Source: Escherichia coli (GTDB lineage Bacteria > Pseudomonadota > Gammaproteobacteria > Enterobacterales > Enterobacteriaceae). From it: a stretch of DNA of 64,000 nucleotides. The notes below the pieces were generated by a model. It was not told the DNA's origin, did not search any database, and worked only from the letters and a program-made list of their open reading frames with translations. Both the position numbers and the translations under genes were made by a program. Position 1 is the first letter of the stretch. Every line of letters starts with the position of its first letter. Positions 1-64,000 of this stretch are shown here, piece after piece. The DNA is taken from NCBI RefSeq assembly GCF_030384885.1, contig NZ_CP128613.1; one strand, given 5' to 3'.

Positions 1-124
1 TTGCGGGGCAGAACTGCAAAGCTGGTTTGAACCACCAAAACCGGGAACAACAAAGCCTGAGAAGAAGACACCGCCTCCGTTGCCGCCTTCCTGCCAGGCG
101 CTACTGGATGAGCACGTGATCTAA
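1..124 (+). CDS. mepA: 3' end of upstream gene, partial (murein endopeptidase MepA by gene order)
   Basis: Open frame from window edge to TAA at 122-124, overlapping the yfcA ATG (TAATG). Assignment rests on recalled E. coli gene order only. Confidence 0.5.
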
Positions 125-933
125 TGGAAACGTTTAATAGCCTGTTTATGGTTTCCCCGCTATTACTGGGACTCCTCTTTTTTGTCGCCATACTGGCGGG
201 ATTTATCGACTCTATTGCCGGGGGCGGTGGGCTACTCACCATTCCGGCATTAATGGCGGCGGGGATGTCTCCGGCTAACGCGCTGGCAACCAATAAACTG
301 CAAGCCTGCGGTGGCTCTATTTCTGCCACTATCTACTTTATTCGGCGCAAAGTGGTTAGCTTAAGCGATCAGAAACTTAATATCGCCATGACCTTTATCG
401 GCTCAATGAGCGGCGCTTTGCTGGTGCAGTACGTTCAGGCTGATGTCTTGCGGCAGATTTTGCCCATTCTGGTGATTTGTATTGGTCTTTATTTCTTACT
501 GATGCCCAAATTGGGAGAAGAAGATCGCCAGCGTCGGATGTATGGACTGCCATTTGCGCTGGTGGCGGGGGGCTGCGTTGGTTTTTACGATGGATTCTTT
601 GGCCCGGCTGCCGGATCGTTTTACGCGTTAGCCTTCGTTACGCTGTGCGGCTTTAACCTCGCCAAAGCCACGGCCCACGCCAAATTACTCAACGCAACGT
701 CAAACATCGGCGGTTTGCTGCTGTTTATTCTCGGCGGCAAAGTGATTTGGGCGACAGGATTTGTGATGCTGGTGGGGCAGTTCCTCGGCGCGCGCATGGG
801 GTCAAGACTGGTGTTGAGCAAAGGACAAAAGCTGATTCGCCCGATGATTGTTATCGTCTCGGCGGTGATGAGTGCCAAATTACTTTATGATAGCCACGGA
901 CAGGAGATCCTCAACTGGTTGGGGATGAACTAA
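124..933 (+). CDS. yfcA: TauE/SafE-family inner membrane protein YfcA
   Basis: 269-aa ORF, hydrophobic multi-pass sequence with Gly-rich motifs; matches recalled YfcA length and position. Confidence 0.9.
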   Translation: METFNSLFMVSPLLLGLLFFVAILAGFIDSIAGGGGLLTIPALMAAGMSPANALATNKLQACGGSISATIYFIRRKVVSLSDQKLNIAMTFIGSMSGALLVQYVQADVLRQILPILVICIGLYFLLMPKLGEEDRQRRMYGLPFALVAGGCVGFYDGFFGPAAGSFYALAFVTLCGFNLAKATAHAKLLNATSNIGGLLLFILGGKVIWATGFVMLVGQFLGARMGSRLVLSKGQKLIRPMIVIVSAVMSAKLLYDSHGQEILNWLGMN

Positions 934-1481
934 TGAATAGTACACACCACTATGAGCAGTTGATTAAAATTTTTAATAGCTGCTTTGCCGATGAATTTAA
1001 TACCCGTCTGATTAAAGGCGACGACGAACCGATCTATCTTCCTGCTGATGCGGAAGTACCGTATAACCGAATCGTCTTCGCTCATGGCTTTTATGCCAGC
1101 GCCATCCACGAGATTTCGCACTGGTGTATTGCCGGGAAAGCGCGCCGTGAGCTGGTTGATTTCGGCTACTGGTATTGCCCGGACGGACGCGATGCCCAGA
1201 CGCAAAGTCAGTTTGAAGCTGTTGAAGTGAAGCCGCAGGCGCTGGACTGGTTGTTCTGTGTGGCGGCGGGATATCCGTTTAATGTCAGTTGCGACAATCT
1301 GGAAGGGGATTTCGAACCGGACCGCGTGGTATTTCAACGGCGGGTACATGCACAGGTGATGGATTATCTGGCAAACGGTATTCCCGAGCGTCCGGCACGC
1401 TTCATTAAAGCACTACAAAATTATTATCACACGCCGGAACTTACGGCGGAACAGTTCCCGTGGCCGGAAGCGCTCAACTGA
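933..1481 (+). CDS. epmC: Elongation factor P hydroxylase EpmC (YfcM)
   Basis: 182-aa ORF; start overlaps yfcA stop; recognised sequence and synteny. Confidence 0.9.
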   Translation: MNSTHHYEQLIKIFNSCFADEFNTRLIKGDDEPIYLPADAEVPYNRIVFAHGFYASAIHEISHWCIAGKARRELVDFGYWYCPDGRDAQTQSQFEAVEVKPQALDWLFCVAAGYPFNVSCDNLEGDFEPDRVVFQRRVHAQVMDYLANGIPERPARFIKALQNYYHTPELTAEQFPWPEALN

Positions 1482-1514
1482 AGCCTGCGCCACGTTTTAC
1501 AATGAGGAAAGAAG

Positions 1515-1793
1515 ATGATCGCGGAGTTTGAATCACGCATTCTGGCATTAATCGACGGTATGGTTGACCATGCCAGTGATGATGAGTTGTTTGCCAGTGG
1601 GTATTTGCGTGGCCACCTGACATTAGCCATCGCAGAACTGGAAAGTGGTGATGACCACTCCGCCCAGGCGGTACATACGACCGTTAGCCAGAGTCTGGAA
1701 AAAGCCATTGGTGCCGGTGAGTTGTCGCCGCGAGACCAGGCGCTGGTGACCGATATGTGGGAAAACCTGTTTCAGCAGGCGTCACAGCAGTAA
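1515..1793 (+). CDS. yfcL: Uncharacterised protein YfcL
   Basis: 92-aa ORF immediately downstream of epmC; followed by a REP element. Confidence 0.85.
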
Positions 1794-1800
1794 GTAATGT

Positions 1801-1831
1801 GCCGGATAAGGCGTTCACGCCGCATCCGGCA
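1801..1831. repeat. REP (repetitive extragenic palindromic) element
   Basis: gccggataaggcgttcacgccgcatccggca, the canonical E. coli REP palindrome, after yfcL. Confidence 0.85.
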
Positions 1832-1848
1832 AACACTGCCAAAGCAGA

Positions 1849-3921
<2,073 letters not shown>

Positions 3922-3931
3922 CTATTAATTG

Positions 3932-3966
3932 GCTGATCGGACTTGTTCGGCGTACAAGTGTACGCT
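3932..3966 (+). promoter_or_regulatory. fabB operator region: FadR box adjacent to FabR palindrome
   Basis: gctgatcggacttgttcgg followed by gcgtacaagtgtacgct about 50 bp upstream of the fabB ATG; matches the recalled FadR and FabR sites. Confidence 0.7.
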
Positions 3967-4013
3967 ATTGTGCATTCGAAACTTACTCTATGTGCGACTT
4001 ACAGAGGTATTGA

Positions 4014-5234
4014 ATGAAACGTGCAGTGATTACTGGCCTGGGCATTGTTTCCAGCATCGGTAATAACCAGCAGGAAGTCCTGGCATCTCTGCGTGAAGGA
4101 CGTTCAGGGATCACTTTCTCTCAGGAGCTGAAGGATTCCGGCATGCGTAGCCACGTCTGGGGCAACGTAAAACTGGATACCACTGGCCTCATTGACCGCA
4201 AAGTTGTGCGCTTTATGAGCGACGCATCCATTTATGCATTCCTTTCTATGGAGCAGGCAATTGCAGATGCTGGCCTCTCCCCGGAAGCTTATCAGAATAA
4301 CCCGCGCGTTGGCCTGATTGCAGGTTCTGGCGGCGGTTCCCCGCGTTTCCAGGTGTTCGGTGCTGACGCTATGCGTAGCCCGCGCGGCCTGAAAGCGGTT
4401 GGCCCGTATGTGGTCACCAAAGCGATGGCATCTGGCGTTTCTGCCTGCCTCGCCACGCCGTTTAAAATTCACGGCGTTAACTACTCCATCAGCTCCGCGT
4501 GTGCGACTTCCGCACACTGTATCGGTAACGCAGTAGAGCAGATCCAACTGGGCAAACAGGACATCGTGTTTGCTGGCGGCGGCGAAGAGCTGTGCTGGGA
4601 AATGGCTTGCGAATTCGACGCGATGGGCGCGCTGTCTACTAAATACAACGACACCCCAGAAAAAGCCTCCCGTACTTACGACGCTCACCGTGACGGTTTC
4701 GTTATCGCTGGCGGCGGCGGTATGGTGGTGGTTGAAGAGCTGGAACACGCGCTGGCGCGTGGGGCTCACATCTATGCTGAAATCGTTGGTTACGGCGCAA
4801 CGTCTGATGGTGCAGACATGGTTGCTCCGTCTGGCGAAGGCGCAGTTCGCTGCATGCAGATGGCGATGCACGGTGTTGATACGCCAATCGACTACCTGAA
4901 CTCTCACGGTACTTCAACTCCGGTTGGCGACGTGAAAGAGCTGGCGGCTATCCGTGAAGTATTCGGTGATAAGAGCCCGGCGATTTCTGCAACCAAAGCA
5001 ATGACCGGTCACTCTCTGGGCGCTGCGGGTGTGCAGGAAGCTATCTACTCTCTGCTGATGCTGGAACACGGCTTTATCGCACCGAGCATCAACATTGAAG
5101 AGCTGGACGAGCAGGCTGCGGGTCTGAACATTGTGACCGAAACGACCGATCGCGAACTGACTACCGTTATGTCTAACAGCTTCGGCTTCGGTGGCACCAA
5201 CGCCACGCTGGTAATGCGTAAGCTGAAAGATTAA
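4014..5234 (+). CDS. fabB: 3-oxoacyl-ACP synthase I (KAS I)
   Basis: 406-aa ORF with thiolase-fold condensing-enzyme motifs; FadR/FabR operator upstream; terminator downstream. Confidence 0.97.
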
Positions 5235-5240
5235 TTCGGA

Positions 5241-5276
5241 GTAGGTCGGATAAGACGCGTCAGCGTCGCATCCGAC
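5241..5276. repeat. REP element
   Basis: gtaggtcggataagacgcgtcagcgtcgcatccgac after fabB. Confidence 0.8.
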
Positions 5277-5313
5277 GATACGCGCCAGTGCCGCTTCCGG
5301 CACTAAAGAAAAA

Positions 5314-5336
5314 GGGAACCCGATGGTTCCCTTTTT
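5314..5336 (+). terminator. Rho-independent terminator after fabB
   Basis: gggaacc-cgat-ggttccc stem-loop followed by TTTTT; flanked by A-run, so possibly bidirectional. Confidence 0.85.
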
Positions 5337-5497
5337 CACATCATTGACAATCGCCGCCTGTTCCAGGCAAACTTCCCGCTTTGTCGATTTCCTTCTGAAA
5401 AGACGTACGCGTTAAATCCTGCCAACGCGTACCGTAACCCTGAAACCAGAGAGATGAGACGGGGAAATTCCTCGCCTCGCGCTGCATTCTGGAGTAA

Positions 5498-7671
<2,174 letters not shown>

Positions 7672-7769
7672 TACGTATCCTTATACCTGAAATCATCGCA
7701 AGTATGCCTGGCCGCGAGATTATGGCACACTTGTCCGGTTAACTCTCGTCTCATACAGGTAACACAAAC

Positions 7770-8906
7770 GTGAAAATCCTTGTTGATGAAAATATGCCTT
7801 ATGCCCGCGACTTATTTAGCCGTTTGGGTGAGGTGACTGCGGTTCCGGGGCGTCCAATCCCAGTAGCTCAACTGGCAGATGCGGATGCGCTGATGGTGCG
7901 TTCGGTCACCAAAGTGAATGAATCTTTGCTGGCAGGAAAACCCATTAAATATGTTGGCACAGCCACAGCGGGAACCGACCATGTCGATGAAGCATGGTTA
8001 AAGCAGGCGGGAATTGGTTTTTCCGCAGCACCTGGCTGTAATGCGATTGCGGTGGTGGAATATGTTTTCTCCTCACTGCTGATGCTTGCTGAACGCGATG
8101 GATTTTCACTGCATGAGCGTACCGTGGGGATCGTGGGCGTTGGTAACGTTGGTCGGCGTTTACAGGCGCGACTGGAAGCGCTGGGGATCAAAACCTTGCT
8201 TTGCGATCCGCCGCGTGCCGATCGTGGGGATGAGGGCGATTTCCGTTCGTTGGATGAATTAGTCCAGCATGCGGATATCCTGACATTCCATACGCCACTC
8301 TTTAAAGACGGACCGTACAAAACGCTGCATCTGGCGGACGAAAAACTGATTCGTAACCTGAAGCCGGGAGCGATCTTGATTAACGCCTGCCGTGGCGCAG
8401 TCGTCGATAATACTGCCCTGTTGACCTGTCTGAATGAAGGTCAGAAGTTAAGCGTTGTGCTGGATGTCTGGGAAGGCGAACCGGAACTCAACGTGGAATT
8501 GCTGAAAAAAGTGGATATCGGCACGCCGCATATTGCGGGTTACACCCTCGAAGGTAAAGCCCGTGGCACTACGCAAGTATTTGAAGCGTATAGCAAGTTT
8601 ATTGGGCGTGAGCAACACGTTGCGCTTGATACGTTGCTACCCGCGCCAGAGTTTGGCCGTATTACACTGCATGGTCCGCTCGATCAACCGACGCTGAAAA
8701 GGCTGGTGCATTTGGTGTATGATGTGCGCCGCGATGACGCACCGCTGCGTAAAGTCGCCGGGATACCGGGTGAGTTCGATAAACTGCGCAAAAACTATCT
8801 TGAGCGCCGTGAATGGTCATCTCTGTATGTGATTTGTGATGACGCCAGTGCGGCATCATTGCTGTGTAAACTGGGTTTTAACGCCGTTCATCATCCGGCA
8901 CGTTAA
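7770..8906 (+). CDS. pdxB: Erythronate-4-phosphate dehydrogenase
   Basis: 378-aa ORF, D-2-hydroxyacid dehydrogenase fold with GxGxxG NAD motif (GIVGVGNVG); GTG start. Confidence 0.95.
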
Positions 8907-8971
8907 TCTCTTCTTCATGCTCTCTGCTGTAATATTGGCAGGGAGCTTTGCTATTTCTGGAGTAAACCACC

Positions 8972-9985
8972 ATGTCTGAAGGCTGGAACATTGCCGTCCT
9001 GGGCGCAACTGGCGCTGTGGGCGAAGCCCTGCTTGAAACGCTGGCTGAACGTCAGTTCCCGGTTGGGGAAATTTATGCACTGGCACGTAACGAAAGCGCA
9101 GGCGAACAACTGCGCTTTGGTGGTAAGACAATCACCGTGCAGGATGCCGCTGAATTCGACTGGACGCAGGCGCAACTGGCGTTTTTTGTCGCAGGCAAAG
9201 AAGCTACCGCTGCCTGGGTTGAAGAAGCGACCAACTCAGGTTGCCTGGTGATCGATAGCAGCGGATTGTTTGCTCTCGAACCTGACGTACCGCTGGTGGT
9301 GCCGGAAGTAAACCCGTTTGTACTGACCGATTACCGCAACCGAAATGTCATCGCCGTACCGGACAGTCTGACCAGCCAGCTGCTGGCGGCACTGAAACCG
9401 TTAATCGATCAGGGCGGTTTGTCACGTATCAGCGTCACCAGCCTGATTTCTGCCTCCGCCCAGGGTAAAAAAGCGGTCGATGCGTTAGCAGGGCAGAGCG
9501 CGAAACTGCTGAACGGTATTCCGATTGACGAAGAAGATTTCTTCGGTCGTCAGCTGGCGTTCAATATGCTGCCGTTACTGCCGGATAGCGAAGGTAGCGT
9601 GCGTGAAGAACGTCGTATCGTTGACGAAGTACGCAAAATCCTGCAAGACGAAGGGCTGATGATTTCGGCAAGCGTCGTCCAGGCACCGGTTTTCTACGGT
9701 CATGCCCAGATGGTCAACTTTGAAGCACTGCGTCCGCTGGCGGCAGAAGAAGCGCGTGATGCGTTTGCCCAGGGCGAAGATATTGTGCTCTCTGAAGAGA
9801 ACGAATTCCCGACGCAGGTGGGGGATGCTTCTGGTACGCCGCATCTTTCCGTTGGCTGTGTACGCAATGACTACGGTATGCCGGAGCAAGTCCAGTTCTG
9901 GTCAGTGGCCGATAACGTTCGCTTTGGCGGCGCGCTGATGGCAGTAAAAATCGCCGAGAAACTGGTGCAGGAGTATCTGTACTAA
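8972..9985 (+). CDS. usg: Aspartate-semialdehyde dehydrogenase paralog Usg (function unknown)
   Basis: 337-aa ORF with N-terminal Rossmann motif (VLGATGAVG); classic pdxB-usg-truA-dedA order. Confidence 0.92.
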
Positions 9986-10797
9986 TGTCCGACCAGCAAC
10001 AACCGCCAGTTTACAAAATTGCGCTGGGCATTGAGTACGACGGCAGTAAGTATTACGGCTGGCAACGGCAGAACGAAGTACGCAGTGTGCAGGAGAAACT
10101 GGAAAAGGCACTCTCTCAGGTGGCGAACGAACCGATCACCGTCTTTTGTGCCGGGCGTACCGACGCAGGCGTACACGGTACAGGGCAGGTTGTGCATTTC
10201 GAAACTACCGCGCAGCGTAAAGACGCTGCGTGGACGTTGGGCGTAAATGCGAATTTACCTGGTGACATCGCCGTGCGTTGGGTTAAAGCTGTACCTGATG
10301 ATTTTCATGCCCGATTTAGCGCCACGGCTCGCCGTTATCGCTACATCATCTACAATCATCGGCTGCGTCCGGCAGTGCTGAGTAAAGGGGTAACCCATTT
10401 TTACGAACCGCTGGACGCTGAACGGATGCATCGGGCCGCGCAATGCCTGCTGGGCGAGAATGATTTCACCTCGTTCCGTGCGGTGCAGTGCCAGTCCCGA
10501 ACCCCGTGGCGCAACGTTATGCATATTAATGTCACGCGTCACGGTCCTTATGTGGTGGTAGATATCAAAGCAAATGCCTTTGTACATCATATGGTGAGGA
10601 ATATTGTCGGCAGCCTGATGGAAGTCGGTGCCAACAACCAGCCGGAGAGCTGGATAGCAGAACTGCTGGCAGCAAAGGACAGAACGCTGGCGGCAGCAAC
10701 GGCAAAAGCGGAAGGGCTGTATCTGGTCGCGGTGGATTACCCTGACCGGTTTGATCTTCCAAAACCGCCAATGGGCCCGCTATTTCTGGCGGACTAA
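9985..10797 (+). CDS. truA: tRNA pseudouridine(38-40) synthase TruA
   Basis: 270-aa ORF; catalytic-Asp region ([10 protein letters not shown]); start overlaps usg stop. Confidence 0.95.
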
Positions 10798-10879
10798 CGA
10801 GAATAAAGCTCGGAAAATTTCAGGCTGTAGCCAACGTAGTTACGGCCTGAAAGATGACGAGTACAAGGCATAGGCTAAT

Positions 10880-11539
10880 ATGGACCTGATTTATTTCCTC
10901 ATCGATTTTATCCTGCACATTGACGTGCATCTGGCAGAACTGGTCGCAGAGTATGGCGTCTGGGTTTATGCCATTTTGTTCTTAATTTTGTTCTGTGAAA
11001 CCGGTCTGGTGGTAACGCCGTTCTTACCGGGAGATTCGCTGCTGTTTGTTGCAGGGGCACTGGCCTCGCTTGAAACCAACGATCTCAATGTTCATATGAT
11101 GGTCGTACTGATGTTAATTGCCGCGATTGTTGGTGATGCGGTCAACTACACCATAGGACGGTTGTTCGGTGAAAAGTTATTCAGTAATCCCAATTCGAAA
11201 ATTTTCCGTCGCAGCTATCTCGACAAAACCCATCAGTTTTATGAGAAACATGGCGGCAAAACCATTATTCTCGCCCGTTTTGTGCCGATCGTCAGAACGT
11301 TCGCCCCGTTTGTTGCGGGAATGGGCCACATGTCGTACCGTCATTTCGCTGCCTATAACGTGATCGGCGCACTGTTGTGGGTACTGCTTTTTACCTACGC
11401 AGGCTATTTCTTCGGTACAATTCCGATGGTTCAGGATAACCTTAAGCTGCTGATCGTCGGGATTATTGTGGTTTCCATTTTGCCGGGCGTCATCGAAATT
11501 ATCCGTCACAAACGCGCTGCGGCACGCGCCGCAAAATAA
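10880..11539 (+). CDS. dedA: DedA-family inner membrane protein
   Basis: 219-aa hydrophobic ORF; synteny. Confidence 0.92.
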
Positions 11540-11694
11540 AAAGTAACTCCGCGGTTCGACCACTTTTTTATCCAAAGTTTCGGGCTGTTATGTTTTAATG
11601 TGCAACATTCATGGTCTGTTGGGGGCAAAAATGGCATTATGCGTCCCCAAAGATAAAACTGGCATCGAACCAGGTTCAGACAGAAAGGTCCCTA

Positions 11695-12609
11695 ATGAGC
11701 TGGATTGAACGAATTAAAAGCAACATTACTCCCACCCGCAAGGCGAGCATTCCTGAAGGTGTGTGGACTAAGTGTGATAGCTGCGGTCAGGTTTTATACC
11801 GCGCTGAGCTGGAACGTAATCTTGAGGTCTGTCCGAAGTGTGACCATCACATGCGTATGACAGCGCGTAATCGCCTGCATAGCCTGTTAGATGAAGGAAG
11901 CCTTGTGGAGCTGGGTAGCGAGCTTGAGCCGAAAGATGTGCTGAAGTTTCGTGACTCCAAGAAGTATAAAGACCGTCTGGCATCTGCGCAGAAAGAAACC
12001 GGCGAAAAAGATGCGCTGGTGGTGATGAAAGGCACCCTGTATGGAATGCCGGTTGTCGCTGCGGCATTCGAGTTCGCCTTTATGGGCGGTTCCATGGGGT
12101 CTGTGGTAGGTGCACGTTTCGTACGTGCCGTTGAGCAGGCGCTGGAAGATAACTGCCCGCTGATCTGCTTCTCCGCCTCTGGTGGCGCACGTATGCAGGA
12201 AGCACTGATGTCGCTGATGCAGATGGCGAAAACCTCTGCGGCACTGGCAAAAATGCAGGAGCGCGGCTTGCCGTACATCTCCGTGCTGACTGACCCGACC
12301 ATGGGCGGTGTTTCTGCAAGTTTCGCCATGCTGGGCGATCTCAATATTGCTGAACCGAAAGCGTTAATCGGCTTTGCCGGTCCGCGTGTTATCGAACAGA
12401 CCGTTCGCGAAAAACTGCCGCCAGGATTCCAGCGCAGTGAATTCCTGATCGAGAAAGGTGCGATCGACATGATCGTCCGTCGTCCGGAAATGCGCCTGAA
12501 ACTGGCGAGTATTCTGGCGAAGTTGATGAATTTGCCAGCGCCGAATCCTGAAGCGCCGCGTGAAGGCGTAGTGGTGCCACCGGTACCGGATCAGGAACCT
12601 GAGGCCTGA
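11695..12609 (+). CDS. accD: Acetyl-CoA carboxylase carboxyltransferase beta subunit
   Basis: ORF open from 11611, but the recognised N-terminus MSWIERIK begins at the ATG at 11695 (304 aa); Cys4 zinc ribbon CDSCGQ...CPKCDHH. Confidence 0.95.
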
Positions 12610-12619
12610 TAACTGATAA

Positions 12620-12646
12620 GGGCAGGGCCACTGGCTCTGCCCTTTT
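12620..12646 (+). terminator. Rho-independent terminator after accD
   Basis: gggcag...ctgccc stem followed by TTTT. Confidence 0.8.
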
Positions 12647-12678
12647 GCTATTCTCACCGTAACGAATCAGCGGATACC

Positions 12679-13947
12679 ATGATTATCAAACGCACTCCTC
12701 AAGCCGCGTCGCCTCTGGCTTCGTGGCTTTCTTATCTGGAAAACCTGCACAGTAAAACTATCGATCTTGGCCTTGAGCGCGTAAGCCAGGTCGCGGCACG
12801 TCTTGGCGTTCTGAAACCAGCGCCATTTGTGTTTACCGTTGCGGGTACGAATGGCAAAGGCACCACCTGCCGTACGCTGGAGTCGATTCTGATGGCGGCA
12901 GGGTACAGAGTGGGCGTCTACAGTTCGCCGCATCTGGTGCGTTATACCGAGCGCGTACGTGTGCAGGGCCAGGAATTGCCGGAATCGGCCCACACAGCCT
13001 CTTTTGCGGAGATTGAATCGGCACGCGGTGATATTTCCCTGACCTATTTCGAGTACGGTACGTTGTCGGCGTTGTGGCTGTTCAAACAGGCACAACTTGA
13101 CGTGGTGATTCTGGAAGTAGGGCTGGGCGGACGTCTGGATGCAACCAATATTGTCGATGCTGATGTTGCGGTGGTGACCAGCATTGCGCTGGATCATACC
13201 GACTGGTTGGGGCCAGATCGCGAAAGCATTGGTCGTGAGAAAGCAGGGATTTTCCGCAATGAAAAACCGGCAATTGTCGGAGAGCCTGAAATGCCTTCTA
13301 CCATTGCTGATGTGGCGCAGGAAAAAGGTGCACTGTTACAACGTCGGGGCGTTGAGTGGAACTATTCCGTCAGTGACAATGACTGGACGTTTAGCGATGC
13401 TCACGGCACGCTGGAAAATCTGCCGTTGCCGCTTGTCCCGCAACCGAATGCCGCAACGGCGCTGGCGGCACTGCGTGCCAGCGGGCTGGAGGTCAGTGAA
13501 AATGCCATTCGCGACGGGATTGCCAGCGCAATTTTGCCGGGACGTTTCCAGATTGTGAGCGAGTCGCCACGCGTTATTTTTGATGTCGCGCATAATCCAC
13601 ATGCGGCGGAATATCTCACCGGGCGTATGAAAGCGCTACCGAAAAACGGGCGCGTGCTGGCGGTTATCGGTATGCTACATGATAAAGATATTGCCGGAAC
13701 TCTGGCCTGGTTGAAAAGCGTGGTTGATGACTGGTATTGTGCGCCACTGGAAGGGCCGCGCGGTGCCACGGCAGAACAACTGCTTGAGCATTTGGGTAAC
13801 GGCAAATCATTTGATAGCGTGGCGCAGGCATGGGATGCCGCAATGGCGGACGCTAAAGCGGAAGATACCGTGCTGGTGTGTGGTTCGTTCCACACGGTCG
13901 CACATGTCATGGAAGTGATTGACGCGAGGAGAAGCGGTGGCAAGTAA
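12679..13947 (+). CDS. folC: Dihydrofolate synthase / folylpolyglutamate synthase
   Basis: 422-aa ORF with Mur-ligase P-loop (VAGTNGKGTT). Confidence 0.95.
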   Translation: MIIKRTPQAASPLASWLSYLENLHSKTIDLGLERVSQVAARLGVLKPAPFVFTVAGTNGKGTTCRTLESILMAAGYRVGVYSSPHLVRYTERVRVQGQELPESAHTASFAEIESARGDISLTYFEYGTLSALWLFKQAQLDVVILEVGLGGRLDATNIVDADVAVVTSIALDHTDWLGPDRESIGREKAGIFRNEKPAIVGEPEMPSTIADVAQEKGALLQRRGVEWNYSVSDNDWTFSDAHGTLENLPLPLVPQPNAATALAALRASGLEVSENAIRDGIASAILPGRFQIVSESPRVIFDVAHNPHAAEYLTGRMKALPKNGRVLAVIGMLHDKDIAGTLAWLKSVVDDWYCAPLEGPRGATAEQLLEHLGNGKSFDSVAQAWDAAMADAKAEDTVLVCGSFHTVAHVMEVIDARRSGGK

Positions 13948-14599
13948 GTTTCAGAATCGGTTAGTGGGTACGATCGTGCTGGTGGCGCTGGGGGTGATTG
14001 TACTTCCAGGGTTGCTGGACGGGCAGAAAAAACATTATCAGGATGAGTTCGCGGCTATCCCGCTGGTGCCAAAAGCGGGCGATCGCGATGAGCCTGATAT
14101 GATGCCAGCCGCCACCCAGGCGCTGCCGACGCAGCCGCCGGAAGGCGCAGCGGAAGAGGTACGGGCAGGTGATGCCGCAGCACCGTCGCTCGATCCGGCC
14201 ACTATTGCAGCCAATAACACCGAGTTTGAACCGGAACCTGCACCGGTCGCTCCACCGAAGCCGAAACCGGTGGAACCGCCTAAACCGAAGGTTGAAGCAG
14301 CACCTGCGCCGAAGCCAGAACCGAAGCCGGTCGTGGAAGAAAAAGCAGCGCCAACGGGTAAAGCTTATGTTGTGCAACTGGGCGCGCTGAAAAATGCCGA
14401 TAAAGTGAATGAGATTGTCGGTAAGCTGCGCGGCGCGGGTTATCGGGTTTATACGTCGCCATCCACGCCGGTGCAGGGTAAAATTACCCGTATTCTGGTT
14501 GGGCCAGATGCCTCGAAAGATAAGCTGAAAGGTTCGCTGGGTGAACTCAAGCAGCTTTCTGGCTTAAGTGGCGTGGTGATGGGCTATACACCGAATTAA
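13937..14599 (+). CDS. dedD: Cell division protein DedD (SPOR domain)
   Basis: ORF overlapping folC 3' end; probable GTG start at 13937 (VASKFQNRL...); N-terminal TM helix, Pro/Ala/Lys-rich linker, C-terminal SPOR-like domain. Confidence 0.9.
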   Translation: MASKFQNRLVGTIVLVALGVIVLPGLLDGQKKHYQDEFAAIPLVPKAGDRDEPDMMPAATQALPTQPPEGAAEEVRAGDAAAPSLDPATIAANNTEFEPEPAPVAPPKPKPVEPPKPKVEAAPAPKPEPKPVVEEKAAPTGKAYVVQLGALKNADKVNEIVGKLRGAGYRVYTSPSTPVQGKITRILVGPDASKDKLKGSLGELKQLSGLSGVVMGYTPN

Positions 14600-14608
14600 T
14601 ACGGTTTT

Positions 14609-14677
<69 letters not shown>

Positions 14678-14770
14678 CCGCATTGCCCGATGCCGCAAAG
14701 GCATGAAAAGTCGATGGCGTTGAATATTTTTTCAGCGCCATTTTTATTGAAGCGTGGGAAGGAAATCCCT

Positions 14771-14786
14771 ACGCAAACGTTTTCTT
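14771..14786 (+). promoter_or_regulatory. PurR box of the cvpA-purF promoter
   Basis: acgcaaacgttttctt, a near-palindromic PurR operator, immediately upstream of an extended -10-like tgttagaat. Confidence 0.8.
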
Positions 14787-14842
14787 TTTCTGTTAGAATG
14801 CGCCCCGAACAGGATGACAGGGCGTAAAATCGTGGGACACAT

Positions 14843-15331
14843 ATGGTCTGGATTGATTACGCCATAATCGCGGTGATTGCTTTTTCCTCTCTGGTTAGCC
14901 TGATCCGCGGCTTTGTTCGTGAAGCGTTATCGCTGGTGACATGGGGTTGTGCTTTCTTTGTTGCCAGTCATTACTACACTTACCTGTCAGTCTGGTTTAC
15001 GGGCTTTGAAGACGAACTGGTTCGAAATGGGATTGCCATCGCGGTACTGTTTATCGCTACCCTGATCGTTGGTGCTATCGTGAACTTCGTGATAGGCCAG
15101 TTGGTGGAGAAAACGGGGTTGTCAGGCACCGACCGGGTGCTGGGCGTCTGTTTCGGTGCGTTGCGCGGTGTGTTGATTGTTGCTGCCATTCTCTTCTTTC
15201 TCGACTCCTTTACCGGGGTGTCGAAAAGCGAAGACTGGAGCAAATCACAGCTGATCCCGCAGTTCAGTTTTATCATCAGATGGTTTTTTGATTATCTGCA
15301 AAGCTCGTCAAGTTTCTTGCCCAGAGCGTAA
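14843..15331 (+). CDS. cvpA: Colicin V production membrane protein CvpA
   Basis: 162-aa hydrophobic ORF, first gene of the cvpA-purF-ubiX operon; PurR box upstream. Confidence 0.93.
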   Translation: MVWIDYAIIAVIAFSSLVSLIRGFVREALSLVTWGCAFFVASHYYTYLSVWFTGFEDELVRNGIAIAVLFIATLIVGAIVNFVIGQLVEKTGLSGTDRVLGVCFGALRGVLIVAAILFFLDSFTGVSKSEDWSKSQLIPQFSFIIRWFFDYLQSSSSFLPRA

Positions 15332-15367
15332 GTGCTCTGAGATGTGGCTTAACGAGGAAAAAGACGT

Positions 15368-16885
15368 ATGTGCGGTATTGTCGGTATCGCCGGTGTTATG
15401 CCGGTTAACCAGTCGATTTATGATGCCTTAACGGTGCTTCAGCATCGCGGTCAGGATGCCGCCGGCATCATCACCATTGATGCCAATAACTGCTTCCGTT
15501 TGCGTAAAGCGAACGGGCTGGTGAGCGATGTCTTCGAAGCTCGCCATATGCAGCGTTTGCAGGGCAATATGGGCATTGGTCATGTGCGTTACCCCACGGC
15601 TGGTAGCTCCAGCGCCTCTGAAGCGCAGCCGTTTTACGTTAACTCCCCGTATGGCATCACGCTTGCCCACAACGGCAATCTGACCAACGCTCATGAGTTG
15701 CGTAAAAAACTGTTTGAAGAAAAACGCCGCCACATCAACACCACTTCCGACTCGGAAATTCTGCTTAATATCTTCGCCAGCGAGCTGGACAACTTCCGCC
15801 ACTACCCGCTGGAAGCCGACAACATCTTCGCCGCCATCGCCGCTACAAACCGCTTAATCCGCGGTGCGTATGCCTGTGTGGCGATGATTATCGGCCACGG
15901 TATGGTGGCTTTCCGCGATCCTAACGGTATTCGTCCGCTGGTACTGGGGAAACGTGATATCGACGACAATCGCACAGAATATATGGTCGCTTCCGAAAGC
16001 GTTGCGCTCGATACCCTGGGCTTTGATTTCCTGCGTGACGTCGCGCCGGGTGAAGCGATTTACATCACTGAAGAAGGGCAGTTGTTTACCCGTCAGTGCG
16101 CTGACAACCCGGTCAGCAATCCGTGCCTGTTCGAGTATGTTTACTTTGCCCGTCCGGACTCGTTCATCGACAAAATTTCCGTTTACAGCGCGCGTGTGAA
16201 TATGGGCACCAAGCTGGGCGAGAAAATTGCTCGCGAATGGGAAGATCTGGATATCGACGTGGTGATCCCAATTCCGGAAACCTCTTGTGATATCGCGCTG
16301 GAAATCGCGCGTATTCTGGGCAAACCGTACCGCCAGGGCTTTGTGAAAAACCGCTATGTTGGCCGCACCTTCATTATGCCTGGCCAGCAGCTGCGTCGTA
16401 AGTCCGTGCGCCGTAAACTGAACGCCAACCGCGCTGAATTCCGCGATAAAAACGTCCTGCTGGTCGATGACTCCATCGTGCGTGGTACCACTTCTGAGCA
16501 GATTATCGAGATGGCGCGTGAAGCCGGAGCGAAGAAAGTTTACCTCGCTTCTGCGGCACCGGAAATTCGCTTCCCGAACGTTTACGGTATCGATATGCCG
16601 AGCGCCACGGAACTGATCGCTCACGGTCGCGAAGTAGATGAAATTCGCCAGATCATCGGTGCTGACGGGTTGATTTTCCAGGACCTCAACGATTTGATCG
16701 AAGCCGTTCGCGCTGAAAACCCGGATATCCAGCAGTTTGAATGCTCGGTGTTCAACGGCGTCTACGTCACCAAAGATGTTGATCAGGGCTACCTCGATTT
16801 TCTCGATACTTTACGTAATGACGACGCCAAAGCAGTGCAACGTCAGAACGAAGTGGAAAATCTCGAAATGCATAACGAAGGATGA
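15368..16885 (+). CDS. purF: Amidophosphoribosyltransferase
   Basis: 505-aa ORF starting MCGIVGI (Ntn glutamine amidotransferase Cys1) with PRPP-binding region. Confidence 0.97.
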
Positions 16886-16979
16886 TGCCTTCGCTCAGGG
16901 TGCCGGTCTGGCACCCTGACTTGCAACTCCCGCCGAAATCCTGCAAAGTCTGCCTGCAAGTCTGACAGGGCAACTATTT

Positions 16980-17549
16980 ATGAAACGACTTATTGTGGGC
17001 ATCAGCGGTGCCAGCGGTGCGATTTATGGCGTGCGTTTATTACAGGTTCTGCGTGATGTCGCAGATGTTGAAACGCATCTGGTAATGAGCCAGGCCGCGC
17101 GCCAGACCTTATCTCTTGAAACGGATTTTTCCCTGCGCGAAGTGCAGGCGTTAGCTGATGTGACGCACGATGCGCGCGATATTGCCGCCACCATCTCTTC
17201 TGGTTCTTTCCAGACGTTGGGGATGGTGATTTTACCCTGTTCAATCAAAACCCTGTCCGGCATTGTGCATAGCTATACGGATAGCTTACTGACCCGTGCG
17301 GCAGATGTGGTGCTGAAAGAGCGTCGCCCGCTGGTGCTCTGCGTGCGTGAAACACCGTTGCACTTAGGCCACCTGCGTTTAATGACTCAGGCGGCAGAAA
17401 TCGGTGCGGTAATTATGCCTCCCGTTCCGGCATTTTATCATCGCCCACAATCCCTTGATGATGTGATAAATCAGACGGTTAACCGTGTACTCGATCAATT
17501 CGCCATAACGCTTCCTGAAGATCTCTTTGCCCGCTGGCAGGGCGCATAA
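16980..17549 (+). CDS. ubiX: Flavin prenyltransferase UbiX
   Basis: 189-aa ORF, flavoprotein fold; synteny with purF. Confidence 0.95.
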   Translation: MKRLIVGISGASGAIYGVRLLQVLRDVADVETHLVMSQAARQTLSLETDFSLREVQALADVTHDARDIAATISSGSFQTLGMVILPCSIKTLSGIVHSYTDSLLTRAADVVLKERRPLVLCVRETPLHLGHLRLMTQAAEIGAVIMPPVPAFYHRPQSLDDVINQTVNRVLDQFAITLPEDLFARWQGA

Positions 17550-17557
17550 CCTCATTG

Positions 17558-17581
17558 TTGCCCTGTTTCAGGGCAATTTTG
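17558..17581 (+). terminator. Rho-independent terminator after ubiX
   Basis: ttgccctg-ttt-cagggcaa followed by TTTT. Confidence 0.8.
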
Positions 17582-17730
17582 CAACCGCGATCAAATCCTC
17601 AACATTTTGTTTCTGCCATTCAATCGAAACGCTGCGATTCAACCGCTATACCTGCTATCTTCAACTTCAGGACAATAATGCAACGTCTTGTTAACATATT
17701 TAACGTTGAATGTTACTGTTGTCGTCAAGA

Positions 17731-17746
17731 TGGCATAAGACCTGCA
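17731..17746 (+). promoter_or_regulatory. sigma54 (-24/-12) promoter of argT
   Basis: TGGCATaagacCTGCA matches the TGGCAC-N5-TTGCA consensus about 70 bp upstream of argT. Confidence 0.7.
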
Positions 17747-17814
17747 TGAACGAGCCTGCAAACACACAACACAATACACAACATAAAAAAAGCCATTTCA
17801 CTTGAGGGTTATGT

Positions 17815-18597
17815 ATGAAGAAGTCGATTCTCGCTCTGTCTTTGTTAGTCGGGATTTCTGCAGCAGCTTCCAGCTACGCGGCGCTGCCGGAGACGGTACG
17901 TATCGGAACGGATACCACCTATGCACCGTTCTCATCGAAAGATGCCAAAGGTGACTTTGTTGGCTTTGATATCGATCTCGGTAACGAGATGTGCAAACGG
18001 ATGCAGGTGAAATGTACCTGGGTTGCCAGTGACTTTGACGCGCTGATCCCCTCACTGAAAGCGAAAAAGATCGACGCCATTATTTCGTCGCTCTCCATTA
18101 CGGATAAACGTCAGCAGGAGATTGCCTTCTCCGACAAACTGTACGCCGCAGACTCTCGTCTGATTGCTGCCAAAGGTTCACCGATTCAGCCAACGCTGGA
18201 TTCACTGAAAGGTAAACATGTTGGTGTGCTGCAGGGATCAACCCAGGAAGCGTATGCCAATGATAACTGGCGTAGCAAAGGCGTGGATGTGGTGGCCTAT
18301 GCTAACCAGGATTTGGTCTATTCCGATCTGGCTGCGGGACGCCTGGATGCCGCTCTGCAAGATGAGGTTGCTGCCAGCGAAGGTTTCCTCAAGCAACCTG
18401 CCGGTAAAGATTTCGCTTTTGCAGGCCCTTCAGTGAAAGACAAAAAATACTTCGGTGACGGCACCGGTGTCGGGCTACGTAAAGATGATGCTGAACTGAC
18501 GGCTGCGTTTAATAAGGCGCTTGGCGAGCTGCGTCAGGACGGTACCTACGACAAGATGGCGAAAAAGTATTTCGACTTTAATGTCTACGGTGACTGA
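17815..18597 (+). CDS. argT: Lysine/arginine/ornithine-binding periplasmic protein
   Basis: 260-aa ORF with signal peptide; paralogous to the next ORF (HisJ); sigma54-type promoter upstream. Confidence 0.95.
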
Positions 18598-18637
18598 TAC
18601 GTCGCAGGGAAGCTGTACCTGATGGAATGATCATCAT

Positions 18638-18671
18638 GGTGCACGCCAGGTTGTTGCACTATCGTGGTGCA
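18638..18671 (+). promoter_or_regulatory. NtrC-type enhancer sites upstream of hisJ
   Basis: TGCACTAtcgTGGTGCA (near-perfect TGCACCA-N3-TGGTGCA) with an adjacent TGGTGCA half-site. Confidence 0.6.
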
Positions 18672-18816
18672 TTAAAATGCATACTTAAGCATTTTTAATG
18701 AAAAATAATACGTCTAACGGGGCGGGATATTTTGCCTTGATGGTCAATTTTATGGCACGATAAGTGTAACAAACCTGTAAATATTCCCTATAAAAAGACT
18801 GTCAGTTGAGGACATT

Positions 18817-19599
18817 ATGAAAAAACTGGTGCTATCGCTCTCTCTGGTTCTGGCCTTCTCCAGCGCAACGGCGGCGTTTGCTGCGATTCCGCAAAACATC
18901 CGCATCGGTACCGATCCGACCTATGCGCCATTTGAATCAAAAAATTCACAAGGTGAACTGGTTGGCTTCGACATCGATCTGGCGAAGGAGTTGTGCAAAC
19001 GCATCAATACGCAATGTACGTTTGTCGAAAACCCACTGGATGCGTTAATCCCATCCTTAAAAGCGAAGAAGATTGACGCCATCATGTCATCGCTTTCCAT
19101 TACGGAAAAACGTCAGCAAGAAATAGCCTTCACCGACAAACTGTACGCTGCCGACTCTCGTCTGGTAGTGGCGAAAAATTCCGACATTCAGCCGACAGTC
19201 GAGTCGCTGAAAGGCAAGCGCGTAGGCGTATTGCAGGGCACCACCCAGGAGACGTTCGGTAACGAACACTGGGCACCAAAAGGCATTGAAATCGTCTCTT
19301 ATCAGGGGCAGGACAACATTTATTCTGACCTGACTGCCGGACGTATTGATGCCGCATTCCAGGATGAGGTCGCCGCCAGCGAAGGTTTCCTCAAACAACC
19401 CGTTGGTAAAGATTACAAATTCGGTGGCCCGTCTGTTAAAGATGAAAAACTGTTTGGCGTAGGTACCGGCATGGGTCTGCGTAAAGAAGATAACGAATTG
19501 CGCGAGGCACTGAACAAAGCCTTTGCCGAAATGCGCGCTGACGGTACTTACGAGAAATTAGCGAAAAAGTACTTCGATTTTGATGTTTATGGTGGTTAA
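18817..19599 (+). CDS. hisJ: Histidine-binding periplasmic protein
   Basis: 260-aa ORF with signal peptide; first gene of hisJQMP. Confidence 0.95.
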
Positions 19600-19620
19600 T
19601 CGCCATCGGTGAAAGAAAGC

Positions 19621-19649
19621 CCGCTCCCTTCGGGTAACCGGAGGGAGAC
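19621..19649 (+). other. Stable hairpin in the hisJ-hisQ intercistronic region
   Basis: ctccct...agggag inverted repeat right after the hisJ stop, no U-run; consistent with the REP-like stabiliser/attenuator described for this operon. Confidence 0.6.
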
Positions 19650-19688
19650 AAGAGGCGGTAATTCACCACACACGACAGGACAGGCAGC

Positions 19689-20375
19689 ATGTTGTATGGG
19701 TTTTCAGGTGTTATTTTACAGGGTGCGCTCGTCACGCTGGAGCTGGCGATCAGCTCTGTAGTGCTCGCTGTAATCATCGGTTTAATTGGCGCTGGCGGTA
19801 AGCTCTCGCAAAATCGGTTTTCGGGGCTGATTTTCGAAGGGTATACCACGCTGATTCGTGGCGTGCCGGATTTAGTGTTGATGCTGCTGATTTTCTACGG
19901 TTTGCAGATTGCGCTAAACACGGTGACGGAGGCGATGGGCGTCGGGCAGATTGATATCGATCCGATGGTCGCAGGTATTATCACTCTCGGTTTTATCTAC
20001 GGTGCTTACTTCACCGAAACGTTTCGTGGCGCGTTTATGGCAGTGCCAAAAGGGCATATAGAGGCGGCAACGGCGTTCGGTTTTACTCGTGGGCAAGTGT
20101 TTCGGCGGATTATGTTTCCGGCGATGATGCGTTACGCCCTGCCAGGCATTGGCAACAACTGGCAGGTGATCCTCAAATCTACCGCTCTGGTTTCGTTACT
20201 CGGCCTGGAAGATGTGGTCAAAGCCACGCAGCTGGCAGGCAAAAGTACCTGGGAACCGTTCTATTTCGCCATCGTTTGTGGCGTGATTTACCTGGTTTTC
20301 ACCACCGTTTCCAATGGTGTGCTGCTGTTCCTTGAGCGCCGCTACTCCGTGGGTGTGAAGAGGGCTGACCTGTGA
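19689..20375 (+). CDS. hisQ: Histidine ABC transporter permease HisQ
   Basis: 228-aa hydrophobic ORF; overlaps hisM start. Confidence 0.95.
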   Translation: MLYGFSGVILQGALVTLELAISSVVLAVIIGLIGAGGKLSQNRFSGLIFEGYTTLIRGVPDLVLMLLIFYGLQIALNTVTEAMGVGQIDIDPMVAGIITLGFIYGAYFTETFRGAFMAVPKGHIEAATAFGFTRGQVFRRIMFPAMMRYALPGIGNNWQVILKSTALVSLLGLEDVVKATQLAGKSTWEPFYFAIVCGVIYLVFTTVSNGVLLFLERRYSVGVKRADL

Positions 20376-21088
20376 TCGAAATCTTACATGAATACTGGAA
20401 ACCACTGCTGTGGACCGACGGTTATCGCTTTACTGGCGTGGCGATCACCCTGTGGCTGCTGATTTTGTCGGTAGTGATAGGCGGAGTCCTGGCGCTGTTT
20501 CTGGCGATTGGTCGCGTCTCAAGTAATAAATACATCCAGTTTCCAATCTGGTTATTTACGTATATTTTTCGCGGTACACCGCTGTATGTTCAATTGCTGG
20601 TGTTCTATTCCGGCATGTACACGCTGGAGATTGTTAAGGGTACCGAGTTCCTTAACGCCTTTTTCCGCAGTGGCCTGAATTGTACTGTGCTGGCGCTGAC
20701 GCTTAACACCTGTGCTTACACCACCGAGATTTTTGCCGGAGCAATCCGTTCGGTACCGCACGGAGAAATTGAAGCCGCCAGAGCCTATGGCTTTTCGACC
20801 TTTAAAATGTATCGCTGCATTATTTTGCCTTCAGCGCTGCGTATTGCGTTACCGGCCTACAGCAATGAAGTAATCCTGATGCTGCACTCTACTGCGCTGG
20901 CGTTTACGGCCACGGTGCCGGATCTGCTGAAAATAGCCCGTGATATTAACGCCGCCACGTATCAACCTTTTACCGCTTTCGGTATCGCCGCGGTGCTCTA
21001 TTTAATCATCTCTTATGTCCTGATCAGTCTGTTCCGCAAAGCGGAAAAACGCTGGTTGCAGCATGTGAAACCTTCTTCAACGCACTGA
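20372..21088 (+). CDS. hisM: Histidine ABC transporter permease HisM
   Basis: 238-aa hydrophobic ORF. Confidence 0.95.
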
Positions 21089-21095
21089 GAATACG

Positions 21096-21869
21096 ATGTC
21101 CGAGAATAAATTAAACGTTATCGATTTGCACAAACGCTACGGCGAACACGAAGTGCTGAAAGGGGTCTCACTGCAAGCGAATGCCGGTGATGTCATAAGT
21201 ATCATCGGATCGTCGGGATCGGGGAAAAGTACCTTTCTGCGCTGCATTAACTTCCTCGAAAAACCGAGCGAAGGATCGATCGTCGTTAACGGCCAGACGA
21301 TCAATCTGGTGCGCGATAAAGACGGTCAACTCAAAGTCGCCGATAAAAATCAGCTGCGCTTACTGCGCACACGCCTGACGATGGTATTCCAGCACTTCAA
21401 TCTCTGGAGCCATATGACGGTGCTGGAAAACGTCATGGAAGCGCCGATTCAGGTGTTAGGCCTGAGCAAGCAGGAAGCGCGCGAGCGGGCGGTGAAGTAT
21501 CTGGCGAAAGTCGGGATAGACGAACGTGCGCAGGGGAAATACCCGGTGCATCTGTCCGGTGGTCAGCAACAGCGTGTTTCTATCGCGCGGGCGCTGGCAA
21601 TGGAACCGGAAGTTCTGCTGTTTGATGAACCTACCTCGGCGCTCGATCCTGAACTGGTAGGCGAAGTGCTGCGTATTATGCAGCAACTGGCAGAAGAGGG
21701 AAAAACCATGGTGGTGGTGACTCACGAAATGGGCTTTGCTCGCCATGTTTCTACTCACGTCATTTTTCTCCATCAGGGGAAAATAGAGGAAGAAGGCGCG
21801 CCGGAGCAGTTATTTGGCAACCCGCAAAGCCCTCGTCTGCAACAGTTCCTTAAGGGATCGCTGAAATAA
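21096..21869 (+). CDS. hisP: Histidine ABC transporter ATP-binding protein HisP
   Basis: 257-aa ORF with Walker A (GSSGSGKST), ABC signature (LSGGQQQR) and Walker B ([11 protein letters not shown]). Confidence 0.97.
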
Positions 21870-22064
21870 TTCCCTCTCCGGTGGCTAACGCTGCCGGAGT
21901 ATTTCATGGGGAATTTGCGAGTCCGCTTCCGCTGAAATGTAAAAGTTGCAGTCCGCTAAAAATACTTCTGAATTCGCTGTCCAAAGATAAAAACTGCCTG
22001 CTGCATTGGGTGTAAATCGTGGTTATTGTCGCGTCATCTTAAATTTGAGGGGTGACGGAACGCC

Positions 22065-22955
22065 ATGACAATATCGACAACTTCCACGCCGCATGATGCG
22101 GTATTTAAATCTTTTTTACGCCATCCAGACACCGCGCGGGATTTTATTGATATTCATCTTCCCGCGCCGCTGCGCAAACTGTGTGATTTAACGACGCTCA
22201 AACTGGAACCAAACAGTTTTATTGATGAAGATCTGCGGCAATATTATTCCGACCTCTTGTGGTCTGTGAAAACGCAGGAGGGAGCGGGTTATATTTATGT
22301 GGTGATAGAGCACCAAAGTAAGCCGGAGGAATTAATGGCTTTTCGCATGATGCGCTATTCCATCGCGGCGATGCAAAACCATCTGGATGCAGGCTATAAA
22401 GAGCTTCCATTGGTGATCCCAATGCTGTTTTATCATGGTTGCAGAAGTCCTTATCCTTATTCACTCTGCTGGCTTGATGAATTTGCCGAGCCTGCGATAG
22501 CCCGCAAAATATATTCATCGGCTTTTCCGCTGGTGGATATTACCGTGGTGCCGGATGACGAGATTATGCAACATCGCAAAATGGCGCTGTTGGAGTTAAT
22601 TCAGAAACATATTCGTCAGCGCGATCTGTTGGGATTAGTCGACCAGATTGTTTCGCTGCTAGTTACAGGGAACACTAATGACAGACAGCTAAAAGCCCTG
22701 TTTAATTACGTATTACAAACGGGAGATGCCCAGCGTTTCCGTGCATTTATTGGTGAGATAACAGAACGCGCACCACAAGAAAAGGAGAAACTGATGACCA
22801 TTGCTGACAGATTACGTGAAGAAGGCGCAATGCAGGGCAAACACGAAGAAGCTCTGCGTATTGCTCAGGAGATGCTGGAGAGAGGTTTAGACAGAGAATT
22901 AGTTCTGATGGTGACCCGACTTTCGGCAGACGATCTTATCGCGCAAAGCCACTAA
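22065..22955 (+). CDS. rpnB: Recombination-promoting nuclease RpnB (YhgA-like, PD-(D/E)XK family)
   Basis: 296-aa ORF starting [18 protein letters not shown], typical of Rpn/YhgA-like proteins; sits between hisP and yfcH as recalled for yfcI/rpnB. Confidence 0.85.
22794..22955 (+). CDS. Candidate intragenic small protein (RpnS-like antitoxin) from an internal in-frame start within rpnB
   Basis: AAGGAG at 22782-22787, 6 nt upstream of an in-frame ATG at 22794, inside rpnB; would encode the C-terminal 53 aa. Confidence 0.35.
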
Positions 22956-23002
22956 TCCTGTAACACCGGGAATTAACTGGCGGATGTTTGCAGTACACCA
23001 CA

Positions 23003-23896
23003 TCAGTGAACAACATCCGCCAGCGCCTCTTCTAAATCGTACCAGCGAAACGCAAAACCCGCTTCTTCCAGCCTTTTGGGCAAAGCCCGTTGTCCACCTA
23101 ATACCAGTACTGAAGATTCGCCCATTAACAGCCGAATGGCGGTCGCAGGGACGCGCAAAATGGCCGGACGATGCAGTGCATGACCGAGCGCATGGGCAAA
23201 TTGTTCATTGCGTACCGGGTAGGGCGAAACCATATTAAACGGCCCGCGCAGCTCGTTATCCAGCAGCCAGAGAATACCGTTGACCATATCATCGATATGA
23301 ATCCAGGCCAGATACTGCCGACCGGAGCCAATCGGCCCGCCCAGGCCAAGACGAAACGGCGGCAGCATTTTACCGAGGATCCCGCCGTCCGGTGCCAGCA
23401 CCACGCCGGTACGCAGCAGGCACACACGTGTTTTGTCGCTTTGCGCCCGACAGGCAATCTCTTCCCAACGAGCGCAGAGTTTGTGGGTAAATTCGTTATG
23501 CGGCGGTTCCTCTTCAGTAACCACCACTTCACCTAAGTCGCCATAATAGCCCGTTGCCGAACCGGAAATGAGTACCGACGGCGGCGTGTCGCTGGCATTA
23601 ATCAAATCGACCAGTTTTTGCGTGATATTCCAGCGGCTTTGGCAGAGACGCTCTTTTTGCTCGTGAGTCCAGCGTTTATCAGCAATCGGTTCTCCGGCCA
23701 GGTTGATTACCGCATCAACGCCGTTGAGGTTACTTTGATCGGCAAGCCCTTGCCATAGTGTCACCCGGGGGCCGAGAACGGAACTGGCTTTCTGCGGGTT
23801 ACGCGTCACTACCGTGATTTGATGGCCCAGATCCAGCAAACGCGGAATCAAATGGCGACCAATTAATCCCGTCCCTCCGGTGATCACTATCTTCAT
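23003..23896 (-). CDS. yfcH: NAD-dependent epimerase-family protein YfcH
   Basis: 297-aa ORF starting [16 protein letters not shown] (Rossmann GxxGxxG). Confidence 0.92.
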
Positions 23897-23916
23897 GCAG
23901 CCTCCCGATATGGCGG

Positions 23917-24279
23917 TTAACGCTGCCAGCTTAAGGTCATGGATACCGAATCAGCGTAGCGCAGCGCGTGCAGTTTATCGATCTCTACTTCAGCATACGT
24001 TACCCAGTGATGTTCACGTGCGATATCGAGCACATCCTGAGTTAATTTCTCCAGCAAAGAGAAACGGTTATTCTCTACGTGCTGAATAATGTTTTTCGTT
24101 ACGGTGCGATAATTCAGCGCATCGTTGATATCTTCGCTGGTGCGCGCTTTATCGGCGGGGTAGTGGATCGTCACGTTGATAACTATATCCTGACGGTTGT
24201 TAATTTCTTCTTCCTTAATTCCGATAAACGTACGTAAACGAAGGTTCTTTATACGAATAATAGCGGCAGGTTGTGCCAT
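23917..24279 (-). CDS. folX: Dihydroneopterin triphosphate 2'-epimerase
   Basis: 120-aa ORF; recognised sequence and synteny. Confidence 0.93.
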
Positions 24280-24335
24280 TGCAGGTTCTCCGTTGTTTTA
24301 CTTAGGATTAAATAATACACGAGAACCTGTTTCTG

Positions 24336-25814
<1,479 letters not shown>

Positions 25815-25817
25815 TGA

Positions 25818-26372
25818 GTGATGAAACTGATGTTTGCATCGGACATTCATGGGTCGTTACCGGCGACGGAACGTGTTCTGGAGTTGTTTGCCCAAAGCGG
25901 TGCCCAGTGGCTGGTGATCCTTGGCGACGTGTTGAATCACGGCCCGCGTAATGCTTTACCGGAGGGTTACGCGCCAGCCAAAGTCGCTGAACGGCTTAAT
26001 GACGTGGCACATAAGGTTATCGCTGTGCGCGGCAACTGCGACAGCGAAGTGGATCAAATGCTTTTGCATTTCCCGATAACCGCGCCGTGGCAACAGGTAT
26101 TACTGGAAAAACAACGTCTGTTTTTGACGCATGGTCATCTTTTTGGCCCGGAAAATCTGCCTGCTTTAAACCAGAACGATGTGCTGGTTTACGGTCATAC
26201 CCATCTGCCAGTGGCAGAACAGCGGGGGGAGATATTCCACTTCAACCCCGGCTCGGTGAGTATTCCGAAAGGCGGTAATCCGGCGAGTTATGGCATGCTG
26301 GATAATGACGTACTGAGTGTAATCGCACTCAATGATCAAAGTATCATTGCGCAGGTCGCGATTAATCCGTAA
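25818..26372 (+). CDS. yfcE: Metallophosphoesterase (phosphodiesterase) YfcE
   Basis: 184-aa ORF with calcineurin-like motifs (DIHG, GDV..HGP, GHTH). Confidence 0.92.
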   Translation: MMKLMFASDIHGSLPATERVLELFAQSGAQWLVILGDVLNHGPRNALPEGYAPAKVAERLNDVAHKVIAVRGNCDSEVDQMLLHFPITAPWQQVLLEKQRLFLTHGHLFGPENLPALNQNDVLVYGHTHLPVAEQRGEIFHFNPGSVSIPKGGNPASYGMLDNDVLSVIALNDQSIIAQVAINP

Positions 26373-26429
26373 TTTACCCACAACTCAAAATGCGCCGTAA
26401 GAGCGCCAGAAAAAGAAGGTTTCCTGATA

Positions 26430-26972
26430 ATGGAACAGCGTCGTTTGGCAAGTACTGAATGGGTGGATATTGTCAATGAAGAGAATGAAGTCATTGCACA
26501 AGCCAGCCGGGAACAAATGCGGGCACAGTGTCTGCGTCATCGTGCAACTTACATCGTCGTGCATGATGGCATGGGCAAAATTCTGGTCCAGCGTCGTACC
26601 GAGACAAAAGACTTTTTACCCGGCATGTTAGATGCGACCGCAGGCGGTGTGGTCCAGGCCGATGAGCAACTGCTGGAGTCCGCGCGTCGCGAAGCGGAAG
26701 AAGAGTTGGGCATTGCCGGTGTCCCCTTTGCCGAGCACGGGCAGTTCTATTTCGAAGATAAAAATTGCCGTGTCTGGGGCGCGTTGTTCAGTTGTGTATC
26801 GCACGGTCCCTTCGCCCTACAGGAAGATGAAGTCAGTGAAGTTTGCTGGCTGACGCCGGAAGAAATCACCGCACGCTGCGATGAGTTCACTCCAGACTCG
26901 CTGAAAGCGCTGGCGTTGTGGATGAAGCGCAATGCCAAAAATGAAGCCGTAGAGACTGAAACGGCAGAATGA
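26430..26972 (+). CDS. yfcD: Nudix hydrolase YfcD
   Basis: 180-aa ORF with Nudix box ([10 protein letters not shown]). Confidence 0.92.
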
Positions 26973-27004
26973 AAAAAGAGCCGCAATTGCGGCTCTTAAC
27001 ATTT
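26973..27004. terminator. Bidirectional terminator between convergent yfcD and yfcC
   Basis: A-run, agagccgc-aatt-gcggctct stem, then T-rich tract. Confidence 0.8.
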
Positions 27005-28525
27005 TTAGTGGTAGCCCATCAACTGAGCACCGATAACCACGACGCTGGACATAATAAACAGCAGTCCAAGCAGTGTCGCGCCCACCTTCAGCCAGTTACG
27101 GAAGTCCACCCGACAAACACCGAGCGTTGCCATTAACGAAGCTGAGGTCGGGTAAATGATGTGACTGAAGCCATCACCAAACTGGAACGCCAGCACGGTA
27201 ACCTGACGGTTAACACCGACCAGATCGCCAAGCGGTGCCAGTAACGGCATGGTTAACGCCGCCTGACCAGAACCGGATGTCACGAAGAAATTAAATATCG
27301 CCTGGAAGAGCAACATAAACCAGGCTGCAACTGCGTTATCCAGACCGCTAATGGCATTGGCAATGCTGTTTAGAATGGTATTTAACACACTGGCATCACC
27401 TGCTTCACCGTTACCGACCAGCAACAAAATCCCTTTGGCGAAACCCACCAGTAGGGCAGGGGCGATCATCATTCGCGCCCCTTCGGTGAAGGATGATGCC
27501 ATGGTATTAACCGTCATACCGTTTAGGCGGAAAACAACGCCGATGATGCCAATTACTAGCCCCATCGTGAAGAACTGGCTGGCTATTTCTGGAATAAACC
27601 AGGCATTGACGATAACGCCCCAAATTACCCAGATCATGACGGCGGTTAAAACAATCAATACCAGCCAGTCACCAAAGGTAAATGGACGCTGTTCTACATC
27701 CGCCTGTTTTTCGCGGAAGAAACGATCGGACTCATGAACGCGTGACAACAGCGGATTCTTTTTCACCCGCGAGGCGTACACCATAGTGAAGACCAGACCA
27801 ATCAGAGTAGAGATTACCCATACCACGATGCGCAAACCGGAGCCAGAAAGCACCGGAACACCAGCGATCCCCTGAGCAACAACCACACAAAACGGGTTCA
27901 TCCACGAACTGGCAAAACCGATTTGCGTGGCGATATAAGTCACCAGGACGGTGGTAATACTGTCATAGCCCAGCCGGACCATTAGCGGTGCGATGATAAT
28001 GGCAAAGGCGACGGCCTCTTCCCCCATACCAAATACCGCGCCGCCAAGTGAAAAGAGAATAAACAAGGCAGGGATAAAGAGAATTTCATTCCCGCGTGTA
28101 TGCCGAATAAGTGCCAGGATGCCGTTATCAATGGTTCCTGTACGCATCACGATGCCAAACGCGCCGCCAATCACCAGCATAAACATGATGATGCCAACGG
28201 CTGTCCCGTATTTCGATCCTGAGGTTAATCCTTCAAACGGGAAATTCATCAGGCCCGGGCGTTCATCGCCCGTCGAGAACAGTTGCACGCGGTGATACTC
28301 AGGTTCGCCCGCCTCGTTAGTCAGAATGCGAAATGAGTGCGGATCTACGACTTTGCGTGTTTTTGTTTGACCATCAACCTGATACTGCACTTCCTGACTG
28401 TCAAACATCCCCACCGGAACTACCCTGGTGGCAAGGCTGGTTAAAATAGCAACAAAAAAGATAATCACCAGCGTATCGGGCATTGCCCATCTTCTGGTTG
28501 GTTTGGATTCAGTGATTGCGGACAT
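27005..28525 (-). CDS. yfcC: Putative transporter YfcC (C4-dicarboxylate anaerobic carrier-like family)
   Basis: About 506-aa multi-pass membrane ORF (open to 28546; probable start MSAITESK at 28525); shares a bidirectional terminator with yfcD. Confidence 0.9.
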   Translation of the reverse strand: MSAITESKPTRRWAMPDTLVIIFFVAILTSLATRVVPVGMFDSQEVQYQVDGQTKTRKVVDPHSFRILTNEAGEPEYHRVQLFSTGDERPGLMNFPFEGLTSGSKYGTAVGIIMFMLVIGGAFGIVMRTGTIDNGILALIRHTRGNEILFIPALFILFSLGGAVFGMGEEAVAFAIIIAPLMVRLGYDSITTVLVTYIATQIGFASSWMNPFCVVVAQGIAGVPVLSGSGLRIVVWVISTLIGLVFTMVYASRVKKNPLLSRVHESDRFFREKQADVEQRPFTFGDWLVLIVLTAVMIWVIWGVIVNAWFIPEIASQFFTMGLVIGIIGVVFRLNGMTVNTMASSFTEGARMMIAPALLVGFAKGILLLVGNGEAGDASVLNTILNSIANAISGLDNAVAAWFMLLFQAIFNFFVTSGSGQAALTMPLLAPLGDLVGVNRQVTVLAFQFGDGFSHIIYPTSASLMATLGVCRVDFRNWLKVGATLLGLLFIMSSVVVIGAQLMGYH

Positions 28526-28641
28526 AGCGCAGATATTCCCTTGCACAAAACAAAGTGGTAAGTATGCAAAGTGAGATGGCGCAATTCATTGATGCAGCGC
28601 AGTTAAGCAAGATAATCAGAAAGGATTAATGCAATTTAAGA

Positions 28642-28675
28642 GAATAAAAAACCGGAAATAGTGACTATTTCCGGT
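28642..28675 (-). terminator. Rho-independent terminator after pta
   Basis: On the minus strand a 10-12 bp stem (aaccggaaatag / ctatttccggtt) is followed by TTTTTT; a second hairpin lies at 28683-28705. Confidence 0.85.
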
Positions 28676-28714
28676 TCAGGTATCCGCAGCGCAAAGCTGC
28701 GGATGATGACGAGA

Positions 28715-30859
28715 TTACTGCTGCTGTGCAGACTGAATCGCAGTCAGCGCGATGGTGTAGACGATATCGTCAACCAGTGCGCCACGGGACAGATCGTTAA
28801 CCGGCTTGCGCATACCCTGCAGCATCGGCCCGATGGAGATCAGATCGGCAGAACGTTGTACCGCTTTGTAAGTGGTGTTACCGGTGTTCAGATCCGGGAA
28901 GATGAACACGGTAGCGCGACCAGCAACCGGAGAATTCGGCGCTTTGGATTTCGCAACGTCAGCCATTACCGCAGCGTCGTACTGCAGCGGACCGTCGATC
29001 ATCAGGTCAGGACGTTTTTCCTGCGCCAGACGAGTTGCCTCGCGAACTTTCTCTACGTCGCTACCTGCACCAGAAGTACCGGTGGAGTAGGAGAGCATTG
29101 CAACGCGCGGTTCGATGCCGAAGGCCGCGGCGGAATCAGCGGACTGAATCGCGATTTCTGCCAGCTGTTCTGCGGTCGGATCCGGGTTGATCGCACAGTC
29201 ACCGTAAACGTAAACCTGTTCCGGCAGCAGCATAAAGAACACGGAAGATACCAGGGAGCTACCCGGTGCAGTTTTGATCAGCTGCAGCGGCGGACGAATG
29301 GTGTTTGCGGTGGTGTGAACAGCACCGGAAACCAGACCGTCAACTTCATCCTGCTCCAGCATCAGCGTACCGAGAACCACGTTGTCTTCCAGCTGTTCGC
29401 GGGCAACGGTTTCGGTCATGCCTTTGTTCTTACGCAGTTCAACCAGGCGGCCAACATAGCTTTCGCGAACCACTTCTGGATCGACAATTTCAATGCCAGC
29501 ACCCAGTTCTACGCCCTGAGATGCTGCAACGCGGTTGATCTCAGCCGGGTTACCCAGCAGTACGCAAGTTGCGATACCACGTTCAGCACAGATAGCGGCT
29601 GCTTTAACGGTACGCGGTTCGTCGCCTTCCGGCAGCACGATACGTTTGCCCGCTTTGCGCGCCAGTTCGGTCAGCTGATAACGGAAGGCTGGCGGAGACA
29701 GACGACGGCTGCGCTCAGAGGTGGCAGTCAGAGAGTCAATCCAGTCAGCGTTGATGTAGTTAGCAACGTATTCCTGAACTTTCTCGATACGCTCGTGATC
29801 GTCAACCGGAACTTCGAGGTTGAAGCTCTGCAGGCTCAGAGAAGTCTGCCAGGTGTTGGTATTCACCATAAATACCGGCAGGCCGGTAGCGAAAGCACGT
29901 TCGCACAGTTTGGAAATGCGCGCGTCCATTTCGTAGCCGCCAGTCAGCAGCAGGGCACCGATTTCTACGCCGTTCATGGCAGCCAGGCAAGCTGCAACCA
30001 GTACGTCAGGACGGTCTGCGGAAGTTACCAGCAGAGAACCGGCACGGAAGTGCTCCAGCATGTGCGGAATGCTGCGTGCGCAGAAAGTGACAGATTTCAC
30101 GCGACGAGTGTTGATATCACCTTCGTTGATGATGGTGGCGTTCAGGTGGCGAGCCATATCGATCGCACGGGTCGCGATCAGATCAAAGCTCCACGGCACC
30201 GCGCCGAGAACCGGCAGCGGGCTGGATTCTTGCAGCTTCGCCGGATCAACATTGTTTACTTTTGCTTTGGAAGAGTCGTCGAAAATCTCGGACAGATCCG
30301 GGCGAGTACGACCCTGTTCATCAACCGGTGCGTTCAGTTTGTTAACGATAACGCCAGTGATGTTGGTGTTTTTTGCACCACCGAAGCTGTTGCGAGTCAG
30401 TTCGATACGCTCTTTCAGCTGTTCCGGGGTGTCAGTGCCCTGAGACATAACGAAGACGATTTCCGCGTTCAGCGTTTTAGCAATTTCGTAGTTCAGAGAC
30501 TGGGCAAACTGATGCTTACGTGTCGGGACCAGACCTTCAACCAGAACGACTTCAGCGTCTTTGGTGTTAGCGTGGTAGTTCGCGACGATCTCTTCCATCA
30601 GCACATCTTTCTGATTGCTGGAAAGCAGACCTTCAACGTAGCTCATTTTCAGCGGTTCAGCGGCTGTCGTGGTGGAAGAGTTCGCACGCACGATAGTCGT
30701 GGTCTGATCGGGCGCATCGCCACCGGTACGCGGCTGAGCGATAGGTTTGAAAACGCTCAGACGAACGCCTTTGCGTTCCATTGCACGGATCACGCCAAGG
30801 CTGACGCTGGTCAGACCGACGCTGGTTCCGGTAGGGATCAGCATAATAATACGGGACAC
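28715..30859 (-). CDS. pta: Phosphate acetyltransferase
   Basis: 714-aa ORF starting [22 protein letters not shown]; downstream of ackA on the same strand; strong terminator after the stop. Confidence 0.97.
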
Positions 30860-30933
30860 GGTTTATCCTCTTTCGTTACCGCCGGTTTGGCGGGTTACAA
30901 AACAGCACCGCCAGCTGAGCTGGCGGTGTGGAA

Positions 30934-32136
30934 TCAGGCGGTCAAGCGGCAGGCGTCTTGCGCGATAACCAGCTCTTCGTTGGTCGGAATCACAACAGCA
31001 GGGCGGGTGCCTTCTTTGTTGATGAAACCAGATTTGCCGAAACGTGCAGCCAGGTTGCGCTCATGATCAACTTCAAAGCCCAGCACGCCCAGTTTGCCCA
31101 GAGACAGTTCACGAACCATCGCGGCATTTTCACCGATACCACCGGTGAATACAACAGCGTCCAGACGACCATCCATCAGCGCGGTGTAGGCACCGATGTA
31201 TTTCGCCAGACGGTGGCAGTAAACGTCCATTGCGCGCTTCGCGTCTTCTTTTGTCGCGTAGTTGTCTTCAACATAACGGCAGTCGCTGGTGACTTCGGTC
31301 AGACCCAGCAGGCCAGACTCTTTGGTCAGCATTTTGTTGATTGCGTCAACGCTCATGCCCAGAGTGTCGTGCAGGTGGAAGATGATCGCAGGATCGATAT
31401 CGCCAGAGCGAGTACCCATTACCAGACCTTCCAGCGGGGTCAGACCCATAGAGGTGTCAACGCATTTACCGTTGCGGATAGCAGAAACGGAACCACCGTT
31501 ACCCAGGTGGCAGGTGATGATGTTCAGCTCTTCTACCGGTTTGTTCAGCATTTTTGCCGCTTCCTGGGTTACATAGAAGTGGCTGGTGCCGTGCGCGCCG
31601 TAACGACGGATGCCATGCTCTTTGTACAGGTTGTACGGCAGGGCGTAGAGGTAAGACTCTTCCGGCATAGTCTGGTGGAACGCGGTGTCAAATACAGCAA
31701 CGTTTTTGTCTTTCAGCTGAGGGAAAGATTTCAGTGCTTCTTCGATACCGATCAGGTGAGCCGGGTTGTGCAGCGGTGCAAAAGAAGCTGCATCTTTGAT
31801 ACCCTGAATAACAGACTCATCGATCACTACGGAGCTGGTATACTTTTCGCCGCCGTGTACGATACGGTGACCGATAGCGGTCAGCTGCGCAGACAGTTCT
31901 GGTTTTTGTGCCAGAATAGTATTAACGATAAAGTTGAGCGCTTCGCTGTGAGCGGCGCCTGCACCTAAAGCCGCTTCCTGTTTATTGCCGTCCATTTTCC
32001 ATTTGATACGTGCTTCGGGCAGGTGGAAACATTCGGCTAAACCAGAAAGGTACTCTTCACCATTCACTGCATCGATGATTGCAAATTTCAGTGAAGAACT
32101 ACCGCAGTTCAGAACCAGTACTAACTTACTCGACAT
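30934..32136 (-). CDS. ackA: Acetate kinase
   Basis: 400-aa ORF starting [20 protein letters not shown] (ASKHA fold). Confidence 0.97.
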
Positions 32137-32473
32137 GGAAGTACCTATAATTGATACGTGGCTAAAAAAACGTCAGGGAGCCATAGAGCGTAGCGCATGA
32201 TGACACTGACATTTATGATTAACATCATGCACTGCAAATTTTTTTTGCATGATGGAAGAAATATCTTGAGTCTATGCCATTTTGCGTAATTTTCAGCCAA
32301 TGGCATAATGTATATGAATTTGACGACTCAATGAATATGTACTACTTAGGCCTTCAGGCTGCTAAAGGATACCTGATAGTGGGTATGGAAGACAAAATGT
32401 TTTGAACGTTGTCCCGCTGAGTTGTGAATTTGCACAAATTTTTGAATCTTTATATGTGAAGTTGAGGTGAAGC

Positions 32474-32929
32474 ATGTCAACGCCGGATAATCGTTCTGTT
32501 AATTTTTTTAGCTTGTTTCGCCGGGGACAGCATTACTCAAAGACGTGGCCGCTGGAAAAACGCCTTGCCCCGGTCTTTGTCGAAAATCGCGTTATCAAGA
32601 TGACGCGCTATGCGATCCGTTTTATGCCGCCAATCGCCGTATTTACTCTCTGCTGGCAGATTGCCCTGGGCGGTCAGCTGGGCCCGGCAGTTGCCACTGC
32701 GCTGTTCGCCTTAAGTTTACCCATGCAAGGACTATGGTGGCTGGGCAAGCGTTCTGTAACGCCATTACCTCCTGCAATCCTTAACTGGTTTTATGAAGTT
32801 CGCGGTAAATTGCAAGAGTCTGGACAGGTGTTGGCACCCGTTGAAGGCAAGCCTGATTACCAGGCATTAGCTGACACGCTTAAGCGCGCCTTCAAACAAC
32901 TGGATAAAACTTTCCTTGATGATTTGTAA
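32474..32929 (+). CDS. yfbV: UPF0208 membrane protein YfbV
   Basis: 151-aa ORF with two hydrophobic helices; terminator downstream. Confidence 0.9.
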
Positions 32930-32933
32930 TTGA

Positions 32934-33506
<573 letters not shown>

Positions 33507-33516
33507 GGAGGCCCAT

Positions 33517-34167
33517 GTGCGGTGCAAAGGTTTTCTGTTTGATCTTGATGGAACGCTGGTGGACTCCCTGCCTGCGGTAGAACGGGCGTGGAGCAACTGG
33601 GCCAGACGTCATGGGTTAGCGCCGGAAGAGGTGCTGGCTTTCATTCACGGTAAACAGGCCATCACCTCTTTGCGCCATTTTATGGTGGGCAAATCCGAGG
33701 CAGACATTGCTGCCGAATTTACGCGTCTGGAGCAAATCGAGGCCACGGAAACCGAAGGTATTACCGCACTTCCGGGGGCAGTCGCTTTACTCAATCATCT
33801 GAATAAAGTGGGGATTCCATGGGCCATTGTGACGTCTGGCTCCATGCCCGTAGCGCGAGCGCGCCACAAAATAGCCGGACTTCCCGCGCCAGAGGTGTTT
33901 GTGACCGCTGAGCGGGTGAAGCGCGGAAAACCAGAGCCTGATGCGTATCTCTTAGGCGCGCAATTGTTGGGGCTTGCGCCGCAAGAGTGTGTGGTGGTGG
34001 AAGATGCTCCCGCTGGCGTGCTTTCCGGCCTGGCCGCGGGTTGCCATGTGATTGCAGTTAACGCTCCGACAGATACCCCGCGCCTGAATGAGGTCGATTT
34101 GGTCCTCCACAGTCTGGAGCAAATTACTGTGACCAAACAGCCAAATGGCGATGTTATTATTCAGTGA
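33517..34167 (+). CDS. yfbT: HAD-family sugar-phosphate phosphatase YfbT/HxpA
   Basis: HAD motif I (FLFDLDGTLVDS); probable GTG start at 33517 (216 aa), ORF open from 33472. Confidence 0.9.
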   Translation: MRCKGFLFDLDGTLVDSLPAVERAWSNWARRHGLAPEEVLAFIHGKQAITSLRHFMVGKSEADIAAEFTRLEQIEATETEGITALPGAVALLNHLNKVGIPWAIVTSGSMPVARARHKIAGLPAPEVFVTAERVKRGKPEPDAYLLGAQLLGLAPQECVVVEDAPAGVLSGLAAGCHVIAVNAPTDTPRLNEVDLVLHSLEQITVTKQPNGDVIIQ

Positions 34168-34185
34168 AACACCTGATCATGATTT

Positions 34186-34210
34186 AGCCCCGTCTCGTCG
34201 GGGCTTTTTT
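34186..34210 (+). terminator. Rho-independent terminator after yfbT
   Basis: agccccg-tctcgt-cggggct followed by TTTTTT. Confidence 0.85.
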
Positions 34211-34253
34211 ATGGCAGAATCAAGTCATCCCCCTCAATTAACAAGGATAAGTT

Positions 34254-36086
34254 GTGAACGGTGAATTGATTTGGGTTCTTTCATTACTGGCCGTTGCCAT
34301 CGTCTTGTTTGCGACGGGCAGAGTGCGTATGGATGCGGTCGCTTTGTTTGTTATTGTCGCGTTTGCATTAAGCGGAACGCTGACGGTCCCCGAAGTATTT
34401 TCCGGCTTTTCCGATCCTAACGTTGTCCTGATTGCCGCCTTGTTCATTATTGGCGATGGTTTGGTCCGTACCGGTGTTGCCACCGTAATGGGGACATGGC
34501 TGGTCAAAGTGGCAGGCAACAGTGAAATCAAAATGTTGGTTTTGTTGATGCTGACCGTCGCGGGGCTTGGCGCGTTTATGAGTTCAACCGGCGTTGTCGC
34601 TATCTTTATTCCCGTGGTGTTAAGCGTTGCCATGCGTATGCAAACGTCGCCGTCGCGCCTGATGATGCCGTTAAGTTTTGCCGGGCTGATAAGCGGCATG
34701 ATGACGCTGGTGGCGACGCCGCCGAACCTGGTAGTCAACAGTGAATTGCTGCGTGAAGGCTATCATGGTTTTAGTTTCTTTAGCGTAACACCTATTGGCC
34801 TGGTCGTGCTGGTGCTGGGTATTTTGTATATGTTAGTGATGCGTTTCATGCTGAAAGGGGATACCCAGACCCCACAGCGCGAAGGCTGGACGCGTCGAAC
34901 CTTTCGCGATCTTATCCGTGAATATCGACTGACCGGGCGTGCGCGTCGTCTGGCTATTCGCCCCGGTTCGCCAATGATTGGTCAACGGCTGGACGATCTC
35001 AAATTACGTGAGCGTTATGGCGCTAACGTCATCGGTGTTGAACGCTGGCGTCGTTTTCGTCGCGTTATCGTGAATGTTAACGGGGTTTCTGAATTTCGCG
35101 CGCGTGACGTTTTACTTATTGATATGTCTGCGGCTGATGTCGATCTCCGGCAATTCTGTAGTGAGCAATTGCTGGAGCCGATGGTACTGCGCGGCGAGTA
35201 TTTTTCTGATCAAGCCCTTGATGTGGGCATGGCAGAGATTTCATTAATTCCTGAGTCAGAACTTATTGGCAAATCGGTGCGCGAAATTGGTTTTCGTACC
35301 CGTTACGGACTGAATGTGGTGGGGCTAAAGCGCAATGGCGTGGCGCTGGAAGGTTCGCTGGCGGATGAGCCTCTGCTGCTGGGCGATATCATTCTGGTTG
35401 TGGGTAACTGGAAACTGATTGGTATGCTGGCAAAACAGGGGCGTGACTTTGTGGCGCTGAACTTACCAGAAGAAGTGAGTGAAGCATCGCCAGCACACAG
35501 TCAGGCACCTCATGCCATTTTTTGCCTGGTGTTGATGGTAGCGTTAATGCTTACCGATGAAATCCCTAATCCTGTTGCCGCTATCATCGCCTGCCTGCTG
35601 ATGGGGAAATTCCGTTGTATCGATGCTGAAAGCGCCTATAAATCCATTCACTGGCCGAGCATTATTTTGATCGTTGGGATGATGCCGTTTGCTGTGGCAT
35701 TACAGAAAACGGGAGGTGTCGCGCTGGCGGTGAAAGGGTTGATGGACATTGGCGGCGGTTACGGGCCACATATGATGCTGGGTTGTTTGTTTGTCTTGTC
35801 GGCGGTTATTGGGCTATTTATCTCAAATACCGCGACGGCGGTGTTGATGGCTCCGATTGCGCTGGCTGCTGCCAAAACGATGGGTGTGTCGCCTTATCCA
35901 TTTGCGATGGTCGTGGCGATGGCAGCATCCGCCGCCTTTATGACACCGGTTTCTTCACCTGTTAACACACTGGTTTTAGGCCCGGGAAATTACAGCTTCA
36001 GTGACTTTGTGAAGTTGGGGGTACCGTTCACCATTATCGTGATGGCGGTTTGTGTGGTGATGATCCCGATGCTGTTTCCGTTTTGA
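34254..36086 (+). CDS. yfbS: Putative transporter YfbS (anion-permease type membrane domains with internal TrkA-C-like cytoplasmic domains)
   Basis: 610-aa ORF with GTG start: hydrophobic N- and C-terminal halves flanking a hydrophilic middle region. Confidence 0.9.
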
Positions 36087-36091
36087 CAAGA

Positions 36092-36135
36092 GCCTGATGT
36101 CGCATCCGGCGCTTATTGCCTGATGCGACGCAGAC
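36092..36135. repeat. REP-like palindromic unit between convergent yfbS and yfbR
   Basis: gcctgatgtcgcatccggcgcttattgcctgatgcgacgcag. Confidence 0.7.
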
Positions 36136-36144
36136 TCCGGCTGC

Positions 36145-36744
36145 TTACAGCGGTGAATCCTGGCTAATCTCATCGAGCGAAAGATGGAAGCTGGGAACAA
36201 AGACTTCCATGAAGTAGTCCATCTCCTGGCTGCGGCGCGCTTCAAGCGTCGCTTCCAGTCGCGTTTTTGCCAGCAAGAATTCATTATTTCCCGCCGCGAG
36301 TTCTTCCAGACATTTCAGATATGCACACAGTGCATCTGCCTGTTTCACCAGAGATTTCTCTTCATCGCTGTATGCATGCTCGTCAATTAACGGCGCAAAG
36401 ATATCCCTCAGCTCTTCCGGAACCATATCGACCAGTTTTTGCTGAGCGATTTTTTCAATAGCCTTGTATTCCTGAGCGATTTGCGAATTGAAGTATTTCA
36501 CCGGAGTAGGGAGATCGCCGGTGAGAACTTCTGAGACATCGTGGTACATCGCCAGTAAAGCGATACGTTCGGCGTTGACATTACCGCCAAATTTACGATT
36601 TTTGATAGCTGCCAGCGCATGGGCGACCATCGCTACCTGCAAACTGTGTTCGGACACATTTTCCGTCCGCACGTTGCGCATTAGTGGCCAGCGGTTAATG
36701 AGTTTCAGGCGGGAGAGATGGGCAAAAAAATGGCTCTGTTTCAT
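36145..36744 (-). CDS. yfbR: 5'-deoxynucleotidase YfbR (HD domain)
   Basis: 199-aa ORF with HD-domain His/Asp motifs (SEHSLQVA...YHDVSEV). Confidence 0.93.
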
Positions 36745-36791
36745 AGTGACCTTACGTATGATGACATCATCAGGTCATTGTGGCGGGATAA

Positions 36792-36818
36792 CACTGCCGG
36801 ATGCAATCTCCGGCAGTG
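36792..36818 (-). terminator. Stem-loop immediately after alaA stop (possible terminator/attenuator before yfbR)
   Basis: 9-10 bp perfect stem cactgccgg(a)...(t)ccggcagtg; weak U-tract. Confidence 0.45.
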
Positions 36819-36827
36819 AAATTAAGA

Positions 36828-38045
36828 TTACAGCTGATGATAACCAGAAAGGAAACGCGCGAACTTACTCAAAGACAGCTCGATATCATCAACACGTGGT
36901 AGCGTGACAATGCGGAAGTGATCCGGCCACGGCCAGTTGAATGCTGTCCCTTGAACCAGCAGGACTTTTTCCTGCAACAGGAAATCCAGCACCATTTTCT
37001 GGTCGTCGTGAATGTTAAAGCGTTTAGCGTCGATTTTCGGGAACATGTACAGCGCACCGCGCGGTTTCACGCAGGAAACGCCCGGAATATCGTTGATCAA
37101 TTCCCACGCACGGTTACGCTGTTCATAAAGACGCCCGCCGGGTGTAATAAATTCACTGATGCTCTGATAACCGCCCAGCGCGGTTTGAATGGCGTGTTGC
37201 GCAGGAACGTTAGCACACAGGCGCATCGAAGCCAGCATTTCCAGACCTTCGATGTAACCTTTAGCGTGTTTTTTCGGCCCGTTCAGCACCATCCAACCCT
37301 GACGGAAGCCCGCAACGCGGTACGTTTTCGACAGTCCGTTAAAGGTTATGGTTAGCAGGTCTGGTGCCATCGCGGCAATTGAGTGATGCTCGGCGTCGTC
37401 ATAGAGAATTTTGTCGTAAATTTCATCGGCGAAGATAATGAGATTATGCTGACGCGCAATCTCCACTATCTCCATTAAAAGCTCTTTGGAATATACCGCG
37501 CCGGTTGGGTTATTTGGGTTGATAATAACGATCCCACGCGTACGAGGCGTAATTTTAGCGCGAATATCATCAAGGTCCGGGAACCAGTCAGAGGATTCAT
37601 CGCAAAGATAATGCACCGCTTTACCGCTGGAGAGCGAAACCGCTGCGGTCCATAGTGGGTAATCAGGTGCAGGAACCAACATTTCGTCCCCGCTGTTCAG
37701 CAATGCCTGCATTGCCTGAACGATAAGCTCCGATACACCATTGCCGATGTAAATATCTTCCACGGTAACATCACGCATGCCACGAGCCTGGTAGTGCTGC
37801 ATGATGGCTTTACGCGCGGAGTAAAGCCCTTTGGAATCGCAATACCCTTGAGCGGTAGGCAGGTTGCGAATCACGTCAACGAGGATTTCATCTGGCGCGT
37901 CAAAACCGAACGGGGCAGGGTTGCCGATGTTCAGTTTCAGTACCTTGTTACCTTCTTCTTCCAGGCGTTTTGCTTCTTTCAGCACCGGACCACGGATGTC
38001 GTAACAGACATTCTCTAATTTGCTGGATTTTTCAATGGGGGACAT
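36828..38045 (-). CDS. alaA: Glutamate-pyruvate aminotransferase AlaA (YfbQ)
   Basis: 405-aa ORF, class I/II aminotransferase fold with PLP-lysine region (FNGLSKTYRVAG). Confidence 0.95.
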   Translation of the reverse strand: MSPIEKSSKLENVCYDIRGPVLKEAKRLEEEGNKVLKLNIGNPAPFGFDAPDEILVDVIRNLPTAQGYCDSKGLYSARKAIMQHYQARGMRDVTVEDIYIGNGVSELIVQAMQALLNSGDEMLVPAPDYPLWTAAVSLSSGKAVHYLCDESSDWFPDLDDIRAKITPRTRGIVIINPNNPTGAVYSKELLMEIVEIARQHNLIIFADEIYDKILYDDAEHHSIAAMAPDLLTITFNGLSKTYRVAGFRQGWMVLNGPKKHAKGYIEGLEMLASMRLCANVPAQHAIQTALGGYQSISEFITPGGRLYEQRNRAWELINDIPGVSCVKPRGALYMFPKIDAKRFNIHDDQKMVLDFLLQEKVLLVQGTAFNWPWPDHFRIVTLPRVDDIELSLSKFARFLSGYHQL

Positions 38046-38961
38046 GAATCTTGACCTTTTTTGCTGTTATCGCCACTCCCTGCCGTGGAAGTCAGCTTAG
38101 AACAATGTACTCCCCCAGGACGGCGTTTTGAAGGTCTGCAGAATAAGATTTTGCAAGAGGGGAAGACTCGATTGTGCTGTTAATAACTTAATAATGGCAA
38201 AATAATGAGGTGTATATGCTTAGTAATTAATGTTATGTAGTGAATTGTTCTGATTCTTAATTGTGAGTGTGGTTTTTTTATCTGTAAGATAATTGTTTGA
38301 AAATGCCTCGTTTAAGAATTCACTAATGAATCGTGATGATGATATTTCCGCATTACGGAGAGTTTAACAGCGTGATGATTTCCGAGGTGTCGTAATGGGT
38401 GCAAGGTGTGAAACTATTGTTAAGCGGGATTAATGAATGAGGATGATGCTAATTAATTATTATTTAATATTCAAAAAGGTTTTGTTGTGCTTATTAATAA
38501 TAGAAGATTACTTTGCCTAACATAACATAACTTTGCATCAGATAATTCGCAATGACCCTTATAAATAAAAGGTTTTTGGGGTAAAATGCTCGCATAAATG
38601 ACGGATCCCTGCTCTTGATGCCGCCTCACCATTGCTGTTTGTACGTGTTCGCGTATGACCAGCGATGCTGCACGAGAGTGGAACAAGGACTCACATTTAC
38701 ATTTATACAAACACGCGCATGTCATAAATACAAAAGAGTGAGTAACTTAATAGATATGCGATTCCTGAAGATATATTCTGTGATCTACTTCAGGCATTAT
38801 AACGGAACAATGTGAGTCGCTTTTTTAGTGCAACTCATATGCATTTTTACTTTCGTCCGGGTTCCGGATGAAACTGCCAGGGAGGCACATTACAAATGGA
38901 ATTGCTTGTTTGTGTGTGCACAGCATTAACCAGCTCAGTACGAGCCGCCAGTAAGTGATAA

Positions 38962-39903
<942 letters not shown>

Positions 39904-39947
39904 TCGACGGACCATAGATAATTTCTAAGACAATAGTGTAAAAACGA

Positions 39948-39985
39948 GCCGCTGGGGGTGTTTTAAACCCCAGCGGCTTTTTTTT
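39948..39985 (+). terminator. Rho-independent terminator after lrhA
   Basis: gccgctgggg...ccccagcggc 10-bp stem followed by TTTTTTTT. Confidence 0.9.
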
Positions 39986-40532
39986 AGTAAAAAGCCTTCC
40001 TCGTATCGTGCAGAACGCACAAAACTGTTCATTTTTCAATCACCAGAGATTCACGTCCCGAACGCACAAATAATCGCCTGAAAAAAATCACCTGCTACAA
40101 TGATGTTAAAAAATACGTAAATTTGTTGCTGCGTTTTTGTTATGGAATGACAAAAGCGTGTCACAGATCAAGAAAATACTCTCTTTTGGGGGGAGGAATC
40201 GACACAAATTCCTGTCAAAATAGACCCGTATTTTTTCCATTGCTTCACAACGGACACGATTCAACAACATCTAATTATCCTGGAGTCGTCAAGGATCTGG
40301 GGTGAAAGGGCATTAAATGCTAATGGTGTTGATATTATGTAAACTAATGTGAAGAAACTTTTGTTAAAGTTGACAAAAGGTTATAGAAAGGAGTAAAAGA
40401 CCACATCAATTAGCTGTATAAAAGAGTTTCTACAGTGATTGTAAGGTTTTTTTTATTCCTCCCCATGAATCGATGTGGCGTCCATCTGCCGTGAAGAGCA
40501 GTGAATCTGGCGCTACTTTTGATGAGTAAGCA

Positions 40533-40976
40533 ATGAGTATGTCAACATCCACTGAAGTCATCGCTCATCACTGGGCATTCGCTATCTTTCTTATCGTTGC
40601 CATTGGCCTGTGTTGCCTGATGCTGGTAGGCGGTTGGTTTTTAGGCGGTCGCGCACGCGCGAGGTCGAAAAACGTTCCGTTTGAATCCGGTATCGACTCG
40701 GTCGGCTCCGCCCGCTTACGCCTGTCCGCCAAGTTTTATCTGGTGGCCATGTTCTTCGTTATCTTCGACGTTGAAGCGCTGTATCTGTTCGCATGGTCAA
40801 CTTCTATCCGCGAAAGCGGCTGGGTAGGCTTTGTGGAAGCTGCAATTTTTATTTTTGTGTTACTGGCAGGTCTGGTTTATCTGGTGCGTATTGGCGCGCT
40901 GGACTGGACGCCCGCGCGTTCACGCCGCGAGCGTATGAACCCGGAAACGAACAGTATCGCTAATCGTCAACGCTAA
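40533..40976 (+). CDS. nuoA: NADH-quinone oxidoreductase subunit A
   Basis: 147-aa membrane ORF, first gene of nuo operon after long leader. Confidence 0.97.
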
Positions 40977-40991
40977 CCGCGAGGCATTAAG

Positions 40992-41654
40992 ATGGATTAT
41001 ACGCTCACCCGCATAGATCCCAACGGTGAGAACGACCGTTACCCCCTGCAAAAGCAGGAGATCGTAACCGACCCTCTGGAGCAAGAAGTTAACAAAAACG
41101 TGTTTATGGGCAAGCTCAATGACATGGTTAACTGGGGTCGTAAAAACTCAATTTGGCCGTATAACTTCGGTCTTTCCTGCTGTTACGTTGAGATGGTGAC
41201 TTCGTTTACCGCGGTGCATGACGTGGCACGTTTTGGCGCAGAAGTATTGCGTGCTTCGCCGCGTCAGGCTGACCTGATGGTGGTTGCAGGAACCTGCTTT
41301 ACCAAAATGGCACCGGTTATTCAGCGTCTGTATGACCAGATGCTGGAACCAAAATGGGTTATCTCAATGGGGGCCTGTGCCAACTCTGGCGGTATGTACG
41401 ATATTTATTCCGTTGTGCAGGGCGTCGATAAATTCATTCCGGTTGATGTGTATATCCCGGGCTGCCCGCCACGTCCTGAAGCGTACATGCAGGCATTGAT
41501 GCTGTTGCAGGAATCTATCGGCAAAGAACGTCGTCCGCTCTCATGGGTGGTTGGCGATCAGGGCGTTTATCGCGCCAACATGCAATCAGAGCGCGAACGC
41601 AAGCGCGGTGAACGCATTGCCGTTACCAACCTGCGTACACCTGACGAGATTTAA
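40992..41654 (+). CDS. nuoB: NADH-quinone oxidoreductase subunit B
   Basis: 220-aa ORF with Fe-S cluster N2 Cys motifs (CCYVEM...GCPP). Confidence 0.97.
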
Positions 41655-41747
41655 TTTGCGCCTGTCGGCAAAGGGATTTTTCTTCGCTTATTCCTAAATC
41701 TATTTCGCGAAGCTTACTGCGCCGACAGTCACCACGGACCATTTGCA

Positions 41748-43550
41748 ATGGTGAACAATATGACCGACTTAACCGCGCAAGAACCCGCCTGGCAGACCCG
41801 CGATCATCTTGATGATCCGGTGATTGGCGAACTGCGCAACCGTTTTGGGCCGGATGCCTTTACTGTTCAGGCGACTCGCACCGGGGTTCCCGTTGTGTGG
41901 ATCAAGCGTGAACAATTACTGGAAGTGGGTGATTTCTTAAAGAAACTGCCGAAACCTTACGTCATGCTGTTTGACTTACACGGCATGGACGAACGTCTGC
42001 GCACACACCGCGAAGGGTTACCTGCCGCGGATTTTTCCGTTTTCTACCATCTGATTTCTATTGATCGTAACCGCGACATCATGCTGAAGGTGGCGCTGGC
42101 AGAAAACGACCTGCACGTACCGACCTTCACCAAGCTGTTCCCGAACGCTAACTGGTATGAGCGTGAAACCTGGGATCTGTTTGGCATTACTTTCGACGGT
42201 CACCCCAATTTGCGCCGCATCATGATGCCGCAAACCTGGAAAGGTCACCCGCTGCGTAAAGATTACCCGGCGCGCGCTACCGAATTCTCGCCGTTTGAGC
42301 TGACCAAAGCCAAACAGGATCTGGAGATGGAAGCCCTGACCTTCAAACCGGAAGAGTGGGGGATGAAGCGTGGCACCGAAAATGAAGACTTCATGTTCCT
42401 CAACCTCGGTCCGAACCACCCGTCGGCGCACGGTGCTTTCCGTATCGTTTTGCAACTCGATGGCGAAGAGATTGTCGACTGCGTACCAGACATCGGTTAC
42501 CACCATCGTGGTGCGGAGAAAATGGGCGAGCGCCAGTCATGGCACAGCTACATTCCGTATACCGACCGTATTGAATATCTCGGCGGCTGTGTTAACGAGA
42601 TGCCGTATGTACTGGCGGTAGAGAAACTGGCCGGGATCACCGTACCGGATCGCGTTAACGTCATTCGCGTAATGCTTTCTGAGCTGTTCCGCATCAACAG
42701 CCACCTGCTGTATATCTCGACCTTTATTCAGGACGTCGGCGCGATGACGCCAGTGTTCTTCGCCTTTACCGATCGTCAGAAAATTTACGATCTGGTGGAA
42801 GCAATCACTGGTTTCCGTATGCACCCGGCGTGGTTCCGTATTGGCGGCGTAGCGCACGACCTGCCGCGCGGCTGGGATCGCCTGCTGCGTGAGTTCCTCG
42901 ACTGGATGCCGAAACGTCTGGCGTCTTATGAGAAAGCGGCGCTGCAAAACACGATTCTGAAAGGCCGTTCCCAGGGCGTAGCCGCCTACGGCGCGAAAGA
43001 GGCGCTGGAGTGGGGCACCACTGGCGCGGGCCTGCGTGCTACCGGGATCGACTTCGATGTGCGTAAGGCGCGCCCTTATTCTGGCTATGAAAACTTCGAT
43101 TTTGAAATCCCGGTTGGTGGTGGTGTTTCTGACTGCTACACCCGCGTAATGCTGAAAGTGGAAGAATTGCGTCAGAGTCTGCGCATTCTTGAGCAGTGCC
43201 TCAACAACATGCCGGAAGGCCCGTTCAAAGCGGATCACCCGCTGACCACGCCGCCGCCGAAAGAGCGCACGTTGCAACATATCGAAACCCTGATCACCCA
43301 CTTCCTGCAAGTGTCGTGGGGGCCGGTGATGCCTGCCAATGAATCTTTCCAGATGATTGAGGCGACCAAAGGGATCAACAGTTACTACCTGACCAGCGAC
43401 GGCAGCACCATGAGTTATCGCACCCGTATCCGTACGCCGAGTTATGCGCATTTGCAGCAAATTCCGGCGGCGATCCGCGGCAGCCTGGTGTCTGACCTGA
43501 TTGTTTATCTGGGCAGTATCGATTTTGTTATGTCAGATGTGGACCGCTAA
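41748..43550 (+). CDS. nuoC: NADH-quinone oxidoreductase subunit C/D (fused)
   Basis: 600-aa ORF; the true start may be the downstream ATG at 41760 (MTDLTAQEP...). Confidence 0.95.
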
Positions 43551-43552
43551 TT

Positions 43553-44053
43553 ATGCACGAGAATCAACAACCACAAACCGAGGCTTTTGAGCTGAGTGCG
43601 GCTGAGCGTGAAGCGATTGAGCACGAGATGCACCACTACGAAGACCCGCGTGCGGCGTCCATTGAAGCGCTGAAAATCGTTCAGAAACAGCGTGGATGGG
43701 TGCCAGACGGCGCGATCCACGCGATCGCTGACGTTCTGGGTATTCCCGCAAGTGATGTCGAAGGCGTGGCTACTTTCTACAGCCAGATCTTCCGCCAGCC
43801 GGTTGGTCGCCATGTGATCCGTTATTGCGACAGCGTGGTCTGTCACATTAACGGTTACCAGGGCATTCAGGCGGCGCTGGAGAAAAAACTGAACATCAAA
43901 CCAGGGCAAACGACGTTTGACGGTCGCTTTACGCTGCTGCCAACTTGCTGCCTGGGGAACTGCGACAAAGGGCCAAACATGATGATCGATGAGGACACTC
44001 ACGCGCATCTGACCCCGGAAGCGATTCCTGAACTGCTGGAGCGGTATAAATGA
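43553..44053 (+). CDS. nuoE: NADH-quinone oxidoreductase subunit E
   Basis: 166-aa ORF with 2Fe-2S Cys motifs; overlaps nuoF start. Confidence 0.97.
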
Positions 44054-45387
44054 AAAACATTATCCGTACTCCCGAAACGCATCCGCTGACCTGGCGTCTG
44101 CGTGATGACAAACAGCCAGTGTGGCTGGACGAATATCGCAGCAAAAACGGTTATGAAGGAGCGCGTAAGGCGCTGACCGGGCTGTCTCCGGACGAGATCG
44201 TCAATCAGGTTAAAGACGCTGGCCTGAAAGGGCGCGGCGGTGCGGGCTTCTCGACTGGCCTGAAATGGAGCCTGATGCCGAAAGACGAATCCATGAACAT
44301 CCGTTACCTGCTGTGTAACGCCGATGAAATGGAGCCGGGCACTTATAAAGACCGCCTGCTGATGGAGCAACTACCGCACCTGCTGGTGGAAGGTATGCTC
44401 ATCTCCGCATTTGCGCTGAAAGCTTACCGTGGCTACATCTTCTTGCGTGGCGAATATATCGAGGCGGCAGTGAATCTGCGCCGTGCCATTGCCGAAGCTA
44501 CCGAAGCAGGGCTGCTCGGCAAAAACATTATGGGAACAGGTTTCGATTTCGAACTGTTCGTCCATACCGGGGCAGGGCGCTACATCTGCGGGGAAGAAAC
44601 AGCGTTAATCAACTCCCTGGAAGGGCGTCGCGCTAACCCACGCTCGAAGCCCCCCTTCCCGGCAACCTCTGGCGTTTGGGGCAAACCGACCTGTGTCAAC
44701 AACGTCGAAACCCTGTGTAACGTTCCGGCGATCCTCGCTAACGGCGTGGAGTGGTATCAGAACATCTCGAAAAGCAAAGATGCTGGCACCAAGCTGATGG
44801 GCTTCTCCGGTCGGGTGAAAAATCCGGGTCTGTGGGAACTGCCGTTTGGCACCACCGCACGCGAGATCCTCGAAGATTACGCCGGTGGTATGCGTGACGG
44901 CCTGAAATTCAAAGCCTGGCAGCCAGGCGGCGCGGGCACCGACTTCCTGACCGAAGCGCACCTTGATCTGCCGATGGAATTCGAAAGTATCGGTAAAGCG
45001 GGCAGCCGTCTGGGTACGGCGCTGGCGATGGCGGTTGATCACGAGATCAACATGGTGTCGCTGGTACGAAACCTGGAAGAGTTTTTCGCCCGTGAGTCCT
45101 GCGGCTGGTGTACGCCGTGCCGTGATGGTCTGCCGTGGAGCGTGAAAATTCTGCGCGCGCTGGAGCGTGGCGAAGGTCAGCCGGGCGATATCGAAACACT
45201 TGAGCAACTGTGTCGATTCTTGGGTCCGGGTAAAACTTTCTGTGCCCACGCACCTGGTGCAGTGGAGCCGTTACAGAGCGCCATCAAATATTTCCGCGAA
45301 GAATTTGAGGCGGGAATCAAACAGCCGTTCAGCAATACCCATTTGATTAATGGGATTCAGCCGAACCTGCTGAAAGAGCGCTGGTAA
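44050..45387 (+). CDS. nuoF: NADH-quinone oxidoreductase subunit F
   Basis: 445-aa ORF with FMN/NADH-binding and 4Fe-4S motifs. Confidence 0.97.
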
Positions 45388-45439
45388 CCGAATTTCGATT
45401 AACGCTCAGTCTCTGACTGAGAAAACTGGAAGCATGCTA

Positions 45440-48166
45440 ATGGCTACAATTCATGTAGACGGCAAAGAATACGAGGTTAACGGAGCGGACAACCTGCTGG
45501 AAGCTTGTCTGTCTTTGGGCCTTGATATTCCTTACTTTTGCTGGCATCCGGCGCTGGGAAGCGTCGGTGCTTGCCGCCAGTGTGCGGTGAAGCAATACCA
45601 AAACGCGGAAGACACGCGTGGTCGCCTGGTTATGTCCTGTATGACACCGGCTTCCGATGGCACCTTTATTTCCATTGACGACGAAGAAGCGAAACAGTTC
45701 CGTGAAAGCGTGGTCGAGTGGTTGATGACCAACCACCCGCACGATTGTCCGGTATGTGAAGAGGGCGGTAACTGCCATCTTCAGGATATGACCGTGATGA
45801 CCGGACACAGCTTCCGTCGCTACCGTTTCACCAAACGTACCCACCGCAATCAGGATCTGGGGCCGTTCATCTCTCACGAAATGAACCGCTGCATCGCCTG
45901 CTACCGCTGCGTGCGTTACTACAAAGATTACGCTGACGGTACAGATCTGGGCGTTTACGGTGCACATGACAACGTCTACTTCGGTCGCCCGGAAGACGGC
46001 ACCCTTGAAAGCGAATTCTCCGGTAACCTGGTCGAAATTTGCCCGACCGGCGTATTCACCGACAAAACGCACTCCGAGCGTTATAACCGTAAATGGGATA
46101 TGCAGTTTGCGCCGAGCATCTGCCAGCAATGTTCCATCGGCTGTAACATCAGCCCTGGCGAGCGTTATGGCGAACTGCGTCGTATCGAAAACCGTTACAA
46201 CGGTACGGTAAACCACTACTTCCTCTGCGACCGTGGTCGTTTCGGTTATGGCTACGTCAACCTGAAAGACCGTCCGCGTCAGCCAGTACAGCGTCGTGGC
46301 GATGATTTCATTACCCTCAACGCCGAACAGGCAATGCAGGGCGCAGCAGATATTCTGCGTCAGTCGAAGAAAGTCATCGGCATCGGTTCTCCGCGTGCCA
46401 GCGTGGAAAGCAACTTTGCGCTACGTGAGCTGGTGGGTGAAGAAAACTTCTACACCGGTATCGCTCACGGTGAGCAGGAACGTCTGCAACTGGCGCTGAA
46501 AGTACTGCGTGAAGGCGGCATTTATACTCCGGCTCTGCGCGAAATCGAATCTTACGATGCGGTACTGGTGCTGGGCGAAGACGTTACCCAGACCGGCGCG
46601 CGCGTCGCGCTGGCAGTGCGTCAGGCGGTGAAAGGTAAAGCGCGCGAAATGGCAGCAGCACAGAAAGTGGCTGACTGGCAGATTGCGGCAATCCTCAACA
46701 TCGGTCAACGTGCGAAGCATCCGCTGTTTGTTACCAACGTTGATGATACCCGTCTGGATGATATCGCGGCGTGGACTTACCGCGCACCGGTTGAAGATCA
46801 GGCGCGTTTAGGTTTTGCCATCGCCCATGCGCTGGATAACTCTGCACCAGCGGTTGACGGTATCGAGCCTGAACTGCAAAGCAAAATCGACGTCATCGTG
46901 CAGGCACTGGCTGGTGCGAAGAAACCGTTAATTATCTCCGGGACGAACGCTGGTAGCGCTGAAGTGATTCAGGCTGCGGCTAACGTCGCGAAAGCCCTGA
47001 AAGGTCGCGGCGCTGACGTCGGTATCACCATGATTGCCCGCTCTGTCAACAGCATGGGGTTGGGCATTATGGGCGGCGGTTCGCTTGAAGAAGCGTTGAC
47101 CGAACTGGAAACAGGACGCGCCGACGCGGTGGTGGTGCTGGAGAACGATCTGCATCGTCACGCTTCCGCTACCCGCGTGAATGCTGCGCTGGCGAAAGCG
47201 CCGCTGGTGATGGTGGTTGACCATCAACGTACGGCGATCATGGAAAACGCCCATCTGGTGCTTTCCGCCGCCAGCTTTGCTGAAAGCGACGGTACGGTGA
47301 TCAACAACGAAGGCCGCGCCCAACGTTTCTTCCAGGTTTACGATCCGGCTTATTACGACAGCAAAACTGTGATGCTGGAAAGCTGGCGCTGGCTGCACTC
47401 GCTGCACAGCACCCTGCTGAGCCGTGAAGTGGACTGGACGCAGCTCGACCATGTGATTGACGCTGTTGTGGCGAAAATCCCGGAACTGGCAGGTATCAAA
47501 GATGCTGCGCCGGATGCGACATTCCGTATTCGTGGGCAGAAACTGGCCCGTGAGCCGCACCGTTACAGTGGTCGTACCGCCATGCGCGCCAACATCAGCG
47601 TTCATGAGCCGCGTCAGCCTCAGGATATTGACACCATGTTCACCTTCTCGATGGAGGGTAACAACCAGCCGACCGCGCACCGTTCGCAAGTGCCGTTTGC
47701 CTGGGCGCCGGGCTGGAACTCCCCGCAGGCGTGGAACAAATTCCAGGACGAAGTGGGCGGTAAACTGCGCTTTGGCGATCCGGGCGTGCGTCTGTTTGAA
47801 ACCAGCGAAAACGGTCTGGATTACTTCACCAGCGTACCGGCACGCTTCCAGCCGCAGGAAGGGAAATGGCGTATCGCGCCGTACTACCACCTGTTTGGCA
47901 GCGATGAATTGTCACAGCGTGCTCCGGTCTTCCAGAGCCGTATGCCGCAACCGTACATCAAACTCAACCCAGCGGATGCCGCGAAGTTGGGAGTGAACGC
48001 GGGTACACGCGTCTCCTTTAGTTACGATGGCAACACGGTCACGCTGCCGGTTGAAATCGCCGAAGGACTGACGGCAGGGCAGGTGGGCTTGCCGATGGGC
48101 ATGTCCGGTATTGCTCCGGTGCTGGCTGGCGCGCATCTTGAGGATCTCAAGGAGGCACAACAATGA
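45440..48166 (+). CDS. nuoG: NADH-quinone oxidoreductase subunit G
   Basis: ORF open from 45434; probable start [13 protein letters not shown] at 45440 (908 aa); multiple Fe-S Cys clusters. Confidence 0.97.
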
Positions 48167-49140
48167 GTTGGATATCACCGGAACTGATTGAGATCCTGCT
48201 GACCATCCTCAAAGCGGTGGTGATCCTGCTGGTGGTTGTCACCTGCGGGGCATTCATGAGCTTTGGCGAACGTCGCCTGCTGGGTCTGTTCCAGAACCGT
48301 TACGGACCTAACCGTGTTGGCTGGGGCGGTTCGCTCCAGCTGGTCGCGGACATGATCAAAATGTTCTTTAAAGAAGACTGGATCCCGAAATTCTCGGATC
48401 GCGTCATCTTTACCCTGGCACCGATGATTGCCTTTACCTCGCTGCTGCTGGCCTTTGCGATTGTGCCAGTCAGTCCGGGTTGGGTAGTTGCCGACCTGAA
48501 CATCGGGATTTTGTTCTTCCTGATGATGGCAGGTCTGGCGGTTTACGCGGTGCTGTTTGCGGGCTGGTCAAGTAACAACAAATACTCGCTGCTGGGTGCG
48601 ATGCGTGCTTCTGCGCAGACCCTGAGCTACGAAGTGTTCCTCGGGCTTTCCCTGATGGGCGTGGTGGCGCAGGCCGGTTCATTCAACATGACCGACATCG
48701 TTAACAGCCAGGCGCACGTGTGGAACGTCATCCCGCAATTCTTTGGTTTTATTACCTTTGCCATCGCGGGCGTGGCGGTGTGTCACCGTCACCCGTTTGA
48801 CCAGCCGGAAGCCGAGCAGGAACTGGCGGATGGTTACCACATTGAATATTCCGGCATGAAGTTCGGTCTGTTCTTCGTGGGCGAATACATCGGGATTGTG
48901 ACCATCTCCGCATTGATGGTGACGCTGTTCTTCGGTGGCTGGCAAGGCCCGTTCTTACCGCCATTCATCTGGTTCGCGCTGAAAACCGCGTTCTTTATGA
49001 TGATGTTCATTTTGATTCGTGCGTCGTTACCGCGTCCGCGTTATGACCAGGTAATGTCCTTCGGCTGGAAAATCTGCCTGCCGCTGACGCTGATCAACTT
49101 GCTGGTAACGGCGGCTGTCATTCTCTGGCAGGCGCAATAA
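48163..49140 (+). CDS. nuoH: NADH-quinone oxidoreductase subunit H
   Basis: 325-aa membrane ORF overlapping nuoG stop. Confidence 0.97.
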
Positions 49141-49154
49141 GGGGCACTAAGACC

Positions 49155-49697
49155 ATGACCTTAAAAGAATTGTTAGTAGGTTTCGGCACCCAGGTTCGTA
49201 GTATCTGGATGATCGGCCTGCACGCGTTCGCCAAACGCGAAACGCGAATGTACCCGGAAGAGCCGGTCTATCTGCCGCCCCGTTATCGTGGTCGCATCGT
49301 TCTGACCCGCGACCCGGACGGCGAAGAGCGTTGCGTAGCCTGTAACCTCTGCGCGGTCGCCTGCCCGGTCGGCTGTATCTCGCTGCAAAAAGCAGAAACC
49401 AAAGACGGTCGCTGGTATCCGGAATTTTTCCGCATCAACTTCTCACGCTGCATTTTCTGTGGTCTGTGCGAAGAAGCCTGTCCGACGACGGCGATTCAGT
49501 TAACCCCGGATTTCGAAATGGGGGAATACAAGCGCCAGGATCTGGTTTATGAGAAAGAGGATCTGCTGATCTCCGGTCCGGGCAAATACCCGGAATATAA
49601 CTTCTACCGGATGGCAGGTATGGCAATCGACGGCAAAGATAAGGGCGAAGCAGAGAACGAAGCCAAGCCTATCGACGTCAAGAGCCTGTTACCGTAA
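49155..49697 (+). CDS. nuoI: NADH-quinone oxidoreductase subunit I
   Basis: 180-aa ORF with two ferredoxin-type CxxCxxCxxxCP motifs. Confidence 0.97.
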
Positions 49698-49708
49698 GGA
49701 GAGGGGCA

Positions 49709-50263
49709 ATGGAGTTCGCTTTTTATATCTGTGGCCTGATAGCCATACTTGCGACCTTGCGAGTGATCACCCATACCAATCCGGTACATGCATTGCTGTA
49801 CCTGATTATTTCGCTGCTGGCGATTTCCGGGGTGTTCTTCTCACTGGGCGCTTACTTCGCCGGTGCGCTGGAAATTATCGTCTACGCGGGTGCCATTATG
49901 GTGCTGTTCGTGTTCGTGGTGATGATGCTCAACCTGGGCGGTTCGGAAATCGAACAGGAACGCCAGTGGCTGAAACCGCAGGTGTGGATTGGTCCGGCAA
50001 TTTTGTCAGCCATCATGCTGGTGGTGATTGTTTACGCCATTCTCGGTGTTAACGATCAGGGTATCGACGGTACGCCAATCAGTGCTAAAGCAGTGGGTAT
50101 TACGCTGTTCGGGCCTTACGTACTGGCGGTGGAACTGGCTTCTATGCTGCTGCTGGCTGGTCTGGTTGTGGCCTTCCACGTCGGTCGTGAAGAGCGTGCG
50201 GGTGAAGTGCTGAGCAATCGTAAAGACGACAGCGCGAAAAGAAAAACGGAGGAGCACGCATGA
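49709..50263 (+). CDS. nuoJ: NADH-quinone oxidoreductase subunit J
   Basis: 184-aa membrane ORF. Confidence 0.97.
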
Positions 50264-50562
50264 TCCCCTTACAACATGGACTGATCCTCGCGGCAATCTT
50301 ATTCGTTCTTGGCTTAACCGGTCTGGTTATCCGTCGCAATCTGCTTTTTATGCTGATTGGTCTGGAAATCATGATTAACGCCTCTGCGCTGGCCTTTGTG
50401 GTCGCCGGAAGCTACTGGGGCCAGACCGACGGTCAGGTGATGTACATTCTCGCCATCAGCCTCGCGGCGGCGGAAGCGAGTATCGGCCTTGCGCTGCTGC
50501 TGCAACTTCACCGTCGTCGCCAGAACCTGAACATCGATTCAGTAAGTGAGATGCGCGGATGA
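50260..50562 (+). CDS. nuoK: NADH-quinone oxidoreductase subunit K
   Basis: 100-aa membrane ORF overlapping nuoJ and nuoL. Confidence 0.97.
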
Positions 50563-52400
50563 ACATGCTTGCCTTAACCATTATTTTGCCATTGATTGGC
50601 TTCGTCTTGCTGGCGTTCTCCCGTGGGCGCTGGTCTGAAAACGTCTCAGCGATCGTGGGCGTAGGCTCTGTGGGCCTGGCGGCGCTGGTAACCGCCTTTA
50701 TTGGCGTCGATTTTTTCGCTAACGGCGAGCAGGCATACAGCCAGCCGCTGTGGACGTGGATGTCGGTAGGCGACTTTAATATCGGTTTCAATCTGGTGCT
50801 GGACGGCCTGTCGCTGACCATGCTCTCGGTGGTCACCGGTGTCGGTTTCCTTATTCACATGTACGCCTCCTGGTACATGCGTGGTGAAGAGGGCTACTCT
50901 CGCTTCTTCGCCTACACCAACCTGTTCATCGCCAGCATGGTGGTTCTGGTTCTTGCCGACAACCTGCTGCTGATGTACCTCGGCTGGGAAGGCGTTGGCC
51001 TGTGCTCCTATCTGTTGATCGGTTTCTATTACACCGATCCGAAGAATGGCGCAGCGGCAATGAAAGCGTTTGTCGTGACCCGTGTGGGTGACGTGTTCCT
51101 CGCTTTCGCGCTGTTCATTCTCTACAACGAACTGGGCACCCTGAACTTCCGTGAAATGGTGGAACTGGCACCCGCGCACTTTGCTGACGGCAATAACATG
51201 CTGATGTGGGCGACGCTGATGCTGCTGGGCGGTGCGGTTGGTAAATCTGCGCAGCTACCGTTGCAGACATGGCTTGCCGACGCGATGGCGGGCCCGACGC
51301 CTGTCTCCGCGCTGATCCACGCCGCAACGATGGTAACCGCGGGTGTCTACCTGATCGCCCGTACCCACGGCCTGTTCCTGATGACGCCAGAAGTTCTGCA
51401 TCTGGTGGGTATTGTCGGGGCAGTGACGTTGCTGCTGGCCGGTTTTGCCGCGCTGGTACAGACCGACATCAAACGTGTTCTCGCTTACTCCACCATGAGC
51501 CAGATTGGCTACATGTTCCTTGCGCTTGGCGTACAGGCATGGGATGCGGCGATTTTCCACTTGATGACCCACGCGTTCTTTAAAGCGCTGCTGTTCCTGG
51601 CATCCGGTTCCGTCATTCTGGCCTGCCATCACGAACAGAACATCTTCAAGATGGGCGGTCTGCGTAAATCTATTCCGCTGGTTTATCTCTGCTTCCTGGT
51701 GGGTGGTGCAGCACTGTCGGCACTTCCGCTGGTTACTGCGGGCTTCTTCAGTAAGGATGAGATCCTCGCCGGTGCGATGGCGAATGGTCATATCAATCTG
51801 ATGGTGGCAGGTCTGGTCGGTGCGTTTATGACCTCGCTCTACACCTTCCGTATGATTTTCATCGTCTTCCATGGGAAAGAACAAATTCACGCTCACGCCG
51901 TGAAAGGGATTACTCACAGCCTGCCGCTGATTGTGTTGCTGATCCTTTCCACCTTCGTTGGCGCACTGATTGTACCGCCGCTGCAGGGCGTGCTTCCGCA
52001 AACTACGGAACTGGCGCACGGCAGCATGTTGACCCTGGAAATTACCTCAGGCGTGGTCGCGGTGGTCGGCATTCTGCTGGCAGCCTGGCTGTGGCTGGGT
52101 AAACGTACTCTGGTGACCTCCATCGCCAACAGTGCGCCGGGCCGTCTGCTGGGTACCTGGTGGTACAACGCCTGGGGCTTTGACTGGCTGTACGACAAAG
52201 TGTTCGTTAAGCCATTCCTGGGTATTGCCTGGTTACTGAAACGCGATCCGCTGAACTCAATGATGAACATCCCGGCTGTCCTTTCCCGCTTTGCAGGTAA
52301 AGGTCTGCTGTTAAGCGAGAACGGTTATCTGCGCTGGTATGTGGCATCCATGAGCATCGGTGCGGTCGTGGTGCTGGCACTGTTGATGGTACTGCGTTGA
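50559..52400 (+). CDS. nuoL: NADH-quinone oxidoreductase subunit L
   Basis: 613-aa antiporter-like membrane ORF. Confidence 0.97.
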
Positions 52401-52630
52401 GTTGTTGGCTGAGTGAATATACCCGGCGTTGCGCCGGGTCTGTGAACTAAGAATAAATTTTAGGTAACTGTTCCTGAAGTACAGGCGTCATCGGCGAAGT
52501 CAGACCGGATACCGCCAGCGCACAGCAACCGGAGCGTACTTAAGTACGTGAGGATTGCGAGCACTGCCGGGATTCGGGCTGGCAAGTGAGATAGCCTGAG
52601 CAGGAGTAAATATAAGGGACATACTTAGCT

Positions 52631-54160
52631 ATGTTATTACCCTGGTTAATACTAATCCCCTTTATCGGCGGCTTCTTGTGCTGGCAGACCGAACGCTTTG
52701 GCGTCAAGGTGCCACGCTGGATCGCGCTGATCACCATGGGATTGACGCTGGCGCTGTCGCTGCAACTGTGGTTGCAGGGCGGTTATTCACTGACGCAATC
52801 TGCCGGAATTCCGCAGTGGCAGTCTGAATTCGACATGCCGTGGATCCCGCGTTTTGGTATCTCTATTCATCTCGCCATTGATGGTCTGTCGCTGCTGATG
52901 GTCGTTCTGACCGGTCTGCTCGGCGTGCTGGCGGTACTTTGTTCGTGGAAAGAGATCGAAAAATATCAGGGCTTCTTCCACCTCAACCTGATGTGGATCC
53001 TGGGCGGCGTTATCGGCGTGTTCCTTGCCATCGACATGTTCCTGTTCTTCTTCTTCTGGGAAATGATGCTGGTGCCGATGTACTTCCTGATCGCACTGTG
53101 GGGGCATAAAGCTTCTGACGGTAAAACGCGTATCACGGCGGCAACCAAGTTCTTCATTTACACCCAGGCGAGTGGTCTGGTGATGTTGATTGCTATCCTG
53201 GCGCTGGTTTTTGTTCACTACAATGCGACCGGCGTCTGGACCTTCAATTATGAAGAGCTGCTGAATACGCCGATGTCTAACGGCGTGGAATACCTGCTGA
53301 TGCTGGGCTTCTTCATCGCCTTCGCAGTGAAAATGCCGGTGGTTCCGCTGCATGGCTGGCTGCCGGATGCGCACTCTCAGGCACCGACTGCCGGTTCCGT
53401 TGACCTCGCGGGGATCTTGCTGAAAACCGCCGCTTACGGTTTGCTGCGTTTCTCTCTGCCACTGTTTCCGAACGCGTCGGCAGAGTTCGCGCCAATCGCC
53501 ATGTGGTTGGGTGTTATCGGCATCTTCTACGGTGCGTGGATGGCCTTCGCCCAGACCGATATCAAACGTCTGATCGCCTACACCTCGGTTTCCCACATGG
53601 GCTTCGTGCTGATTGCTATCTACACCGGCAGCCAGTTGGCCTACCAGGGCGCGGTCATTCAGATGATTGCTCACGGCTTGTCGGCGGCGGGTCTGTTTAT
53701 TCTCTGCGGTCAGCTCTATGAGCGTATCCACACCCGCGATATGCGCATGATGGGCGGTCTGTGGAGCAAGATGAAATGGCTGCCAGCACTGTCACTGTTC
53801 TTTGCGGTGGCAACGCTTGGGATGCCGGGCACCGGTAACTTCGTCGGCGAATTTATGATTCTGTTCGGCAGCTTCCAGGTTGTCCCGGTGATTACCGTTA
53901 TCTCTACCTTTGGGCTGGTCTTTGCATCTGTTTATTCGCTGGCGATGCTTCATCGCGCTTACTTCGGTAAAGCGAAAAGCCAGATTGCCAGCCAGGAACT
54001 GCCAGGGATGTCGCTGCGTGAGCTGTTTATGATCCTGTTGCTGGTGGTGCTGCTGGTACTGCTGGGCTTCTATCCGCAGCCGATTCTGGATACCTCGCAC
54101 TCCGCGATTGGCAATATCCAGCAGTGGTTTGTTAATTCCGTTACTACTACAAGGCCGTAA
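52631..54160 (+). CDS. nuoM: NADH-quinone oxidoreductase subunit M
   Basis: 509-aa antiporter-like membrane ORF. Confidence 0.97.
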   Translation: MLLPWLILIPFIGGFLCWQTERFGVKVPRWIALITMGLTLALSLQLWLQGGYSLTQSAGIPQWQSEFDMPWIPRFGISIHLAIDGLSLLMVVLTGLLGVLAVLCSWKEIEKYQGFFHLNLMWILGGVIGVFLAIDMFLFFFFWEMMLVPMYFLIALWGHKASDGKTRITAATKFFIYTQASGLVMLIAILALVFVHYNATGVWTFNYEELLNTPMSNGVEYLLMLGFFIAFAVKMPVVPLHGWLPDAHSQAPTAGSVDLAGILLKTAAYGLLRFSLPLFPNASAEFAPIAMWLGVIGIFYGAWMAFAQTDIKRLIAYTSVSHMGFVLIAIYTGSQLAYQGAVIQMIAHGLSAAGLFILCGQLYERIHTRDMRMMGGLWSKMKWLPALSLFFAVATLGMPGTGNFVGEFMILFGSFQVVPVITVISTFGLVFASVYSLAMLHRAYFGKAKSQIASQELPGMSLRELFMILLLVVLLVLLGFYPQPILDTSHSAIGNIQQWFVNSVTTTRP

Positions 54161-54166
54161 ATCGCC

Positions 54167-64000: not shown

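Follow-up and report, generated by a model that had tools for sequence, protein, structure and literature searches.

The DNA between ubiX and hisQ in this Escherichia coli chromosome carries an intact sigma54 promoter upstream of argT, an NtrC-bound palindrome in the argT-hisJ spacer and, just before hisJ, a sigma54-like element that has lost the canonical −12 dinucleotide. We give slightly less than an even chance to the combined reading that we prefer, in which a hisJ sigma54 promoter, now weakened, has the spacer sites as its enhancer and acts alongside a sigma70 promoter under ArgR control and read-through from argT. The region is an ordinary enterobacterial ubiX-argT-hisJQMP nitrogen-control region, and its Ntr biology is known and expected.

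Organization of the locus

The window, by which we mean the whole 64-kb stretch of E. coli DNA that was analysed, shares 99.9% identity with the annotated chromosome of E. coli 2013C-4282 and about 98% with most of the remaining complete genomes of this species. RefSeq gene names agree with the order ubiX-argT-hisJQMP, so the genes had been assigned correctly in the first-pass annotation, and hisQMP lie on the + strand like the genes listed in Table 1. In all 78 usable Enterobacteriaceae species loci, which were retrieved via HisJ, the order ubiX-argT-hisJ-hisQ is kept. In K-12 MG1655 the two regulatory spacers are almost unchanged and the three reported motifs are identical; published K-12 data therefore transfer directly to the window. 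An Rfam scan of 17300-19800 at E≤1 returned no matches.

Table 1. Features of the argT-hisJ region (window coordinates)
Feature	Position	Strand	Basis
purF	15368-16885	+	
ubiX	16980-17549	+	
Palindrome TGCCCTGTTTCAGGGCA followed by ATTTTG, just past the ubiX stop	17559-17581	+	
argT sigma54 promoter (−24/−12), ATGGCATAAGACCTGCA	17730-17746	+	ChIP-seq identity, weight matrix, conservation
C/A-rich segment of the argT 5′ leader, where the small RNA GcvB likely pairs	17760-17785	+	
argT CDS (lysine/arginine/ornithine-binding protein)	17815-18597	+	
Hyphenated 30-bp palindrome TGTACC-N18-GGTGCA, right after the argT stop	18614-18643	+	
NtrC-binding palindrome TGCACTATCGTGGTGCA	18655-18671	+	sequence, published ChIP-seq, conservation
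Putative ARG-box pair (ArgR operator): AATGCATACTTAAGCATT, TTT, AATGAAAAATAATACGTC	18676-18714	+	score, conservation; placement inferred
Invariant TTTGCCT; candidate −35 (TTGCCT) of a sigma70 hisJ promoter	18731-18737	+	invariant in 18 genera
Degenerate sigma54-like element ATGGCACGATAAGTGTA	18752-18768	+	weight matrix, orthology
hisJ CDS (histidine-binding protein), first gene of hisJQMP	18817-19599	+	

A sigma54 promoter upstream of argT

Upstream of argT, TGGCATAAGACCTGCA occupies 17731-17746 of the + strand, with the argT ATG 68 bp further downstream. It reads TGGCAT-AAGAC-CTGCA, so that, as in the sigma54 consensus TGGCAC-N5-TTGCW, GG and GC are 10 bases apart, and it predicts a transcription start near 17757. 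The loose pattern TGGCAY-N5-YTGCW occurs twice in the 64 kb against 0.53 expected. To score sites more finely, we used sigma54 weight matrices trained on published in-vivo-bound sites from which argT was excluded, in a 41-site and a 134-site version. The first-pass annotation had called this element and named a weight-matrix scan as a check; the scan places the site second among 127,968 positions with 41 training sites and fourth with 134, and its score exceeds that of 46 of the 134 bound sites. A −24/−12 motif lies upstream of argT in every one of the 78 species compared (scores 11.8-18.8), and the few substitutions that separate the window strain from K-12 near argT all fall outside it.

The identical 17-mer upstream of argT is a published sigma54 site, recovered by ChIP-seq in K-12 as site OS22, FAT 12 (PMC4591121), and the same 17-mer is the argT sigma54 site found in Salmonella by ChIP-chip (PMC3844500). 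Genomic SELEX with the sigma54 holoenzyme gives a peak at the argT site (PMC8743547), and argT is reported to be sigma54- and NtrC-dependent (PMC6640053). We are virtually certain that 17730-17746 is the real sigma54 promoter of argT. The leader that follows contains the C/A-rich stretch listed in Table 1, and argT is a verified target of GcvB via seed R1 (PMC9299463).

NtrC sites in the argT-hisJ spacer

The palindrome TGCACTATCGTGGTGCA departs at a single position from the 17-bp NtrC dyad TGCACCA-N3-TGGTGCA and is centred 154 bp upstream of the hisJ ATG. The first-pass annotation had described this near-consensus palindrome together with an adjacent half-site, and both are present, the half-site TGGTGCA(C) adjoining the palindrome at 18637-18644. 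When the half-site is extended to a full 17-mer (18627-18643), the result differs from the NtrC consensus at four positions, which are confined to the left half, and its centre lies 28 bp from that of the palindrome. The same TGGTGCA (18637-18643) is the 3′ arm of the hyphenated 30-bp palindrome that begins right after the argT stop, which is predicted to form an RNA hairpin that lacks a U-run and which appears as TGCACC-N18-GGTGCA at the same place in other genera. This structure could represent two overlapping weak NtrC sites or a hairpin at the 3′ end of the argT mRNA. Other genera have two or three full NtrC sites, 22-30 bp apart, in the spacer.

Counted across the window, TGCAC-N7-GTGCA occurs once against 0.12 expected, and at least once in 10 of 100 shuffles; by themselves, the sigma54 and NtrC motif counts exceed chance only modestly. 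We judge the sites to be real because position, conservation and published occupancy go beyond these counts. NtrC ChIP-seq in nitrogen-starved K-12 yielded peak 12 (2424941-2425021 in U00096.2; 23.7-fold), assigned to hisJQMP (PMC4066584). Using the argT start implied by the sigma54 ChIP-seq and the K-12 annotation, we mapped this peak to 131-211 bp upstream of the hisJ ATG, that is, window 18606-18686, with the palindrome inside it. ChIP had been suggested in the first-pass annotation as the way to probe binding here, and the published peak answers it positively. Of the 78 species, 73 have an NtrC-like 17-mer with at most three mismatches in the spacer, against about 1% of random sequences matched in length and composition. 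The GTGC of the right half of the palindrome is invariant across 18 genera, and within Escherichia the palindrome is kept while neighbouring bases vary. Judged by this comparison, the spacer NtrC sites are under selection. The NtrC-bound region upstream of hisJQMP corresponds in Salmonella to the dhuA regulatory region, in which an NtrC site was reportedly footprinted by Ames and Nikaido in 1985.

Could these palindromes instead be RNA hairpins at the 3′ end of the argT mRNA, with their likeness to NtrC sites arising by chance? Both 18614-18643 and 18655-18671 fold as hairpins in the predicted RNA, the motif count taken singly is modest, and the argT-hisJ spacer is absent from the list of a published in-vitro NtrC SELEX experiment. 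Against this stand the in-vivo peak on the identical K-12 sequence and the nature of the conservation: the letters that are kept belong to the NtrC half-site (TGCAC/GTGCA) rather than reflecting compensatory changes in a stem. We regard this explanation as very improbable, and we are highly confident that NtrC binding in the spacer is real. As shown by the published data on the identical K-12 sequence, NtrC occupies the spacer palindrome and its weaker flanking half-sites in nitrogen-starved cells. Together, the published sigma54 and NtrC occupancies bear out the earlier expectation of Ntr control over these basic amino-acid and histidine transporters.

A degenerate sigma54-like element before hisJ

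Upon inspection of the DNA before hisJ, we noticed that TGGCACGATAAGTGTA (18753-18768) reads TGGCAC-N5-GTGTA, its TGGCAC standing 64 bp upstream of the hisJ ATG. The −24 half is perfect and the spacing is correct, and GT replaces GC at −13/−12, so that the GG-N10-GC arrangement is broken in six of six Escherichia sequences. The transcription start predicted from it lies near 18779. The first-pass statement that hisJ has no matching sigma54 −12 element thus holds in the narrow sense, but it left unreported a perfect −24 half joined to a degenerate −12. The accompanying caveat, that NtrC might act here via sigma70 or from afar, is fair in view of the sigma70 promoter reported for hisJ and of the published sigma54 maps, which have no peak at hisJ. 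By weight-matrix score alone the element is marginal: it ranks seventh in the window with the 41-site matrix and 18th with the 134-site matrix, where its score of 10.9 exceeds 10 of the 134 bound sites and is surpassed at 17 window positions.

Published occupancy data do not list the element. hisJ is not among the 135 high-stringency sites of the sigma54 ChIP-seq study (PMC4591121), nor is it mentioned in the available supplements of that paper, which we assume to include the low-stringency list. The cultures used there were in mid-log phase in M9 and are not described as nitrogen-starved (PMC4591121); in such cells, sigma54 polymerase could be kept off hisJ by an active sigma70 promoter that overlaps the element. 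SELEX with the sigma54 holoenzyme, with or without NtrC, gave no peak at hisJ (PMC8743547). A published footnote calls the Salmonella counterpart of the element probably inactive; this sequence, TGGCACGATAGTCGCATC in Salmonella LT2, keeps GC at −12. Four of the 135 bound sites have GT at −13/−12, and the confirmed promoters of pspA and pspG are among them. We dropped Salmonella hydN as a further precedent for a GTGTA −12, its spacing being given differently in the main text and the supplement of the source.

Across the family, the element behaves as a conserved feature. A TGGCA[CT] hexamer precedes the hisJ ATG by 63-140 bp in 74 of 78 species, and in 57 of them all GG-N10-GC stands at the orthologous position. 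Canonical versions are found in Citrobacter, Franconibacter, Kluyvera, Pseudocitrobacter, Superficieibacter, Buttiauxella, Shimwellia and Mangrovibacter, and the Citrobacter ortholog TGGCACGATAACTGCA scores above 123 of the 134 in-vivo-bound sites. By contrast, GTGTA is present in all six Escherichia sequences (the window, E. coli, E. albertii and the cryptic clades), and the element is identical in K-12. The 89 bp before the hisJ ATG are matched at ≥99% identity, which at this query length means no mismatch, in 4,310 of 5,421 E. coli genomes, and two variant E. coli alleles that we inspected differ outside the element. The −12 has been damaged independently elsewhere, to GG in Klebsiella pneumoniae and Raoultella and to CC in some Enterobacter, and in Cedecea the sigma54 element is lost. 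From this comparison of sequences, we infer that the hisJ element is orthologous to a genuine ancestral sigma54 promoter of hisJ and that its −12 change is lineage-specific.

The quality of the NtrC sites is not lower after −12 decay. Among the 78 species, which are phylogenetically non-independent, the best NtrC site has on average 2.1 mismatches where the hisJ sigma54 score is below 10 and 2.6 where it is at least 14. This is compatible with −12 variation that is tolerated or with a second function of the sites. TGGCAC is invariant even where the −12 is lost, which could reflect overlap with a sigma70 promoter rather than use by sigma54.

A proposed role of the spacer sites as enhancer of a weakened hisJ promoter

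The arrangement of these elements suggests how NtrC may reach hisJQMP. The spacer sites would be the classical upstream enhancer of an ancestral hisJQMP sigma54 promoter, of which TGGCAC-N5-GTGTA would be the remnant. Measured upstream from the start that the hisJ element predicts, the distance is about 117 bp to the centre of the palindrome and about 145 bp to the half-site, a spacing that resembles that of glnAp2. In Escherichia the −12 dinucleotide would have changed from GC to GT, and the weakened promoter would bind sigma54 polymerase poorly and provide a modest NtrC-dependent boost. This boost would come on top of transcription from a sigma70 promoter, which ArgR would modulate from the neighbouring ARG boxes, and of read-through from the argT promoter. 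We propose read-through into hisJQMP because our terminator scan found only weak hairpins and none that was convincing after argT. It is possible that the degenerate hisJ element is the main target of the spacer sites, and on this point taken singly we lean modestly against.

A candidate sigma70 promoter and a putative ArgR operator upstream of hisJ

Nowhere in the window does an ARG-box pair score higher than in the block that begins with AATGCATACTTAAGCATTTTTAATG (tied rank 1), which is also the most strongly conserved part of the spacer. Read in the register of Table 1, the putative operator ends 17 bp before the invariant TTTGCCT. In growing cells, hisJ is reported to be transcribed from a sigma70 promoter and to be weakly repressed by ArgR, which binds 17 bp upstream of the −35 and acts by a non-steric mechanism (PMC6640053). 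We take TTGCCT as the candidate −35 because that study states the distance from ArgR to it. A constitutive sigma70 promoter in this spacer was also detected by SELEX, with TTGAAA-16-TTTAAT as an alternative guess at its elements (PMC3946193), and these two literature-derived placements disagree. Our scan of 17500-19750 for a sigma70 consensus found no site, and neither spacer contains the IHF core pattern WATCAANNNNTTR.

The closeness of these elements invites a second way for NtrC to act, in which NtrC bound at 18655-18671 raises hisJQMP expression because it displaces or counteracts ArgR, or alters the local DNA shape for the sigma70 promoter, and sigma54 takes no part. A gap of 4 bp separates the palindrome from the best-fitting ARG-box pair, and an alternative register of the pair overlaps the palindrome; the sigma70 promoters just described, the binding of ArgR upstream of the −35 and the absence of hisJ from reported sigma54 sites are all consistent with such a route. 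It sits poorly with the weakness of ArgR repression, whose relief would give little induction, and with the canonical −24/−12 elements that other members of the family keep at a fixed distance from the NtrC sites, which point to sigma54 as the original partner. It also runs against what is established about the activator. To our knowledge, NtrC, an AAA+ activator, activates only sigma54 polymerase in enteric bacteria, and at sigma70 promoters such as glnAp1 and glnL it represses. We consider a route through sigma70 quite improbable.

NtrC input to the argT promoter

The intact promoter of the locus has no recognisable NtrC site of its own: in the 330 bp upstream of argT in the window, the best 17-mer has five mismatches to the NtrC consensus, which is chance level. 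Many other genera have a good NtrC-like palindrome after the ubiX stop (TGCGCCAGTGTGGTGCA in Buttiauxella, TGCACCAATCTGGTGCT in Pseudocitrobacter) and a second one 30-33 bp downstream. The first of these sites is degenerate in Salmonella and Citrobacter and absent in Escherichia through a gap of about 24 bp. The place of the second site is taken here by TGCCCTGTTTCAGGGCA, which aligns with the NtrC-like TGC-N11-GCA palindromes of other genera and has six mismatches to the NtrC consensus; together with its T-run it is probably the terminator hairpin of ubiX. NtrC ChIP-seq did assign a signal to argT, namely peak 13* (2425861-2425941; 5.4-fold), whose asterisk means that it was missed by the peak caller and marked by hand (PMC4066584). 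We mapped this peak to 48-128 bp upstream of the argT ATG, where it is centred on the −24/−12 motif.

These observations can be accommodated if the spacer NtrC sites act from downstream, mainly activating the argT sigma54 promoter 0.9 kb upstream by DNA looping, with hisJQMP induced by read-through and the hisJ element a dead relic. The argT promoter is the nearest intact sigma54 promoter to the spacer palindrome, 925 bp away on the other side. The chance-level match upstream of argT and the missing segment of about 24 bp are consistent with this, and the faint, hand-called signal centred on the promoter is what a looped contact would give. The lack of reported sigma54 occupancy at hisJ and of a good terminator between argT and hisJ fits as well, and there is a precedent at glnAp2: in 1986 Reitzer and Magasanik reportedly found that NtrC sites still work when moved far from, or downstream of, that promoter.

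Several observations speak against this possibility. A published 198-bp fragment, corresponding to window 17559-17756 and devoid of the spacer, was the most active of 12 plasmid-borne sigma54 promoters, and a published argTp-lacZ fusion moved to the lac locus responds to loss of GlnK about as strongly as native argT does. Across the 78 species we found no compensation between the two sets of sites (Spearman 0.02; species non-independent): the spacer sites are just as well preserved where good NtrC sites lie upstream of argT. In addition, the Escherichia spacer has a 21-bp gap relative to other genera, about two helical turns, by which a third NtrC-like site is gone and the helical phase is kept; a deletion that preserves phase suggests a short-range partner. 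We hold action mainly from downstream to be rather unlikely.

A related idea concerns Escherichia in particular. Its spacer enhancer, left with no working local sigma54 promoter, may now serve, wholly or in part, the promoter of argT 0.9 kb upstream, for which a deletion has removed the NtrC site in this genus. We think this unlikely; if true, it would be a natural bacterial enhancer that acts from downstream of its gene and that arose through promoter decay and enhancer re-use.

Significance

The argT promoter and the NtrC-bound spacer were already established, and the hisJ sigma54-like sequence had been noticed before in Salmonella. The main value of this analysis is thus a correct annotation that bears out the textbook account of how nitrogen controls the transporters for histidine and basic amino acids. 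Our modest addition is the comparative picture, in which most genera have a canonical hisJ promoter, Escherichia has GT in place of GC, and the same genus has lost the NtrC site upstream of argT. It draws attention to a mechanistic oddity, namely that the strongest NtrC occupancy of the locus adjoins an element with a decayed −12, and the intact argT promoter has no recognisable NtrC site. Knowing which promoter the enhancer serves would provide a natural example either of a tolerated −12 variant or of long-range enhancer action from downstream, and would correct the filing of hisJQMP in regulon databases.

Comparison with known systems

The argT promoter of the window shows no material difference from argTp of K-12 and Salmonella Typhimurium, with which it shares the 17-mer, the distance to the ATG and the gene order ubiX-argT-hisJQMP. 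Likewise, the spacer contains the same palindrome, TGCACTATCGTGGTGCA, as the NtrC-bound region upstream of hisJQMP in K-12 (peak 12; PMC4066584), with no sequence difference. For the hisJ element, the closest precedents are the promoters of pspA (TTGGCACGCAAATTGTA) and pspG (TTGGCATGATTCTTGTA), which show the same departure from GC to GT and are both bound in vivo and experimentally confirmed. They differ from it in having TT rather than GT at −15/−14 and in being activated by PspF, not NtrC.

The module as a whole resembles glnAp2, where NtrC sites lie about 110 and 140 bp upstream of a −24/−12 promoter, much as the full site and half-site of the spacer lie upstream of the hisJ start. Compared with glnAp2, the Escherichia hisJ element has GT at −12 and G at −15, and the published sigma54 maps show no occupancy at it. 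A putative ArgR operator and a candidate sigma70 promoter are, moreover, interleaved between enhancer and promoter at hisJ. The orthologous modules of Citrobacter, Buttiauxella, Kluyvera and other genera have a canonical −12.

The argT promoter and its upstream region

Scanning the window with sigma54 weight matrices, which were built from published in-vivo-bound sites with argT left out (41-site and 134-site versions), returned four positions that score at least as high as the argT -24/-12 element. Judged by converted coordinates, argT is apparently the only entry that the high-stringency ChIP-seq list for K-12 has across the counterpart of most of the window. The argT element itself is reported in a published study to be overlapped by a sigma70 promoter (window 17730-17760), whose sigma70 transcription was repressed in vitro by the sigma54 polymerase (PMC4551910).

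Further upstream, the cross-genus comparison revealed two near-invariant blocks. Closer to the promoter lies an inverted repeat, GTTAACATATTTAAC, which is centered roughly 60 bp upstream of where argT transcription is predicted to begin, and within which TTAACA does not vary across 19 genera. A core-pattern search of both spacers gave no match to the IHF core at this repeat.

Features of the window collected in this analysis
Feature	Window position	Strand	Location	Basis
Sigma54 score at or above argT site	7409-7425	-		Weight matrices
Sigma54 score at or above argT site	9554-9570	+		Weight matrices
Sigma54 score at or above argT site	59490-59506	+		Weight matrices
Sigma54 score at or above argT site	61959-61975	-		Weight matrices
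Near-invariant block GATCAAATCC	17589-17598		Upstream of argT promoter	Cross-genus comparison
Near-invariant block CTGCTATCTT	17652-17661		Upstream of argT promoter	Cross-genus comparison
Inverted repeat	17690-17704		Upstream of argT promoter	
C/A repeat run	17760-17785		argT 5' leader	

The argT leader

The argT 5' leader carries a run of C/A repeats, AAACACACAACACAATACACAACATA; sequence comparison showed that 13 bases of this C/A-rich stretch are missing in E. albertii. argT is a verified target of GcvB via seed R1; a second verified GcvB target, hisQ, belongs to the same operon (PMC9299463).

Lineage and variation in the hisJ control region

Among 5,426 complete E. coli genomes, only strain 2013C-4282 matches window 17400-19000 at 99% or more, and nearly all the others match at 95-99%, so the window derives from an uncommon lineage. 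In the 89 bp immediately before the hisJ ATG, roughly 20% of the complete genomes of E. coli differ from the window. Both variant alleles that we inspected carry a T/G polymorphism at 18789 (TATAAA vs GATAAA), 28 bp before the ATG, and this substitution is probably the predominant difference within that 20%. A preprint places hisJ, whose control region spans 18598-18816, among known sigma54 targets and reports its direct activation by Lrp (10.1101/276808).

Follow-up and report, generated by a model that had tools for sequence, protein, structure and literature searches.

Small Proteins from Internal Starts of rpn Genes

Retapamulin ribosome profiling by Meydan et al. (2019 preprint) shows peaks at in-frame internal starts of the genes rpnA to rpnE, and those authors term these positions major initiation sites. 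For rpnB of Escherichia coli K-12, an Onc112/retapamulin ribosome-profiling signal is found at the internal in-frame start (PMC10400941; Meydan 2019 preprint). Zhong et al. (2023, PNAS, PMC10400941) detected all five small Rpn proteins from chromosomal genes carrying an SPA tag. K-12 rpnB with a mutated internal ribosome-binding site and start codon inhibits growth more strongly than the wild type (PMC10400941). The SOS induction that depends on RpnB is blocked by the small protein RpnB-S and not by RpnA-S, and this block is lost when a stop codon is placed at "D29" of RpnB-S (PMC10400941). In RpnA, the exchanges K240R, E241D, and M244L abolish RpnA-S, a direct inhibitor of DNA cleavage in vitro that is able to form a complex with the long form RpnA-L (PMC10400941).

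The rpnB gene described here lies in a stretch of 64,000 nucleotides from E. coli, referred to below as the window. A preliminary description, made from the sequence of this window alone, stated that Rpn/YhgA-like nucleases are reported to make, from an internal start, a C-terminal small protein that neutralizes the toxic full-length enzyme. This is published, including the case of RpnB-S in K-12 (PMC10400941). The further reading of the rpnB 3' end as an intragenic antitoxin is supported by the K-12 rpnB experiments, by the mapping of the published start to M244, and by the conservation of the codons concerned in homologs. The proposed tests, i.e., profiling of translation starts, a western blot with a tagged C terminus, and mutation of the internal start and Shine-Dalgarno (SD) sequence with a toxicity readout, have already been done in K-12. 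The internal start of rpnB is the published start of RpnB-S and is already known; the finding itself adds no new biology, and the case shows that a sequence-only reader is able to recover a real internal start.

The rpnB Locus

The segment of the window around rpnB corresponds to the E. coli chromosomal region hisJQMP-rpnB-yfcH-folX. A 1-kb query containing rpnB shows 100% identity to E. coli 2013C-4282 and 98% nucleotide identity to K-12 MG1655; both records carry the gene under the name rpnB, with hisP and yfcH as neighbors. The full-length open reading frame of rpnB (yfcI) extends from 22065 to 22955 on the plus strand, ends with the stop codon TAA at 22953-22955, and encodes RpnB-L, a toxic PD-(D/E)XK nuclease of 296 amino acids. 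This assignment follows the open reading frame list, the RefSeq annotation of the identical and K-12 loci, and the Rpn family model NCBIfam TIGR01784, which matches RpnB with 187 bits against a cutoff of 52. The Transposase_31/YhgA-like PD-(D/E)XK domain (Pfam PF04754, E value of 2.7e-91) occupies amino acids 8 to 209, encoded at 22086-22691 on the plus strand, and contains D11, D63, E82, and Q84. These four residues are essential in RpnA (Kingston 2017) and are invariant in an alignment of the RpnB of the window with RpnA, RpnC, RpnD, and RpnE. As the nuclease domain and the residues essential in RpnA are present, the RpnB-L toxin encoded by this allele is probably active.

The RefSeq records of K-12 (L001, 7650-8540) and of a further locus (L088, 20066-20956) show a single rpnB coding sequence without an rpnB-S product; mcrB-S, a comparable internal-start product, does carry an annotation in K-12. 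On 698 contigs, the K-12-type 53-residue RpnB-S has a protein call of its own. The main importance of the present case lies in annotation: the RefSeq records examined list one rpnB product, and the gene encodes two whose roles oppose each other. Any deletion or cloning of "rpnB" therefore affects toxin and antitoxin together.

The genes rpnB and yfcH are convergent, and their stop codons lie 47 nucleotides apart (22956-23002). No terminator-like hairpin was found between these stops. The pair yfcH-rpnB, like rpnA-bioH, has been named among the convergent transcript overlaps ("excludons") of E. coli (2025 paper, PMC12288877). Upstream of rpnB, a terminator-like hairpin of 10 pairs, 7 of them GC, is located directly after hisP at 21876-21899, and no sigma-70-like promoter was called between this hairpin and the rpnB start.

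The Internal Start of rpnB

The SD sequence of the internal start, AAGGAG, is located at 22782-22787 on the plus strand and forms codons K240 and E241 of rpnB. It is identified by direct reading, anti-SD pairing, and codon conservation. It is followed by the spacer AAACTG (22788-22793) and the in-frame ATG at 22794-22796 on the same strand, which is M244 of RpnB-L and M1 of RpnB-S, as indicated by the sequence, by conservation, and by alignment with the RpnA-S crystal structure (PDB 7TH0); the arithmetic (22794 - 22065)/3 = 243 places this ATG at codon 244 of the 296-codon frame. The rpnB-S frame (22794-22955, plus strand) encodes a 53-residue antitoxin identical to the C terminus of RpnB-L, with a three-helix HTH_Rpn_C domain as judged from translation, an AF2 model, a fold match, and Pfam PF27070. 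Base-by-base reading confirms the AAGGAG that had been described 6 nucleotides ahead of an in-frame ATG at 22794 within rpnB as exact, and translation from 22794 returns the quoted 53-residue RpnB C terminus. The residue "D29" of RpnB-S corresponds to D272 of the K-12 protein, for which the window has Glu. Because 272 - 243 = 29, the published start of RpnB-S is M244, i.e., position 22794 of the window.

The window contains 5 instances of AAGGAG-N4-9-ATG, compared to 2.3 ± 1.5 in shuffled sequences, at least 5 instances being reached in 8 of 100 shuffles; the motif count by itself is not significant. The remaining four instances are all located at the first codons of long open reading frames (153 to 388 amino acids), and the motif thus marks real starts in this window. 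The anti-SD pairing at M244 amounts to -8.7 kcal/mol against a median of -2.0 kcal/mol and ranks second in strength among the 423 ATGs that lie internally and in frame within 55 putative genes of the window. The region of the SD and ATG shows no more RNA structure than shuffled sequences (z = +0.81), and the centroid structure leaves the SD unpaired.

Another codon of rpnB, M91 (ATG at 22335), surpasses all other internal in-frame ATGs of the window in SD pairing (-9.5 kcal/mol), with the arrangement GGAGG, 5 nucleotides, ATG at 22324-22337. The GGAGG arises from a synonymous change of GAA to GAG at E88, for which K-12 has GGAAG. Of about 4766 E. coli genomes, only 17 carry this 50-nucleotide allele, and the rpn paralogs do not have it. 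If used, the M91 start would lead to a 206-residue fragment containing the S domain and lacking D11, D63, E82, and Q84. The SD and ATG at M91 are probably due to chance.

Conservation among rpn Homologs

The homolog set comprises 80 rpn genes with 56 to 99% protein identity, drawn from Enterobacterales and a single genome of Shewanella. An ATG is present at the aligned M244 column in 77 of the 80; the other 3 are unaligned at this column, the script having picked an open reading frame without the tail. SD pairing at the internal start has a median of -8.5 kcal/mol, compared to -1.5 kcal/mol at 656 other internal ATGs of the same genes (Mann-Whitney p = 9e-46). The codon choice within the SD is nearly fixed: Lys at codon -4 is AAG in 64/64 cases, while AAG makes up 30% of the Lys codons elsewhere in these genes, and Glu at codon -3 is GAG in 68/75 cases versus 41% elsewhere. 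The rare replacements of Lys at codon -4 (AGG, GAG, and GGA) preserve the purine run. In the flanking Pro, Thr, and Ala codons, all four synonyms are used with nearly equal frequency. These statistics count related sequences as independent, and the scrambled neighboring codons show ample divergence. The synonymous-site conservation is decisive sequence evidence that the internal start is under nucleotide-level selection. Frozen SD codons beside scrambled fourfold sites provide a cheap way of telling functional internal starts apart from SD-like motifs that occur by chance.

In 77 of 77 homologs, the internal SD exceeds that of the primary start in strength (medians of -8.5 and -3.8 kcal/mol, respectively). 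Together with the lack of extra RNA structure at the internal start, this fits an antitoxin that would be made in excess. All five K-12 rpn paralogs share an SD 5 to 7 nucleotides ahead of a conserved M-T-(I/L)-A.

Isolated frozen synonymous sites are also seen in the 77 homologs at F228 (TTT in 73/75, within a TTTaT string at 22746-22750) and at T284 (ACC in 66/71, 22914-22916). A wider conserved nucleotide motif was considered at both sites and rejected, as none is present around them; they are isolated like about ten other sites in the gene.

Candidate Internal Promoter

A scan of synonymous-codon entropy over the whole gene shows, besides the SD, one dense cluster of frozen sites, at N205 (AAT in 67/70), D206 (GAC in 68/70), F213 (TTT in 67/67), and N214 (AAT in 70/73). 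When Met and Trp codons are set aside, the gene has 22 highly conserved third positions, of which 8 fall into the region 22664-22706; conservation of the blocks CTAATGACAgcCAG and gCTGTTTAATTA is at least 85% across 77 diverged rpn genes. This conservation points to a candidate sigma-70 promoter for a short rpnB-S transcript at 22674-22708 on the plus strand. It contains the -35-like element ATGACA (22678-22683), a 17-nucleotide spacer, and the -10-like element TTTAAT (22701-22706), with a 10/12 match to a sigma-70 promoter and a predicted transcription start at about 22712-22717. A standard sigma-70 consensus scan of the plus strand from 22300 to 22790 called no promoter; it skipped the candidate because the -10 element has T at position 2. 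The candidate agrees with the dRNA-seq start site reported inside every rpn gene (PMC10400941). The conserved block, about 90 nucleotides upstream of the internal start, is probably this reported internal promoter.

A second role of the same 35-nucleotide block (CTAATGACAgcCAG ... gCTGTTTAATTA, 22674-22708) as an operator to which the HTH-like RpnB-S would bind, by itself or together with RpnB-L, appears doubtful. If it did serve as an operator, the antitoxin would set its own level like classical type II antitoxins, and this would account for the unexplained changes of the L:S ratio in the literature.

Structure and Allelic Variation of RpnB-S

Modeling of the 53-residue product by AF2 with an alignment of 45 tails gives a pLDDT of 80.7 and predicts one long helix and two short ones (residues 3-29, 34-41, and 45-52). 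The top and only strong fold match of this model in the PDB is the crystal structure of RpnA-S (7TH0), with a probability of 1.0 and TM scores of 0.68/0.77. Residue 1 of 7TH0 aligns with residue 244 of RpnB, with an E value of 0.003 for the sequence match, and the K-12-type 53-residue product carries an entry for Pfam PF27070 (HTH_Rpn_C). RpnB-S is thereby predicted to fold as the three-helix bundle of RpnA-S. Designer pentatricopeptide proteins, which head the PDB sequence search with E values down to 5e-14, were rejected as homologs: a single repeat has an i-Evalue of about 60, and it is the presence of ten near-identical repeats that inflates the total. Amino acids 255 to 285 of RpnB (22827-22919) resemble the consensus repeat of these proteins (GKLDEALKLFEEMVEKGIKPDVV), probably a generic likeness between helical hairpins.

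Helix 1 of RpnB-S contains a zone of gain and loss of four-residue repeats (22824-22850, plus strand), recognized from E. coli alleles and homolog tails, in which the window has the short form. The homolog tails vary from 52 to 81 amino acids, mostly in steps of 4, with xEGx repeats in helix 1; four-residue repeat variation is likewise described by Zhong et al. 2023 (PMC10400941). In E. coli, rpnB shows RpnB-S classes of 53 and 57 amino acids, the longer one reading REEG-RNDG-LILG-KREE in this zone. The 57-residue form, with one extra four-residue unit and with SD and ATG kept, occurs in two sampled variants. Among 5426 complete E. coli genomes, 4755 contain the 50 nucleotides around the internal start, and in 3915 the sequence is identical. 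Between the window and K-12, 3 of 53 residues differ in the S region (E29/D, L38/M, and A45/P), compared to 3 of 243 in the rest of RpnB.

Two further kinds of variation are seen in single E. coli assemblies. In the five places examined where RpnB-S has a protein call of its own (L089 to L093, with the small gene at 2501-2662 of each locus), the SD and the S frame are intact and the upstream rpnB-L is broken, through W66* and a 1-nucleotide deletion in L089 and through indels of 1 to 2 nucleotides in L090, L091, and L093; L092 resembles a low-quality assembly. These cases may reflect loss of the toxin with retention of the antitoxin, or sequencing errors. In E. coli PK12 (L086, 1104-1850), a same-strand gene of a trans-sulfuration enzyme family lies downstream of rpnB in place of the convergent yfcH, and RpnB-S has a different C-terminal end (...SPEELLNQKQ), which suggests a recombination breakpoint at or within the rpnB 3' end.

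Interpretation

The best explanation, with a probability of about 0.93, is that rpnB is a gene-within-a-gene toxin-antitoxin unit, with RpnB-L as the toxin and RpnB-S, made from the internal start at 22794, as the antitoxin. The whole frame would give the PD-(D/E)XK DNA endonuclease RpnB-L, which is expected to damage DNA when expressed without its partner. From the second in-frame start (SD at 22782-22787, ATG at 22794), the C-terminal three-helix domain of 53 residues would be made on its own as RpnB-S. Most initiation at this start probably takes place on a short transcript from the internal promoter about 90 nucleotides upstream, at a position proposed from conservation. RpnB-S would then bind the identical domain in RpnB-L via its long first helix and hold the nuclease inactive, a binding mode proposed by analogy with RpnA, for which it has been shown. 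Gain and loss of four-residue repeats in helix 1 would alter partner specificity. Since one and the same DNA encodes both proteins, covariation of toxin and antitoxin is automatic.

The present analysis establishes that the sequence elements are present, identical to those of K-12, and under nucleotide-level selection. The use of the internal start, the production of RpnB-S, the increased toxicity upon its loss, and its block of RpnB-induced SOS are established experimentally in K-12 by others. Nothing in the evidence contradicts the toxin-antitoxin reading.

The competing explanations concern the role of RpnB-S, the reality of its start, and the position of that start. RpnB-S could be made from M244 and have transcriptional autoregulation or another HTH-like regulation as its main job, with the neutralization of RpnB-L as a secondary effect. 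Its tail belongs to a Pfam family named HTH_Rpn_C, HHpred relates it to HTH motifs, unexplained differences in the L:S ratio "suggest additional regulation" (PMC10400941), and an operator function, besides that of a promoter, is conceivable for the conserved block at 22674-22708. Such a division of roles is nevertheless very improbable, as RpnB-S provided in trans gives a specific block of the SOS induction by RpnB when RpnB is under the control of a foreign rhamnose promoter; because of this foreign promoter, the effect is independent of the native one. The direct action of RpnA-S on DNA cleavage and its complex with RpnA-L also argue against it, and the published text consulted on Rpn does not report DNA binding by any RpnS.

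That AAGGAG and ATG represent a mere Lys-Glu dipeptide and an internal Met, without separate initiation in the strain of the window, can be put at hardly any probability. The bare motif count, not significantly above shuffles, would allow for such a coincidence, and so would the equally strong second SD and ATG at M91, which looks like the chance product of one synonymous change. Against this stand the identity with a K-12 site whose initiation and product are demonstrated, a codon choice frozen against codon bias in 77 homologs, and the fact that the remaining four motif instances of the window are all real gene starts. A start at another in-frame codon is just as implausible. M256 (ATG at 22830) lies in frame 12 codons past M244 behind a weak purine-rich stretch, yet its SD pairing reaches merely -4.8 kcal/mol, it is a nonconserved codon within the variable repeat zone, the published D29 numbering fits M244 only, and the equivalent of M244 is the first residue of the RpnA-S crystal construct. 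On its weak SD, its nonconservation, and the D29 numbering, M256 was rejected as an alternative start, and the start of the RpnB-S antitoxin is placed at M244.

Comparison with Known Systems

The closest described system is the RpnB-L/RpnB-S pair of K-12 (PMC10400941), which represents the same gene at the same site (hisP-rpnB-yfcH), with an identical SD, spacer, ATG, and conserved upstream block. Both loci encode a 296-residue L form and a 53-residue S form, and the proteins are 98% identical. They differ in six amino acids, three of them in S, and in the GGAGG before M91, which is present in the window and missing from K-12. RpnA-L/RpnA-S (7TH0) has the same architecture as RpnB: its internal start likewise involves codons K240, E241, and M244, and its S domain has three helices; the RpnB-S model superposes on RpnA-S with TM scores of 0.68/0.77 at 43% identity. 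In contrast to these similarities, RpnA is a paralog with 66% whole-protein identity, RpnA-S has 49 amino acids, and it does not neutralize RpnB-L.

The plasmid-encoded RpnP2-L/S belongs to the same family and follows the same gene-within-gene logic. RpnP2 protects against T-even phages, and in the literature, phage defense is demonstrated for RpnP2 only (PMC10400941), whereas for the chromosomal RpnB, which sits among housekeeping genes, an anti-phage role is hypothetical. No model of PADLOC 2.0.0 matches rpnB, and a placement of rpnB in a defense island was not found, the neighbors being housekeeping genes. Outside the Rpn family, McrB-L/McrB-S and Cas10d/Cas11d, the latter with Cas11d cited as an internal-start example by Zhong et al. 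2023 (PMC10400941), belong to unrelated families and are not described as toxin-antitoxin pairs; they resemble RpnB in that a shorter, internal in-frame product modulates or complements the long form.

Follow-up and report, generated by a model that had tools for sequence, protein, structure and literature searches.

The nuoL-nuoM junction

The window analysed here is a stretch of 64,000 nucleotides from Escherichia coli (contig NZ_CP128613.1), and the subject of this study is the spacer between nuoL and nuoM in its nuo operon. A sequence-only reading of the window had described a gap of about 230 bp in an otherwise tightly packed operon. The gap is exactly 230 bp, since the last base of nuoL is 52400 and the first of nuoM is 52631, and the open reading frame list shows the adjacent nuo cistrons either overlapping or separated by 6-11 nt. 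The GC hairpin that had been pointed out, CCCGGCG-TTG-CGCCGGG, is present at 52422-52438 and no run of T follows it. What had been taken for further GC-rich palindromic segments is one long imperfect palindrome (52482-52599), which is a copy of a dispersed repeat. The features of the junction are given below in window coordinates.

50559 to 52400, + strand: nuoL coding sequence, TGA stop at 52398-52400 (open reading frame list and annotated nuoL in matching E. coli records)
52393 to 52675, no strand assigned: horizontally shared block, comprising the last 8 nt of nuoL, the entire spacer and the first 45 nt of nuoM
52401 to 52481, + strand: left part of the spacer, 81 nt, single-copy (blastn)
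52421 to 52439, + strand: 8-bp GC hairpin ACCCGGCG-UUG-CGCCGGGU, 21 nt past the nuoL stop, without a U-tract
52440 to 52481, + strand: AU-rich linker of 42 nt between the two hairpins, a candidate RNase E entry segment
52482 to 52599, + strand: imperfect palindrome of about 117 bp, copy of an RSA-like/ERIC-like repeat (covariance-model match 52474-52615)
52531 to 52552, + strand: apical module GGAGCGTACTTAAGTACGTGAG, 22 nt, the tip of the palindrome
52614 to 52619, + strand: likely nuoM Shine-Dalgarno AAGGGA, as read from the sequence, ending 11 nt before the ATG at 52631
52631 to 54160, + strand: nuoM coding sequence (open reading frame list and homologues), which starts ATGTTATTACCCTGGTTAATACTAATCCCC in the 230-bp allele

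Predicted folding energies of the spacer and its parts were compared with those of shuffled sequences. A52421 and T52439 extend the GC hairpin to a stem of 8 bp with a dG of -16 kcal/mol (z -4.1; 0 of 200 shuffles were as stable), and the sequence that follows it is CUGUGAAC. The palindrome is predicted to fold as RNA into a single hairpin with an MFE of -55 kcal/mol (z -4.9; again 0 of 200 shuffles as stable), its + strand being more stable than its - strand (-55.0 versus -47.3 kcal/mol). Its apical module consists of a 6-bp stem (5 Watson-Crick pairs and a closing G-U), a UUAA loop, and a GGA/GA internal loop beneath. This long hairpin ends 15 nt before the nuoM Shine-Dalgarno. The linker is weakly structured, with the segment 52440-52485 folding at -8.2 kcal/mol (z -1.0, not significant), and the fold of the entire spacer reaches -89.6 kcal/mol (z -4.5). 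By these predictions the structure of the spacer is far above chance.

The spacer sits within the nuo transcription unit. The scan of 52300-52750 gave no terminator-like site on either strand, and the GC hairpin lacks the U-tract of an intrinsic terminator. For σ-70-like sites (-35 and -10 hexamers at a spacing of 16-18 nt), a consensus scan, which is weak evidence in itself, gave none on the + strand and one on the - strand (52637-52609), where 0.5 were expected. Having neither a promoter-like nor a terminator-like signal in the direction of nuo, the spacer should therefore be co-transcribed with its neighbours. The sequence-only reading had also considered an internal promoter as a means of setting distal-subunit stoichiometry; nuoMN would then be transcribed separately. 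The best -10-like hexamer, TATAAG (52611-52616), lies in the AT-rich 30 nt upstream of nuoM and overlaps the Shine-Dalgarno, so that a transcript starting just downstream would be left without a ribosome-binding site. Despite the length of the spacer and this AT-rich segment, such a promoter is unsupported, there being no σ-70-like site on the + strand, and we regard it as most improbable. A search of Rfam 15 returned chance-level miRNA matches only for the spacer (E at least 0.5), and the nuoG RNA alone for the whole window.

Spacer alleles and exchange of the block

The 230-bp allele was found in 723-724 of 5426 complete E. coli genomes (13%), O157:H7 and EPEC E2348/69 among them, and all its copies are at least 99% identical. 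Its left part (52401-52481) has one place per genome in 724 genomes by blastn, only in carriers of the allele. The remaining E. coli genomes (87%), K-12 included, have an unrelated spacer of 163-165 bp which departs from the window just after TGAGTT and rejoins it only at the nuoM ATG. This K-12-type spacer contains a REP, GTAGGTCGGATAAGCCGCCTTCGCGGTGCATCCGACA, that is multi-copy in E. coli. In Salmonella enterica serovar Rissen, Citrobacter braakii and Enterobacter kobei the spacer is a basal form of 76 bp, and the 169-bp spacer of Klebsiella pneumoniae is that basal form with two REPs added. An invariant GAATTCGTTGAAAATC, a small hairpin, AAGGAAT directly before the ATG and the nuoM start ATGTTACTACCCTGGCTAATATT are common to the K-12, Klebsiella and 76-bp alleles, and the window allele shares none of them. 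The counterpart of its Shine-Dalgarno AAGGGA in other genera is AAGGAA.

A hairpin stands directly before the nuoM Shine-Dalgarno in every allele examined, the nuoL stop is followed by a stable hairpin in both long E. coli alleles, and the K-12 allele runs analogously to that of the window, from REP hairpin to linker, small hairpin and Shine-Dalgarno. The comparison of strains and genera speaks against a conserved determinant of the operon, because the allele is present in only 13% of complete E. coli genomes and is largely a dispersed repeat, and because it is unrelated to the spacers of K-12, S. enterica, Citrobacter, Enterobacter and Klebsiella. Rather than being a conserved regulatory determinant of nuo, the 230-bp spacer is an insertion of mobile DNA.

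Outside E. coli, the allele is also found in species whose flanking genes are diverged. The spacer is identical at 229 of 230 positions to that of Salmonella enterica subsp. arizonae CCUG 6322T and to that of Escherichia whittamii, and position 52584 is the single difference from both in the whole of 52393-52675. Identity to the window is given below for the spacer and for the adjoining 300 nt of each gene.

S. arizonae: spacer 229/230; last 300 nt of nuoL 87.0%; first 300 nt of nuoM 88.7%
E. whittamii: spacer 229/230; last 300 nt of nuoL 93.3%; first 300 nt of nuoM 96.7%

Over whole genes, S. arizonae has 87.3% identity to the window in nuoL and 89.0% in nuoM. At the start of nuoM, the window differs from K-12 at 52637, 52646, 52652, 52657, 52666 and 52676 and then not before 52801, and at 52676 it differs from all compared sequences. 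The K-12-type codons at the nuoM start are common to K-12, S. enterica, Citrobacter, Enterobacter and Klebsiella. Since 52393-52675 is nearly identical inside flanks of 87-96% identity, the block has been exchanged horizontally; since five other taxa have the K-12-type codons, it is foreign to each of these, and ultra-conservation by vertical descent is very unlikely.

A functional RNA, cis-regulatory or small, that is inherited vertically under extreme purifying selection could also give a 229/230 identity across genera together with a strong predicted structure. It would have to be conserved beyond rRNA, since rRNA itself varies more between these genera than this spacer does. The identity also extends over synonymous sites at the start of nuoM (first 45 nt), a stretch in which K-12 and four other genera have a different sequence in common; the 76-bp spacer of S. 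enterica, Citrobacter and Enterobacter is unrelated; within E. coli the allele has a patchy distribution (O157:H7, E2348/69); and no Rfam family matches. We therefore consider vertical conservation of this kind very improbable. In search of a donor, a metagenome scan with the left part of the spacer gave one contig, which is E. coli-like.

The palindrome as a dispersed repeat and its relatives

The right part of the spacer occurs elsewhere in enterobacterial genomes. A second copy lies between the pheM attenuator and pheS (CFT073, K-12) and is about 81% identical to the nuoL-nuoM copy, with which it shares 117 bp; including outer inverted repeats, it measures about 141-150 bp, and the outer 12-16 nt of the nuoL-nuoM copy deviate from the family consensus. 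Of the base pairs that differ between these two copies, 4 have changed on both sides and 2 on one side without loss of pairing, and 4 no longer pair. The K-12 pheM-pheS copy is predicted to be the weaker structure (MFE -31.7 versus -53.7 kcal/mol for the nuoL-nuoM copy), and its decay suggests that selection is weak on at least some copies. Most E. coli, MG1655 among them, have a third copy in the pyrH-frr gap; it is missing from O157:H7 ATCC 35150, a presence/absence difference of 142 bp relative to MG1655 in which the junction between occupied and empty sites is not clean. No target duplication flanks the nuoL-nuoM or pheM-pheS copies. Further copies are found in xylA-xylB of Yersinia frederiksenii, in queA-tgt of Salmonella and, in an Erwinia MAG, ahead of a TPP riboswitch. 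PLSDB gave matches in Klebsiella, Citrobacter and Pantoea records, which do not establish that plasmids carry the repeat, several of these 'plasmids' being mislabelled chromosomes. Per E. coli genome the repeat has a median of 4-5 places; with the pheM-pheS copy as query the median is 5. In an alignment of eight sequences, CCGGAGCGTAC, GTACGTGAG and GAGCAC do not vary, CCAGCGC and the GCC of CTGCC hardly vary, and the loop is variable (TTAA, ACGT, ACGC, ACA).

We know of no established function for the RSA repeats, to which this family probably corresponds. RSA is listed in the original K-12 GenBank annotation as an intergenic repeat of 150/151 bp with 6 occurrences (PMC5172473, Table 1). The present family is likewise intergenic, and the pheM-pheS query finds 6 places in the K-12 derivative ER1709. 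Copy number and approximate length are the basis of the assignment, and the 150/151 bp of RSA are to be set against the 142-bp pyrH-frr difference, the pheM-pheS copy of about 141-150 bp and the 117 bp shared by nuoL-nuoM. The nuoL-nuoM copy differs from the listed repeats in being absent from K-12. The RefSeq record NC_000913.3 has no repeat features at the repeat loci, and in the searched literature nothing relevant was found on nuoL-nuoM spacer elements or on the core sequence of the repeat. RU-3, a 103-bp repeat (Delihas 2007), was rejected as a candidate; its published sequence is a REP pair unrelated to the window repeat. The spacer is a foreign allele in which a little-known kind of repeat, RSA-like and probably related to ERIC, has a new location that varies between strains, and in its identity as a repeat-bearing, horizontally shared allele we have high confidence.

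The tip of the palindrome has a far wider distribution. The exact 22-mer GGAGCGTAYTTAAGTACGTGAG (52531-52552) was found in more than 120 stretches of other genomes in a species-representative collection, which is a lower bound, where we estimate about 0.1 matches by chance. Most of the matches listed are in Mesorhizobium, Asticcacaulis and Devosia, and the same list includes Bosea, Brucella daejeonensis, Acidocella, Listeria grayi (at least 3 copies), Pseudomonas sp. GV071, a Scalindua MAG, a Desulfobacterales MAG and gammaproteobacterial MAGs. In every case listed the tip is the apex of a hairpin of 130-170 nt, whose arms differ by taxon and follow host base composition while remaining complementary. 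When 52 non-redundant, non-enterobacterial members were aligned, compensatory changes were seen in 28 of 36 consensus pairs. That the tip looks invariant comes partly from searching with an exact 22-mer, and we discarded the notion of a tip invariant across phyla: extra copies found at these loci with a covariance model show altered loops and compensatory changes in the stem (e.g. CGGAC...GTCCG). These extra copies retain GGAGC...GTGAG and the flanking internal-loop sequences CGAGAACCGG and CCGGAAGCGCAG. The tip also resembles the sarcin-ricin loop of 23S rRNA (AGUACG-GAG-A); this likeness was set aside as probably a coincidence, since the palindromic stem accounts for the sequence and neither ERIC nor the variant tips retain it. 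The relatives in other phyla match nothing in Rfam, and no description of a cross-phylum hairpin family was found in Rfam or in the searched literature.

A known repeat with a comparable tip is ERIC (also IRU, 127 bp), which is likewise a long imperfect palindrome of similar size in transcribed intergenic regions, including operon spacers. Both have the same apical architecture of GGAG, a 5-bp stem, a 4-nt loop, the stem's other strand and UGA (GGAG-CUUAC-AUAA-GUAAG-UGAC in ERIC; GGAG-CGUAC-UUAA-GUACG-UGAG in the window family), and the two tips agree at 18 of 22 positions with one compensatory pair change, from G:C to U:A. Covariance model R1, built from non-enterobacterial members only, matches the window element at 40.9 bits (E 6e-9) and canonical ERIC at 23.1 bits (E 6e-4, by a rough calibration), both matches being full-length and in the same orientation. 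The arms, in contrast, are unrelated in sequence. A second pairwise test, against the canonical ERIC of ybhJ-ybhI, found a similarity that is confined to the tip (z about 5). E. coli genomes have about 10 canonical ERIC cores against 4-6 copies of the window repeat family, and neither a TA target duplication nor the TATAC termini of ERIC were found at the nuoL-nuoM, pheM-pheS and pyrH-frr copies. These sequence comparisons suggest that the window repeat family is distantly related to ERIC within a common superfamily and is not a member of ERIC. Canonical membership had been considered and was rejected: no site in the window matches the ERIC2 primer core with 3 or fewer mismatches, and the pairwise score of 32 is not significant against shuffles (22.8 +/- 4.3, maximum 43).

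Bacterial MITEs such as Correia/NEMIS, RUP and Nezha are also small, non-coding, multi-copy and hairpin-forming, with occupied and empty sites between strains, and a further likeness is that the non-enterobacterial elements have TA-containing termini, which abut stop codons. MITEs, however, normally conserve their ends and vary in the middle, whereas here the apex is most conserved and the arms are variable yet complementary.

In the wider family, strand and orientation are biased. The strand with GGAGCG is predicted to be more stable than its complement in all 52 elements, by 13.5 kcal/mol on average, with 119 G-U pairs against 48 A-C mismatches in a hand tally of the pair table. Among the matches listed, non-enterobacterial elements between tandem genes have this strand antisense in 34 cases and sense in 5 (binomial p 2.4e-6), and the right-hand gene is on the opposite strand in 87 cases versus 14. 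The stop codon of the right-hand gene lies at the right terminus of the element in 60 of 73 unique cases among those listed (TAG 35, TGA 23, TAA 17); the abutting genes are genuine, and from their translations we take some of them to encode GAPDH, LpxB, RuvA and a PabA-like amidotransferase. The arrangement is reversed in 4 of the 5 enterobacterial copies with annotated flanks, where the better-folding strand is mRNA-sense (nuoL-nuoM, pheM-pheS, pyrH-frr, xylA-xylB), and the Salmonella queA-tgt copy keeps the general, antisense orientation.

These biases bear on whether the element acts as DNA, for instance as a cruciform or single-strand hairpin that an enzyme of transposition or recombination would recognise, or as a site bound by a protein, with its occurrence in nuo mRNA being incidental. 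A strand bias with no exception in 52 elements, combined with a strand usually antisense to the abutting gene outside the enterobacteria, would be more in keeping with oriented insertion or an intermediate of single-stranded DNA than with a sense RNA, and occupied and empty sites as well as nested insertions beside the tip point the same way. The preference for G-T wobbles, however, cannot separate RNA from single-stranded DNA, and all three E. coli chromosomal copies put the better-folding strand in the sense of the mRNA. We regard a purely DNA-level element as unlikely.

One reading would bring these observations together, and we offer it tentatively, with more doubt than confidence. The apical module (GGAGC...GUGAG, a stem-loop above a GGA/GA loop) may mark an unrecognised cross-phylum superfamily of long-hairpin mobile elements. 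It would unite ERIC, the RSA-like repeats of E. coli and the abundant elements found in Alphaproteobacteria (Mesorhizobium, Asticcacaulis, Devosia, Brucella), Listeria grayi, Pseudomonas, Scalindua and Desulfobacterales. Outside the enterobacteria these elements would insert in one orientation exactly at stop codons, one strand would be both the folded and the functional one, and a conserved machinery that recognises single strands, or an RNA function, would maintain the module. The nuoL-nuoM block would then be an inter-genus mobile intergenic allele with such an element.

Possible role in nuo mRNA

At the RNA level, a processing or stability determinant is the most plausible consequence of the spacer, judging from its anatomy and from analogy. 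A stable GC hairpin, an AU-rich linker and a long hairpin resemble a classical intercistronic processing and stability design, and would form a passive structure module between the cistrons. An endonuclease such as RNase E could enter the AU-rich, single-stranded linker; the GC hairpin would then form a cap that protects nuoA-L, at its 3' end, from 3' exonucleases, and the long hairpin would be a protective 5' end for the nuoM-N segment, which would be translated from its own Shine-Dalgarno. An effect on subunit stoichiometry would probably be modest and the element is probably not essential.

Two known systems are useful for comparison. REP/BIME elements in operon spacers (e.g. malE-malF, hisJ-hisQ) stabilise the upstream mRNA (reviewed in PMC3184786). 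In this very spacer there is one REP in K-12 and there are two in Klebsiella, and the GC hairpin of the window (52421-52439) holds the same position and could likewise act as a barrier to 3' exonucleases. It is different in being single-copy and without the REP consensus, and a REP is a third as long as the large palindrome. The hairpin was accordingly not assigned to REP/BIME (about 35 bp, hundreds of copies), the left part of the spacer being single-copy. The second system is ERIC in Yersinia, where insertions in operons are reported to alter upstream mRNA stability via RNase E in an orientation-dependent manner (De Gregorio 2005, per PMC2229807 and PMC3184786). There, too, a long-hairpin repeat is co-transcribed between cistrons, and the repeat family and the host are different. 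The Yersinia precedent (PMC2229807, PMC3184786) and the analogous layout of the K-12 allele support the processing reading. On this anatomy and analogy, a measurable effect of the spacer on processing or stability is a possibility that we rate just short of even.

The spacer has also to be considered as a neutral passenger, in which case repeat and foreign block would be selfish or hitch-hiking and tolerated, with no measurable effect on nuo mRNA or complex I; tolerance would follow from nuoM having its own ribosome-binding site. That the 230-bp allele is a minority form, that the repeat is present or absent at other loci, that the pheM-pheS copy is decaying, and that the spacer accepts REPs in K-12 and Klebsiella, as a safe site for palindromic elements would, are what one would expect of a passenger. 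It is less readily reconciled with the hairpin that all examined alleles keep just before the nuoM Shine-Dalgarno, or with the stable hairpin past the nuoL stop in both long E. coli alleles, and RNases are unlikely to overlook a transcribed hairpin of -55 kcal/mol in an mRNA of 15 kb. We consider a wholly neutral spacer to be a serious alternative and yet rather doubtful. As an explanation of the whole, we moderately favour a horizontally spread, repeat-bearing allele that may also act as a passive structure module.

Two observations concern selection on the element. As 87% of E. coli and several genera are without the allele, any function is dispensable or is supplied there by a different sequence. 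At least one sister copy is decaying.

The nuoL-nuoM junction is the only long spacer of the 13-cistron core operon, and it exists in at least four unrelated forms: the basal 76-bp spacer, one with a single REP, one with two REPs, and the foreign block of 230 bp. This natural allele series would permit a test of whether intercistronic hairpins determine how stable the proximal and distal parts of the complex I mRNA are relative to each other. The block of about 280 bp, nearly identical across E. coli, E. whittamii and S. arizonae, represents a very short inter-genus patch transfer into a core operon. The hairpin superfamily proposed here would span several phyla, with the apex most conserved, which is the opposite of usual MITEs, and with a bias for stop codons and for orientation. 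If confirmed, it would bear on what ERIC-type elements are and how they move.

The nuoL-nuoM spacer

Across all 64 kb of the window, the nuoG RNA motif was the only Rfam family to attain its gathering score, and no tRNA genes were found there. In the region around the nuoL-nuoM spacer, the consensus scan returned a single promoter-like site, directed antisense from the nuoM start into the spacer. Since one such site was observed and 0.5 would be expected by chance, it probably has no meaning.

Features of the window
45390-45432, plus strand, nuoG RNA motif (RF01748; Rfam, 50.3 bits, E 1e-7)
52637-52609, minus strand, promoter-like site ATAACA-17-TATATT (9/12; consensus scan)

In the predicted MFE fold of the whole spacer, positions 52406-52415, the first 10 nt after the nuoL stop, are paired with positions 52622-52631, the 10 nt running through the A of the nuoM AUG. 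According to this fold, the pairing would make the spacer one closed domain with the nuoM start codon partly occluded.

We compared this allele with the basal spacer, the 76-bp form whose parts are shared by K-12 and Klebsiella (S. enterica L129 825-900, Citrobacter L130, Enterobacter L132, K-12 L001 554-613 and Klebsiella L131). The 16-nt sequence GAATTCGTTGAAAATC is invariant there in five taxa (S. enterica, Citrobacter, Enterobacter, K-12 and Klebsiella), and 3' of it lies a small GC hairpin, the stem sequence of which varies from genus to genus. RNAalifold also paired AUUC..UU of the basal spacer with the Shine-Dalgarno region AAGGAAU, and this modeled pairing could serve nuoM as an anti-SD or regulatory element. 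Three features, namely GAATTCGTTGAAAATC, the small GC hairpin and the AUUC..UU/AAGGAAU pairing, have all been lost from the window allele. Position 52676 is T in the window and another base in K-12, another E. coli lineage, a metagenome contig, S. arizonae and E. whittamii (C in the last two). Judged from these sequences, the T is a private SNP directly outside 52393-52675, the block nearly identical in S. arizonae and E. whittamii.

Other enterobacterial copies of the repeat

The dispersed hairpin repeat found in the spacer also occurs at pyrH-frr and pheM-pheS.

Repeat copies at the two loci
L139 636-926, pyrH-frr spacer, occupied
L138 636-784, pyrH-frr spacer, empty
L006 1985-2135, minus strand, pheM-pheS copy (K-12 and CFT073)
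L002 1489-1630, plus strand, pheM-pheS copy (K-12 and CFT073)

The pyrH-frr copy is present in MG1655 and most E. coli but absent in O157:H7 ATCC 35150, and the occupied and empty spacers differ by 142 bp. The insertion point is the 3' side of a hairpin already existing downstream of pyrH, and the junction is imprecise, reading ATC where the site is empty and CGTAA...GA where it is occupied. In K-12 and CFT073, one copy is flanked by the pheM attenuator terminator and pheS, within the leader of an essential tRNA-synthetase operon; its hairpin is much weakened in K-12 (-31.7 kcal/mol).

Several PLSDB records with the repeat are chromosomes or chromosome fragments (CP082688.1 and NZ_CP141089.1, the records behind L135 and L137; also NZ_CP134663.1). 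One such "plasmid" is 4.9 Mb long and another bears tgt-queA-yajC; plasmid-carriage counts for the repeat are therefore inflated.

Hairpin elements outside enterobacteria

Among the matches listed (L008-L127), the non-enterobacterial elements adjoin a real gene of the opposite strand at its stop codon (for example L045 8785-8930, L037 2536-2681, L110 and L047). Judging from the translations, GAPDH, LpxB, RuvA and a PabA-like amidotransferase are among the products of these genes. The stop codon is inside the element terminus, at a distance of 59 nt from the core, the 22-nt apical module. Between tandem genes, 34 of the elements in these matches were antisense versus 5 sense, and the better-folding strand is the one antisense to the abutting gene.

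Several copies from Mesorhizobium and related taxa have other small palindromic elements nested directly next to the apical module, with junctions CAC|CGGCCTACGCCGGCCGTAGCC... and CAC|AGTTCTACTGCG... (L046 ~1274-1362, L088 12636-12849, L068 9428-9580, L033, L035, L038, L054, L057 and L103). This position suggests that the apex region of the hairpin elements is itself an insertion hot spot.
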